Assembly (NCBI GenBank): GCA_019057635.1
Contig: DXJL01000099.1
Location: 1-48,567, forward strand
Direction of reading: 5' to 3'
Source: Candidatus Heimdallarchaeota archaeon
Lineage (GTDB): Archaea; Asgardarchaeota; Heimdallarchaeia; Hodarchaeales; Hodarchaeaceae
Length of the DNA stretch: 48,567 bases
Below, in pieces: positions 1 to 48,567 of the stretch. The notes beneath the pieces are model-generated. The model saw only the letters and a program-made list of their open reading frames with translations. It was not told where the DNA came from and did no database searches. The translations under genes and the position numbers were made by a program. Position 1 is the first letter of the stretch; each line of letters begins with the position of its first letter.

Positions 1-98
1 GCTAGTGCCTTCCGTAAATCAAAGAAGAGTTGCTCTTGCATGAACTTCACCTGTTTCAATACTTCTTGTGACACTTTATGAGAGAATAGAATAGTCAA
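1..98 (-). CDS. 5' part of a hypothetical protein running off the left edge
   Basis: Open frame from TTG at 98: MTILFSHKVSQEVLKQVKFMQEQLFFDLRKAL; same strand as the upstream gene. Confidence 0.35.
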   Translation of the reverse strand, partial: MTILFSHKVSQEVLKQVKFMQEQLFFDLRKAL

Positions 99-170
99 TG
101 ATGATAATATACTACTCAAATAATTTTGTCCCCCCACAATAAAACAAAATTGAATAAGGTAAAGAAGTTA

Positions 171-1103
171 TCAGCTGGATTTCAATAAATTAGATAATAT
201 ACGGCAACTTGGACAAAGAGAATGATGTGAGATCATCTGACATCGCGTACAGTGGTAAGTATTCTGGGGAAAAGAGGTTTTTCTCTCAGAATCATTCTTT
301 GTTTTTAGGATATTAAAAAGGAATGATCCTTGTGGATCACGATCTTTCAATGTCGAGATAAAAGCTGTAATTTCCGACCGTAAAGATCTCTGTGCATAGG
401 GACAAGTTTGTGAAATTATAGGAATATTCTTAATCCGAATATAGATACGTATTAAGTCTTCTGATATTCGGGCTAAAGGTTTGATACGTTGAGGCAATCT
501 TTGAATATTAGAATTATTGGAATATGAGTTTTGGGTTGGAGAGAGAGTTGGAAACCCTCGAATAATGTTCAGGATGATGGTACTAGCTTCATCCTCTAAT
601 GTCGTTCCAAGAGCTATGAAATCAACACCCGCTTGTAAACCCATTTGAAAAAGTGCCTGTTTACGAAATATTCCACAAATGCTACACGGTGTAAAACCAA
701 GTTTTTTGCTATCATTTATAGTGACAAGATGAGGTAGAGTATGGCCAAATAACTCTGAATATTTGATAATGTTAATAGACAAATCTGGATAGTGTTTATG
801 TAAGTATTGGATTATTTTCTGTCTTTCTTGCTGAATATCTGGTATTTCCTCCTCAAGAACTAGTGCAATTAAAGAAGGAAGTTTAAGCTCGTTTTGATAT
901 GAATATAGAACATTAAGTAACACTAAGCTATCTTTTCCTCCTGATACTGCGACAGCAATATGCTGTCCCCTAACTCTACGTGGCACTCCCCGCAGAATTT
1001 TTTTTTCTAGGTAAGCTGAAAAACAAGAAGAGCAATAATCGAGAGAATATGGATTGAATGGATCTTTATATTCTCCTAAAGCTCCACAATTACATACAGT
1101 CAT
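171..1103 (-). CDS. TtcA/TtuA/Ncs6(CTU1)-family tRNA 2-thiolation protein (PP-loop ATPase)
   Basis: SGGKDS PP-loop, CSIC, RIKPL, CPY, N- and C-terminal Cys zinc-finger motifs. Confidence 0.85.
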   Translation of the reverse strand: MTVCNCGALGEYKDPFNPYSLDYCSSCFSAYLEKKILRGVPRRVRGQHIAVAVSGGKDSLVLLNVLYSYQNELKLPSLIALVLEEEIPDIQQERQKIIQYLHKHYPDLSINIIKYSELFGHTLPHLVTINDSKKLGFTPCSICGIFRKQALFQMGLQAGVDFIALGTTLEDEASTIILNIIRGFPTLSPTQNSYSNNSNIQRLPQRIKPLARISEDLIRIYIRIKNIPIISQTCPYAQRSLRSEITAFISTLKDRDPQGSFLFNILKTKNDSERKTSFPQNTYHCTRCQMISHHSLCPSCRILSNLLKSS

Positions 1104-1351
1104 TTGAATTCATCTATATGATCAGTTTGCCAGTACTCATCATCTCCAAACAGTAAACTGTTTAGTTCAGCCGGTAAAACCGTCATCATAGCAAGTCATT
1201 TCTGTTTTTGGATACCTTTAACAACTTTTCCAATGAGGGGGAATTTAAGAAATAATGATAGAGATGGTTAAAGCGGAACACTTAATTGGAAGTGAAGTAA
1301 GTACCGACCCCTAAACATCCTCTGGACTTAACACAGAAGCCAGTAATTGGG

Positions 1352-2119
1352 ATGATACATCTCCCTTCATTTGAAGGTCATGTATCCCCAGAATTTAATT
1401 TAGATGAAGCATTCAGAATAAGTATAGCCGATGCTCTAACTTTAAAGCAAGCAGGATTTGACGCGTTACTCATAGAAAATTTTCATGATTCTCCCTTTCC
1501 CAAGACACGAATTTCTGACGCCAAATTTTTGTTAATGAGTAAGATAGTGAACAAAATCATAGATTCAGTTCCTACAATTGCTGTTGGAGTGAACATTCTG
1601 AGAAATGCGTGTTTACAAGCCATAACAATGGCCACGATTAATTACGCGAGTTTTATCCGCTGTAATATATGGGAAGGTGCGTATGTTACAGATCAAGGAA
1701 TAATTGAGGGCGTTGCTTCACAAGTTATTCAAGAAAAACAGGTGCTCCAATCTAAAGTTTTGATACTTGCTGATATTGGAGTAAAACATGCCACACCTCT
1801 TGGACAATTTACTTTGGATGAAGCAGCAAAAAATGCGCTAAATCGTGGTGGAGCAGACGCAATAATATTATCGGGGAGAGAAACAGGTGCGTTACTCCCA
1901 TTAGATACGTTAACCCATTTTGTCTCTAGAACCAAACACAAACCGATATTGGGAAGCGGCGTGACTGTTGATAATGTAAGTACTATTTTTCCTCTTATTT
2001 CAGGAGTGATCATTGGAAGTTCATTAAAGTACGAGCCCACTAATTTGCATTCACCTATTGATTTAGAAAAAGCGTCTGCATTTATGGCTGTATGGAACTC
2101 TTTAAGAGAAAAACAATAA
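1352..2119 (+). CDS. BtpA/SgcQ family TIM-barrel protein (true start probably upstream of 1352)
   Basis: MIHL, IENFHDSPF, GVNILRN, ADIGVKHA, GSGV motifs; conserved KPVIG is in frame just upstream of the listed ATG. Confidence 0.9.
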   Translation: MIHLPSFEGHVSPEFNLDEAFRISIADALTLKQAGFDALLIENFHDSPFPKTRISDAKFLLMSKIVNKIIDSVPTIAVGVNILRNACLQAITMATINYASFIRCNIWEGAYVTDQGIIEGVASQVIQEKQVLQSKVLILADIGVKHATPLGQFTLDEAAKNALNRGGADAIILSGRETGALLPLDTLTHFVSRTKHKPILGSGVTVDNVSTIFPLISGVIIGSSLKYEPTNLHSPIDLEKASAFMAVWNSLREKQ

Positions 2120-2134
2120 AGAGAGCAGGAAATA

Positions 2135-2563
2135 ATGATTCAGAAACTTTCTCTAGCAAGATATGCTGATGTACTAGAATTATGGGAGGAAGTGGGGTTA
2201 AAACCGCGGGTAGAAGGACGGGATCATCCAGATCAGATGAAAGATCAAATGGAATCAGCCAATGTAGTGTTATTGGGGAAATTAATAAGTGAAAAGTTAG
2301 TAGGAGTAGTATTGGTTTCACATGACAATAGAAAGGGGTGGATAAATCGATTAACAGTACATCCAGATTACCAGAATCAGGGTATCGGTAAAGAACTTCT
2401 ACTAGCGGCAGAAGAATATTTATTTGATGAGGAAGGGATTGAGGTTTACAGTGCGTTAATTTTTGATGATAATTTGGTGAGTAAACAGTGTTTTATTGGT
2501 GCAGGATACAAACAATGGGAAAAAGTATGTTATTTCTCAAAAAGAATGAGTTTAGATTCGTAA
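2135..2563 (+). CDS. GNAT family N-acetyltransferase
   Basis: GWINRLTVHPDYQNQGIGKELL acetyl-CoA binding motif. Confidence 0.9.
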   Translation: MIQKLSLARYADVLELWEEVGLKPRVEGRDHPDQMKDQMESANVVLLGKLISEKLVGVVLVSHDNRKGWINRLTVHPDYQNQGIGKELLLAAEEYLFDEEGIEVYSALIFDDNLVSKQCFIGAGYKQWEKVCYFSKRMSLDS

Positions 2564-2604
2564 TTGCACAAACATTTCAGCAACAGGCCAAATTTCCCTT
2601 AGAT

Positions 2605-2657
2605 TGTCTAGAATGTATAAGTTATCCCCAACTCTTGTCGATACAAATCAAGTCATG
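2605..2657 (+). repeat. Degenerate copy of the right end of the TnpB element
   Basis: TGTCTAGAAT-(20 nt)-TTGTCGATACAAATCAAGTCATG resembles TGTCCAGAAC-(12 nt)-GTTGTCTGACAAATTTAGTCATG at 29497-29541; both are followed by AAGG. Confidence 0.55.
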
Positions 2658-2754
2658 AAGGTTCTGCTGCTCATTTACTTTAATCAAGATTGATTTCCTA
2701 ACTAAAAAATCATACTTAAAGTCAAATCTTTTCTGCAAGAATAGGAGAATTACG

Positions 2755-3258
2755 ATGATTAATCTTGATGAATTCGTGAGTTTTATTGAAGATAATTTCG
2801 ACTTAGTGTCTGGGGTACCCTGTTCCTATTTCAAGGAGTTCTTATCCTATATACCAAGTCAAGAAGATAAATCACCAATAAAACACCTTTCTGCGACGCG
2901 AGAAGATGAAGCTATAGCTATTGCCATAGGAGCAGCTCTTTCAAAGAAACGGGCTTTGGTCTATATGCAAAATAGTGGCTTGGGGAATATAGGGGATGCA
3001 TTGACATCGCTAGTCCAATTATATAAACTACCTATACTTATTTTAGTGAGCTACAGGGGTTTAAAAGAGGATAATGACTTTCCTGAACATTCAATAATGG
3101 GAAAGATAAATAATTCCTTCTTAGGATCTTTAAATCTACTTTATTGGGATTTAAATGAAAAAGATTGGGAAGTGAGTATGCAAAAAGCGATAACAGTCAT
3201 GGATGAGCAATCCTCACCAGTAGTCTTAATGGTGAAGAAGGGAGTGTTGAGTCAATGA
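2755..3258 (+). CDS. Sulfopyruvate/phosphonopyruvate decarboxylase alpha subunit (ComD-like, TPP Pyr domain)
   Basis: GVPCS, TREDEA, YMQNSGLGN, SYRG, PEH motifs. Confidence 0.85.
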   Translation: MINLDEFVSFIEDNFDLVSGVPCSYFKEFLSYIPSQEDKSPIKHLSATREDEAIAIAIGAALSKKRALVYMQNSGLGNIGDALTSLVQLYKLPILILVSYRGLKEDNDFPEHSIMGKINNSFLGSLNLLYWDLNEKDWEVSMQKAITVMDEQSSPVVLMVKKGVLSQ

Positions 3259-3812
3259 AAGGTTATGAAGTAATCTCATCTCTGCAGGATCACATAGGTG
3301 AGAACGATTTAATCGTTAGTTCCAACGGGAATATTAGTAGGGAGGTGTATCATTATTTAGCTAAGCCTCAAGTGTATCTTAGGGGATCGATGGGGTTGCC
3401 TATCGGTGTAGGACTAGGTTTGGCAGTAATGAATCCTGAAAAACGAGTAACTGTCATTACTGGTGATGGTAACTTATTGATGGGCTTCGGTTCAGTAATA
3501 ACGGCTGCTTACTATAAACCTCATAACCTGAAAATACTTATTTTGGATAACTCGCAATATTTTACTACAGGCGGACAACAAACCGTATCTTCTGCCATTA
3601 ATTTCTCCAAATTTCTTGAGTCTTTGAATATTGATTATTTTCAATCTCTAAAAGCGTCTCAGAGCATTTTAGATGATAATTTAGAAAACTTTCTAACAAC
3701 CCAAGGACTAAACATCTTACATCTCATTATTGAAGAAGGTAAAAGAGAGTTAGCGAATATTCCATGGCATCCGATAAAGATTGCAGAAAATTTTCTGCAA
3801 CGATTCGATTGA
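3255..3812 (+). CDS. Sulfopyruvate/phosphonopyruvate decarboxylase beta subunit (ComE-like, TPP PP domain)
   Basis: GSMG, GDG...DN TPP-binding motif, TGGQ; ATGA overlap with the alpha subunit. Confidence 0.85.
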   Translation: MKGYEVISSLQDHIGENDLIVSSNGNISREVYHYLAKPQVYLRGSMGLPIGVGLGLAVMNPEKRVTVITGDGNLLMGFGSVITAAYYKPHNLKILILDNSQYFTTGGQQTVSSAINFSKFLESLNIDYFQSLKASQSILDDNLENFLTTQGLNILHLIIEEGKRELANIPWHPIKIAENFLQRFD

Positions 3813-3881
3813 AGAAAGGATGAGATATATCAGAGGAAAAATGGCAATAAAATTCTGAGAATTAAGAAAAGAGGGGGAGAA

Positions 3882-3971
3882 TTATCTCTCATGTTTCTTC
3901 TGGAAGATGAGTGGTAGGAGTACTAATGGAACTGGGAAGAGTTCAAATCCAGTGGGCCTGATACTTATCAT
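3882..3971 (-). pseudogene. Orphan C-terminal sorting-signal peptide (PGF/Heimdall-CTERM-like), probable gene remnant
   Basis: MISIRPTGFELFPVPLVLLPLIFQKKHER*: xGF motif, hydrophobic stretch, basic tail. Confidence 0.45.
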
Positions 3972-4168
3972 TTGTGCGGAATGAGAGTATGAAATTTAAT
4001 CCCAAATCTATTTAAAAGAAAAAATTAACAATTGTTAATCAGATACAATCGTATCTACCCATAATTCAACCCATTCTAAAGAGAGAAGGAGAGATTTAAA
4101 ATCTCCTTCTTTCTATCTCCATAAATCTCTCTTTTACTGATAATTTACTGTCAATTTAAACGCATTTA

Positions 4169-4896
4169 TCATTTGAATTGTGAAATTGGTGTGGATTTCT
4201 GCTGATAATCTACAGAGGTTTTTTTTATTATTGATTCAGATGGAAACAAAAAGTAAAGATCTCCTTCGTGATACCCTAGTAGAGCTAACTTTACTATAAG
4301 AATCTCTCTCTCTATAACTGAATTTATCGGATACACGATAAAATTTAACTTTTTGGCATCACGATGGGATGAGTCACACATCTCCTATCTGGCAGGATAG
4401 AATAAATAGAGCGTGAACTGACCGATGGGACTACCTTTATGTCAGCAGATAAACGCTGAAGAATCAAACCATTTTTCATCAAGAATAGAGATAGAGAATG
4501 TAGTTTAAGATCTGATTCAGAATGAGAGGGTTTGAGTAGAGATACCTGTAGCGAAATTCCCCTCTCATAATCATAAAATGTTGTGATGAACTTCGCTTCA
4601 AGTCTGGTATCGTCTTTAATTAAATTATTAAATACATAACAAGTTATAAGCTGTTTACCAACTCCAATAGAGTCATTAACGTCCTCTATTCCTAAGTGTT
4701 CTTCCAAAATTGAAGAAGGGATGCAGGTTACAAGTTAGTCATCCCCTACTAAGTTAATTGCCGGGATAACATCAGTAAGAAGAAAATCCCCTCGTGTGCT
4801 TGAAAATGTAAAGGATTTATTCTGTTATTTCCCAGTAATTGAAAAATTAAGCAAGGAAGAACTAAGATTTTTTAGTATGCCTTCAATATTCTGCAT
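4169..4896 (-). pseudogene. Degraded hypothetical gene (two in-frame TAA, embedded TnpB-end remnant, frame change)
   Basis: GGTGA RBS and ATG at 4896 in frame with ORF 4345-4707 across two TAA codons; ORF 4169-4381 continues in another frame. Confidence 0.5.
4334..4464 (-). mobile_element. Old remnant of the TnpB 3' end / omegaRNA scaffold
   Basis: 4367-4396 matches 29467-29496 at 25/30 (inverted); ILQRLSADIKVVPSVSSRSIYSILPDRRCVTHP aligns ungapped to the TnpB tail ILQWYINSCQVIPTVSLPSVVAHLPDSGCVTRP; terminal-repeat-like AAATTTTATCGTG at 4334-4346. Confidence 0.75.
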
Positions 4897-5058
4897 AATC
4901 GTTCTCTCACCGTCATAAATAACAAGAATGTTTATTTTGAGGAATAATCTTTATGGTATGATTAATTAAATGTTATGTCAAAACTAAGTTCTAAAGTGGT
5001 TCCAGTTAAATTTATACGTATAATTACCAATCATTGCATTTCCAGTAGGTAAAAAATC

Positions 5059-5715
5059 ATGAGGAAAATAGAAATCGTGGACGATGTGGGGGATGAATTT
5101 TCTGTTATGAATATTTGCATTCCTTTCTATATTCGATGCAAATTAAATGATGGATTAACTAAATATCGTGTAAAGATCTTGGATGAATCAGATCACCTAC
5201 GTGGATTTTATACTGGGGCTTCCAAACGTGATTTTCTGGAATTACACGTACCAGTTATTCCTCTACAAAATTATGGGAAGTTGTTCATTCACATCGAATT
5301 AGGAGGTGAGAATCTGGACGATAAGGTCACTCATGAAACTTCAATAGAATATGTGGATCAGGAGACTTATGAGTCTGTTACTGGCGAAATCAGGGAGGAA
5401 TCATCCTCAGAGGAACACCCCCCAAAAACGATTGTTCAGGATACATCACATCAGCTTTCCTATCAAGAAGTAAAATACCTCACCCTTGGTGAAGAAGATA
5501 AGACTATTGATGATCAACAAGATGTCCATTCAGTATCATCTACTCTGCCTTCATTTGAGACGTTAAGTGAATCTGATGATCAATCACCAGAATTATCATC
5601 TGATGAACTTAATTATCTGGCTCAAAGAACTGAAATTCTTCAGGAGGAGCTTTTACTGCCTTCTGATGAGAGAATAAAAGAGGTATCTGATATTCGTGGA
5701 GATCAAGAAGAATAA
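5059..5715 (+). CDS. Hypothetical protein, beta-rich N-terminal domain plus acidic low-complexity tail
   Basis: 218 aa ORF with upstream AGGT; C-terminal half rich in E/D/S. Confidence 0.75.
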   Translation: MRKIEIVDDVGDEFSVMNICIPFYIRCKLNDGLTKYRVKILDESDHLRGFYTGASKRDFLELHVPVIPLQNYGKLFIHIELGGENLDDKVTHETSIEYVDQETYESVTGEIREESSSEEHPPKTIVQDTSHQLSYQEVKYLTLGEEDKTIDDQQDVHSVSSTLPSFETLSESDDQSPELSSDELNYLAQRTEILQEELLLPSDERIKEVSDIRGDQEE

Positions 5716-5786
5716 GTTAGATTATTTCACCTATCATTCTATTTAAGCAAATTTTCAGACTCACGGCAGTACAATGGTTTGTAACA

Positions 5787-6710
5787 ATGTCATTTGAGAG
5801 TAATGCAGTCGTTTTGCTAATCATGCTCCTTTACGGGGTCATTTCAGGAGGATCCGCAATTATCATGAAAATCGGCATCTTCCAATCAGGTGGAATTAAA
5901 ATTAATGATTTCTTTCGAGATGTTCTTCCAGCAGCTTGGAACTTATTATCAACGCCTATGTGGTTCATCGGTGGGATAGCTGCTTTAACAGGCTTTATTA
6001 TTTATACTGTTGCTTTAAATATCTACGATGTATCAATTATTAAACCTCTAGTCAATACAAATTTGCTATTTACCTTCATTTTTGCGGCTGTTGTTTTCAA
6101 AGAGCGTTTATCGATTATCGAGTGGGTAGGGGTCGGAATATTAATTGTAGGAATATTTTTATTTGCTTTAACTCCAAAAATCGAATCTAATAATGAAATG
6201 AATGAACCTCTTCTACTTCTTTTTCTTCCTGTAACACTAGGATTAATGGTAGCAATGATCGTAATCTTATTTATTGTAAAAAAGGGAGGCTCTTCAGAAT
6301 TGATTCTTCCTATTTTTGCTGGCGCCTTTTTTGGAATCGGAACATTCTTTACAAAAAGCTTACTAATCGGTCTAAATGGAGAAATTCAAACGACTCTTCC
6401 AAGGAATGGCATAATCCTTTATTCATTTTGCATGCTCATTATCACTTATGGTTTTGCGACAATTGCACAGCAATTAGCATTTGAACGTGGGCGCTTATCG
6501 ATTGTATCACCGATTACGAATGCTTTATCGGTAACAATAGCATTTATTGGGGCTTATTTTATATTCTATGAGGATTTGATATATGAGGTGACAGGAGCAC
6601 TTACCCTGCAATCATTCTATAAGATCTTTGGATTGTTCGGTATCCTTACTGCGTTATTTATCCTCAGGCGTGAGATTGACCCTTTGAAAAACTTGTCTAA
6701 CACTCCTTAG
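5787..6710 (+). CDS. DMT/EamA superfamily transporter
   Basis: About 9-10 TM segments, duplicated SIIxP/SIVSP motif, FKERLS..EWVG. Confidence 0.8.
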   Translation: MSFESNAVVLLIMLLYGVISGGSAIIMKIGIFQSGGIKINDFFRDVLPAAWNLLSTPMWFIGGIAALTGFIIYTVALNIYDVSIIKPLVNTNLLFTFIFAAVVFKERLSIIEWVGVGILIVGIFLFALTPKIESNNEMNEPLLLLFLPVTLGLMVAMIVILFIVKKGGSSELILPIFAGAFFGIGTFFTKSLLIGLNGEIQTTLPRNGIILYSFCMLIITYGFATIAQQLAFERGRLSIVSPITNALSVTIAFIGAYFIFYEDLIYEVTGALTLQSFYKIFGLFGILTALFILRREIDPLKNLSNTP

Positions 6711-6863
6711 TGATATTGGAATATTAGAATATAATTATATGCGGTATCATGATTGGGAGGTAAGATTTCTCTGATTTATTAGCTTCTTAATTGATGTATT
6801 CTTCCGCGATCTGATGCGTTATAAATTCAACTATGCACATATTTCGTGAAGTAGTGTAATAAA

Positions 6864-7988
6864 TTGACTCAATTCTGCAGTAATTGTAGGTCTCGAGCCT
6901 CACTGGGTTCTGTTTTTTGTGAACAATGTGGATCAAAACTTCCTTCTGTCAGTTCTTCCTCCGTAAAAAGTTATTCACTAGGTAGACAACAGACACAGAG
7001 AAGAATGGATTCCCCTCCTCAATTTTATTCTTCCTCTCAGAAGCACTTTTCATCACGTAAGCCAATTTTTTTCGGATTTATTGCAGTTTTCCTCATTGTT
7101 GCACTTTCAGGAGCTTTACTACTCGCTTTAATTGCAAATGATGCTTCATATGAACACTTAGGAAGTACTCATGATGTTTTTGATCGTAGTAGTTACCAAG
7201 ATATGGCTGAAGTGGAATTCATAATTGATAATAATGTAGGTACTGTATCAATAGATTTCTTGGAAAACGATTCAGATGAGCTTGTTATTATTGAATTAGA
7301 AGTATATGGATCCTCGGGAAGTTCTTTAGAGGATTCAAACATGTTTGAAGTACAAGAGCTTGGAAATCGAACATTGTTCATGTTTAACTCTTGGAATCCT
7401 TATACTAGTGACAATTTCAATTATGACATTATAATTTATGTATCTAAGTTGTTACATGCATCATTTGACGTGCAGGTAATAACTGGGGGAATTATGTTTT
7501 TCTCTGAAGGACCCAACACCATTGAGGAAATATCTCTGGAGACAACAACCGGAAGTATTAATGCTAATTTTCTAAATACTTATTTTCCCCTTGAAAATAC
7601 CGTTAACAAGTTGAAAACTGTGACGGGAAGTATTGATACTCAATTTGTAAATATTGTTTGTGAGGGAGATTTATATTGGAATATTGACACTGTTTCTGGA
7701 AGAATTTATACAGAAATCTATCAGGTTGACCTTCCTGAAGGGAATGTGACCTATCACTTGGATCTTGTTGCCGTTACAGGCGAAATCAATTATCACTTCG
7801 ATTTTAATAATTCAGCAAGAATTGGGTATTATCTCGACTCAAAAATTGTTACGGGTCAAACAATACTTTCAGGGTTTTCAACTTCAATAGATATACCATA
7901 TTTCAGTCCAAATTTTGACATAGCAACATTAAATATTGTATCTATATTTGAAACGACAACAGGCTCCATTAGAATAGTTATAGGTTAA
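6864..7988 (+). CDS. Zinc-ribbon membrane protein with extracellular DUF4097-like beta-repeat domain
   Basis: CSNC..FCEQCG, one TM helix, repeated (T/V)TG(S/E)I motifs. Confidence 0.75.
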   Translation: MTQFCSNCRSRASLGSVFCEQCGSKLPSVSSSSVKSYSLGRQQTQRRMDSPPQFYSSSQKHFSSRKPIFFGFIAVFLIVALSGALLLALIANDASYEHLGSTHDVFDRSSYQDMAEVEFIIDNNVGTVSIDFLENDSDELVIIELEVYGSSGSSLEDSNMFEVQELGNRTLFMFNSWNPYTSDNFNYDIIIYVSKLLHASFDVQVITGGIMFFSEGPNTIEEISLETTTGSINANFLNTYFPLENTVNKLKTVTGSIDTQFVNIVCEGDLYWNIDTVSGRIYTEIYQVDLPEGNVTYHLDLVAVTGEINYHFDFNNSARIGYYLDSKIVTGQTILSGFSTSIDIPYFSPNFDIATLNIVSIFETTTGSIRIVIG

Positions 7989-8169
7989 ATAATAGTTTCC
8001 GTATGAAATTTAGTTTCGAATAGTAAGACTATCATAACCGCCAATTGCAATGCTTGATACCCAAGCTTAATCTGAGAATGAAAATCCCAGTAGAATTTCC
8101 CAAGATTCCTGAAGGAGGGAAATGGAGAGGTAAGATAATTAAAAATAAACATTCCGTTTATTTATTGAA

Positions 8170-9072
8170 GTGATATACTTGACAGTCTTACAAGATCCCC
8201 TTAACGAGATAATAGGAAAAGTACAATTATTTTTTGTTGATTCCATTCCATTTTTACAGGGTTTGGCATTTAATGTGATGATATTCATTGTTTTCTGGCT
8301 TCTTTGGGGCTTTTTATTGAACAAAATTCAATCACAACTGACTCCAACTCAACATAATGCATTACGCACTTTAGGCAGGGCCACAATTTTATTATTAGGG
8401 TTGTTGTGGTTAGGTGGAGAAAACTTATTTATAGGAGCGGCTGCATTACTCGGTACTGCAATTGGTTTTGCGTCTTCTTCGACGATAGGCAATTTCATCA
8501 GTGGATTGTACTTATTGGTAACTAATCCGTTTAGCGTGGGGGATTATGTCATCCTTCCTAATCTCAAAGTAGAGGGAATTGTAGAAGAAATTTCTATTAA
8601 TTATACAACTATTCTTACTCCTGAAGGCGTTCATGTATTGGTTACTAATCAAAAACTATTAGGAACTATTATTAAAAACACTGAGATAACAATCCCATCT
8701 GAGTCAATGGATAAGGGTACAATTACTTGGAGGGATCATGATGGTGATAAGTTTGATAGTGTGGACGATGTTGTCGATATTCTTAAAGGAGTAAGAACAA
8801 AATTCGCCAATCAAAAAGACCAAAAGTACTATCTATATCCACTGGAAGTAAACGTAAGTGCAGACAAATACGCCTATTCTCATGTGAAAAAGGCGTTAGA
8901 TACCGCAAGTAATGAATTCAGTTCCCGTACAGTAACAGAAATCAGCTGGTTCATGAAATCCAGATCGATTTTTCAATTAAATTTAATTGTAGCTAATCCT
9001 TACGTGATATTCGACCTGAAAAGTGATATCCTCGGGTTCTTTGAAGAAAAAATTGATGAGGCTAGTACCTAA
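8170..9072 (+). CDS. Small-conductance mechanosensitive channel (MscS family)
   Basis: AIGFA..IGNFISGLYLL..PFSVGDYV...GIVEEI..NYT signature. Confidence 0.9.
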   Translation: MIYLTVLQDPLNEIIGKVQLFFVDSIPFLQGLAFNVMIFIVFWLLWGFLLNKIQSQLTPTQHNALRTLGRATILLLGLLWLGGENLFIGAAALLGTAIGFASSSTIGNFISGLYLLVTNPFSVGDYVILPNLKVEGIVEEISINYTTILTPEGVHVLVTNQKLLGTIIKNTEITIPSESMDKGTITWRDHDGDKFDSVDDVVDILKGVRTKFANQKDQKYYLYPLEVNVSADKYAYSHVKKALDTASNEFSSRTVTEISWFMKSRSIFQLNLIVANPYVIFDLKSDILGFFEEKIDEAST

Positions 9073-9115
9073 CTTCTTGGTTGAAATTATCTAACCTTAG
9101 AGGTGCAAATCCTTA

Positions 9116-10927
9116 GTGAATGTCTTAAAACAGCTACTTTCATACCTTCTTACACGTAAATCTCTAGCTTTACTTGTGTTAGTATCAATTTCTATTTCCC
9201 AAGTCGCTGAATTAGCTATTCCATTGCTAATAGGAATTACGATTGATAATATTCTCAAATCACTAGAAACAGGTAACTTTGAAACATCTTTAGTTCTTTC
9301 AGGCGTGTTTTTAATCGTAATCGCAAGCCTTATTCGCGGAATCATGCATTTTGTGGGAAGATATTCAGGTTATTTACAAGGAGAAGCAATCATTCGTGAA
9401 ATTAGGTCGGATCTTTTTGTCAAGTATGAAACGTCTAATTTGAAATTCTTTGATCGCCACAGAACAGGTGATTTGATGTCACGGGCAACAACAGATCTTG
9501 AACCAATTGGTGAATTTCTTGTATGGGGAGAACGAATTCTCCTTCAAGCATTTTTGACCTATACAGGTATTTATCTAATTCTCCTTTCCATTGATGTCAC
9601 ACTCTTCCTACTTATAGCTGTTGTCACTCCAAGCCTAATTCTTCTTTCATACGGGATTTCTCGCATCTTAGGGCCGCTATTTTTCGAATTACGCGAAAAA
9701 TATGGAGAACTGACTGCGGTTATTACTGAAAATATCTCAGGAGCTCAAATAGTTAGGGCCTTTCACGCGGAGGAACGAGAAAAGCAAAAGTTTGACCAAC
9801 ATAATCAAGGATACATGGAACTCAGGGCATATGCGTTTAAAATCCGATCAATTTTCCTTCCCTCCATAGTCTTAGTTGTGAATCTTCTAGTAACGATTCT
9901 AATCTATGCTGGGGGGGTAGCAGCCATTGAAGAACGAATATCCACAGGAATACTCATTTCGTTATTCACCTACTTTACAATGCTCGCTTTACCTACTCGA
10001 TTTCTTGCGTTTTCTCTAATAACATACCAACGTGTAGTAGCAGCAGGGAACCGTGTGTTTTCTCTTATTGAAGATACGTCGTTCACAGAGAAGGAAATGG
10101 TTGGATATGCTGTTCCTTTAAGTGAAACTCCTCACATTCTGTTTGATCGAGTTTCATTCAAGTACTCAGATCGTACTATTCTCTCAAATATATCCTTGAC
10201 TATAAAATCGGGAGAAAAAGTAGCAATATTAGGATCAACTGGTTCTGGGAAGAGTACGCTAATTTCTCTAATTCCACGTTTTCAGGATGTAACCTCAGGA
10301 CAGGTTCTTGTTGAATACAATGGGAATTCACATAATATTGCAGATCTTGATCTATCAACGTGGCGGAAATGTGTTGGATTTGTACATCAAGAACCATTCC
10401 TGTTTGGAAGGACAATAGCAGAGAATCTAATATTTGAACTTGGTGATATTGATACAAAGGAGATTGAACAGGTTTTAAAAATTACACAGTTAGCCGAATT
10501 TGTAAAATCCTTGCCTGATGGACTTAATACTCTTGTAGGAGAGAGGGGAGTGACACTATCTGGAGGTCAAAAACAGAGATTAGCAATTGCGAGGATGCTT
10601 CTCCGGAAAAATCCAATAATGGTTCTTGACGATGCCACCTCCTCTCTCGATATTTACACAGAGGCACAATTTCTTAAGGCATTTGACAAAATGCTAAAGA
10701 CTTCTTCAATCAAGCATACTGTAATTTTCATAACTCAACGTCTCAGTACTTTAAAAAATGTAGATCGTATCGTGATTCTAAATCGCGGACAGATAATTGA
10801 AGAAGGAACTCATGATGAACTAATCAAAACTGGTGAAATCTATCCTCTGCTTTGGAAGACACAAGAAAGTGGCCAAATCGATGTAAAACTCACATTAGAA
10901 AAAATCATTAAGGAGAGAGAGGAATAA
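9116..10927 (+). CDS. Heterodimeric ABC exporter subunit (TMD+NBD, degenerate catalytic residues)
   Basis: GSTGSGKS, LSGGQKQR, Walker B LDDAT (E to D), switch TQR (H to Q). Confidence 0.95.
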   Translation: MNVLKQLLSYLLTRKSLALLVLVSISISQVAELAIPLLIGITIDNILKSLETGNFETSLVLSGVFLIVIASLIRGIMHFVGRYSGYLQGEAIIREIRSDLFVKYETSNLKFFDRHRTGDLMSRATTDLEPIGEFLVWGERILLQAFLTYTGIYLILLSIDVTLFLLIAVVTPSLILLSYGISRILGPLFFELREKYGELTAVITENISGAQIVRAFHAEEREKQKFDQHNQGYMELRAYAFKIRSIFLPSIVLVVNLLVTILIYAGGVAAIEERISTGILISLFTYFTMLALPTRFLAFSLITYQRVVAAGNRVFSLIEDTSFTEKEMVGYAVPLSETPHILFDRVSFKYSDRTILSNISLTIKSGEKVAILGSTGSGKSTLISLIPRFQDVTSGQVLVEYNGNSHNIADLDLSTWRKCVGFVHQEPFLFGRTIAENLIFELGDIDTKEIEQVLKITQLAEFVKSLPDGLNTLVGERGVTLSGGQKQRLAIARMLLRKNPIMVLDDATSSLDIYTEAQFLKAFDKMLKTSSIKHTVIFITQRLSTLKNVDRIVILNRGQIIEEGTHDELIKTGEIYPLLWKTQESGQIDVKLTLEKIIKEREE

Positions 10928-10928
10928 A

Positions 10929-12704
10929 ATGGCACACGGGCAAGATCAGCGAGATTTGCTGCATCATGAGTATTCTGATTTTGAACTCTTCAAGCGATTG
11001 ATTCGTTATACACTACCCCATCGCAAAATTTTTTCAGTTGCTTTGGTTGGGATGCTTTTAGCCACGTTTTTGACAATCATCCAACCTTTGTTATTAAAAT
11101 CCGTTATTGATGACTATATTCTCAAGAAGGATTTGAATGGATTAGGCTTTATTGCTATCATATATTTTTCTGTAACAGTGTTTTCATTTTTATTGAATGT
11201 TATCACGAGCTATGTTACCACAATTACAGGATTACGTATAATAACGAAAATACGAGAAGAGGCATTCTATCAGCTTCAAGAACTTAGTATGGATTACTAT
11301 GATAAGGAAGCGACTGGAAGAATAGTATCTAGGATTACGAATGATGTGGAAAGATTACTTAATTTACTTTCTACTGGAATTATAGATGCCGTTGTTAATG
11401 TTATGTTTCTAGGGCTCTTATTTCTTGTATTGTTTTCCCTAGATGTTACTTTGAGTTTGACAATAATTGTTTTTTTTCCCTTCTTAGCTGTTTTTATTGT
11501 CTATTTTCGAATCAAAACTAGATCAGCTTGGCAACGAACGAGAAGAACATTAGCTAAGGTTACTGGATATTATCAAGAGGCAATCAGTGGAATAACGGTA
11601 ACGAAAGCACTTTCAGCAGAAGAATTTGTCACAGACGAATTTAACCTTTTAAATCTAGATAATTACCAAGCACGAATACGAGCATTAATGCTATTTGCTA
11701 TTATGTTTCCCCTTATGGACTTACTCCTAACATTAGGAACCGCTTTAGTTCTTTCTGTGGGGGGATATTCAGTGGGTCAAGAGCTCATATCTCCAGGAAC
11801 ATTAGTTGCCTTTCTTTCATATGTTACACGTTTATCGCTTCCGATTATGGTGCTTTCAAATTTCTACAACAGTTTATTAAGCTCTATGGCTGCAATAGAA
11901 CGAATATTTGATATCTTGGACAGTAAACCTCAAGTTGTATCAAGAGATGATAAATATCTCACTGATGTTGCGGGGAAATTAGTATTTGACAAAGTAACAT
12001 TCCGCTATACTCCAGATACAGAGCCTGTTTTGACAGACTTTTCTTTAGTGATTCCTCCCCAACAGACATATGCGTTAGTGGGTCATACTGGCGCTGGAAA
12101 AACTACCCTAGCTAGTCTACTATTGCGATTTTACGATTTTGAAGACGGAAATATTATGTTAGATGATGTCGATATCCGTGACTGTAATTTAGAAAACTAC
12201 AGGGAAAATATTGCCATCATCCCCCAAGATAGTTTTTTGTTCAGTGATAGCATTAGGAATAACCTTCTATACGGAAATTCTAACGCTTCAGATAAAGAAA
12301 TTGAAAGAGCGCTTCTAAAAGTAGGAGCCTATGACTTTACGATGAGCAAAGGACTTGATTTTCAGGTAGGGGAGCGTGGCTCTCGTTTATCCATGGGTGA
12401 ACGTCAATTAATTTGTTTTGCACGTGCCCTGCTTGCAAATCCAAAAATATTAATTTTGGATGAAGCCACCTCTTCAGTTGATGCACATACTGAACTGGTG
12501 ATCCAACAAAGTATGCATAACATTCTTAGTAATCGTACCACCCTTGTTATTGCTCATAGATTAAGCACTATTCGGTTTGTTGATCAAATTGTGGTTCTTG
12601 ACAAGGGTAATATTGTAGAAATGGGAACTTTTCATGAACTGATGAACAAGGGGGGAATTTTTACTGATTTGTATGAGAAGCAATTCGCTGGACAGGATAT
12701 CTGA
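10929..12704 (+). CDS. Heterodimeric ABC exporter subunit (TMD+NBD)
   Basis: GHTGAGKT, signature LSMGERQ, ILDEAT, AHR. Confidence 0.95.
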   Translation: MAHGQDQRDLLHHEYSDFELFKRLIRYTLPHRKIFSVALVGMLLATFLTIIQPLLLKSVIDDYILKKDLNGLGFIAIIYFSVTVFSFLLNVITSYVTTITGLRIITKIREEAFYQLQELSMDYYDKEATGRIVSRITNDVERLLNLLSTGIIDAVVNVMFLGLLFLVLFSLDVTLSLTIIVFFPFLAVFIVYFRIKTRSAWQRTRRTLAKVTGYYQEAISGITVTKALSAEEFVTDEFNLLNLDNYQARIRALMLFAIMFPLMDLLLTLGTALVLSVGGYSVGQELISPGTLVAFLSYVTRLSLPIMVLSNFYNSLLSSMAAIERIFDILDSKPQVVSRDDKYLTDVAGKLVFDKVTFRYTPDTEPVLTDFSLVIPPQQTYALVGHTGAGKTTLASLLLRFYDFEDGNIMLDDVDIRDCNLENYRENIAIIPQDSFLFSDSIRNNLLYGNSNASDKEIERALLKVGAYDFTMSKGLDFQVGERGSRLSMGERQLICFARALLANPKILILDEATSSVDAHTELVIQQSMHNILSNRTTLVIAHRLSTIRFVDQIVVLDKGNIVEMGTFHELMNKGGIFTDLYEKQFAGQDI

Positions 12705-12803
12705 GAAAATATATTGATTAACCAATCTTCATCTCGCCAAAAATGTTCTAGGATTATGGTTTATTGTCTTATATTACCCTAAATTAATAGAATCTTAAGT
12801 ATA

Positions 12804-14183
12804 TTGGATTTGTTTAAACTAATGAGTTCTGATATTACGTCGACCACTTCTTCAGATAAAGATACAGACTCAGAAAGAAAATCTAAAGAGAAGAGGGAAA
12901 AAATTCCTATTTATACCACCAGTATCGCTTGGGCGGCTGGAAGGTCATCTATCTTCACTTATCTTTCCTATTTTGGGGTAGTTTTGGGTGCAAGTCCTTT
13001 AGAGCAATCTATTCTCACATCTGTGAGAAATTTAGGTTCAAATTTATTTCAATCTGTTTGGGGTTGGCTAGCTGATCTGAGAGGGCGTAAATTAGTCATG
13101 ACCATTGGATTAACGACTTTGGCCTTAACCATTTTTATCACTCCATTTGTTTCCAATCCTCTTGAACTCGTACTCCTATCAATAATCATGACGTCACTTG
13201 GATTCAGCTTTATCCCAGCTTGGATAGCTTTTCTTGGTGACTATACCTCTGAAGAAAAACGTGCATCATTTATCGGATTTATTAATTCGATTGGTACATT
13301 AAGCTCGCTTTTTGTTATTCTTCTCTTGGGATGGTGGATGGATAGTACACCCTTTCCATTCCCCTCAGAATTAGCTATATATGCAGAAAGTAAACCAGTC
13401 TTCTTTATTCCATTCATAACTGGAGCTATTATCTTTACGCTAGCATTAGGGAGTGAGTTATTTCTTAAAGAAAAATATAACATTCGTGAAAAAGCGATAT
13501 TTCGAGATGAGCTCCATCTTTCCACCCGAAACTTGATTGAAAGGAATGAACCCTTTAAAAGGTTACTCCCAATCAATAGCTTCTTCAAATTTTGTATGAG
13601 CATGGCTTGGCCAATTTTCCCATTTGTCACTCTCAGAGTAGCTCACTCATGGTTGGAAGTTTCGATTTTATGGGCAGTATTTAATTTACCAAGGGGACTT
13701 GGTCAATCCGTTGGGGGAATACTTGCAGATCGATTTGGTAAAAAAATTGTGATAACTCTTTCTCGTTTTGGATATGCGGTTGTTCCTTTTGGTTACGCAA
13801 TAGGATTAGTTACAGGAAATGTGTGGTTCCTCCTTCTTGTTAATATTCCAGGAGGATTTGCTTTCGGTGCCGAGGATACGGCAATTTCGTCTTATTCGCT
13901 TGACTGTTCCACTGTGGATACACGAGCTCGTTATTACTCAATATTGCTCACTTTTGAAGGTATTTTTGCTTTTACTGGTTCCTTATTTGCTGGATTATTG
14001 ATGGAAGTTCTCTTGACAGTATTACGCATTACCGATAAAGATCCCAAGTTCGAATTTGTGTTAGTAGCGCTTCTACTTCTCATAACTGCGCTAAGAATAA
14101 TTGGAGCGAGTTTTCATAAATATATTCATGCTAATCCTTTGGATTTTGAGCTAGAAAAGCATCTTGGATCCTCTAATCAGTAA
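12804..14183 (+). CDS. MFS transporter
   Basis: Motif A twice (GWLADLRGRK, GILADRFGKK), about 12 TM. Confidence 0.9.
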   Translation: MDLFKLMSSDITSTTSSDKDTDSERKSKEKREKIPIYTTSIAWAAGRSSIFTYLSYFGVVLGASPLEQSILTSVRNLGSNLFQSVWGWLADLRGRKLVMTIGLTTLALTIFITPFVSNPLELVLLSIIMTSLGFSFIPAWIAFLGDYTSEEKRASFIGFINSIGTLSSLFVILLLGWWMDSTPFPFPSELAIYAESKPVFFIPFITGAIIFTLALGSELFLKEKYNIREKAIFRDELHLSTRNLIERNEPFKRLLPINSFFKFCMSMAWPIFPFVTLRVAHSWLEVSILWAVFNLPRGLGQSVGGILADRFGKKIVITLSRFGYAVVPFGYAIGLVTGNVWFLLLVNIPGGFAFGAEDTAISSYSLDCSTVDTRARYYSILLTFEGIFAFTGSLFAGLLMEVLLTVLRITDKDPKFEFVLVALLLLITALRIIGASFHKYIHANPLDFELEKHLGSSNQ

Positions 14184-14296
14184 TCTACTGGAAATTGTAC
14201 TATCCTCATATTATGTTCTTCTTTTAATGCGGAAAGGAGTATTTCTTCTAACTCAATCTTGTAACAATTAAGAAATAAATAGGAGGCATCGATGAG

Positions 14297-14911
14297 ATGA
14301 GTATCTTATCGCGATTATTTGCACGTAGCAGAAAAGCTCGAATTACTATAGGAATCCTAGGAGCTCCTAATGCAGGAAAGACAACTCTCGCAAATCGTAT
14401 TTCCAATGAATGTGGAAACGGCGAACCACTCGGTGTGGTGAGCCCAGTCCCTCATGAAACGCGTGATTGCAAAGCGCTCGAACACTGTGTTATCAGCGAC
14501 CACAATGGATCCTTAGATTTAACCATTGTTGACACTCCAGGTATTACCACATCAATTGATTATCGGGAATTCCAACAACATGGTTTATCACGACAGGAAA
14601 GTATTCAACGAGCAAAAGAAGCGACCAGAGGTGTAATAAAAGCTATTCAAAGCTTGGATAAAATGGATGCTGCAATAGTAGTAGTTGACGCTGCTCGTGC
14701 ACCATTTGACCAAATAAATTGGACGGTGATAGGAAATCTTGAAGCAAGAAAGATTCCAATCATTGTAGCAGCCAATAAATCCGATTTGGCCGACGCTGAT
14801 CCAGAACTTGTGAAAGAAACTTTCCAAAGTGATATTATTCCAATTTCTGCAAAAAATGGATCTGGTATGAATGAATTGTATGGAAGCATCCTATCTGTGT
14901 CAGGAATGTGA
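14297..14911 (+). CDS. oapA: OapA/ArvA family small GTPase (Era-like)
   Basis: GAPNAGKTTLANRI, PHETR, DTPG, RAKEATRGVIKAI, NKSD, ISA; first gene of the three-gene cluster. Confidence 0.9.
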   Translation: MSILSRLFARSRKARITIGILGAPNAGKTTLANRISNECGNGEPLGVVSPVPHETRDCKALEHCVISDHNGSLDLTIVDTPGITTSIDYREFQQHGLSRQESIQRAKEATRGVIKAIQSLDKMDAAIVVVDAARAPFDQINWTVIGNLEARKIPIIVAANKSDLADADPELVKETFQSDIIPISAKNGSGMNELYGSILSVSGM

Positions 14912-14914
14912 GAG

Positions 14915-15232
14915 GTGCAAAAAGTGGACTTACATATCAATTTTGTGACCGAAAAAACCACACGAAAAATGAATAGCACCCAGAAATGTGATTTTATAAT
15001 TTCAAGACTGAAAACTGATTGTGTTTTGGTTTTTGAAGGCGGTCTTAATCCTGAAGAAGAAGCCGCATTGATAGAGGAAACTATGATTCAAATAGATCAC
15101 CAGGAGTTTTTGGGATATAAAATTCTCAATCCAACCCCTCTCAGAATGAGCGGATTGTTCAGTAGGAAAAATCTCAAAATGACTGTCATCGCCCCTCATA
15201 ACTATGACCATCTCTCAATTGCTCTCGTCTGA
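14915..15232 (+). CDS. oapB: OapB/ArvB (DUF2073) protein
   Basis: LVFEGGLNPEEEAALIEETMIQIDH.EF.G, MTVIAP; position after oapA. Confidence 0.85.
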   Translation: MQKVDLHINFVTEKTTRKMNSTQKCDFIISRLKTDCVLVFEGGLNPEEEAALIEETMIQIDHQEFLGYKILNPTPLRMSGLFSRKNLKMTVIAPHNYDHLSIALV

Positions 15233-15247
15233 TATGACGGTGAAATT

Positions 15248-15592
15248 ATGGCTTTAACGAGTGGAGAGGTCAATTTAACACGATATAGTTGTGCGAAATG
15301 TGATCGAACACCAGAAAAAGCCAATGAACTTTTCACAGGGTGTATATGTGGACACCGTCTTTTTCGTTTACGTTTACAACCCAAAGTGAGGAAAATTATA
15401 CCCATTTCTCCAGAAAAAGCTGAATTAAGAGAAGATATGGAGTTTCTAACTATTAGAGAAAAGCAGATTGGAATATATGATATTAATGTCGATAAATTGC
15501 TGAAATGCGAACCTCAGAAAAAGAAAACTCCTGTGATTGCAGGGAATAATGGAGTTTATTCAATTCGCCTCAATTCCTCTTCTAAAAAATAA
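15248..15592 (+). CDS. oapC: OapC/ArvC (DUF2072) zinc-ribbon protein
   Basis: CAKC...GCICG..LF, GIYDINVDKLL, GVYSI; position after oapB. Confidence 0.85.
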   Translation: MALTSGEVNLTRYSCAKCDRTPEKANELFTGCICGHRLFRLRLQPKVRKIIPISPEKAELREDMEFLTIREKQIGIYDINVDKLLKCEPQKKKTPVIAGNNGVYSIRLNSSSKK

Positions 15593-15621
15593 AATGCTTA
15601 TTCAGATAAAAGACGTACTGG

Positions 15622-16365
15622 TTATTGTCTAATTAATTTAATTTCCCCGGAAACTTCGTTGAAAGAACAAACCCCCAAACCATGTAGTAGTCGTAAGTGG
15701 GAGCGAATAATAATCGGGGCAAGTTGTAATTCTAAGGCTATCGTTTCTCTAGCTAGTGACCTCTTTTTGGAATTTTCGAAATAATCAACAATAAACATAG
15801 TGATTTTTCCCAATTCAGATTCTTGGAGGACAGTCCGAATCAGAATATCTTGCGCATGCGAACTAGATGATTCTCGGCTTAAATCTTCACTTACCTGGCC
15901 AAATTGGTCATCCATTCGTTTGATTTCTTCCTCTAGTTGCCTTTGAATTGCCAAATGATTGGCTTCTATGCCTTCAATCTCGTTTTCTGTGTCTTCTAGT
16001 AGCTGTTGCAATTTCGCAATTTGCTGCAAATACGATTCGGCTATTGAGTCTTTTTGCATAAGAGTTTCAGTCATTTCTCGAATCTGTTTCTCTAGTTCTT
16101 GTTTTTCAGCAGCTAATGTTTCAGATTTTGCTTTTTCGGTTTGAAAATCAGTTTTAACTGTAGTGAGCACATCTTGACTTTCTTGAAGTTGTTTTTCGAG
16201 ATTAGTGGAATCACCAAAAGCTTCATTGAGTTTTAGCTTTGATTGATCTTTCATGTGCTTGATTTCTTCTCGTAAATCATTGATAATGATATCTTTCTCA
16301 TTTAATTCTAGAGAGGGCTTTTTCCTTTCTATAATATCATTTATCGGAACATTCTCATCTTGCAT
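15622..16365 (-). CDS. Long coiled-coil protein with C-terminal winged-helix-like domain
   Basis: About 150 aa of heptad E/K/Q/L sequence, then LARETIALELQLAPIIIRSHLRLLHGLGVCSF. Confidence 0.75.
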   Translation of the reverse strand: MQDENVPINDIIERKKPSLELNEKDIIINDLREEIKHMKDQSKLKLNEAFGDSTNLEKQLQESQDVLTTVKTDFQTEKAKSETLAAEKQELEKQIREMTETLMQKDSIAESYLQQIAKLQQLLEDTENEIEGIEANHLAIQRQLEEEIKRMDDQFGQVSEDLSRESSSSHAQDILIRTVLQESELGKITMFIVDYFENSKKRSLARETIALELQLAPIIIRSHLRLLHGLGVCSFNEVSGEIKLIRQ

Positions 16366-16632
16366 GAAAAACCACTAAGACAGGGTTTGAAATTTTGAGT
16401 TAGGGGAATCCCGAAGGATAATGTTTTAGAGTTTTTGATACTTTTAAATGATAGGGTTTTAAAGAAAATTACGCAATAACAAATACAACTTTTCAGAAAA
16501 TTGTGGAAAACGCTTAAAAAGATTTATTTTAAGCCTTCCTTGTAAGAGTATAAAGGACGAATGAATCTCTGGGGGAGGCAAGACATACTTCCATGAATCA
16601 TCACTCTTTATTTCTATACAACCTTAATCTAG

Positions 16633-16854
16633 GTGATAATACTGATTATGCAAAAAAATAAAACGAAAATAGAGAGTCATACCCCTAAAGTTGATTCCCA
16701 GGAGTGTCAGTACTGTGGGAAACCAGCCATTTGTAATTCCTATACTTGTTATAAGAAAAAAGACAGTGCTGATGAAAATGATTATGATTGTTCTACATGT
16801 GAAGAGCGATTGTGTCAACAACATTGGCGAATCTATTTTAGAAGAAATATTTGA
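16633..16854 (+). CDS. Small Cys/His zinc-finger protein (ATG at 16648 likely)
   Basis: CQYC..C....C and CSTC....CQQH. Confidence 0.6.
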   Translation: MIILIMQKNKTKIESHTPKVDSQECQYCGKPAICNSYTCYKKKDSADENDYDCSTCEERLCQQHWRIYFRRNI

Positions 16855-16998
16855 TAGAATTTTTCAAAGAATTTCTACACTATATTAACAATAGAATTTT
16901 TAACCCTTGAGGATTTTTGGAAGTCCAAAGGATGCAAATCAAGGCTTATAAATAAAATTCTGAAATTAGAAGACAACCTTGCCGGAGTTTCACCGTAG

Positions 16999-18150
16999 AT
17001 GTCTGAATGGAGCGCTATTGTCTTAGCCGGGGGAATAGGATCAAGATTAAGACCATTAACTAATAATATTCCCAAACCATTAGTTCCTGTAGCAAACAAA
17101 CCCATGATCGATTATAACTTGGAGTTATTACGAAACGCGGGAATAACAGGTAAAATTGCTATAATAACTCGTTATATGAGGGAGGAGATAATTCAATATT
17201 TCAAAGAAAATGACCATTTCAATGATTTAGATATCGTGCTACCAGTTTTTGATCCACTGGACACTGCAGATGCAGTAAGAAAAGCTGCAAATTATATTGA
17301 TACCGATAATTTTATTGTTTCCATGGCCGACATTGTAACCAACATTCCTCTGCAGGATTTCATGGCTTTTCATACTGAAAAAGGGGGAATTGCTAGTATA
17401 ACTTTGAAAGATGTAGCTCATCCCAGGGCATTTGGTGTCATAATGCTAAACCAAGATTCACGAATTTTATTATTCTTGGAAAAACCAATTCCCCAAGAAC
17501 TGGGCTTAGCTACGTTAACCTTTTCTAAAAAGGAAACTATAAGACTTCAATCAAATTTAGTTAATACGGGTATTTACGCGTTCAAACACGATGTTTTAGA
17601 TATTCTGGAATCGTTGGATGATCTTATGGACTTTGGGAGGGATGTTTTTCCATATCTAGCAAGAGAATACGGCATCTATGGATACGCTCGACGGGAATAC
17701 TACTGGATGGATGCAGGTAATCCCCAGACATATTTATATACAAATTGGGATGTTTTGCGAAGATGGGCTTTCCCGTATTTTCCTCGAGCCACATCAGAAG
17801 AAAATAATATCTGGATTAACGACAATTCTCCCTCCCTGCCAGCTGGAAGTTATATTGAACCACCAGCAGCGATAGGTAATGAGGTCACAATTGGAAATAA
17901 TACTAAAATAAAACCTCATACTACAATTGGAAATCGGGTTACAATAGGCGATAATTGTGAAGTACAAGCCTCCGTGATTTGGGATGACGTTACAATTGAG
18001 AATAATGTGAAAATTAAGAATAGCATTCTTTGTAATGGAGTACATATTGCTTCAGGTTCTCATTTGAATGAAGGTACAGTAATAGGCCCTCTGTTTACTA
18101 GTAGTGAGGCGATTATCACAGAGAAGGATCAGATTTTTGTGAAGAAATAG
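16999..18150 (+). CDS. NDP-sugar synthase (mannose-1-phosphate guanylyltransferase-like) with C-terminal left-handed beta helix
   Basis: LAGGIGSRLRPLT..PKPLVP, FLEKP, YWMDAG, hexapeptide repeats. Confidence 0.9.
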   Translation: MSEWSAIVLAGGIGSRLRPLTNNIPKPLVPVANKPMIDYNLELLRNAGITGKIAIITRYMREEIIQYFKENDHFNDLDIVLPVFDPLDTADAVRKAANYIDTDNFIVSMADIVTNIPLQDFMAFHTEKGGIASITLKDVAHPRAFGVIMLNQDSRILLFLEKPIPQELGLATLTFSKKETIRLQSNLVNTGIYAFKHDVLDILESLDDLMDFGRDVFPYLAREYGIYGYARREYYWMDAGNPQTYLYTNWDVLRRWAFPYFPRATSEENNIWINDNSPSLPAGSYIEPPAAIGNEVTIGNNTKIKPHTTIGNRVTIGDNCEVQASVIWDDVTIENNVKIKNSILCNGVHIASGSHLNEGTVIGPLFTSSEAIITEKDQIFVKK

Positions 18151-18168
18151 GAGATCAATAATATTTTA

Positions 18169-19557
18169 ATGGATATAAGACAGATGTTGAAGGATAGTGA
18201 ATCATTTGCAAAAGGTGGGAGAATAACTGCATTTTCAAATACCGAATTGACTCCAGAACTTTCTGCACTTCTAGGGGGTGCAATGGGTACATATTTAGAT
18301 TCTAATGCAGTAGTGATGATCGGTCGAGATTATAGACGAGATACTCGTATGCTAAAACGTTCATTTTCTGGGGGACTTCTTTCAGCTGGAATTGAATTAA
18401 TAGATCTTCATGGGATACCTACTAGTATCTTACAATTTGCCGTTAGACGATATGGGGCTGATGCAGGGGTTATGATCACTCGAAGTCACAATCTCGCTGG
18501 AATGGTGTCCATAAAGCTTTTTGAGGCGACAGGAATCGAATTCCAAAGTAAACAAGTAGCGAAGATTGTAGAAATTGCAAAATCAGGAGATTTAAGAAGA
18601 GTTGCGGCTCCCGATGTAGGTGGGATTAGCGTAGCTGATGCAATGAAAGTTTATGATCGGGCCTTAGCAGGCTTCTTTGCTTCTAGTAAAGAATCCATGA
18701 AAGAGGCAAATTTACGAGTAGTTGTTGATTGTGCCTGTGGTCCCGCCTCGAGAATTATGCCAGATTTACTCAGTGAGTTTGGATGTCAAGTTATTACCCT
18801 CAATGCTCATAGACCTCGTACTCCGCTCTTTTTACCAAATCCTAACTCTTTAGTCCGACTAAGAGAAACTGTTCGTGCTATCGGTGCAGATCTAGGAATT
18901 GCTTTGGATGCAGAAGCTCGACATGCAATTATAATTGACAGTCAAGGCCGAATTAGAACTGCTGAGGAAACAGCTTCCGTAAACCTGCATTCACGTTATG
19001 ATCCAAGTTCTAGTGCAACCGTGGTTGTTGGAAGCTCTGTTCACCCATCTGTATATCACGATTTACATAAAAATATAATTTTTTCTGGCCATGGAGAACC
19101 TGGAGGAATAGGTAGGGCAGTTCTACAGCATAGAGCGATCTACGGCTTCAATGATACAGGACTATTTGTTTTACCTGTATTTTCTCCAGGATCTGACGCT
19201 ATCGTAGCGTCTTTCACCGTGCTATCTCAAATGGCGAAATCAAATCTCAAATCGACGGATCTTTATCGAAATCATCAAGTTTTCGCTCAAAGAATAGCAG
19301 AAGTAACATTTCCCTTAGAAAAAATGTTTAGCTTCTTCAAATCTGTTTTAAATGAGCATCTGAAAGATTTTCGCGTAATTGACACTTTTATTGGTATTAA
19401 ACTCATTACTGAAGAGACTGAATGGATCCACATCCATCTTGCTACCGATAACAATACTCTGCAAATAGAAGTGTATGATCCTAAAGAAAATCTTGACCGC
19501 CAATCCGAGCTAATTGCTTTTGCACGAAATCTTGTCGACTCATTTCTCTCTAAATAA
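18169..19557 (+). CDS. Phosphohexomutase (PMM/PGM) family protein with degenerate metal-binding loop
   Basis: IGRDYR, TRSHN phosphoserine motif, VVVDCACG; LDAEAR where DxDxDR is expected. Confidence 0.8.
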   Translation: MDIRQMLKDSESFAKGGRITAFSNTELTPELSALLGGAMGTYLDSNAVVMIGRDYRRDTRMLKRSFSGGLLSAGIELIDLHGIPTSILQFAVRRYGADAGVMITRSHNLAGMVSIKLFEATGIEFQSKQVAKIVEIAKSGDLRRVAAPDVGGISVADAMKVYDRALAGFFASSKESMKEANLRVVVDCACGPASRIMPDLLSEFGCQVITLNAHRPRTPLFLPNPNSLVRLRETVRAIGADLGIALDAEARHAIIIDSQGRIRTAEETASVNLHSRYDPSSSATVVVGSSVHPSVYHDLHKNIIFSGHGEPGGIGRAVLQHRAIYGFNDTGLFVLPVFSPGSDAIVASFTVLSQMAKSNLKSTDLYRNHQVFAQRIAEVTFPLEKMFSFFKSVLNEHLKDFRVIDTFIGIKLITEETEWIHIHLATDNNTLQIEVYDPKENLDRQSELIAFARNLVDSFLSK

Positions 19558-19738
19558 AAAACAAAATACCAAGATGAGTCAAATTTATTCCTTTTTTCAG
19601 ACAATGAACAAAAGCAGTGAAACTGAGGTACAATAACAGACCATTTACAAATTATTAAATATAATTAGCGATTAATCGTACTGAGGACACTTTCATATAA
19701 GGAAAAACTAAGCTCCCTGTGTCCGAGATGAGACAATC

Positions 19739-20692
19739 GTGAAAGAATTTCCAAGAAAGCGTATTCCAATAGTTATTGTCGGGCTAGAGTTTGCAGGTAA
19801 AACATCGTTTGTATTACGGCTTCAAACTGGTGAATTTAGAAGTACACTTCCGACATCAGGACTCGATACAGAAATTTTGGAAATTCAAGATACAATTTTT
19901 CAGCTATTTGATTTAGGGGGACACAAACGTTTCCGACAGATGTTCTGGAAAGAGTATGTAAAACTTTCACAAGGAATCGTCTTTATGATTGATTCCAGCG
20001 ATCTTGAAAAACTTAACGACGCGGTGGAGTGGCTTTGGAAATGTTTAGAATGGAATCCAGAAGCTCCTCTCATGATCTTGGCCAATAAAGCCGATTTAAC
20101 TCATATAGAACTACCAAAATTGATTGATAAGGTCAATCTTCGGAAATTACCTCATCAAAGCCCCACACGATCGTTCCAAATATTTGAAATTTCTGTAAAG
20201 ACTGGGAAGAATATCGGTCGTGCATTAAATTGGTTTTCTCAAAAAATTGCTATTTCTATGTCAAAGAAATTTATAAAACTTGAAGGAATATATCTATTTC
20301 TCCGTACAGGAGTTCCTATAGTTTCTCATTTATTCATGAATCAACCTGAAGAGTCTATGAGTAATGACATTGTACCAGGATTTTTAAATGCGATTGATGA
20401 ATTTGCAAGTGGCATGATGGGAAGTGGTGAAGGCTTAAATTCTATATCGACAGAAAATTATTCCATAGTAATGGTTAAACGGGACACACTTCTATGTGCA
20501 ATTATTACAGATAAAAATTCGGATCTTTCAATTGCTCGAATGGTAGCTGAATCAGTAGTCAACCACCTCGAGAATGCTTTCCCGTACCAACTATCCAAAT
20601 ATCTTGTGGATGGAAAGTATCTCTTTCCAAAGAATTTTGTTGTAGATTATCTTCAACAGGAATTTAATGAGAATGTAGTTTTTTCTACTTGA
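19739..20692 (+). CDS. Arf/Sar-family small GTPase fused to a C-terminal longin/roadblock-like domain
   Basis: GLEFAGKT, PTSG, FDLGGH, NKAD, SVK; C-terminal GIYLF..TGVPIVS...IVPGFLNAIDEFA. Confidence 0.85.
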   Translation: MKEFPRKRIPIVIVGLEFAGKTSFVLRLQTGEFRSTLPTSGLDTEILEIQDTIFQLFDLGGHKRFRQMFWKEYVKLSQGIVFMIDSSDLEKLNDAVEWLWKCLEWNPEAPLMILANKADLTHIELPKLIDKVNLRKLPHQSPTRSFQIFEISVKTGKNIGRALNWFSQKIAISMSKKFIKLEGIYLFLRTGVPIVSHLFMNQPEESMSNDIVPGFLNAIDEFASGMMGSGEGLNSISTENYSIVMVKRDTLLCAIITDKNSDLSIARMVAESVVNHLENAFPYQLSKYLVDGKYLFPKNFVVDYLQQEFNENVVFST

Positions 20693-21557
20693 GATGGAGC
20701 CATTGTTCGGTGTTATACTTCGTTTCTGCTAGTTGTTCAGAAAGTTTTAGCTCTTCAGTTGTTAATTCCCCCAATAAAAATGTTGCAGGATAGTTTGTCA
20801 ATAAATCTTCAGAAATAAATTCTGCTAACATGTGCGGAGTCATTGGTTTCTTTATTTGTTCTGATATTGTAGTAATCTTTTGATAGACAGATGCGACCAT
20901 GTGTTTTTTTGTTCTTCCTGGTCGAGCTTTCAGAACAGAATACATGAGTTCGGGGTTATAATCGATGAGGATCGTACCATGTTGGAGAATTACGTTTCCT
21001 GATCGGGCTTGCGCATTTCCAGAGAGTTTTTTTCCTTTACTGAAAACAGATGGACAATGAATCTGATTATAATCGATAGTTATACCAAGTTTAGATAATG
21101 GAGAGAATAATAGGTCTACAATCTCATAATAACTTGCTTCAATAGATTTACTGGATACCTGATTTTTTGTAGTCACTACAGAATAGGTTAATTCTCCCTT
21201 AGAGTCATGAAAAACTGCTCCTCCGCCAGATATACGTCTAACCGCTTGAAAATTGTATTTTTTGACCATGGAAAGATTAATCTCATCATCCAAGCATTGG
21301 TGGTGACCTATAGAGACTGTACTTGGGTACCAACTGTACAAGCGTAGAGTATTAATTTTAAGTTTTTTGTATAACTGGTAAATTGCTTCATCAACAGCCA
21401 TGTTGAGATAAGCATCATTTCGGGAATAAGGAATGATACGCCAGGAGAGATCTTGTATTTGTTCAGTCATTATGCTTCCCAATGAAGAAATCGACCGATA
21501 GTAAGGCTCATCTTTTGAATTAAAATTAGTTCTGAACCGATAAAAGAAATGGTTCAA
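20685..21557 (-). CDS. Lipoate-protein ligase family (LplA/LipM-like); real start probably MTEQ at 21470
   Basis: NMAVDEA, RRISGGGAVFHD, KKLSGNAQ, LQHGT. Confidence 0.9.
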   Translation of the reverse strand: MNHFFYRFRTNFNSKDEPYYRSISSLGSIMTEQIQDLSWRIIPYSRNDAYLNMAVDEAIYQLYKKLKINTLRLYSWYPSTVSIGHHQCLDDEINLSMVKKYNFQAVRRISGGGAVFHDSKGELTYSVVTTKNQVSSKSIEASYYEIVDLLFSPLSKLGITIDYNQIHCPSVFSKGKKLSGNAQARSGNVILQHGTILIDYNPELMYSVLKARPGRTKKHMVASVYQKITTISEQIKKPMTPHMLAEFISEDLLTNYPATFLLGELTTEELKLSEQLAETKYNTEQWLHLK

Positions 21558-22307
21558 CTATTGTTTTCCAAAAACAATTGGTTTATCTGCCTTAATTGAA
21601 ATACCCTTATCAGTTATCGCATAAGGATGAATTCGCTTCGAATGTTTCATCCCTCTCATCTTCAGAATTTCGATAGCTCTTTCACGTGATGAATTGATCA
21701 GCATATATTGTAGGTTAATTACACCATATGCTAGGAAGTCCTCAGTGGAGAATTGTGGATTATGTGGATCGGTAACAGAATCATCGGTGTTTTCATAGAC
21801 CGCGAGGGTTGTACACTTCTCTTGCCATAAGATGCCAATCACTCTATGTAGTTCTTTTCGTACTTCAAATAAATCACGGAAGAGTAAAGAGAAAGTATTT
21901 AGCGGATCAATCACTAATCTGTTTACTCCTAGCCTTCTCACTTCATCAATAATTTTTTGGGTGACATAATCCAGAGAGGCTTCTCGTAATCGACTAGCTT
22001 GCTGCATTATACCCATTTCTGTGGAACTAAAATCTAAGACGGATAATTCTCCCATGTCTTGTAATCCTTGAAGATCCCAGCCATAATTACGCATAATTGC
22101 ATTCAAGGCCGGTAGAGGTTCATTAAAAGTAACTAGCAGTCCTGGGTCATTGTATTTGAGTATTCCTTCAAGTAAAAATTGAATAGCTAATGTTGTTTTT
22201 CCAACCCCAGCGCCTCCACGTAGTGCGATGAACCACCCAGCGGGAATTCCCCCACCGAGAATTTTGTCAAAATTTGTGATCCCTGTAGGTTTAACGTTTA
22301 ATGACAT
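21558..22307 (-). CDS. Single-domain KaiC/RAD55-like ATPase
   Basis: TGI..FDKILGGG, GGAGVGKT, RLVIDP, EILKMRG.KHS. Confidence 0.9.
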   Translation of the reverse strand: MSLNVKPTGITNFDKILGGGIPAGWFIALRGGAGVGKTTLAIQFLLEGILKYNDPGLLVTFNEPLPALNAIMRNYGWDLQGLQDMGELSVLDFSSTEMGIMQQASRLREASLDYVTQKIIDEVRRLGVNRLVIDPLNTFSLLFRDLFEVRKELHRVIGILWQEKCTTLAVYENTDDSVTDPHNPQFSTEDFLAYGVINLQYMLINSSRERAIEILKMRGMKHSKRIHPYAITDKGISIKADKPIVFGKQ

Positions 22308-22357
22308 AAAAAAACCTCAATATTCGAAACTGGGGATTAAGTAGTTAAAAGCCTTCT

Positions 22358-22555
22358 TTAATCAACTAATTTTTCATAAGGATCTTTAGCTGTTTCCTCT
22401 TCTGTTTGACCGACAGTGTAGACCTTGATCTTAACCATCTGGCCAGCTAAATTGAGTAATTCGACATCTTTCTTGCGAATTTTCAAATGGTACCCGTTTG
22501 CACATCGACTTACTTTTGTTGTGAATATTAATAGAGGATCGTCCTTTTTACTCAT
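22358..22555 (-). CDS. Small AbrB/DUF2080-like swapped-hairpin protein
   Basis: TKVSRCANGYHLKIRKK...LAGQMVKIKV pattern; GGTGA RBS upstream. Confidence 0.6.
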   Translation of the reverse strand: MSKKDDPLLIFTTKVSRCANGYHLKIRKKDVELLNLAGQMVKIKVYTVGQTEEETAKDPYEKLVD

Positions 22556-22757
22556 GATTACTCGGCTCTTTCACCGTTTGTAATTGAATTATCAGAATAC
22601 ACCTATAAATAGATTTATTTTCAAAAAAGTAGATTTCAAAGTAAGTATTGCTCCTAGGAAAACTTTTGTCATAATTAAGAAAACAGTTGATAGAACGTAC
22701 AATAACAAAGTAAAAAGTAACTCTCGAGAATTTTCAAGAAAGAAAAAGTTAGTTTTT

Positions 22758-23300
22758 TCATCTATTTCCTATTTTACTTCGTCTAGCATCAATATGGGCA
22801 ATAATATTTGTGGCTAGCTGAGTAAATGCTTCCTGAACATTTGTTCCATTAAGAGCAGATGTTTCGTAATACGTGGCATGGAATTTCTCGGCCTTTTCTG
22901 TTCCAGTCTCGTATTTAATGGCTCTTCGCTCCTCTAAATCAACTTTATTACCAAATAGCATAAGAGGAACTTCACCAGCCTTTTCCGTGAAATCTAAATG
23001 CCATTTATCAAGTTTAGCAAGGGTTTCAGGACGAGTTAAGTCATATACCATGATACCGCCGTGAGAGTGGAGGAAATATTGGGTACGAATATTTCGGAAG
23101 GAGTCCTGTCCTGATAGATCCCAAATTTGCATAGTCATACGTGTCTCGGCATCTAATTGTAATCTTTTTAATAAAAAGTTACTACCAACCGTAGTTTTAT
23201 AGTCATGGCTAAAAGCTTGCTCTACGAAGCGTCGGATAACCGATGTTTTTCCAACGCCTCCTTGGCCTAGTAAAATGACCTTGCAGCTATACATGACCAT
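22758..23300 (-). CDS. Rab-like small GTPase
   Basis: GQGGVGKT, YKTTVG, IWDLSGQ, GNKVD, ETSA; no C-terminal Cys. Confidence 0.92.
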   Translation of the reverse strand: MVMYSCKVILLGQGGVGKTSVIRRFVEQAFSHDYKTTVGSNFLLKRLQLDAETRMTMQIWDLSGQDSFRNIRTQYFLHSHGGIMVYDLTRPETLAKLDKWHLDFTEKAGEVPLMLFGNKVDLEERRAIKYETGTEKAEKFHATYYETSALNGTNVQEAFTQLATNIIAHIDARRSKIGNR

Positions 23301-23613
23301 GAGAATGACCTCTCTAACGAATTAAAAAAGTACTTAACAAATCGTACCTCAGCTAGTTGATTATTATTAATTAGCTATTTAGAATTTAAAAAGGTGTTAC
23401 TTCAATTAATATTTTCAGGATGTTAGATGGGGTTTAATATTTTTTTCCCTCCGTAACCTGAGGAAATTCTCACCGAATATCGTTCCCTTCGATTATAAAT
23501 TATAAGGAAGAAAAGCAATCATTGTAGGACTAGTTGTACCAAATCTGATTACCCTGTCATTAATATGTTCATCGCTTTAAAATAATAAACTAAGCGATGA
23601 CACTCGGATTAAG

Positions 23614-24858
23614 GTGCGATTTAACATGATATCTGAAGTAAAAAACAAAACTAAAACAGAAAAATGGGCTACATTAACAGTACTACTAGTTAGTACGTTA
23701 ACAGTGATGGCAACTGCCACTATAACCCCAGCAGTTCCTGAAATGGAACTATATTTTCAAAATATACCCAATATTCAACTATTCATTCGTCTAACTCTGA
23801 GTATCCCTGCTCTTGCTATAGCAATTGGATCTCCACTCGTAGGTGTAATCATAGATAAGTGGGGCCGAAAAAAACCGTTATTAGGGGCGGCATTTCTCTA
23901 TGGGTTAGCAGGAAGTTCGGGATTCTATTTAAATTCCCTTAATTTAATTTTCTTAAGTCGAATCTTTTTAGGATTAGCTGTTGCAGGGATCATGACAATT
24001 TCCACCACATTAGTGTTTGATTATTTTCAGGGTAGACGACGTGATAAAATATTAGGATATCAAGCAGCATTCATGGGATTTGGAGGAGTAATATTCATCA
24101 GCTTCGGAGGTTATTTAGCTACACTAAATTGGCATGCGCCATTTATAATTTATAGTTTTGCATGGGTTCTTATCCCAGGACTTCTAATGTTACCTGAACC
24201 AAAAGTTCTGAAGGACACAGAAGTCACCCAATCAGACCATTACTCCAATATTTCTAAGGAGAATCGGATTCCTTATGATAATATTATATTTGTGTATTTT
24301 CTGGCGTTCTTCTTTCAAATTGTATTCTTTTTTTTAATTGCAGAATTGCCTTTTTTACTAACAAACAAGTTACTACTGAACCCCGATTTGATAGGAATCG
24401 TACTCGCAACGTTGACTCTTTCCATGGGACTAATCTCGATAATGTATGGAAGGCTAAGTATGCGAATCAGTCTAACAAATATTTTCATTATAGGTTTCTC
24501 CTTTTTTGGTACTGGATTCTTCATAATTTCCTTAGCTTTAACAAGCTTGGAGATGATTCTTGGTTTATCCATTGCTGGTATGGGACTCGGATTATTGATA
24601 CCAAATTTATCTCGCCAGCTGGGGAAAGGCATCTCACAATCAATTAGAGGACGAGTTTTCAGTGGATTTACATCATTTTTATTTCTTGGCCAGTTTCTTT
24701 CCCCTATTGTGAGTCAAGTATTGCTTCAATTCATATCCTTGTCAGAATTATTTTTTATTGGTGGGACAGCTATGATACTGGTTGCTCTTCTAATTTCAAT
24801 GAAACAGTATTTACTTCCTCCCCACAAAGAAGAATTAGATGCTAAATCGATTGTTTAG
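23614..24858 (+). CDS. MFS transporter
   Basis: GVIIDKWGRK motif A, 12 TM. Confidence 0.9.
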   Translation: MRFNMISEVKNKTKTEKWATLTVLLVSTLTVMATATITPAVPEMELYFQNIPNIQLFIRLTLSIPALAIAIGSPLVGVIIDKWGRKKPLLGAAFLYGLAGSSGFYLNSLNLIFLSRIFLGLAVAGIMTISTTLVFDYFQGRRRDKILGYQAAFMGFGGVIFISFGGYLATLNWHAPFIIYSFAWVLIPGLLMLPEPKVLKDTEVTQSDHYSNISKENRIPYDNIIFVYFLAFFFQIVFFFLIAELPFLLTNKLLLNPDLIGIVLATLTLSMGLISIMYGRLSMRISLTNIFIIGFSFFGTGFFIISLALTSLEMILGLSIAGMGLGLLIPNLSRQLGKGISQSIRGRVFSGFTSFLFLGQFLSPIVSQVLLQFISLSELFFIGGTAMILVALLISMKQYLLPPHKEELDAKSIV

Positions 24859-24962
24859 TAGATCTCAAAAGTGGTAAAAGATAATAATAAAAATTTCCCT
24901 CTGTAGTGGAAATACATCTAATTGATATCTTCCATATTAACACTAAGTAAGAAGGTCTTACA

Positions 24963-26264
24963 TTGAGTTTTGAATCCATTAAAACACTTTCAGACAAAAT
25001 TGGTGAACAGGTATCTGTACGCGGGTGGTTACATCATGTTAGGAGACAGGGAAAGCTTACTTTTCTTGTCATTCGTGATAACACTGGTTATATTCAATCA
25101 GTTGTAAAACCCGCTAGTGGTGAAGCAGCAACAACAGTTGCAAGTAAATTAACTCGTGAAACAGCAGTCACAGCACAAGGAGTGGTGAAAGAAGACAAAC
25201 GCGCTCCTTATAGTGGATTAGAACTTCAAATAAATAATATCTCGGCAGTAATAGATTATGCCTCGCCTGAATTAGAACATGAAATACGCCCAGATTCAGG
25301 ACCTCAAGTATTATTAAACAAACGTCATCTTGTATTACGCGGTGAACAAGCTTCAGATATCATGCGATTCCGTGATATGATGGCCAGAAGCTTCAGGAAA
25401 TTTTTCTTTTTACGAGAATTTGTGGAGGTAACACCAAGTACAATAGTTCAAACTCAGGTTGAAGGCGGATCCACACTCTTCAGCTTTAAATATTTTGAAC
25501 AAGAGGCGTATCTTACTCAGTCTAGTCAGTTGTATCTAGAAACACTATTGCCAAGTTTGGGTAATGTTTTTTGTGTCCTTCCCTCATTTAGGGCCGAAAA
25601 ATCGCGTACAAGAAGACACTTAACTGAATATACACATATTGAAGCAGAAATGCCGTGGTTTGAATTTGAGGATTTACTTGACTTCATAGAAGATATGATG
25701 ATCCATGTTTATTCGAGAGCAGAAGAGTCGCCTATAGTATCAAAGCTTAATCAGAAGGTGAATATTCCAGAGAAACCTTTTGAAAGAGTATCATATGAGA
25801 AGGCAATTGATCAATTAAGAGAATTTGATATTAAAGGGGAATCAGGTAAGTTCCTTGAATATGGAGAAGACCTAACAGAAGGACCCGAAAGGATGTTGGT
25901 TGATAAAATTGGTAAACCTACTTTTCTAACCCATTTCCCTGTAGGAATGAAACCATTTTATATGAAACTCAATGAATCCAATCCTGAAGTGATGAATGCA
26001 GCCGATCTTCTCATCCCAAATGTTGGTGAAATAATAGGTGCCTCACAAAGAGAAGATGATTATGATGCGTTATTAAACCGTATGAAAGACGAAGGTTTGG
26101 ATCCAAGTCCCTACTATTGGTATTTGGATCAACGGAAATATGGCACAGTCCCTCATTCGGGCTTTGGTTTGGGATTAGAGAGATTTATACAAGCAGTATT
26201 GAATTTGGATCACATTCGAGAAGCATGTTTATATCCCCGATTGATAAATCGAGCCACTCCCTAG
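24963..26264 (+). CDS. asnS: Asparaginyl-tRNA synthetase
   Basis: OB-fold N-terminus, AYLTQSSQLYLE, FRAEKSRTRRHLTEY, GEIIGASQRE, GFGLGLER. Confidence 0.93.
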   Translation: MSFESIKTLSDKIGEQVSVRGWLHHVRRQGKLTFLVIRDNTGYIQSVVKPASGEAATTVASKLTRETAVTAQGVVKEDKRAPYSGLELQINNISAVIDYASPELEHEIRPDSGPQVLLNKRHLVLRGEQASDIMRFRDMMARSFRKFFFLREFVEVTPSTIVQTQVEGGSTLFSFKYFEQEAYLTQSSQLYLETLLPSLGNVFCVLPSFRAEKSRTRRHLTEYTHIEAEMPWFEFEDLLDFIEDMMIHVYSRAEESPIVSKLNQKVNIPEKPFERVSYEKAIDQLREFDIKGESGKFLEYGEDLTEGPERMLVDKIGKPTFLTHFPVGMKPFYMKLNESNPEVMNAADLLIPNVGEIIGASQREDDYDALLNRMKDEGLDPSPYYWYLDQRKYGTVPHSGFGLGLERFIQAVLNLDHIREACLYPRLINRATP

Positions 26265-26284
26265 CGCTTACAATGGGTATATCC

Positions 26285-28075
26285 TTAATCAACAGGCAAG
26301 AGTTTTGTTATAATCTTCCCGCAGGCTTCACATTTTTCAGGGGTTTTATTACGATCCTTAACCTCAAATACGTCGTTACAGCTGGTACATTTCCATTGAG
26401 AGGGTATGATTAGTTCCGATTCAATCTGAAGAATGATTGCTGTAAATTTATTCAACAATTGATCTGCTTTAGAGGTTACACTCCCAATATCGCTAGCTTT
26501 ACGTAATTCTTGGGGTGATTCAGAATCTTTTAGAGGATCAATATCAAGTATAAGATTGTCGATTGTAGCTTGGATATCACCGTAGTTGGGTAATGCCTCA
26601 ATCACATTTCTCTCTGTAATCCATGCAATAATAACTAAGAAATGATCCATCAATTCGTACGTGTCAGAAACAGCCGCTTCTTTCGAGACACTGTCAGGTA
26701 GCTTCTGAATAGTTAGAAAAAGTTGCTCAAAAAGGGGTTTCAAATCTGGTTGTAGTTTTAACTGGATATACAAGCGAAATATTGTCAAATAATGTGAAAA
26801 TTGCTTATCGGGGTCAGCTTTCGACATTATAGCGGTCGTTATGTCCCGAATTTGATCTGAAGGACAATCATGAGGAGATGTCGTTTCTCCAATCGGAGTT
26901 TTCCAACGGGATAAAATGACAATCTGTTTACCTCTGGCATAATCGAGATCTACATATTCCTGGGATTTATGCGTTAAACATTCAAAATAAGAGAAATTCG
27001 ACTTGTCATCTTCTGCAACAAGATGATCCGTACCTGCTTGACAATAACCACATTGCTCAATCGATTCCTCTTCCGAGCGATTAGTTTTACCACACGCGAT
27101 ACAATAAATATAGGTGTACTCTGTGGTGAACTTACCAAAAGTACCAGTCCCTGATACTTGAGAATCGTCCGCGGAGCGACGCATCCGGGCAAATAGTGAA
27201 TCGTCTTCATCTAACATTGCAGTAAGGGATGAGCCAAGACCTTCTGCCGCTTCTGCTCGCGCCTTTTCCTCTTCTTTCTTTTTCAGATACTCCTCTCTCT
27301 CCTCGGGAGACATCTTATCAATCATTTTCAGCTCTTTTACACGGTTTTGGATTCTACCCCTATCAACAGGGATTAAAGCCTCCAAGAAGTCAGGAGGGAG
27401 AGCTGTTATTTCTTCCATACTCATTTCTTCAAAATCTGTTCTTAATGCAGACATTGTACCGGCAGGTACAGTACTAGTGGGTATCATAATACTTCCTGGA
27501 GGAGGTGGTGGAGGAGGTGCCCCTCCAACCATGAGACGAGGTGGAGGGGGCGCTGAACTAGCTTGAATTTGGACTGCTTGGAGATTTCTTTGAATAGATG
27601 ACATTATTCTACGTTCTAATTCATCTAAAAATCCTGCGGTTTGTTCAAACTTAATTTTTTGATCTGCACGAAGTTTCTCTTGTTTTTCTAACGTTTTTCG
27701 GACTTCAGTAAGTAGATGTTCGGTCATAGCATCTAGACGCGGGAATAGATATTGGATAACATCATACATAATCCACTGCTCAACCTCTCCAAATTTCTTA
27801 AAGGGCTCTGGGCTTAACGCTCTGAGAGCTGGATATATTTCATTAGTATCCAAATTTCTTTGAGCCCATGACCAGATAGTGGATTTTTTCTTACGATCTC
27901 CCAGTAAATCTTCCGCTATTCGCTCAAAAGTTTGATTATCTAATCTACGCTGCACTAATTCGGTTTTTCGATCTTCTCTACTCAAAGAATACCATATGGC
28001 GTCAGCAGTAGTCATGGTGGTCATTTCGAAAAAGTAGTCGAGATTATTTATGTACGGACAATAAACATTGTTCAT
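26285..28075 (-). CDS. Multidomain protein: HTH, coiled coil, polyproline tract, charged helix, two zinc ribbons (start probably 28024 or 28015)
   Basis: TFERIAEDL...STIWSW, APPPPRLMVGGAPPPPPPPG, CIACG..CGYC, CTSC..CEACG. Confidence 0.85.
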   Translation of the reverse strand: MNNVYCPYINNLDYFFEMTTMTTADAIWYSLSREDRKTELVQRRLDNQTFERIAEDLLGDRKKKSTIWSWAQRNLDTNEIYPALRALSPEPFKKFGEVEQWIMYDVIQYLFPRLDAMTEHLLTEVRKTLEKQEKLRADQKIKFEQTAGFLDELERRIMSSIQRNLQAVQIQASSAPPPPRLMVGGAPPPPPPPGSIMIPTSTVPAGTMSALRTDFEEMSMEEITALPPDFLEALIPVDRGRIQNRVKELKMIDKMSPEEREEYLKKKEEEKARAEAAEGLGSSLTAMLDEDDSLFARMRRSADDSQVSGTGTFGKFTTEYTYIYCIACGKTNRSEEESIEQCGYCQAGTDHLVAEDDKSNFSYFECLTHKSQEYVDLDYARGKQIVILSRWKTPIGETTSPHDCPSDQIRDITTAIMSKADPDKQFSHYLTIFRLYIQLKLQPDLKPLFEQLFLTIQKLPDSVSKEAAVSDTYELMDHFLVIIAWITERNVIEALPNYGDIQATIDNLILDIDPLKDSESPQELRKASDIGSVTSKADQLLNKFTAIILQIESELIIPSQWKCTSCNDVFEVKDRNKTPEKCEACGKIITKLLPVD

Positions 28076-28100
28076 ATAAACGTATACATATTGTTCATAT
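28067..28100 (-). promoter_or_regulatory. Direct repeat ATTGTTCATAT x2 around a TATA-like box upstream of the polyproline gene
   Basis: 11 bp perfect copies at 28067-28077 and 28090-28100; TTTATA on the minus strand at 28075-28080. Confidence 0.4.
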
Positions 28101-28325
28101 GGTAAGACTGAAAAAACATCATTAGATCGAGGTCAATCGGTTGATTGTCGTAACTCTATCAAAATCTGAATCAAATGAAGCAATTCGATTAATGTTTAAA
28201 ACTCGCATGATTAAATTTGTCTGACAACGGGTATTGATAAGTACAGATCATGAGGAAAAAGGGGTCATTTTCGTCACATTTGTTATTTTCACTGATCTTT
28301 CTCTGTCTCGAGCTTATAAGAGCGA

Positions 28326-29527
28326 GTGAACCTTCTTGGAATGGGAATGCGTACCAAGAAACACTCTCACCCCCAGTTAGCTATCCGAATGCAGATGAAA
28401 CCGCGGCCCATTTTTACGGATTTGTGCACCTGCGCCAAAAATCTGTATAATCGCGCCACCTATGAGGTACGCCAGGAATTCTTTAAGACGGGGAAATGGA
28501 TACAATATACGAGCTTGTATCATCGCCTTAAACACGAACCAGTGTATCTAGCATTAAAGGACATTTCGGATAGTTATTTACCGCAACAAGTCCTCCGACA
28601 GGTAGAACAAATCTGGCGGAGCTTTTTCAATGGACTGAAGGCATGGAAAACCGATCCGACCAAATTTCAGACCCGGCCCCGAGCGCCCAGGTATAAACCC
28701 AAGAATGGGCTACACATGCTGAACTTTCCCCGCCCACGGGTGCGAATTCGGGAGAAACAGATTCTTTTTGCGAGGAATCTCATGGCACGCGGCTTTCCAA
28801 CTTTTTCGCTGGGAACCCTTCCATTAACGGTAGAAACATGTGTGGGCGCTCGATTGGTACCGTATTATGATCTATTTGTGGTAGAAATCCTCTATGAAGT
28901 GCAAGTTCACCCTTTTCCCGCTTCTGATTCGTCTTCTCCCCGAGCTATGGGAATAGATCTCGGGCTTAACAACCTCGTAACTACGTCAGACGGCTTACTC
29001 GTCAAAGGCGGGGTGGGGAAGACCATTAATCAGTGGTATAACAAACAACTTGCCCATTATCGATCGCTAGCAACCACTCATAGGCAACAGTTTACCACTC
29101 GCCGGATTCAAGGTCTTCAGCGAGTGCGGATGAACCGCCTTCAGAATTTCTTCCATCAAACCTCCAGGAGGATTATCACTAACTGTTTACAGCACAATAT
29201 CGATACATTAGTCATCGGTTACAATGCGAGGTGGAAACAGCACTGTAACTTAGGAAAGCGCACCAATCAGTCTTTTGTTCAAATCCCCTTCTTCAAATTT
29301 ATTAATATGCTCGAGTATAAAGCGAAACTTGTTGGGATGACGGTACTGCGCGTAAATGTGGTTATCACCTTAATGCTGATTATAATACTGCCTGTAATAT
29401 CCTTCAGTGGTATATTAACAGCTGCCAAGTAATCCCTACAGTCAGTTTACCTTCAGTGGTGGCTCACTTGCCGGATAGCGGATGTGTGACTCGTCCTGTC
29501 CAGAACTCTTTTTCCAGAGTTGTCTGA
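28326..29527 (+). pseudogene. tnpB: TnpB RNA-guided endonuclease, internally deleted and frameshifted
   Basis: AKNLYN, RuvC-I GIDLGLNNL, LEYKA; after VLRVN the frame loses the zinc finger, while CGYHLNADYNTACNI (RuvC-III) continues in another frame from 29357 to TGA at 29527. Confidence 0.9.
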
Positions 29528-29541
29528 CAAATTTAGTCATG
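29426..29541 (+). ncRNA. Predicted omegaRNA (reRNA) scaffold / right end of the TnpB element; boundaries approximate
   Basis: Overlaps the tnpB 3' end as in known TnpB loci; blocks CAAGTARTCCCT and CCGGATAGCGGATGTGTGACTCRTCCTGTCCAGAAC are conserved in other copies. Confidence 0.6.
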
Positions 29542-29634
29542 AAGGACAAAAAAGCCAATAATAGAGAATTTCAAAATGTTTAGTGTATATTACCAGCAAT
29601 ATTGCGCATCTATCTGTGCTAATATTATTCGTGG

Positions 29635-30045
29635 TTATTCAATTACTGGGATCAGTCCTTTAAAATGGCTATCAAAAGTAGCAATGTAGACATTGCTCTC
29701 GAAGAGCTTTGCCATGACCAAAAGGGAGCAATCAGTAAATGAAAGTCCATTTTCAAAATATTTGAGAAATAATTCCCAAGTAGCTAAAAATTCTGTTTCA
29801 TTTAAATGAAGTAAAATAATTCGTGGTGAATCAAAAATATAATTTCCAATATCCTTAACTAAGTTTAGATCATGAGTTCTTACTAGTGTTAAGGTAACTG
29901 TTTCATCAAAAACAAAATTAGAAACAATTATTCTACCGAATTTTCCTGATAAACATTGTCTCATGATTTCTGTAGCTTTAATGTGATTAATATCATCAGA
30001 ATTACGTATAGCAAGTATTAACCCAGTATCTAAGAAAACAACCAT
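29635..30045 (-). CDS. PIN-domain (VapC-like) toxin
   Basis: VFLDTG, VFDETVT, LSFTDC, IATFDSHF acidic PIN motifs. Confidence 0.92.
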   Translation of the reverse strand: MVVFLDTGLILAIRNSDDINHIKATEIMRQCLSGKFGRIIVSNFVFDETVTLTLVRTHDLNLVKDIGNYIFDSPRIILLHLNETEFLATWELFLKYFENGLSFTDCSLLVMAKLFESNVYIATFDSHFKGLIPVIE

Positions 30046-30057
30046 GGAAATTCCTCA

Positions 30058-30318
30058 CTAATATAGATATTCATCCACTGTTGTAGAAGTGTCTTTAATA
30101 CCCCATTTTTCTGGTGTTTGGAGCAATTTCCAAGCAGAATCCTCCTCTAATTTTGGTAGATGATGATCATTTACTTCTTCTTCAAATTTTGTTGCTTCCC
30201 GTCTAATTAGTTGACCTAAAATTTCTTTCTTTGTCATCTTTTTCCCCATTAATATATAACGGGCTCTTAATCTGTCTAAAAGATCTTCATCATCCTTATT
30301 TAATCGAACTGTTGTCAT
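30058..30318 (-). CDS. Putative VapB-like antitoxin (RHH-type N-terminus)
   Basis: MTTVRL...DTSTTVDEYLY directly upstream of the PIN gene; ATG at 30318 with GTGAG upstream. Confidence 0.75.
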   Translation of the reverse strand: MTTVRLNKDDEDLLDRLRARYILMGKKMTKKEILGQLIRREATKFEEEVNDHHLPKLEEDSAWKLLQTPEKWGIKDTSTTVDEYLY

Positions 30319-30642
30319 GGGTCTCACTTTAATCAATATTAATTTAATAATTTGGAATCTTGAGCTCTCTATTATGTACAGACAGAGAAATCTACAAGTA
30401 TAAAAGTATATTTGTATCCCCAATGATTTTCACGGAAATTAAATAATATATTTAGATTGGCCTCGTTTGCTTTTAATAAGACATGTGGAGTGAGTCCAGA
30501 ATTCGGTAATTGAAACTGAAAGGAAATATAAAATCCTCCAGATCAAAATTCTAATCAACTTCTCTTGATACGTCATTGTTTACTGTGTTTCTGGAAGATG
30601 ATAGATGTTCTCACAAATACTGGGTAACTCTAGTGTGTCTGT

Positions 30643-31833
30643 TCAAAGGATTTTTCGGAGGATGTAATGACTCGCAAGATAACAAATGAGAACTGTTAAA
30701 GGAAAGACAAGCGTAAGTTTAACAATAGGGAAAAGCGGGATGGAGGCAAAAACAAGGGATATCGCAACAAGGATGGGTGCATGAACGAGGTACATATGAA
30801 AGGAGCTAGCAGATAGGTTCTGGAGCAAAATACCTTGATTGTTGAATTTTAAATAAAAAATCGGAATTAAAACAAAAATCATTCCCATACACATGATATT
30901 GTCGACCAGAGCAAAGACAAGAGCATGCAAATTGGGCCCTCCAAATACAACACTGTAATCTGCATCTATTCCCAGAAATATCAAAAAATACGTAAAAAAT
31001 AATACAACTGTTGCTATCATGATACTAGACCAGACTTTGATATGATCTTTCGATATCTTCTCAAACCAATCGTATCGAGCGGTGATGACACCGACCACGA
31101 ACATCATTAAATACTGAATCAAATAACCGAATGGGATTCCCAATGGAAATCTGTCTATGGGAGAAATTAAACGAACTAAAAAAGCAACGCATCCTAAGAT
31201 AATAGCTAAAAGGAGTAAATAGATATTTCTTGGTATGGATAATTCCTTCGGGATGTATTTCCGGAACGAATCAGACTTTGTTATCTGACGCCAAAGCGTA
31301 TAGACGAATGTGAATATGAGCAAGACGGAGAGAAACCACATAGGACCAGTATCTGTTAGGAAGTCTAGTACTCTTTCCAGTGATTGAAATTGGCTTAAAT
31401 AAAAATCTAGAAGAGATCCTTGTAGGTTTGGATTTGTATTCCAGGGTTGAATTCCTAACTCGGCTAGTATATAAAACAGAATAGGATTAATTAGCATAAT
31501 ATAGAGAAGGATAGGAATACCGAGACGAGTAAGTCGTTCTTTCCAGAAAGCAGTGACCCCTTTTCGATCATAACTTTTTGGAGTAAGAAAACCAGCAAGA
31601 AGGAAGAATAAGCCGAGAAGAGAAGCTTGAAAAATCCCTCCAAGTGAGGCTAATGTTTGAAAAAATATTGTACTGAAAAGATCAAGTGTATTTTCCTCAA
31701 TATAGTACCACCAACCTGACCCCTCATATGTGACCCTCGCATGATTGAAAATCACGAGAATAGCAAATAAGAGCTTAATATTATCAAGGAAGAGGAAGCG
31801 AGGTTTCTTAACTGCAGTAGATTCTGTATTCAT
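30643..31833 (-). CDS. Acyltransferase 3 family (OpgC/MdoC-like) membrane protein
   Basis: RFLFLDNIK..LVIFNH, FFLLAG, ERLTRLGIP, GPMWFL, MYLVH. Confidence 0.9.
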   Translation of the reverse strand: MNTESTAVKKPRFLFLDNIKLLFAILVIFNHARVTYEGSGWWYYIEENTLDLFSTIFFQTLASLGGIFQASLLGLFFLLAGFLTPKSYDRKGVTAFWKERLTRLGIPILLYIMLINPILFYILAELGIQPWNTNPNLQGSLLDFYLSQFQSLERVLDFLTDTGPMWFLSVLLIFTFVYTLWRQITKSDSFRKYIPKELSIPRNIYLLLLAIILGCVAFLVRLISPIDRFPLGIPFGYLIQYLMMFVVGVITARYDWFEKISKDHIKVWSSIMIATVVLFFTYFLIFLGIDADYSVVFGGPNLHALVFALVDNIMCMGMIFVLIPIFYLKFNNQGILLQNLSASSFHMYLVHAPILVAISLVFASIPLFPIVKLTLVFPLTVLICYLASHYILRKIL

Positions 31834-32088
31834 AAGAGCGATTCACCTTTGAGTAATTCCCGGTAGAGAGGTGATATCATAAGTGTTATACTTAAATAAT
31901 TTCGGAATAAAAAACGTGTATTACCACTGGTTATAGCTCATCTGTTATATGGTACCGTTGGATTTGTGAATTATGCAATAAAATTCAGAAATCCTCTCAG
32001 GACAGATTCTTTTTTTTAACAAACTCAAATTTTCTCGATTGGGGTCGAAGAGAAGTTTTTGATCTCCAAATAATTCCAAAAGAGTGTA

Positions 32089-32928
32089 TTGGAGGTCATT
32101 TTAATGCCCTTTAAATTCGAATTGAAACTGTTACTTAACGAAAGTATACCTTCTTATTGGTTCATTTTTCGTGAAAACTTGTTATTAGTAGAAATATTAG
32201 ATGATTCGGCCTCTATACCTTTTAACTCAAATTTAAGCGAATTTAATATGTCTTTAGAACTGAAACAACCAATCTATTTTGGGACATTTGAAAATATCCC
32301 TTGCCATTTTTTTGAAGCTTCCAATGATTTTGAAATTCCAAAGAAAATGTCATTTCAAAGTATCCGCAATTTATATGGTCTATTAAACGAAGACTTACTC
32401 TGGATAGCAGGAAGAGCTATTCAACTATTGGTTTGGGATAAAAATTCTCAATATTGTGGTCGATGTGGGACTCCTACAGAGATTGAGTTTGATGAACGAG
32501 CAAAAATATGTCCAGAATGCAGCTTACTTGTTTTTCCCCGAATTTCTCCCGCAATAATAGTTGGAATTATTGATCAAAAGAAAAAGAAGATATTATTGGC
32601 CAATGGAACACGTTTCCCCGCTAGCTTCTATAGTGTTCTTGCAGGTTTTGTTGAACCAGGTGAGACGCTTGAGGAATGTGTTAGAAGAGAAATCGCTGAA
32701 GAAGTAGGAATCGAAGTTAAAAATATTCGTTACTTTGGTAGCCAATCTTGGCCTTTTCCTGATTCTCTTATGATAGGTTTTCTTGCAGATTACGCAAATG
32801 GCCAAATTACAATAAATCCAATTGAGATAAACGATGCAAACTGGTTTACTGCAGATGATCTCCCTCAAATACCTGGTGAAATCAGTATTGCTAGAAAAAT
32901 CATTGACTGGTTTGTGCAAAATTACTGA
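32089..32928 (+). CDS. nudC: NAD(+)/NADH diphosphatase NudC
   Basis: YCGRCG..CPEC zinc ribbon, Nudix box GFVEPGETLEECVRREIAEEVG, SQSWPFPDS. Confidence 0.93.
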   Translation: MEVILMPFKFELKLLLNESIPSYWFIFRENLLLVEILDDSASIPFNSNLSEFNMSLELKQPIYFGTFENIPCHFFEASNDFEIPKKMSFQSIRNLYGLLNEDLLWIAGRAIQLLVWDKNSQYCGRCGTPTEIEFDERAKICPECSLLVFPRISPAIIVGIIDQKKKKILLANGTRFPASFYSVLAGFVEPGETLEECVRREIAEEVGIEVKNIRYFGSQSWPFPDSLMIGFLADYANGQITINPIEINDANWFTADDLPQIPGEISIARKIIDWFVQNY

Positions 32929-33021
32929 AATCCACTTCAAAGATTTAGAAAGTTGTTTATGCATAAAAAAAGAATACCAATGCACTTTGACTACATTGGA
33001 AATTATAATTCTGCATTTAAT

Positions 33022-33876
33022 TTATTTAAATTCTCGTTTCTGGAAGTAAGGATTATCGAAAATCAGCAAAGCTAGGAGAAGTGAAACTACCCCAATTATA
33101 ATAATGAAGATCACTTGTCCAAAGGGGTAAGCGCCATAGCCTACGTTGATGATATCATCTACAATTTTGATTCCATCCAGGTAATAGTAAAAGGAAGTTA
33201 ACTGGAGCATATCTGCCATAGCGGGATCAGCTATTCTAAGCAGACCTGCAATCGTTTTGAGAATGTAAGAACCTCCAAGGAACAAGCCACCAAATCCCAG
33301 TGTTTTTCCAGTATCCATGAAGACGACGGAGATAAGTATTACCATACAGGTAAGAGACAAATAAAGAATCCATCGACTCAATAGTCCTAAAAAGTAGGCT
33401 TCCAGTCCACGAGGATTGAATTTAATTCCAGGAATAATTACTGATGCTAAAATTGCTGCAGCAAATGTAAAAATCGGATAAGAGAGAGTGATAGTGATAA
33501 ATGCAAAGACTTTCTCCAAAAGGAATCGCCATCGGGGAACGGGGAAGCTCAATATGAAATCCAGACTTCCACTATCCACTTCACGTGTAATACACTGTAC
33601 GCCAAACAGTAGAATGAGGCCCATAAAGAAAATATCAGATATAATGAACAACTCCATAGTAAGCAATGATTCAAGAGAGGTCAAACCTACTCCTTCACCA
33701 AGTAGGGCCTGATAGATTGGAAGTTCCATCATCTCTTGCAGCATTTCTACATACGGCTCAAAAGAGGGCCAGATTGCTACCATTAAGAACGAAAATACTG
33801 CCGTCACAAAGGAGATTGCAGACCAAGAAAACCATTTTTTACGCAATTGTTTTGTGTAAATGTGAAACATATTCAT
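33022..33876 (-). CDS. ABC-2 type transporter permease
   Basis: ITREVDSGSLDFILSFPVPRWRFLLEK motif, 6 TM. Confidence 0.88.
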   Translation of the reverse strand: MNMFHIYTKQLRKKWFSWSAISFVTAVFSFLMVAIWPSFEPYVEMLQEMMELPIYQALLGEGVGLTSLESLLTMELFIISDIFFMGLILLFGVQCITREVDSGSLDFILSFPVPRWRFLLEKVFAFITITLSYPIFTFAAAILASVIIPGIKFNPRGLEAYFLGLLSRWILYLSLTCMVILISVVFMDTGKTLGFGGLFLGGSYILKTIAGLLRIADPAMADMLQLTSFYYYLDGIKIVDDIINVGYGAYPFGQVIFIIIIGVVSLLLALLIFDNPYFQKREFK

Positions 33877-34838
33877 TTCTCCTCCGCTAACAAATCTAAT
33901 TCATCTTTATAGTAAGTAAGAAAGATATCTTCTAAACTACTGTCTTCTAAAGTCATCCTCTTGACCCGCCGCGAAGTAACAAACTTCAATAGATCATTCA
34001 CATCCTCTTTAACCTTAACAAAAAAGGTATTGGCTTTTTTCTCGACACTAAATACATTCGGAATAGCTTGGAATTCATCTAGGTCGGGGATCTCCCCATT
34101 GACGAATTCAACTGACAGAAGCTGCATGGATTTTCTTCGGAGTTCTTTAACAGTTTCAATAACGATGATTTTTCCCTTCCTAATGATACCCACGCGATCA
34201 CAAATTGCTTGCACTTCAGTTAGATTGTGACTCGAGAGAAAAATCGTTTTGTCCTCATCTCGCATCTGTAGGAGTAAACGATGGAATCTCGTAGCCATCA
34301 AGGGGTCTAGACCACTTGAGGGTTCATCTAAGATGACAAAGTCAGGATTGGAAGCTAAAGCTGTAATAATTATTACTTGCTGACGATTCCCTGTCGATAA
34401 GCTTTTGAAGTCGAGAGTGAGGTCTACCTTAAAAATAGACTTCAACTTTTTCAGAAATTTCTGATCGATGAGACGAAATTTCCCAAAATACGAAATTATC
34501 TCCTCTCCTGTGAAATTTCCATATAAATCAATTTCACTGCGAATAAAACCAAGGCTCTCTTTAATTTCTAAGGCATCTTTCAGGTAATCGAGACCGTTAA
34601 TTTTTATTGTCCCTGATTGGATGGATAGAAATCCAAGAATAGAACGGATAGTAGTCGTCTTCCCTGCGCCATTGGGTCCAAGAAATCCGAAAATTTCTCC
34701 TTTCTTTACTGAGAAACTCGCATCATCCACTGCAACGATACGATGCCCAATTTTACGGGGTCCTAATTGAAATTCCCTTCCATAGACCTTGGTTAAGTTC
34801 GAAACTTGAAGAACAGTTACATTCTTACTGGCACTCAT
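33873..34838 (-). CDS. ABC-2 type transporter ATP-binding protein
   Basis: GPNGAGKT, LSTGNRQ, ILDEPSSGLDP, SSH. Confidence 0.93.
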   Translation of the reverse strand: MSASKNVTVLQVSNLTKVYGREFQLGPRKIGHRIVAVDDASFSVKKGEIFGFLGPNGAGKTTTIRSILGFLSIQSGTIKINGLDYLKDALEIKESLGFIRSEIDLYGNFTGEEIISYFGKFRLIDQKFLKKLKSIFKVDLTLDFKSLSTGNRQQVIIITALASNPDFVILDEPSSGLDPLMATRFHRLLLQMRDEDKTIFLSSHNLTEVQAICDRVGIIRKGKIIVIETVKELRRKSMQLLSVEFVNGEIPDLDEFQAIPNVFSVEKKANTFFVKVKEDVNDLLKFVTSRRVKRMTLEDSSLEDIFLTYYKDELDLLAEEK

Positions 34839-35000
34839 TTTTTAATGCTCCACATTGGTTGCGAAAGTGATACAATTTATACAAATATAAATACTTATTT
34901 ACGTAGTGCCTTCTTCTTCTTCTTTTGTCGCGATAGTATTCACAACAAGCTTGGATGAGAGATTCAACGAGAGATTCTTTTCAATCCAATATTAAAAATA

Positions 35001-35061
35001 TACATCGCAAAATACACGTCTGTTTTATTAAAGCCAGCTTTCGTCAAATACAAGTAATAAT
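35001..35061 (+). repeat. 61 bp dispersed repeat, copy A
   Basis: Ungapped 46/61 match to 37787-37847; core TTAAAGCYRGCTTTCGTCAAATA. Confidence 0.7.
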
Positions 35062-35132
35062 TGGAGGTGTTATTGAAGCAACTCGAGTAATGAAAAAAGA
35101 TTAATTATATTACAAGGTTAATGCGAATAGCT

Positions 35133-35495
35133 CATGACTAAATTTGTCAGACAACGCAGTAATACCGCGTTCTGGACAGGATGAGTCACACATCCGCTAT
35201 CCGGAAAAAAACCAATTCAACTGGTGAATTTATTTTCGAGGGACTACTTGTTACTAGGGGATTGGCATTCTCTTTTGATTCCTCGAATTTCTGAAACCGC
35301 TGGCCTTACTCCCCTCACCTTTGACGGGTAACTCGTCTAACGTAGTTACGAGGGAGGTATTCCAAAAACTTTGAGCTCTTTTCTATTTATCACCTCCAAT
35401 TATTAAGGATTTAAGGGGAGATGTCCTTTTAAGGCTTTCAGAGAGAGAGTAAGGTGAAAATGAGAATATATATTTGTCGTACAAATTTGATCATG
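35133..35495 (-). mobile_element. 363 bp non-autonomous (MITE-like) derivative of the TnpB element
   Basis: 35133-35155 identical (23/23) to the right repeat; 35169-35204 matches 29471-29506 at 35/36; 35302-35353 homologous to tnpB 28973-29024; opposite repeat at 35473-35495 (18/23). Confidence 0.8.
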
Positions 35496-35527
35496 TACGA
35501 GACCATACCTAAAACAAAGATACTGAA

Positions 35528-36568
35528 TTGAATCTGATGCACTGCCCACTTCTTGATCAAGGAATGAAACCTGGTAAGTGCTTAACATCGACAAGTACAG
35601 GTGATTTGAAAAAAGCTTGTGAAGTGACCTTGAAAATTGAAAATGGAAATTGCAAGCGATTAATTAAATCAATACACCTCTCCAGACCCGAGGATTATTT
35701 GAGTATATACCAAAGTGGATGCAATCACGATTGTCTCAAATGCCACTCTGCTGATTTTTCTAAAAAGGTAAATGGCAATTGGTTTAGTAATGATAGTATA
35801 GCTAAAATTGCTGCAGAGTATTCTTCTTACGTTACTGTCACCGAACCGCGTTCTAGGGCAACCATGTGGCATGCAGATGATCTATGTCTTCATTGTGGGT
35901 CTTGTATTACATATGGCAAACGATCTCCTCAATGCCCTAATAAGCTAGAACCTTCACAGGTAGTTCTTTCACCACAAGGGTTTGGTCCTGCTCGAAATAT
36001 CGTAGCTTTTACGGGAGGAGATCTAACATGCAATCCTGACTATTACGCCAGAGTATCTGAAAGGATTAAGGAACACACCAATGGAAAATTATGGGTATTA
36101 ATTGAGACAAATGGATATGCATTGACACGTCAGAACCTAGAAGTATTGAAAGCGAGTCAGGTAGACTCCTACTGGTTGGATATTAAGGCCTATGATAATA
36201 AGGTCTACAAAAAATTATGTGGAACTTCTAATACAACAGTTTTAGAGTCTGTCAAACACATTGTTGATTTAGAGTTTACTTTGGAAGTGTTAACGTTATT
36301 TATTCCAGGATATGTAGAAACTGATCAACATATTCAAATTGCCCGTTTAATTGCCAACATTAATCCTGATATACCAACCTCACTCCTTGCTTTCTTTCCA
36401 ACATATAAATTAGCTAATAACCGTCCTCCTACTTTTGATGAGATGTTAACAAGTTATTCTGCTATGAAAGGTGAAGGAATAAAGAACTTGAGATTAGGAA
36501 ATCTCGGTGTCTTCGCAAAAACACCTGAAGAGCAGCTCAAAATATATGAACTGCAAAAGAATGAGTAG
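35528..36568 (+). CDS. Radical SAM protein (PFL-activase/AmmeMemoRadiSam-related)
   Basis: GCNHDCLKCH, FTGGD, ETNG, WLDIK; extra CLHCGSC insert. Confidence 0.88.
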   Translation: MNLMHCPLLDQGMKPGKCLTSTSTGDLKKACEVTLKIENGNCKRLIKSIHLSRPEDYLSIYQSGCNHDCLKCHSADFSKKVNGNWFSNDSIAKIAAEYSSYVTVTEPRSRATMWHADDLCLHCGSCITYGKRSPQCPNKLEPSQVVLSPQGFGPARNIVAFTGGDLTCNPDYYARVSERIKEHTNGKLWVLIETNGYALTRQNLEVLKASQVDSYWLDIKAYDNKVYKKLCGTSNTTVLESVKHIVDLEFTLEVLTLFIPGYVETDQHIQIARLIANINPDIPTSLLAFFPTYKLANNRPPTFDEMLTSYSAMKGEGIKNLRLGNLGVFAKTPEEQLKIYELQKNE

Positions 36569-36577
36569 ATAAATTCC

Positions 36578-37615
36578 ATGACGTCTAAAGCTGGAAAAAA
36601 ACCATTCAGAAGAGAAACACTCCTTTATCACCAACTAGATAATGATGTGGTTCGATGTAACACTTGTTCGCATCAATGTACAATACTGAAGGATACCTTG
36701 GGATTATGCAAGACAAAAAGGAATGAAAAGGGAATTTTGTACTCATTAAATTGCGGAATGGTGTCCTCCTATTCAGTCAATCCTATTGAAAAGAAACCAC
36801 TATTTCATTATTATCCTGGTTCGTATGCTTTGACTATAGGTAGTATATCGTGTAATTTTGATTGCCCATGGTGTCAAAATTGGAGTATCAGTAAAACAAA
36901 TCCAGCTCAAGTCTTAAAGCCTGTGTTTACACCCCCAGAAGAGATAGTACAAAAGATCAACAGTGATAGCAGGATAACTGGAATATCTGTTTCCTTTAAT
37001 GAACCCACATTATCATTAGAATATGCTATTGATATTTTCAATCTTCTAAATAGTGAGATTTACAAAATGTTTGTGACAAATGGTTATATGACCCAACAAG
37101 CATTAGGTCTGCTAATCGAATCAGGATTAACAGGAATGAGTGTTACGATTAAAGGTGATGAATCAACGGTTAAAAAATATTGTAAGGCCGATGTAAACAA
37201 GGTTTGGGAAAACATTCATAATGCAAACAATCAGGAAGTCCATGTAGAGATTATATGCTTGATAATTCCAACAGTAAATGATAATCATCAGTTCTACAAA
37301 GAAGTAACAAATAAAATACTCTCCATCAATGAGAACATACCTTTACATTTTACTAGATTCTTTCCAGATTACCAATTCACTCACGTTGAGCCAACACCAA
37401 TTGACACATTGGAGAAGGCCCACGCTATAGCAGAACAAATGGGCCTAAATTATGTATACTTAGGAAATATCTATGGTCATCCATTAGAAAATACCTATTG
37501 TCATCAATGCAATATTTTACTAATAAAGCGAACTGGGTATCAGATTTCTTTTTTTATTGATTTAGAACTCAGAAAATGTCCGAATTGTGGAGAAGAAATT
37601 CCCATAAAGTGCTAA
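36578..37615 (+). CDS. AmmeMemoRadiSam-type radical SAM enzyme
   Basis: PIEKKPLFHYYPG, CNFDCPWCQNWSIS, FNEPT, LHFTRFFP, YVYLGN, NTYC. Confidence 0.9.
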   Translation: MTSKAGKKPFRRETLLYHQLDNDVVRCNTCSHQCTILKDTLGLCKTKRNEKGILYSLNCGMVSSYSVNPIEKKPLFHYYPGSYALTIGSISCNFDCPWCQNWSISKTNPAQVLKPVFTPPEEIVQKINSDSRITGISVSFNEPTLSLEYAIDIFNLLNSEIYKMFVTNGYMTQQALGLLIESGLTGMSVTIKGDESTVKKYCKADVNKVWENIHNANNQEVHVEIICLIIPTVNDNHQFYKEVTNKILSINENIPLHFTRFFPDYQFTHVEPTPIDTLEKAHAIAEQMGLNYVYLGNIYGHPLENTYCHQCNILLIKRTGYQISFFIDLELRKCPNCGEEIPIKC

Positions 37616-37786
37616 GAAGCAGCTAAATCAAATAAAGAAAAAAGGGGGAATTAATATTTGAAAAACAAATACTAAAGCATATTTAAAGGTAGCTTTGATC
37701 ATTTCGATAAGGAATTCTTCAGAAAATCTGGATTTCGTCAAATCGGTGTTGTTGTAGATCTAAGTCAGACAAATTATTCGATCTAT

Positions 37787-37847
37787 TACTTCGCCAAATG
37801 GCTGTTTGTATATTTAAAGCTGGCTTTCGTCAAATAGAACTTATAAT
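37787..37847 (+). repeat. 61 bp dispersed repeat, copy B
   Basis: Matches 35001-35061; extra TTCGTCAAAT box at ~37734. Confidence 0.7.
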
Positions 37848-37929
37848 CGTTAAAGCTAACTTCCGATGAAAAAAAAAAGGGGGGTTGATTAGAAATGGCA
37901 GGAATTCAATATTATCCAGGGAATTGTAT

Positions 37930-38895
37930 CTATTCCTTGATTTCCTTGTAATAACAGTATAACGATGTATATTGCCAATTAATGACGAAAAGCTGCATAA
38001 AAGCGCCCAATATCAGCAACAAGAAGATATTTAGAAAGATACCTGCCAAATCTTCTGGTATAGCGTGAGTTGCTGTGACAATGCCGTTTATAGGTAAGTA
38101 AACCACCATCATAGAAAGTAAACCGATAATGTGAAGAAAAATCACTGCGATGACAACAGAAGCGAATTTTTGGCTATATAACTTCCAACTTTCAACAATA
38201 CTGCTTATTCCCGCGTTATCTACGACGACTGCGGTGATTGCTAGAAAATAAGGACCGATTAGCAGAGTAATGATAAGAAGATTAACTACCGTTGAAATGA
38301 TATCTAAAAGAGCGAGATCTACAGTCGTATCAAAGAGAGGAAAACTAAAAACAACGGGCGCATTGGGATCACTGAGCAGATGAAAAATTTCGGCAGCAAC
38401 TAGTAATGGAATTCCGATAATGATGATCGTCACGATAGCTACAACTGTTAATGGGAGGATTAGTGGGACTATCTCCTTGAAATTATCTTCTAGCCTGACA
38501 TCATCACTTTTAGCCCGTTGGTGAGCCACATTTTGGATTACTCCAGTTATAACTGTTACAATGATCACCAGCACAAACATTGTCGTGAATGCCGAGATCC
38601 AAAACCCAAGATTCTTTGACATCAGCTGAAGTAAAGCAGGTGTAATTAACGTGCCTTTCTCAATTGTAACACTAAAGCTCTGATTAGCTGCAAATATTGC
38701 GATGAGAAAACCTAAAGGTGTAATTACACCGAATGCTATAAAACCTAACACCATCTGGACGACTATTTGTCTTAACCAAACTTGTTTCCAGGCATCAAAT
38801 CCTTTTTTAAACCCGTCTATAATTTCAAACAACATTTTTACCTCTATTCTCATTATCCAAAATAATTTTTTTTTGCCACTTACAGATATCCTCAT
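37930..38895 (-). CDS. Hypothetical multi-pass membrane protein (start probably ~38835)
   Basis: About 6 long hydrophobic segments; SSIVESWKL motif typical of DUF7847/DUF975-like proteins. Confidence 0.75.
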   Translation of the reverse strand: MRISVSGKKKLFWIMRIEVKMLFEIIDGFKKGFDAWKQVWLRQIVVQMVLGFIAFGVITPLGFLIAIFAANQSFSVTIEKGTLITPALLQLMSKNLGFWISAFTTMFVLVIIVTVITGVIQNVAHQRAKSDDVRLEDNFKEIVPLILPLTVVAIVTIIIIGIPLLVAAEIFHLLSDPNAPVVFSFPLFDTTVDLALLDIISTVVNLLIITLLIGPYFLAITAVVVDNAGISSIVESWKLYSQKFASVVIAVIFLHIIGLLSMMVVYLPINGIVTATHAIPEDLAGIFLNIFLLLILGAFMQLFVINWQYTSLYCYYKEIKE

Positions 38896-39111
38896 TTTTA
38901 TTGAAAAACGAGGAAGTTAAGTGCTTTTCCCTACTTATAAATGTTTTATATACCTAATATAGTAATTTTTCATCATTTAAAGAAAAATTTCATCCTTTTG
39001 TTTTTATTTTCTCCTCTTTCCGACCTTTGAGACAATCTTGCTATTAGTGGAGTCTTCATCATAATCGTCATTATCATCATCATCATAATCGATGCCATTA
39101 GAAACGTTGAT

Positions 39112-40251
39112 CTAAGCATTTTCTACAACTAAATAAGGGAAGGATTGATGTAGTAGCAGGTCTAATTCTTTTGCTAGTTCCACAGTATCTACTATAGGTT
39201 CATTTATTTGTTGATTCAATTCATCAGAAATCGATGAAATAAAACGATCGATAGAATGTTTGAGAAAAAAAGTCCCTTTTGCTGCAATAACAGCTAATGT
39301 TCCCTGTTTATTGGGCATTTCTGAGAAAAATATCTGATAATTATTCACATCAATTTTAAGTAGTATTGAATCTGTTCCAAGAGTTTCTTTAATTAATGAT
39401 GCTATCGCGGTAAACATACCAGAAATTAATTGCTTCTCAAGAACAAGGTTGATTCCAGGGATTTTAACAGTTCGGGAATAGACCAATAATCCTGATGAGC
39501 TGTAAATTAAAAAATCATGTACAGGAACAGGAAGTCGATACACATAGTCCTTGTAATACAAGTAAGTTATCATCAAAATTAATACACCTACTAAAGCAAG
39601 AATTTCGGCTATTCGATCGGATGCTACAAGTGCAGAGTTATTTGCTTCAGAGGCAAGTCCAGCTACCCGGATGAGAGCGGAATTAAATTGTAGAATAAAA
39701 GCAAAAAGCAGAATAACTAAAGCAAGCAGCTCAAATGATGTAGTTTTATCACGCATCAGTTTGTAAGATTTATACGTAACAAATAATGCGAAAGAAACTG
39801 CAAGTAATCCAGTTAATGCGTAAGTAAGGAACATAAAGCTTTCTAAATCTTGTACGGGTTCATTTTGTCTGACTGCTAGAATTAGAATGGAGGCCGTAAT
39901 TGTTAGTATACTGATCATCGTTCCTTTTCGATAGAAAGGTGGAGCAATATTAGAGAGTGCTTCATAATGTAAATAGACGAAATACATTGCTAGACTCATT
40001 ATAATACGGACTAAACCTTGAATTATTCTTGATTCAGTATTATATGTATAAAAGACTAAAATGAAGACTAATAGCTGGAAAAAAATTCCAAATCCAACGA
40101 ATAAAAACCCGAGAAGTAAATGAGGCGTATATCTTTCTTTTTTAATGGTTTGATAAATCAGTAGAGCCATAAAGCTAAATGAAATGCAAACAAATATCGA
40201 TAAAATGATAATCCCTTGAATGACTTCTTGCGTCAAAATAGATTCCTTCAA
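39112..40251 (-). CDS. 7TM membrane protein with C-terminal longin/roadblock-like domain
   Basis: Seven hydrophobic helices, then VHDFLIYSSSGLLVYS...QLISGMFTAIASLIKETLG. Confidence 0.8.
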   Translation of the reverse strand: MKESILTQEVIQGIIILSIFVCISFSFMALLIYQTIKKERYTPHLLLGFLFVGFGIFFQLLVFILVFYTYNTESRIIQGLVRIIMSLAMYFVYLHYEALSNIAPPFYRKGTMISILTITASILILAVRQNEPVQDLESFMFLTYALTGLLAVSFALFVTYKSYKLMRDKTTSFELLALVILLFAFILQFNSALIRVAGLASEANNSALVASDRIAEILALVGVLILMITYLYYKDYVYRLPVPVHDFLIYSSSGLLVYSRTVKIPGINLVLEKQLISGMFTAIASLIKETLGTDSILLKIDVNNYQIFFSEMPNKQGTLAVIAAKGTFFLKHSIDRFISSISDELNQQINEPIVDTVELAKELDLLLHQSFPYLVVENA

Positions 40252-40492
40252 TACACAATGGTAATTCGTTCTCTGATTTTAAAAGTTAAACAATTAGGGT
40301 ATAATTCCTCTTAAATACTCTTTTATCGTATTTGTAAATGATTTTGTCTTGTAGAGGTTTTGAAAGCAGTAATATGGATGAAGTCATATAATCCATTCTT
40401 GACTAGTTAAATTGAAATAACTTCAATAATACAAATCAATATATATTGAGCTTGACTAAATCTTCTTTTTTTCAATAAAAGGGATCTTAAAT

Positions 40493-41056
40493 ATGCTAGT
40501 TATGAAAGTATTAATTTTAGGTGATGGAGCTGTTGGCAAAACATCACTTAGACACCGCTATATGGGAAGGGGATTTAAGGCGACTTATCTAATGACAGTC
40601 GGAGCCGATTTTGTCGTCAAGGAACTGACTCATCAGGATGGAACCGCTGTAACTTTACAAATTTGGGATATCGCTGGGCAAGGTATGTTTGAAAGTCTAC
40701 GTTCAACATTTTACCAAGGAGCAGTTGGGGCTCTAATGGTTTATGATGTAACTCGACCCAATACACTTGAAAATGTACCTAAATGGATAGGTGAAATTCG
40801 AAAACACCATCAAATTGAGAATTTTCCTATAATTCTGATAGGAAACAAGATAGATCTACGTGAATCAATTTCGGGCTGTATTTCCACCTTTCAAGGTGAA
40901 AAATTAACTAAAACTCTTGAAAGTGAGTTTTATCATGAGAAATGGAGAATACCTTTCATTGAAACCTCAGCTAAAACTGGTGAAAAAGTGGAGGATGCGT
41001 TTGTAAATCTTAGCAGGGCAAGCATAGAGTTTTATAAGCAGACTAAAGAAATTTAG
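40493..41056 (+). CDS. Rab-like small GTPase
   Basis: GDGAVGKT, YLMTVGADF, IWDIAGQ, GNKIDL, ETSAK. Confidence 0.93.
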   Translation: MLVMKVLILGDGAVGKTSLRHRYMGRGFKATYLMTVGADFVVKELTHQDGTAVTLQIWDIAGQGMFESLRSTFYQGAVGALMVYDVTRPNTLENVPKWIGEIRKHHQIENFPIILIGNKIDLRESISGCISTFQGEKLTKTLESEFYHEKWRIPFIETSAKTGEKVEDAFVNLSRASIEFYKQTKEI

Positions 41057-41106
41057 GAGAAAATTTATAGGAATTATGTGGTTAGAGCTTATTTCTATTG
41101 TTTTCC

Positions 41107-42417
41107 TTACCGGAAATGCTTTAATTTATAACTACTGACAGCCAGAGAGAATTTTGGATGATCTTCACCACTTTCTAAGGTGATGGTCTCTAAATATTCC
41201 CGAGTTTGCCCTAATTTGACAATCATTTTGTGTTCAGAAACTTTCACTGATTTCAATTTTCCTTTCTGATAGATTTCCAATGTTATTAATTTTCTTCTCC
41301 GATGTAAACTCATCCCCACATAAATTATGAAGGGTTCCTTCGGGATAAGTGTTTCATTTTGAATATTTATATATCCAGTCGAAGGATATCGTTGTGAAGG
41401 TTCACCCTTCTGCTTAAATTCAAAATAAAATCTTCTTTTATCTTTGTAGGGGATTTTTTTTTCTGAAAGTTTCTTATTATTAGAATTAAGCTCGGTTTGA
41501 GTTCTTGAATCGATTTCTAATAACCAAATTTTAAAGACTGATGCTTGATTGAACAATAAATCCTGAATAACTTGATAAGAGGCGTCAATTTTATTTATAG
41601 CAATGTGGCTTGCTGGAACCTGTAAATTAATCATATCAAAGATAGGTTTACCCTTGAAAAGGCCGTCTCCCCCTCCCAACTTCTTTAATGAGCCAGTAAT
41701 ATTAACCATAGTTACATTATACAATTCATCTGAAGTAATATCTGTGATCTGTTTCATCTTACCTTTTATTGGAGCAAAATTCGTTACTACCTCTAGTTTT
41801 GAGGAAACAAAACTCTGTGTCATTTTCACTAGAATCCCTTCAAAGGATTTAAACCAACGAAAAAGTCCTCTTAAAGGCGATCCGAGAGTAACTAGCAATC
41901 TTACCTTGGGATCAACTCTTCCAACCTTCTTCAAGTAGTATCTAGCAATCATACCTCCCATAGAATGGCCTATTATGTGAACGAATTTATAATTAGGGAG
42001 CATCATTAATATCTTGCTAATTACTTCGTCTAGTTGCTCACTAAGAACATCCAATCCAACCATATAAGAATGCATTCTCATTGCAAAGACATTGCGAAAT
42101 CCATCAATCCATATTTGCTGAACCATCCAATTCCAGGTGAGGTGACTGGAATGAAATCCATGAATTAGAAGGATCGGTCGGTATAGTTCTTCTTCATCTA
42201 CCTCATAAATATCTTCTATTTCCTCATCGTGATGTACAAATCGGTATAAATTCAGTTCAGGAAATAACAACATCCAATACGCTTCAAATTCTGGGTAGAG
42301 GATCATTTCATCAAGATCTTTTATGGCTTCTAAATGAGATGTGTCTAGTTCTTCGAACTCGGGTTCTTCATCAATAAGTTGATCTGCTTCTTCTTTTTTC
42401 TTAAATTCCTCAACCAA
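41107..42417 (-). CDS. Alpha/beta-hydrolase (lipase/esterase) with C-terminal beta-sandwich
   Basis: LLIHG, GHSMGG nucleophile elbow, TLGSP, GDG, SH. Confidence 0.85.
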   Translation of the reverse strand: MVEEFKKKEEADQLIDEEPEFEELDTSHLEAIKDLDEMILYPEFEAYWMLLFPELNLYRFVHHDEEIEDIYEVDEEELYRPILLIHGFHSSHLTWNWMVQQIWIDGFRNVFAMRMHSYMVGLDVLSEQLDEVISKILMMLPNYKFVHIIGHSMGGMIARYYLKKVGRVDPKVRLLVTLGSPLRGLFRWFKSFEGILVKMTQSFVSSKLEVVTNFAPIKGKMKQITDITSDELYNVTMVNITGSLKKLGGGDGLFKGKPIFDMINLQVPASHIAINKIDASYQVIQDLLFNQASVFKIWLLEIDSRTQTELNSNNKKLSEKKIPYKDKRRFYFEFKQKGEPSQRYPSTGYINIQNETLIPKEPFIIYVGMSLHRRRKLITLEIYQKGKLKSVKVSEHKMIVKLGQTREYLETITLESGEDHPKFSLAVSSYKLKHFR

Positions 42418-42610
42418 ATGAAAAACCCATTTACATTCCTTAAATTAAAAATCTTAGAGCTAGTATTTCAGTTATCCCCTTTTGATTCATCAATTTTACG
42501 ATTTGCATCTTTTAAAGCTTATCATCTCTCTCCTTAATATTCTAAATATTCAGATCGAACAATGATCGTAGACTGGATTATAAACCAAATTTATGTGAGA
42601 AATCCAAGTA

Positions 42611-42925
42611 TTGATATTACCCCAATTGTTAATATATTTGTTATCTCGTTCAATATATGGTGTGAAATCTTTGTTCCAATATTCCGATAAACTATTTGAT
42701 AAATGGATTAATGGTCGATTTGACAGTAAGATGGTAGTTTCGGTTACCCAGAAGGATCAATTTAAGAACTTGGGTTTTTCAGTGATTAATGGCCGTTCCT
42801 ATTCTACAAAGCTTGGTCCAGTCATGAGTCTTCAGTTAGGTCCAAATGATCTACAGGAACTTATTGATGTACTTCAGGATGTACAAACACAGTATTTTCC
42901 TCCCGCTTCCAAAAATCCTGAATAA
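42611..42925 (+). CDS. Small hypothetical protein (start uncertain)
   Basis: ORF filling the gap ahead of a co-oriented gene. Confidence 0.55.
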   Translation: MILPQLLIYLLSRSIYGVKSLFQYSDKLFDKWINGRFDSKMVVSVTQKDQFKNLGFSVINGRSYSTKLGPVMSLQLGPNDLQELIDVLQDVQTQYFPPASKNPE

Positions 42926-42990
42926 TTATTAATGGAATGTGAATCGATCATAGATCATGCATATCCTCACTTTGAGGTGTATTAGTTCTT

Positions 42991-44106
42991 ATGAAACTCA
43001 ATGATTTTCTTCTGGAACGCTATTTTGCCCAATATGAATTTGAAATCCCATATTTACTTTGTGCCTCGGATTGTGAGTCTTTTTCTATACAAGAGATTTT
43101 ACAATTAGAAGATGGTGTTGAGAATAAGTTCAAGAATCTGAAGTTAGGTTATACTGACTCTCAAGGTAGCCCTGAATTGAGAGATGCAATTACCACACTC
43201 TATAAAGATATCTCCAACCAAGATATTTTGGCGTTTGCAGGTGCAGAAGAAGGCATTTTTGCCTTTATGAATGTCGTATTAAATCCTGGAGACCATTTAA
43301 TTGTGCAGTTTCCCGCTTACCAATCGTTATTCGAAATTGCGGAAGCTATTGGATGTAAGGTAACAAAATGGACAATGAACTCCGATAATTGGAATTTAGA
43401 TCTCGATATTCTGATAAATAATATTAATGCAAAGACGAAAGCTATTGTAATTAATTTTCCTCATAATCCTACTGGATCATTGATATCACAGAAGAAATAT
43501 GAAGCGATTATTGAAATTGCCCAAGATAATAACCTCTATCTTCTATCCGATGAAGTATATCGTTTGCTTGAATATAATCGATCTAAACGTTTGCAACCCG
43601 CGTGTGATCTGTATGATAAAGCCATATCCTTAGGTGTTATGTCAAAATCGTTTGGATTAGCGGGGCTTCGGATTGGTTGGACGGCAACTAAAGATCAGAA
43701 TCTTCTTAACAAGCTTGCTAGTTTTAAAGATTATACAACCATTTGTAACAGTATAGTAAGCGAATATTTAGCTACATTAGCTCTCGAAAATTATCATAAA
43801 TTAGTTGAAAGAAATCTTTCAATTATCATATCAAATTTGAAATTGCTGGATCCATTTTTCAAGAAAACTCCGTTCATGGATTGGGTAAGACCCCAAGCTG
43901 GGCCTATTGCGTTTCCCAAGTTAACAAAAGACTTTTCATCAGAAAAATTTTGTACCCAGAGTATTGAGAAAGCGGGTGTATTACTTTTACCCAGTAGTGC
44001 CTTTCTGTATGGAGACAATCATTTTAGACTAGGATTTGGCCGGAAAAACATGCCTGAGGCGCTTTCCCAATTTGAAGCCTTTTTAGAGAATACTAATTTA
44101 GTATGA
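42991..44106 (+). CDS. PLP-dependent aminotransferase class I/II
   Basis: NFPHNPTG, SDEVY, MSKSFGLAGLRIGW, FRLGFG. Confidence 0.93.
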   Translation: MKLNDFLLERYFAQYEFEIPYLLCASDCESFSIQEILQLEDGVENKFKNLKLGYTDSQGSPELRDAITTLYKDISNQDILAFAGAEEGIFAFMNVVLNPGDHLIVQFPAYQSLFEIAEAIGCKVTKWTMNSDNWNLDLDILINNINAKTKAIVINFPHNPTGSLISQKKYEAIIEIAQDNNLYLLSDEVYRLLEYNRSKRLQPACDLYDKAISLGVMSKSFGLAGLRIGWTATKDQNLLNKLASFKDYTTICNSIVSEYLATLALENYHKLVERNLSIIISNLKLLDPFFKKTPFMDWVRPQAGPIAFPKLTKDFSSEKFCTQSIEKAGVLLLPSSAFLYGDNHFRLGFGRKNMPEALSQFEAFLENTNLV

Positions 44107-44180
44107 ATTCTCGTTGAATATCTTCAATAAATCGTTTCCTATCCCTCTCATGTTTTTTTGTCGAAAACAATCAATATAAA

Positions 44181-44939
44181 ATGAATGATAATACTCGTTC
44201 CTCTACCACGGTAGGTAGTTTTAAGTTTATGACAGTTACAGTTTCCCTCACATTGGCAAAAGAAACTGAATTTTTTAATGAAAAGGTCATTAATAAAATA
44301 TATATAGAGATCACAACTACTGCGGACATAATAAATGCCACTAGTGGATCCCCAGAAAGAGAAGCGTATCAATCGCTCCTACCTCGCTATACAAAAGAAT
44401 CCACTGGACAAATTACAGCTGGAGGGAGGCATACCCCATTTCTGTATTTTTTTCCCGTTTCAGATTTAACAACATTCATAATTAAACCATACCACGCTGG
44501 ATTAAGGGAAATTGCTAATCACTATGTTGCAGTGGAAGATGTTAATACAATATATCGCAATCACAAATTTAAACTTGGAGACAAAGAGATTAATATAATA
44601 TTTTCGGATGTATTTGGATTAGGTACCTTTACAGTGGAACAGAAGACCATTCCGTTCATTGTTCAAAGATATAGTAATGGTACTAAACTCACAGAAGTTA
44701 AGACAAAGGAAGCACGCCTCATTATTTCCTTCCTGCCAAAAATATTCATGCATTTAGCGAAGGAAGGAGTAATAGTTGATCCGTATAACCGAAATTGGTT
44801 TGCTCATGGCTTTTCTCTAGATCACCGTAGGCTAGATTATGAATTACTTGAATATGTCGACCTAGGCTTTATGCACTCCCTTGATACCAATCGCAAAGTT
44901 CAAGCGGCAATAGAGTCTATGAAACCTCTCAATTTCTGA
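44181..44939 (+). CDS. Hypothetical protein, possible atypical kinase-like fold
   Basis: FIIKPY, IVQRY, VDPYNRNW, YVDLG. Confidence 0.6.
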   Translation: MNDNTRSSTTVGSFKFMTVTVSLTLAKETEFFNEKVINKIYIEITTTADIINATSGSPEREAYQSLLPRYTKESTGQITAGGRHTPFLYFFPVSDLTTFIIKPYHAGLREIANHYVAVEDVNTIYRNHKFKLGDKEINIIFSDVFGLGTFTVEQKTIPFIVQRYSNGTKLTEVKTKEARLIISFLPKIFMHLAKEGVIVDPYNRNWFAHGFSLDHRRLDYELLEYVDLGFMHSLDTNRKVQAAIESMKPLNF

Positions 44940-45057
44940 CATTTGATATATAATAAATCATAGAATTGCCTAAATTCTTTTAAATAATGAAAAAAATGGA
45001 TACTCCTTGTTTTATCATCTACAAGATTAAGTACGAAAGGGTAAGATTGATTCTCTC

Positions 45058-46449
45058 ATGTCAACTGAAGGAACTGTTATACGTAACTTAATGAAAAAAA
45101 TGAATCTTATATTCCATTCACAAATTATTCTAATCTACATAATCGGCTTTAAGAGATTATTTTATCATCGAGGTGAGGATGAATCTCAAAGAAAGATTTC
45201 TGTTCTCAAATTTTTGATTTTCCTACTATATCTGTGCGCCTTTCTGTTCGCATTTCTTCAATTTGCTGAAGGTAATATTCCTGCGTCAGTTCGAGAAGAA
45301 TGGAGTAACAAAGAAAACGTTGATTTAATGGAAATGTTCCCTTTATCTAGGTACGGAGAAGTAGCATTTATTATTGTCGTCATACTCGTTCTGAGCATCT
45401 TTTATTTTTTTATTACCCAGGATAAGCCTATTAAACACGCTTTTAATTCAATTAAAGATTATGCTTCACAAAGTAAAGAGAGAAGAAGAACAATTCTCAT
45501 TATTTTCTCACTTACTATACTTTATTTAATTTACCAAGTAGTTAAATTTCTAGTATTTCCCGAAACATTTGAAACTCTTATCATAGCTATCTCTTATGAG
45601 GCAGGAATAGGGTTTTTGATAATTTGGGTCGTTCTCCAGCCACTATTAGTGTTTACTGGTCTACTTCTCACCTTTGATATGATTGCAAAGGACTTTCCGA
45701 GGCCGTTTAAGGGATATAACAAATATAATATTCCAATATTCATACTAACAATCCTATTAGTTATTGGAATTGCTGGAATAATCTCCAGTACCTTTGGAAT
45801 TAATTTTGACGATGACATTGGGGAGGGTCTTCCGTATGCTGCCCTCAGTGATTTTCCCGATATATTCTATTCCTCATCTGGTGTATCTTTCATGCTAATA
45901 GGAGTAGTTACTATTTCAACTATCATAATATCTCTTATCTTCTTAGAAATATACTTGAAGCACAAAAGAGGAGTAAATGAGTTACAGGAGCGGAGAATGG
46001 CCAATTTTATGTTTTTATTTCCGTTTCTAATAATATATGTGCTATTAAAAGCATTCCCCTTTGCTTTCTCTTTTTCGCTTGGTCTTCAATCGTTAAATGA
46101 TATTCTAGACTTAATCGGCCTATTCATAGTAATATTCTTTTCGGTTTTTAGGGTGATTGCAATAAAAGACACCTCAAACCAGGTGAAATTAAATCGAGGG
46201 ATTCTACGGAATCCTAAAAAGTGGTTAGATATAATCCCCTCCTATTGTAAAGTATTAATTATCTTTTATTTAGCATTTGTTGCATTTTATGCTGGTTTAG
46301 AAGCAAATACAGTCTTTGCCCTCTCTGGGGCCACAAGTCAATTTGAAGAGGTACAAATGCTTGCATCAATCGGTATTTCTTTCATTGTGCTTTTGTATGT
46401 CTTTTGGCGTTATAAACCTGAAGGCCAAACAATTTCCACTAATGAGTGA
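45058..46449 (+). CDS. Hypothetical polytopic membrane protein
   Basis: About 10-11 hydrophobic segments. Confidence 0.8.
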   Translation: MSTEGTVIRNLMKKMNLIFHSQIILIYIIGFKRLFYHRGEDESQRKISVLKFLIFLLYLCAFLFAFLQFAEGNIPASVREEWSNKENVDLMEMFPLSRYGEVAFIIVVILVLSIFYFFITQDKPIKHAFNSIKDYASQSKERRRTILIIFSLTILYLIYQVVKFLVFPETFETLIIAISYEAGIGFLIIWVVLQPLLVFTGLLLTFDMIAKDFPRPFKGYNKYNIPIFILTILLVIGIAGIISSTFGINFDDDIGEGLPYAALSDFPDIFYSSSGVSFMLIGVVTISTIIISLIFLEIYLKHKRGVNELQERRMANFMFLFPFLIIYVLLKAFPFAFSFSLGLQSLNDILDLIGLFIVIFFSVFRVIAIKDTSNQVKLNRGILRNPKKWLDIIPSYCKVLIIFYLAFVAFYAGLEANTVFALSGATSQFEEVQMLASIGISFIVLLYVFWRYKPEGQTISTNE

Positions 46450-46477
46450 TAAAGAAGAAAGAATGAAAGAGAGGGGA

Positions 46478-47161
46478 TTAGGTCGAATAAGGTCGTGCAT
46501 CGACCTGACCACCATTTTTCTTGGCTGTTTTTTTCCAGCTACGATTATTTATCCATAGCATGAATTTCCGCATAACTCGGTTATAATAAATTTTTAGTGA
46601 GAAAATTTCAAGGGCTTCGTCTCCAAAATCACTATTTGTAACAAATGATTCAACAACTCTATCTAAAGCTTTCATTACTTTTTTACCAAATCCTCCACTT
46701 TCATTCAATAGTTTTCCAATACTTCCTCGCATTGCTTCCCCTCCTCCAAGAGCTAAACTTCCTGTCCAATGTAATCCCAATGAGGTGGCAAATTTGTGAT
46801 AGATTGGAATAGCTATCTCGGTAATATGGAAGGGTTCAGGAAATCCACTGTTAATTATTGGTAAAAACCGTTTATTCGCGTATTTACTGCTATTTTTTGC
46901 CATAGCCTCCATTGTTCTGGTTACTATGGCTGGAGAGGTATCATCATACAATGGTGCTACTAGGACGATGATATCAGCTTGATCTATAGCTACTAACATA
47001 TCATTCATCTTTTCTTCAGTAGCCACATGATTTCTAATGAAAATCGGATCTTGGCTTTCCAACCCGTTTTTCTCGAATATTTCTTGTAGGTAGATACAAA
47101 CAGCATTTGAGGTACTTTTTCTCCCTCGGGGACTTCCCATCAATAAAACTGCTTTAGTCAT
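46478..47161 (-). CDS. Flavodoxin-like NAD(P)H-dependent oxidoreductase
   Basis: GSPRG..STS, APLY.D, NSGFPE, GGGE. Confidence 0.85.
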   Translation of the reverse strand: MTKAVLLMGSPRGRKSTSNAVCIYLQEIFEKNGLESQDPIFIRNHVATEEKMNDMLVAIDQADIIVLVAPLYDDTSPAIVTRTMEAMAKNSSKYANKRFLPIINSGFPEPFHITEIAIPIYHKFATSLGLHWTGSLALGGGEAMRGSIGKLLNESGGFGKKVMKALDRVVESFVTNSDFGDEALEIFSLKIYYNRVMRKFMLWINNRSWKKTAKKNGGQVDARPYST

Positions 47162-47162
47162 T

Positions 47163-47753
47163 TTATCCTCTCCTATTTCCTACCTTTATTTTCTGGATAC
47201 ACTTATTTACTCGATCTCGAATAGTTTCTTCATTTTCTTTGGTCTGAAAAACTTCTGTTTTATGCATTGGAGGATAGAAATTTCGACTATGGCGTTCAAG
47301 TAATTTCTTGAATAGAACCTCCTCTTCTTTATCCAACTTATCAGTAACAGCAAACGCTAATACTGAAGGATAACGCTCGTATCTTTTTAGATGATGTGAT
47401 TCACCATCAACGATCAATTGTCCAGGTTGTAACAATCCAAGCATCCTTTCAATGATTGCTTTTAGCTCTGAAGAGTAACCTCCGAAGGTAAGGGGAGTTA
47501 AAAAAACAAGCAATTCATTTTGAATTACTGTTTCCACTATTTTATTGGCATCATCGTTCTTCACTCCTGTACAAATACCAGGAGTTGTGTCCCAACACTT
47601 AAAACAACCAGTACAACTTTTAATATTATACTCGTTGAGAACAAATGTTTCTGTATTCCAACCAGCTTCCTTAAGTTCATCTTCGAGTATCCCTTGAATT
47701 CCTGCTAATCTAGTATGCCCTTTAAGATCCCCATTTAATATTACAGCACCCAA
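47163..47753 (-). CDS. Flavodoxin family / iron-sulfur flavoprotein-like protein
   Basis: CTGCFKCW.TTPGIC, TPLTFGGYSS..K..IER, HHLKRY. Confidence 0.85.
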   Translation of the reverse strand: MGAVILNGDLKGHTRLAGIQGILEDELKEAGWNTETFVLNEYNIKSCTGCFKCWDTTPGICTGVKNDDANKIVETVIQNELLVFLTPLTFGGYSSELKAIIERMLGLLQPGQLIVDGESHHLKRYERYPSVLAFAVTDKLDKEEEVLFKKLLERHSRNFYPPMHKTEVFQTKENEETIRDRVNKCIQKIKVGNRRG

Positions 47754-47791
47754 TTTTTTTGTTTCCTGTATTTTTATGTTTTATTTGCGTT

Positions 47792-48567
47792 TCATGCAGC
47801 CAGTACGGCCATCAATATCATGAGTCCGCCAGCTGTATTAAGTAGAATGTGAACTAGCATGCTAAATCGCATATCTTTTTTCCACCATACCAAATATCCC
47901 AAAGGTAACAGTGCAATGATTCGTATGGGGTTTTCCCATGGTGAGAAGAAATGGTACAGAGAAAAGAGAATCACATTTATCGCAGGGGCCCACTTATAGG
48001 CGTAAGTATCCATTCTTGGAAGTAAATATCCACGGAAATATAATTCTTCAACAAACGGCAATAGGATTCCATTCAATATTATATAAAGAGCTAAAAGCAA
48101 AAAAACCCCTGAATACGCCGCAAAAACTTGTAGGTCATCTAGATTCATCGCATTTTGTAAATTATATTCTTCAGGATACCACGAAAATAATGCATTTATT
48201 ATCTCTGGATTCACAACTGGAGCAACTAGGGTGAACATTAGAATTGAAAAAATAAGAAATATTGGTACGAATATTAAATAATCCTTCAACGGACTTTTTT
48301 CGGTATTTCCAAGCACTCCCTTTAGAGTATATCGTCCATTTAACTTTTTCCCTTCATACAACAGGATTCCAAGTTGCAGAGGTGCCAATGTAAAGAGACC
48401 AGCCAAGTTGAGTCCTAGTATTACTCTAAGCTCTATATCGATTCCTAAGAGTTCAGCAAATAATGGTTGAGAGAAAAAAAATAATCCGATTAATATCGGA
48501 ATACCAGGAAGTAAATGCAGTAATAGTGATTTCAACACAGTGTGTTGTTCAAATTGTTGTTCTGCCA
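47792..48567 (-). CDS. CPBP (Abi/CAAX-type) intramembrane glutamic endopeptidase; start just beyond the right edge
   Basis: PFVEELYFRGYL, FSLYH, H..LN; frame open to the window edge (AEQQFEQHTVLKS). Confidence 0.88.
   Translation of the reverse strand, partial: AEQQFEQHTVLKSLLLHLLPGIPILIGLFFFSQPLFAELLGIDIELRVILGLNLAGLFTLAPLQLGILLYEGKKLNGRYTLKGVLGNTEKSPLKDYLIFVPIFLIFSILMFTLVAPVVNPEIINALFSWYPEEYNLQNAMNLDDLQVFAAYSGVFLLLALYIILNGILLPFVEELYFRGYLLPRMDTYAYKWAPAINVILFSLYHFFSPWENPIRIIALLPLGYLVWWKKDMRFSMLVHILLNTAGGLMILMAVLAA

Follow-up and report, generated by a model that had tools for sequence, protein, structure and literature searches.

Two members of an Asgard archaeal transposon family: a TnpB-only insertion sequence with terminal inverted repeats and its miniature derivative

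Cas12 and the eukaryotic Fanzors descend from TnpB nucleases, and Asgard archaea are the archaeal lineage placed nearest to eukaryotes. How TnpBs travel shapes their evolution. Several known carriers resemble the family described here. IS200/IS605 elements of the IS1341 group and PATEs, the latter encoding omegaRNAs used in trans (bioRxiv 10.1101/2023.03.14.532601), share with it a single tnpB, an omegaRNA-like structure that overlaps the 3′ end and runs up to the right boundary, no cis transposase, possibly the lack of a target duplication, and a short target motif at the left end. They also have gene-less derivatives that retain the RNA region and core deletions that leave tiny end-to-end remnants. 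Unlike IS200/IS605 elements, however, the present family has 23-bp inverted repeats to the last base, no same-strand left-end hairpin was seen, and four of the five arm-rich genomes yielded no Y1 transposase. IS607 elements are similar in their TnpBs (the nearest relatives with a known partner, at 36% and 35% identity), in scarless insertion and in a TAM-like motif one position off the right-end terminus. The present family differs in having no tnpA in cis, in ending in CATG rather than GG, and in its exact terminal inverted repeats, whereas IS607 termini are described in PMC6188088 as unrelated, with subterminal motifs.

The initial annotation of this locus assumed that prokaryotic TnpB carriers lack terminal inverted repeats (TIRs). 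This premise is outdated: Altae-Tran et al. 2023 (PMC10691335) report that each of the six DDE-associated TnpB branches is flanked by inverted terminal repeats and that solo TnpBs share such ends. The DDE-1 to DDE-6 TnpBs (e.g. the IS630-linked ones) are likewise prokaryotic TnpBs within symmetric inverted-repeat ends, with the tnpB 3′ end near the transposon end and solo copies presumed to be mobilized in trans; in contrast, no DDE partner with family arms was found here in 41 genomes, and the target is CATG, not TA. Eukaryotic TIR transposons that carry Fanzors also bear a TnpB-family nuclease as cargo, but the present protein has no special similarity to Fanzors (E = 4e-7 for the mimivirus Fanzor2 chain, compared with 5e-17 to 6e-10 for higher-ranked TnpB/Cas12f chains), and no eukaryote-type transposase is co-encoded. 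We regard the element as an unusual variant of known TnpB carriers, prokaryotic TnpBs with inverted ends having been reported in 2023. No earlier description of the family was found in the literature, although it may already be among the end alignments in the supplement to PMC10691335; the accessible parts of a 2026 archaeal IS survey (PMC13343696) and of a Heimdallarchaeum mobile-element paper (PMC8813620) do not mention TnpB.

Two members of a single Asgard transposon family, a TnpB-only insertion sequence and a ~360-bp miniature derivative, lie in the window, the whole 48,567-nucleotide stretch that was analysed. Their features are as follows:

28206–29541, plus strand: whole element, 1336 bp including both CATG, a defective version of a ~1424-bp TnpB-only insertion sequence.
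28206–28228, plus strand: left-end (LE) arm, CATGATTAAATTTGTCTGACAAC, located by 23-mer search; its first four bases are the CATG target/boundary.
28229–28325, plus strand: left-end interior, a TATA-like A/T-rich stretch and then a conserved TCATTTTCG block, recognized by comparison of left ends.
28326–29432, plus strand: tnpB pseudogene, read from its translation; RuvC-I (MGIDLG) is retained and the frame shifts after ...KLVGMTV.
29350–29351, plus strand: junction of an 88-nt internal deletion, placed by global alignment and equal to positions 1146–1233 of the intact C72 element.
29426–29541, plus strand: conserved structured block, an omegaRNA-like scaffold defined from 52 distinct right ends, overlapping the TnpB C-terminal codons and stopping at the element boundary.
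29497–29529, plus strand: long terminal hairpin B, from the consensus fold and covariation.
29519–29541, plus strand: right-end (RE) arm, GTTGTCTGACAAATTTAGTCATG, located by 23-mer search and alignment with other right ends.
35133–35495, minus strand: miniature derivative (MITE/PATE-like), 363 bp, inverted, recognized by its arms and by 6 further copies at 85–90% identity.
35133–35250, minus strand: right arm and omegaRNA-like block of the miniature copy, from alignment with other right ends; 95% complementary to 29468–29506.
35301–35353, minus strand: tnpB remnant of the miniature copy, 53 nt, 81% complementary to 28973–29025 (codons just past RuvC-I).
35473–35495, minus strand: left arm of the miniature element, reading CATGATCAAATTTGTACGACAAA on that strand, from the arm search and end alignment.

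The arms of the tnpB element lie 1290 nt apart and are complementary at 21 of 23 positions (91%), in agreement with the initial annotation. When the window was searched with up to 3 mismatches allowed, the 23-mer matched exactly three times (28206 on the plus, 29519 on the minus and 35133 on the plus strand), compared with 0.00 expected from 100 shuffles. The second element, which had been annotated as bounded by the same ends, is real and does carry these arms; its orientation is inverted, with the right-end-type arm at 35133–35155 and 5 mismatches to the search 23-mer in the left arm. It has 75 nt of right end and the 53-nt internal piece in common with the tnpB element, and other miniature copies retain this tnpB remnant. 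As had also been noted, no transposase ORF lies between the window arms, tnpB being the sole long ORF.

Apart from one 88-nt deletion, the window element is 93.9% identical to an intact copy in the host genome (G000:C72:31895–33318, contig C72). As a result of this deletion the reading frame shifts and the copy loses the RuvC-II glutamate, the zinc finger and RuvC-III. Contigs from other copies part from the window sequence at the junction, with loose ends at 29351 and 29358. The window tnpB matched the Pfam family OrfB_IS605 (3e-17, 63 bits), and its TNB/zinc-ribbon domain fell below the cut-off because of the deletion. In contrast, the intact homologues are ORFs of 429 and 423 aa with both OrfB_IS605 and the TNB zinc-ribbon domain, and intact family copies scored above the cut-offs for each (65–75 bits for OrfB_IS605, 83–88 bits for Cas12f1-like_TNB). 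The 429-aa copy contains IDLG, NEAYTSQQCSQCG, CRKCG and NADYNAA, the D-E-D and zinc-finger motifs, which align to solved TnpB/Cas12f chains in the E/zinc-finger/D region; the window copy lacks the E, the zinc finger and the third D. This copy is dead. Intact tnpB copies, however, are under purifying selection: dN/dS was 0.09–0.17 in 21 pairs among 7 ORFs (dS up to 1.8), while the arms stayed nearly invariant.

We then followed the arms beyond the window. The host genome (G000, 3.19 Mb) contains 58 arm matches, compared with 0 for a reversed-pattern control, and 13 clean arm pairs, five of 1336–1424 bp and eight of 359–363 bp. Near-full ~1.4-kb tnpB copies number about 7 (two intact), in addition to fragments at contig ends; miniature copies, each roughly 360 bp, number about 25–30; and about 45 sites are filled. 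Of 41 related genomes, 12 carry the arms, which are abundant only in G000, G002, G020, G018 and G004, all genomes compared being incomplete MAGs (for G000, 214 contigs at 91.6% completeness). The family was also found in related Heimdall/Hodarchaeota MAGs. The arm pattern matched only 3 metagenome contigs and had 0 matches in a viral contig collection. In this search of the genome and related assemblies, a check that the initial annotation had proposed, the paired arms of G000 and of five stretches of G002 enclosed only tnpB or the miniature core.

In the host genome the LE-type arm pattern, CATGATY...GTCNGACAA, was found at 18 classified left ends, and the RE arm occurs with 0–1 mismatch in 30 of 40 right-end-type ends. 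In intact copies the tnpB stop codon falls inside the RE arm (GTT GTC TGA). Full-length left ends share the motif GTATTTAT/GTATTGAT and a TCATTTTC block, and positions 28229–28325 are a putative tnpB/omegaRNA promoter region. The TTGAT pentamer at 28234, put forward earlier as a TAM, is not conserved in other left ends.

Comparison of filled and empty alleles, the second proposed check, was informative at both window loci. One metagenome contig of run X4 connects 28205 directly to 29538, omitting 1332 nt (1336 − 4; the empty allele skips 28206–29537); the short side of this joint spans only 26 nt, at 90% likeness. Contigs of the same run join 35131 to 35491, skipping 359 nt (363 − 4), and a contig of run X3 likewise lacks the miniature copy, so that empty alleles of this insertion occur in two runs. 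Since all these alleles keep exactly one CATG, both window elements are insertion polymorphisms. Natural populations are polymorphic for this multi-copy family. No usable orthologous empty sites were obtained from related genomes, whose flanks are non-syntenic and only 67–87% identical.

The flanks of the 13 paired elements are unrelated outside CATG...CATG, which, with the single CATG of the empty alleles, bears out the earlier statement that there is no target duplication apart from this motif. Two CATGs at filled sites and one at empty sites fit insertion at a motif without duplication and, equally, a 2–4-bp duplication. The outermost base differs in 3 of 13 pairs, an observation that speaks against simple duplication of all 4 bp but leaves room for a 2-bp duplication of AT; across ends, TATG replaces CATG in 2 of 18 left ends, and CATA (3) or CATC (1) replaces it among 38 right ends. 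Of 54 right ends, 33 have an A immediately after the CATG, a flank asymmetry not expected from a symmetric TIR-binding transposase alone.

These alleles also bear on a model in which the tnpB cassette occupies the loop of a resident 33-bp palindrome, its target, with the conserved arm as a guide against the repeat family. Solo palindromes of this length do exist (three in G002, one on a metagenome contig and one degenerate copy in the host genome), the inner arm ends would form a 13-bp palindrome if joined, and the structured block has the right arm at its 3′ end. However, the empty alleles of both window insertions hold a bare CATG and no palindrome, and in G000 a single degenerate solo stands against ~45 filled sites. 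An LE-type half is joined to an RE-type half in four of the five solos (the fifth, L045, is LE-type on both sides), a composition expected for deletion between the shared core of the arms; these rare palindromes look like LE–RE fusion remnants. Moreover, 11 of the 23 arm nucleotides are paired within hairpin B and not free as a guide, and an arm-matching guide would match its own template and every other copy. This model, proposed in the initial annotation, is contradicted at both window loci, and we consider it scarcely credible.

The last ~116 nt of the right ends form a conserved, covarying omegaRNA-like structure that ends exactly at the boundary. In an alignment of 52 distinct right ends from full-length and miniature copies, canonical pairs occupied 90.1% of cells, compared with a mean of 80.2% in shuffles (maximum 82.1%, 500 shuffles) and 36–54% for slid partners. 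The covariation is carried by hairpins B and C and by helix P2. Hairpin B has a base of TGTC/GACA, AGA/TCT and AAC/GTT and a covarying apical stem with 92.9% canonical pairs (66.5% in shuffles) and double-sided changes at 6 of 6 pairs; the 3′ side of the hairpin is made up of the inner 11 nt of the right arm. Miniature copies too keep the structure, and sequence conservation ends at CATG. No Rfam match was found for 28100–29700 (E ≤ 1), or for the arm-mimicking host region. G·U pairs are frequent on the tnpB-sense strand. The structure could act as single-stranded DNA rather than RNA.

Another proposal is that the family is a canonical IS200/IS605 element of the IS1341 group moved as single-stranded DNA by a Y1 TnpA, with CATG as the left target/cleavage site and the right cleavage site, and the right subterminal hairpin as the TnpA recognition structure. 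A hairpin that ends ~12 nt short of the right boundary, a 4-nt motif 5′ of the left end, a possible lack of duplication and an insertion orientation that is asymmetric relative to the flanks would all suit such a mechanism, as would the gene-less derivatives and fusion remnants, which recall the 52-bp remnant of Haloquadratum ISHwa23 (PMC3119063). In addition, the distant relatives L071, L101 and L107 adjoin a Y1 gene. Against these points, Y1_Tnp (PF01797) was absent from profile searches of G000, G002, G020 and G004 and present in G018 only as a broken copy, the left ends examined showed no matching same-strand hairpin, and true inverted repeats out to the last base are neither needed nor explained by a Y1 mechanism. 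We judge this proposal very unlikely.

The boundaries suggest how TnpB might tell empty from occupied sites. None of the 18 classified left ends of G000, nor of the 9 in other genomes, has T immediately before the CATG, compared with 32% T in the genome; this count covers ends classifiable by their internal signature, and one unclassified arm (C189) has T there. The right end, in contrast, always reads T-CATG. From these sequences we infer a predicted TAM of 5′-VCATG. The contrast between VCATG and TCATG parallels that in an IS607 IStron, whose TAM is TGGG and right end TCGG (bioRxiv 10.1101/2023.11.20.567912).

Because no copy contains a transposase, mobilization must be in trans. Neither the arm pairs of G000 nor five stretches of G002 enclosed any gene other than tnpB or the miniature core, and no transposase lay between family arms in G000, at the arm coordinates of 40 related genomes, on 3 metagenome contigs or in the viral collection. 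DDE_3, Cas1 and IS110-type DEDD had zero matches in G000, and its DDE_Tnp_1 and rve matches are single-copy, with no arms nearby. DDE genes of this genome lie on contigs C201 and C135. Across the 41 genomes, neither Y1 nor resolvase genes co-occurred consistently with arms. Altogether, no DDE, serine or tyrosine enzyme could be linked to the arms.

Relatives of the protein offer a further clue. The nearest TnpBs with a known partner are serine-linked: the family TnpB is 36% identical to an IS607-type TnpB on contig C54 of the host genome and 35% identical to that of L063, where a resolvase lies immediately upstream. In a quick TnpB tree, the Asgard clade sits on a long branch outside both the serine-linked groups and the Y1-linked group. 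The serine-linked relatives are one argument for conservative site-specific recombination, in which an IS607-like serine transposase or a tyrosine recombinase would act across the CATG core and duplicate nothing; the ends would close into a circle, and their junction, GACAAATTTAG-TCATGA-TCAAATTTGTC, an 11-6-11 palindrome, would recombine with CATG(A) targets. Outside its arm pairs, the host genome has IS607-type TnpA genes on contigs C54 and C56, two in all, and a tyrosine recombinase gene on C157. The scarless single-CATG empty sites also fit, variation at the outermost base suggests that only the inner AT/ATG is common, like a crossover core, and the TAM-versus-self pattern resembles the IS607 IStron. 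However, according to PMC6188088, IS607 elements have no terminal inverted repeats and end in GG. The IS607 copies resident in this genome differ in their ends and show no arm-like sequence, and searches of the arm-bearing genomes G020 and G004 yielded no resolvase genes. A search of 41 genomes for circle junctions or tandem abutted ends returned only 3 weak, chance-like places in 1 genome, all ordinary flanks. Conservative recombination is a possible explanation, but we hold it only tentatively.

The reading that we favour, and consider probable, is a non-autonomous TnpB/omegaRNA element with TIRs that is moved in trans and has the predicted TAM VCATG. A transposase encoded elsewhere would bind both arms as double-stranded DNA and move the unit between CATG sites. 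That this enzyme is a DDE-type cut-and-paste transposase duplicating AT or CATG is a serious possibility, though short of an even chance; conservative serine or tyrosine recombination across the CATG core is almost as likely, a Y1 enzyme is very unlikely, and a class other than these seems rather unlikely. Of the first model in the initial annotation, a multi-copy TIR family in an Asgard archaeon with insertion polymorphisms and no cis transposase stands, and the trans-acting transposase was not found; capture of TnpB by a pre-existing TIR transposon goes beyond what this evidence supports.

In the favoured reading, the structured block would be the omegaRNA scaffold, transcribed from a putative left-end promoter, with a 5′ end near the CAAGTAGTCCC block, ~116 nt before the right end. 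The guide would be the unique flank just past the right-end CATG, and TnpB of intact copies may load omegaRNAs from intact, dead and miniature copies alike. TnpB could then cut empty CATG+flank sites, with the element restored through recombination, while its own end, TCATG, would spare occupied sites. The right arm is both part of the predicted RNA and complementary to the left arm. It is conceivable, but improbable, that the arms serve no known transposase class, so that the family would be moved by an unrecognised Hodarchaeal/Heimdall enzyme or TnpB–omegaRNA itself would take part in end recognition, as an archaeal forerunner of the Fanzor-in-TIR arrangement.

The family provides a natural, currently mobile TnpB system in an Asgard lineage, with exact inverted-repeat ends, a strict CATG target and gene-less, RNA-only copies, and its covarying putative guide-RNA scaffold is built partly from the repeat itself. 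The TAM prediction (VCATG versus self TCATG) and the defined 116-nt scaffold are testable. A DDE transposase or an enzyme of unknown class as the mover would enlarge the as yet small group of prokaryotic TnpBs carried between TIRs, whereas a serine enzyme would alter the textbook account of IS607-type ends. Finally, a role of CATG as a gene start was considered and rejected: 1 of 33 right ends and 3 of 16 left ends have a terminal ATG that opens an ORF of at least 80 codons, compared with 12.6% of all CATG sites.

The initial annotation had placed a tnpB gene between two inverted 23-bp arms and proposed that a second element carries the same paired ends. A motif search located both 23-mers at the proposed positions. 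With up to three mismatches allowed, the arm motif has three matches in the window (28206 +, 29519 -, 35133 +), and shuffled sequences are expected to contain none. A repeat finder recovered the ends of the tnpB element as an inverted pair (91% complementary), and the second, miniature element was borne out, in the opposite orientation:

28206-29541 (+), tnpB element
28206-28228, left arm of the tnpB element
28326-29432, ORF encoding TnpB
29519-29541, right arm of the tnpB element
35133-35495 (-), miniature element

The first 75 nt of the miniature element are the reverse complement of the right end of the tnpB element (95% over 39 nt), a 53-nt piece of it matches tnpB at 28973-29025, and its far arm is more diverged (five mismatches). 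Both elements are intergenic. The tnpB element, with a G+C content of 45% (genome, 36%), lies upstream of a 596-aa gene of unknown function (26285-28075 (-)), 131 bp from its start, while the miniature element sits between divergently transcribed ABC-transporter ATPase and radical-SAM genes (34838 (-) and 35528 (+)).

The ORF matches Pfam OrfB_IS605 at 3e-17, with a zinc-ribbon domain under the Pfam cut-off. Relative to the intact reference element on contig C72 (93.9% identity), the window copy lacks one stretch of 88 nt, deleted between 29350 and 29351. Because this deletion shifts the frame after KLVGMTV and removes the RuvC-II glutamate, the zinc finger and RuvC-III, the window tnpB is a pseudogene; its ends and 3' structured region are still intact. 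Intact ORFs encode 429 aa (C72) and 423 aa (C133), and the family protein aligns with solved TnpB and Cas12f chains over the catalytic and zinc-finger region. Seven intact ORFs, compared in all 21 pairs, gave dN/dS values of 0.09-0.17 and dS values reaching 1.8, a divergence over which 30 of 40 right-end-type ends show at most one mismatch in the right arm.

These elements belong to an arm-bounded TnpB family that is real, recently mobile and well delimited. The host assembly (G000; 3.19 Mb, 214 contigs, 91.6% complete, with the window as C67) contains 58 arms at up to three mismatches (reversed control pattern, 0) and 70 at up to five. Of 13 clean arm pairs, five span 1336-1424 bp and the other eight 359-363 bp, giving two size classes, and many further right ends have a drifted left arm. 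BLAST with the C72 element returned seven near-full copies at 70-100% identity (C35, C67, C69, C72, C133, C152, C179) plus contig-end fragments; the miniature element has six near relatives at 85-90% identity and more distant copies. Among 41 related genomes, 12 contain arms, with control patterns at 0 in all, and the arm-rich ones are of the host's genus: G002 (53), G020 (19), G018 (11) and G004 (6). The nearest TnpBs, 69-95% identical, come from Ca. Heimdallarchaeota B3_Heim and Ca. Hodarchaeota records; the next relatives are at most 35% identical. The host is accordingly an Asgard archaeon, in agreement with the initial annotation. We also observed mini-derivatives of ~66-68 bp (G000:C88 about 4744-4811, G000:C145 about 546-612), fusions to which the left arm contributes its first ~10 nt and the right end its last ~55-60 nt, keeping hairpin A in part and hairpin B and the arm intact (hairpins as described below). 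In one miniature copy, G000:C22:23762-24660, an opposite-strand fragment of an IS4/IS5-type DDE gene appears to have truncated the left side.

Contigs from four metagenome runs were aligned to window 27500-36500 at 90% likeness, yielding three informative joints. The joint of 28205 to 29538, which skips 1332 nt (1336 - 4), depends on one contig of run X4 whose short side has just 26 nt, at 90% likeness; a second X4 contig joins 35131 to 35491, skipping 359 (363-4). A contig of run X3 likewise lacks the miniature element and differs by six letters at the site. Because these contigs skip the elements, each insertion is a natural polymorphism whose empty site reads flank-CATG-flank. The flanks of the 13 arm pairs have nothing in common outside CATG...CATG.

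Two origins had been proposed: a terminal-inverted-repeat transposon family that carries TnpB and omegaRNA and is moved in trans, or a TnpB element inserted into the loop of a resident palindrome. The second is rejected, as neither empty site contains a palindrome; the first, in an Asgard archaeon, is supported in outline. Solo 33-bp palindromes do occur, three in G002 (C8:64499-64531, C35:1462-1494, C50:11147-11179), one on a metagenome contig (L129:1114-1146) and a degenerate one at G000:C84:3071-3103, and against roughly 45 filled sites in G000 they are rare. In four of these solos a left-end-type half (CATGATC...), a core and a right-end-type half (...TAGTCATG) are joined. Since the palindromic core TTGTC-N-GACAA is present in both arms, deletion between two cores yields exactly this arrangement, and these four are probably deletion remnants. 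A like core deletion left a 52-bp remnant of a Haloquadratum TnpB element (PMC3119063).

The TTGAT at 28234-28238, suggested as the target-adjacent motif (TAM), is not conserved among other left ends. The base 5' of the left CATG is A in 9, G in 6, C in 3 and T in none of 18 classified G000 left ends, and A in 6, C in 2, G in 1 and T in none of nine from other genomes (genome T content, 32%); these counts took only ends with internal signatures, one excluded arm, on C189, having T there, and the L129 row was dropped from the nine as the right half of a solo palindrome. The base 3' of the right CATG is A at 23 of 38 right ends in G000 and 10 of 16 elsewhere, and the element's own right end is invariably T-CATG. 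By analogy with an IS607 IStron, whose TAM (TGGG) and right terminus (TCGG) are described as differing at one position, with the occupied site spared (bioRxiv 10.1101/2023.11.20.567912), we predict VCATG as the family TAM. Within CATG, the outermost base is more variable than the inner ones (TATG at 2/18 left ends; CATA at three and CATC at one of 38 right ends), and the two copies differ there in 3/13 pairs. This variation argues against a plain 4-bp target duplication and fits a shared AT, as a 2-bp duplication or 2-bp crossover. Separately, a conserved non-coding host stretch (G000:C13:2250-2402; L132, on G002:C82, 1380-1515) terminates in GTCGTGGATCAAATTTGATCATG, a mimic of the arm's outer half. 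Both genomes have an element inserted at this stretch or no more than 27 nt away, and the stretch, for which Rfam gave no match, may be either a site of preferred insertion or an older remnant.

We compared 52 distinct right ends, full-length and miniature, from G000, G002, Hodarchaeota records and metagenome contigs. All have the layout CAAGTAGTCCC - hairpin C - AACCTGCC - GGATAG - hairpin A (GGATG/CATCC) - TGTCCAG - hairpin B - tail - CATG. After alignment with MAFFT, RNAalifold paired AGTAGTCC with GGATAGCG as an outer helix and extended the base of hairpin B by pairing TGTC, AGA and AAC with GACA, TCT and GTT of the right arm. Canonical pairs fill 90.1% of cells, compared with a mean of 80.2% (maximum 82.1%) in 500 column shuffles, a generous control given that the 52 rows are mutually related, and 36-54% with slid partners. 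The signal lies in the hairpin B apical stem (92.9% vs 66.5% shuffled), hairpin C (74% vs 54%) and helix P2 (91% vs 75%); hairpin A, the outer helix and the basal stem are invariant and therefore uninformative on pairing. Pairing is kept across several unrelated stem sequences, and G.U pairs are frequent on the tnpB-sense strand. The coding sequence of full-length copies runs through this block, which supplies the C-terminal tail of TnpB (...LPDSGCVTHPVQNSFSRVV), and finishes at a stop codon that lies within the arm. The non-coding miniatures conserve the block just as well, and the constraint therefore acts on the nucleic acid. From its sequence the block looks like an omegaRNA scaffold, with no match among Rfam families. 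In this model the right arm would have two roles, as a strand of hairpin B (its inner 11 nt) and as a linker of about 12 nt (AAATTTAGTCATG) between the hairpin and the flank. At window 29493, in the 3' strand of hairpin A, the window has G where all other aligned contigs have A, changing a U-A pair to U.G.

As initially annotated, the element has no transposase gene: nothing inside the arm pairs except tnpB could mobilise it. Searches of G000 (91.6% complete) found no Y1 transposase, Cas1, DDE_3 or IS110-type gene. Three DDE_Tnp_1 matches, weak or single-copy, and one rve all lack arms, and there is one tyrosine recombinase. Two IS607-type elements (L049, G000:C54:5792-7584; L050, G000:C56) encode a serine TnpA directly upstream of tnpB (195 and 168 aa, respectively), with no arm-like sequence at their ends. 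The right end of the C54 element has two direct copies of ACATTTG(T)GATAAC, loosely like the arm core. Across the 41 genomes, all incomplete MAGs, none of the five arm-rich ones has an intact Y1 gene (absent in four, broken in one), and resolvase is missing from arm-rich G020 and G004. At 44 distant-relative loci (138 neighbouring ORFs scanned) we found one upstream resolvase, three Y1 and zero DDE genes, the rest being solo. In a quick tree, the Asgard TnpB clade sits on a long branch, attached at the node connecting two serine-linked groups to a large bacterial group that has Y1 neighbours; the best pairwise identity outside the family is 36%, to the host's own IS607-type TnpB.

In its gene, its omegaRNA-like block, the lack of a cis-encoded transposase and the retention of this block by gene-less derivatives, the family resembles non-autonomous IS605-type elements, for which these are described as standard features (bioRxiv 10.1101/2023.03.14.532601). 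Inverted terminal repeats at prokaryotic TnpBs are reported for six DDE-associated branches and for solo copies whose ends are of that kind (PMC10691335). Our literature search, which stopped short of that paper's supplements, where the family might be listed, found no description of this arm-bounded family, its CATG target, the role of its repeat within the RNA structure, its confinement to one Heimdall/Hodarchaeal genus or its lack of any recognisable partner enzyme. Its main interest lies in the Heimdall/Hodarchaeal host lineage and in a mobilising enzyme not recognised in the host genome. Inverted ends may be less rare in this region of the TnpB tree than the textbook view holds, because two distant solo tnpBs (32-35% identical) also lie between inverted repeats: L062:3231-4599 from a Ca. 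Altarchaeum MAG (a perfect 16-nt repeat) and L074:1805-3211 from a Bacillota MAG (22/23 over 23 nt), with putative boundaries in both cases.

A second, unrelated TnpB-only family in G000 has copies of ~1662 bp with ORFs of 426-435 aa, and therefore at least three TnpB lineages reside in this genome. A gene-less derivative of ~485 bp, in 8-9 copies, has end sequences in common with the full copies:

C104:14209-15871, C139:3638-5298, C152:3625-5286, full copies (~1662 bp)
C75:3153-3651, C75:8509-8988, C82:48169-48653, C111:7756-8232, gene-less copies (~485 bp)
C137:1603-2109, C150:25309-25795, C153:783-1258, C210:13903-14389, gene-less copies (~485 bp)
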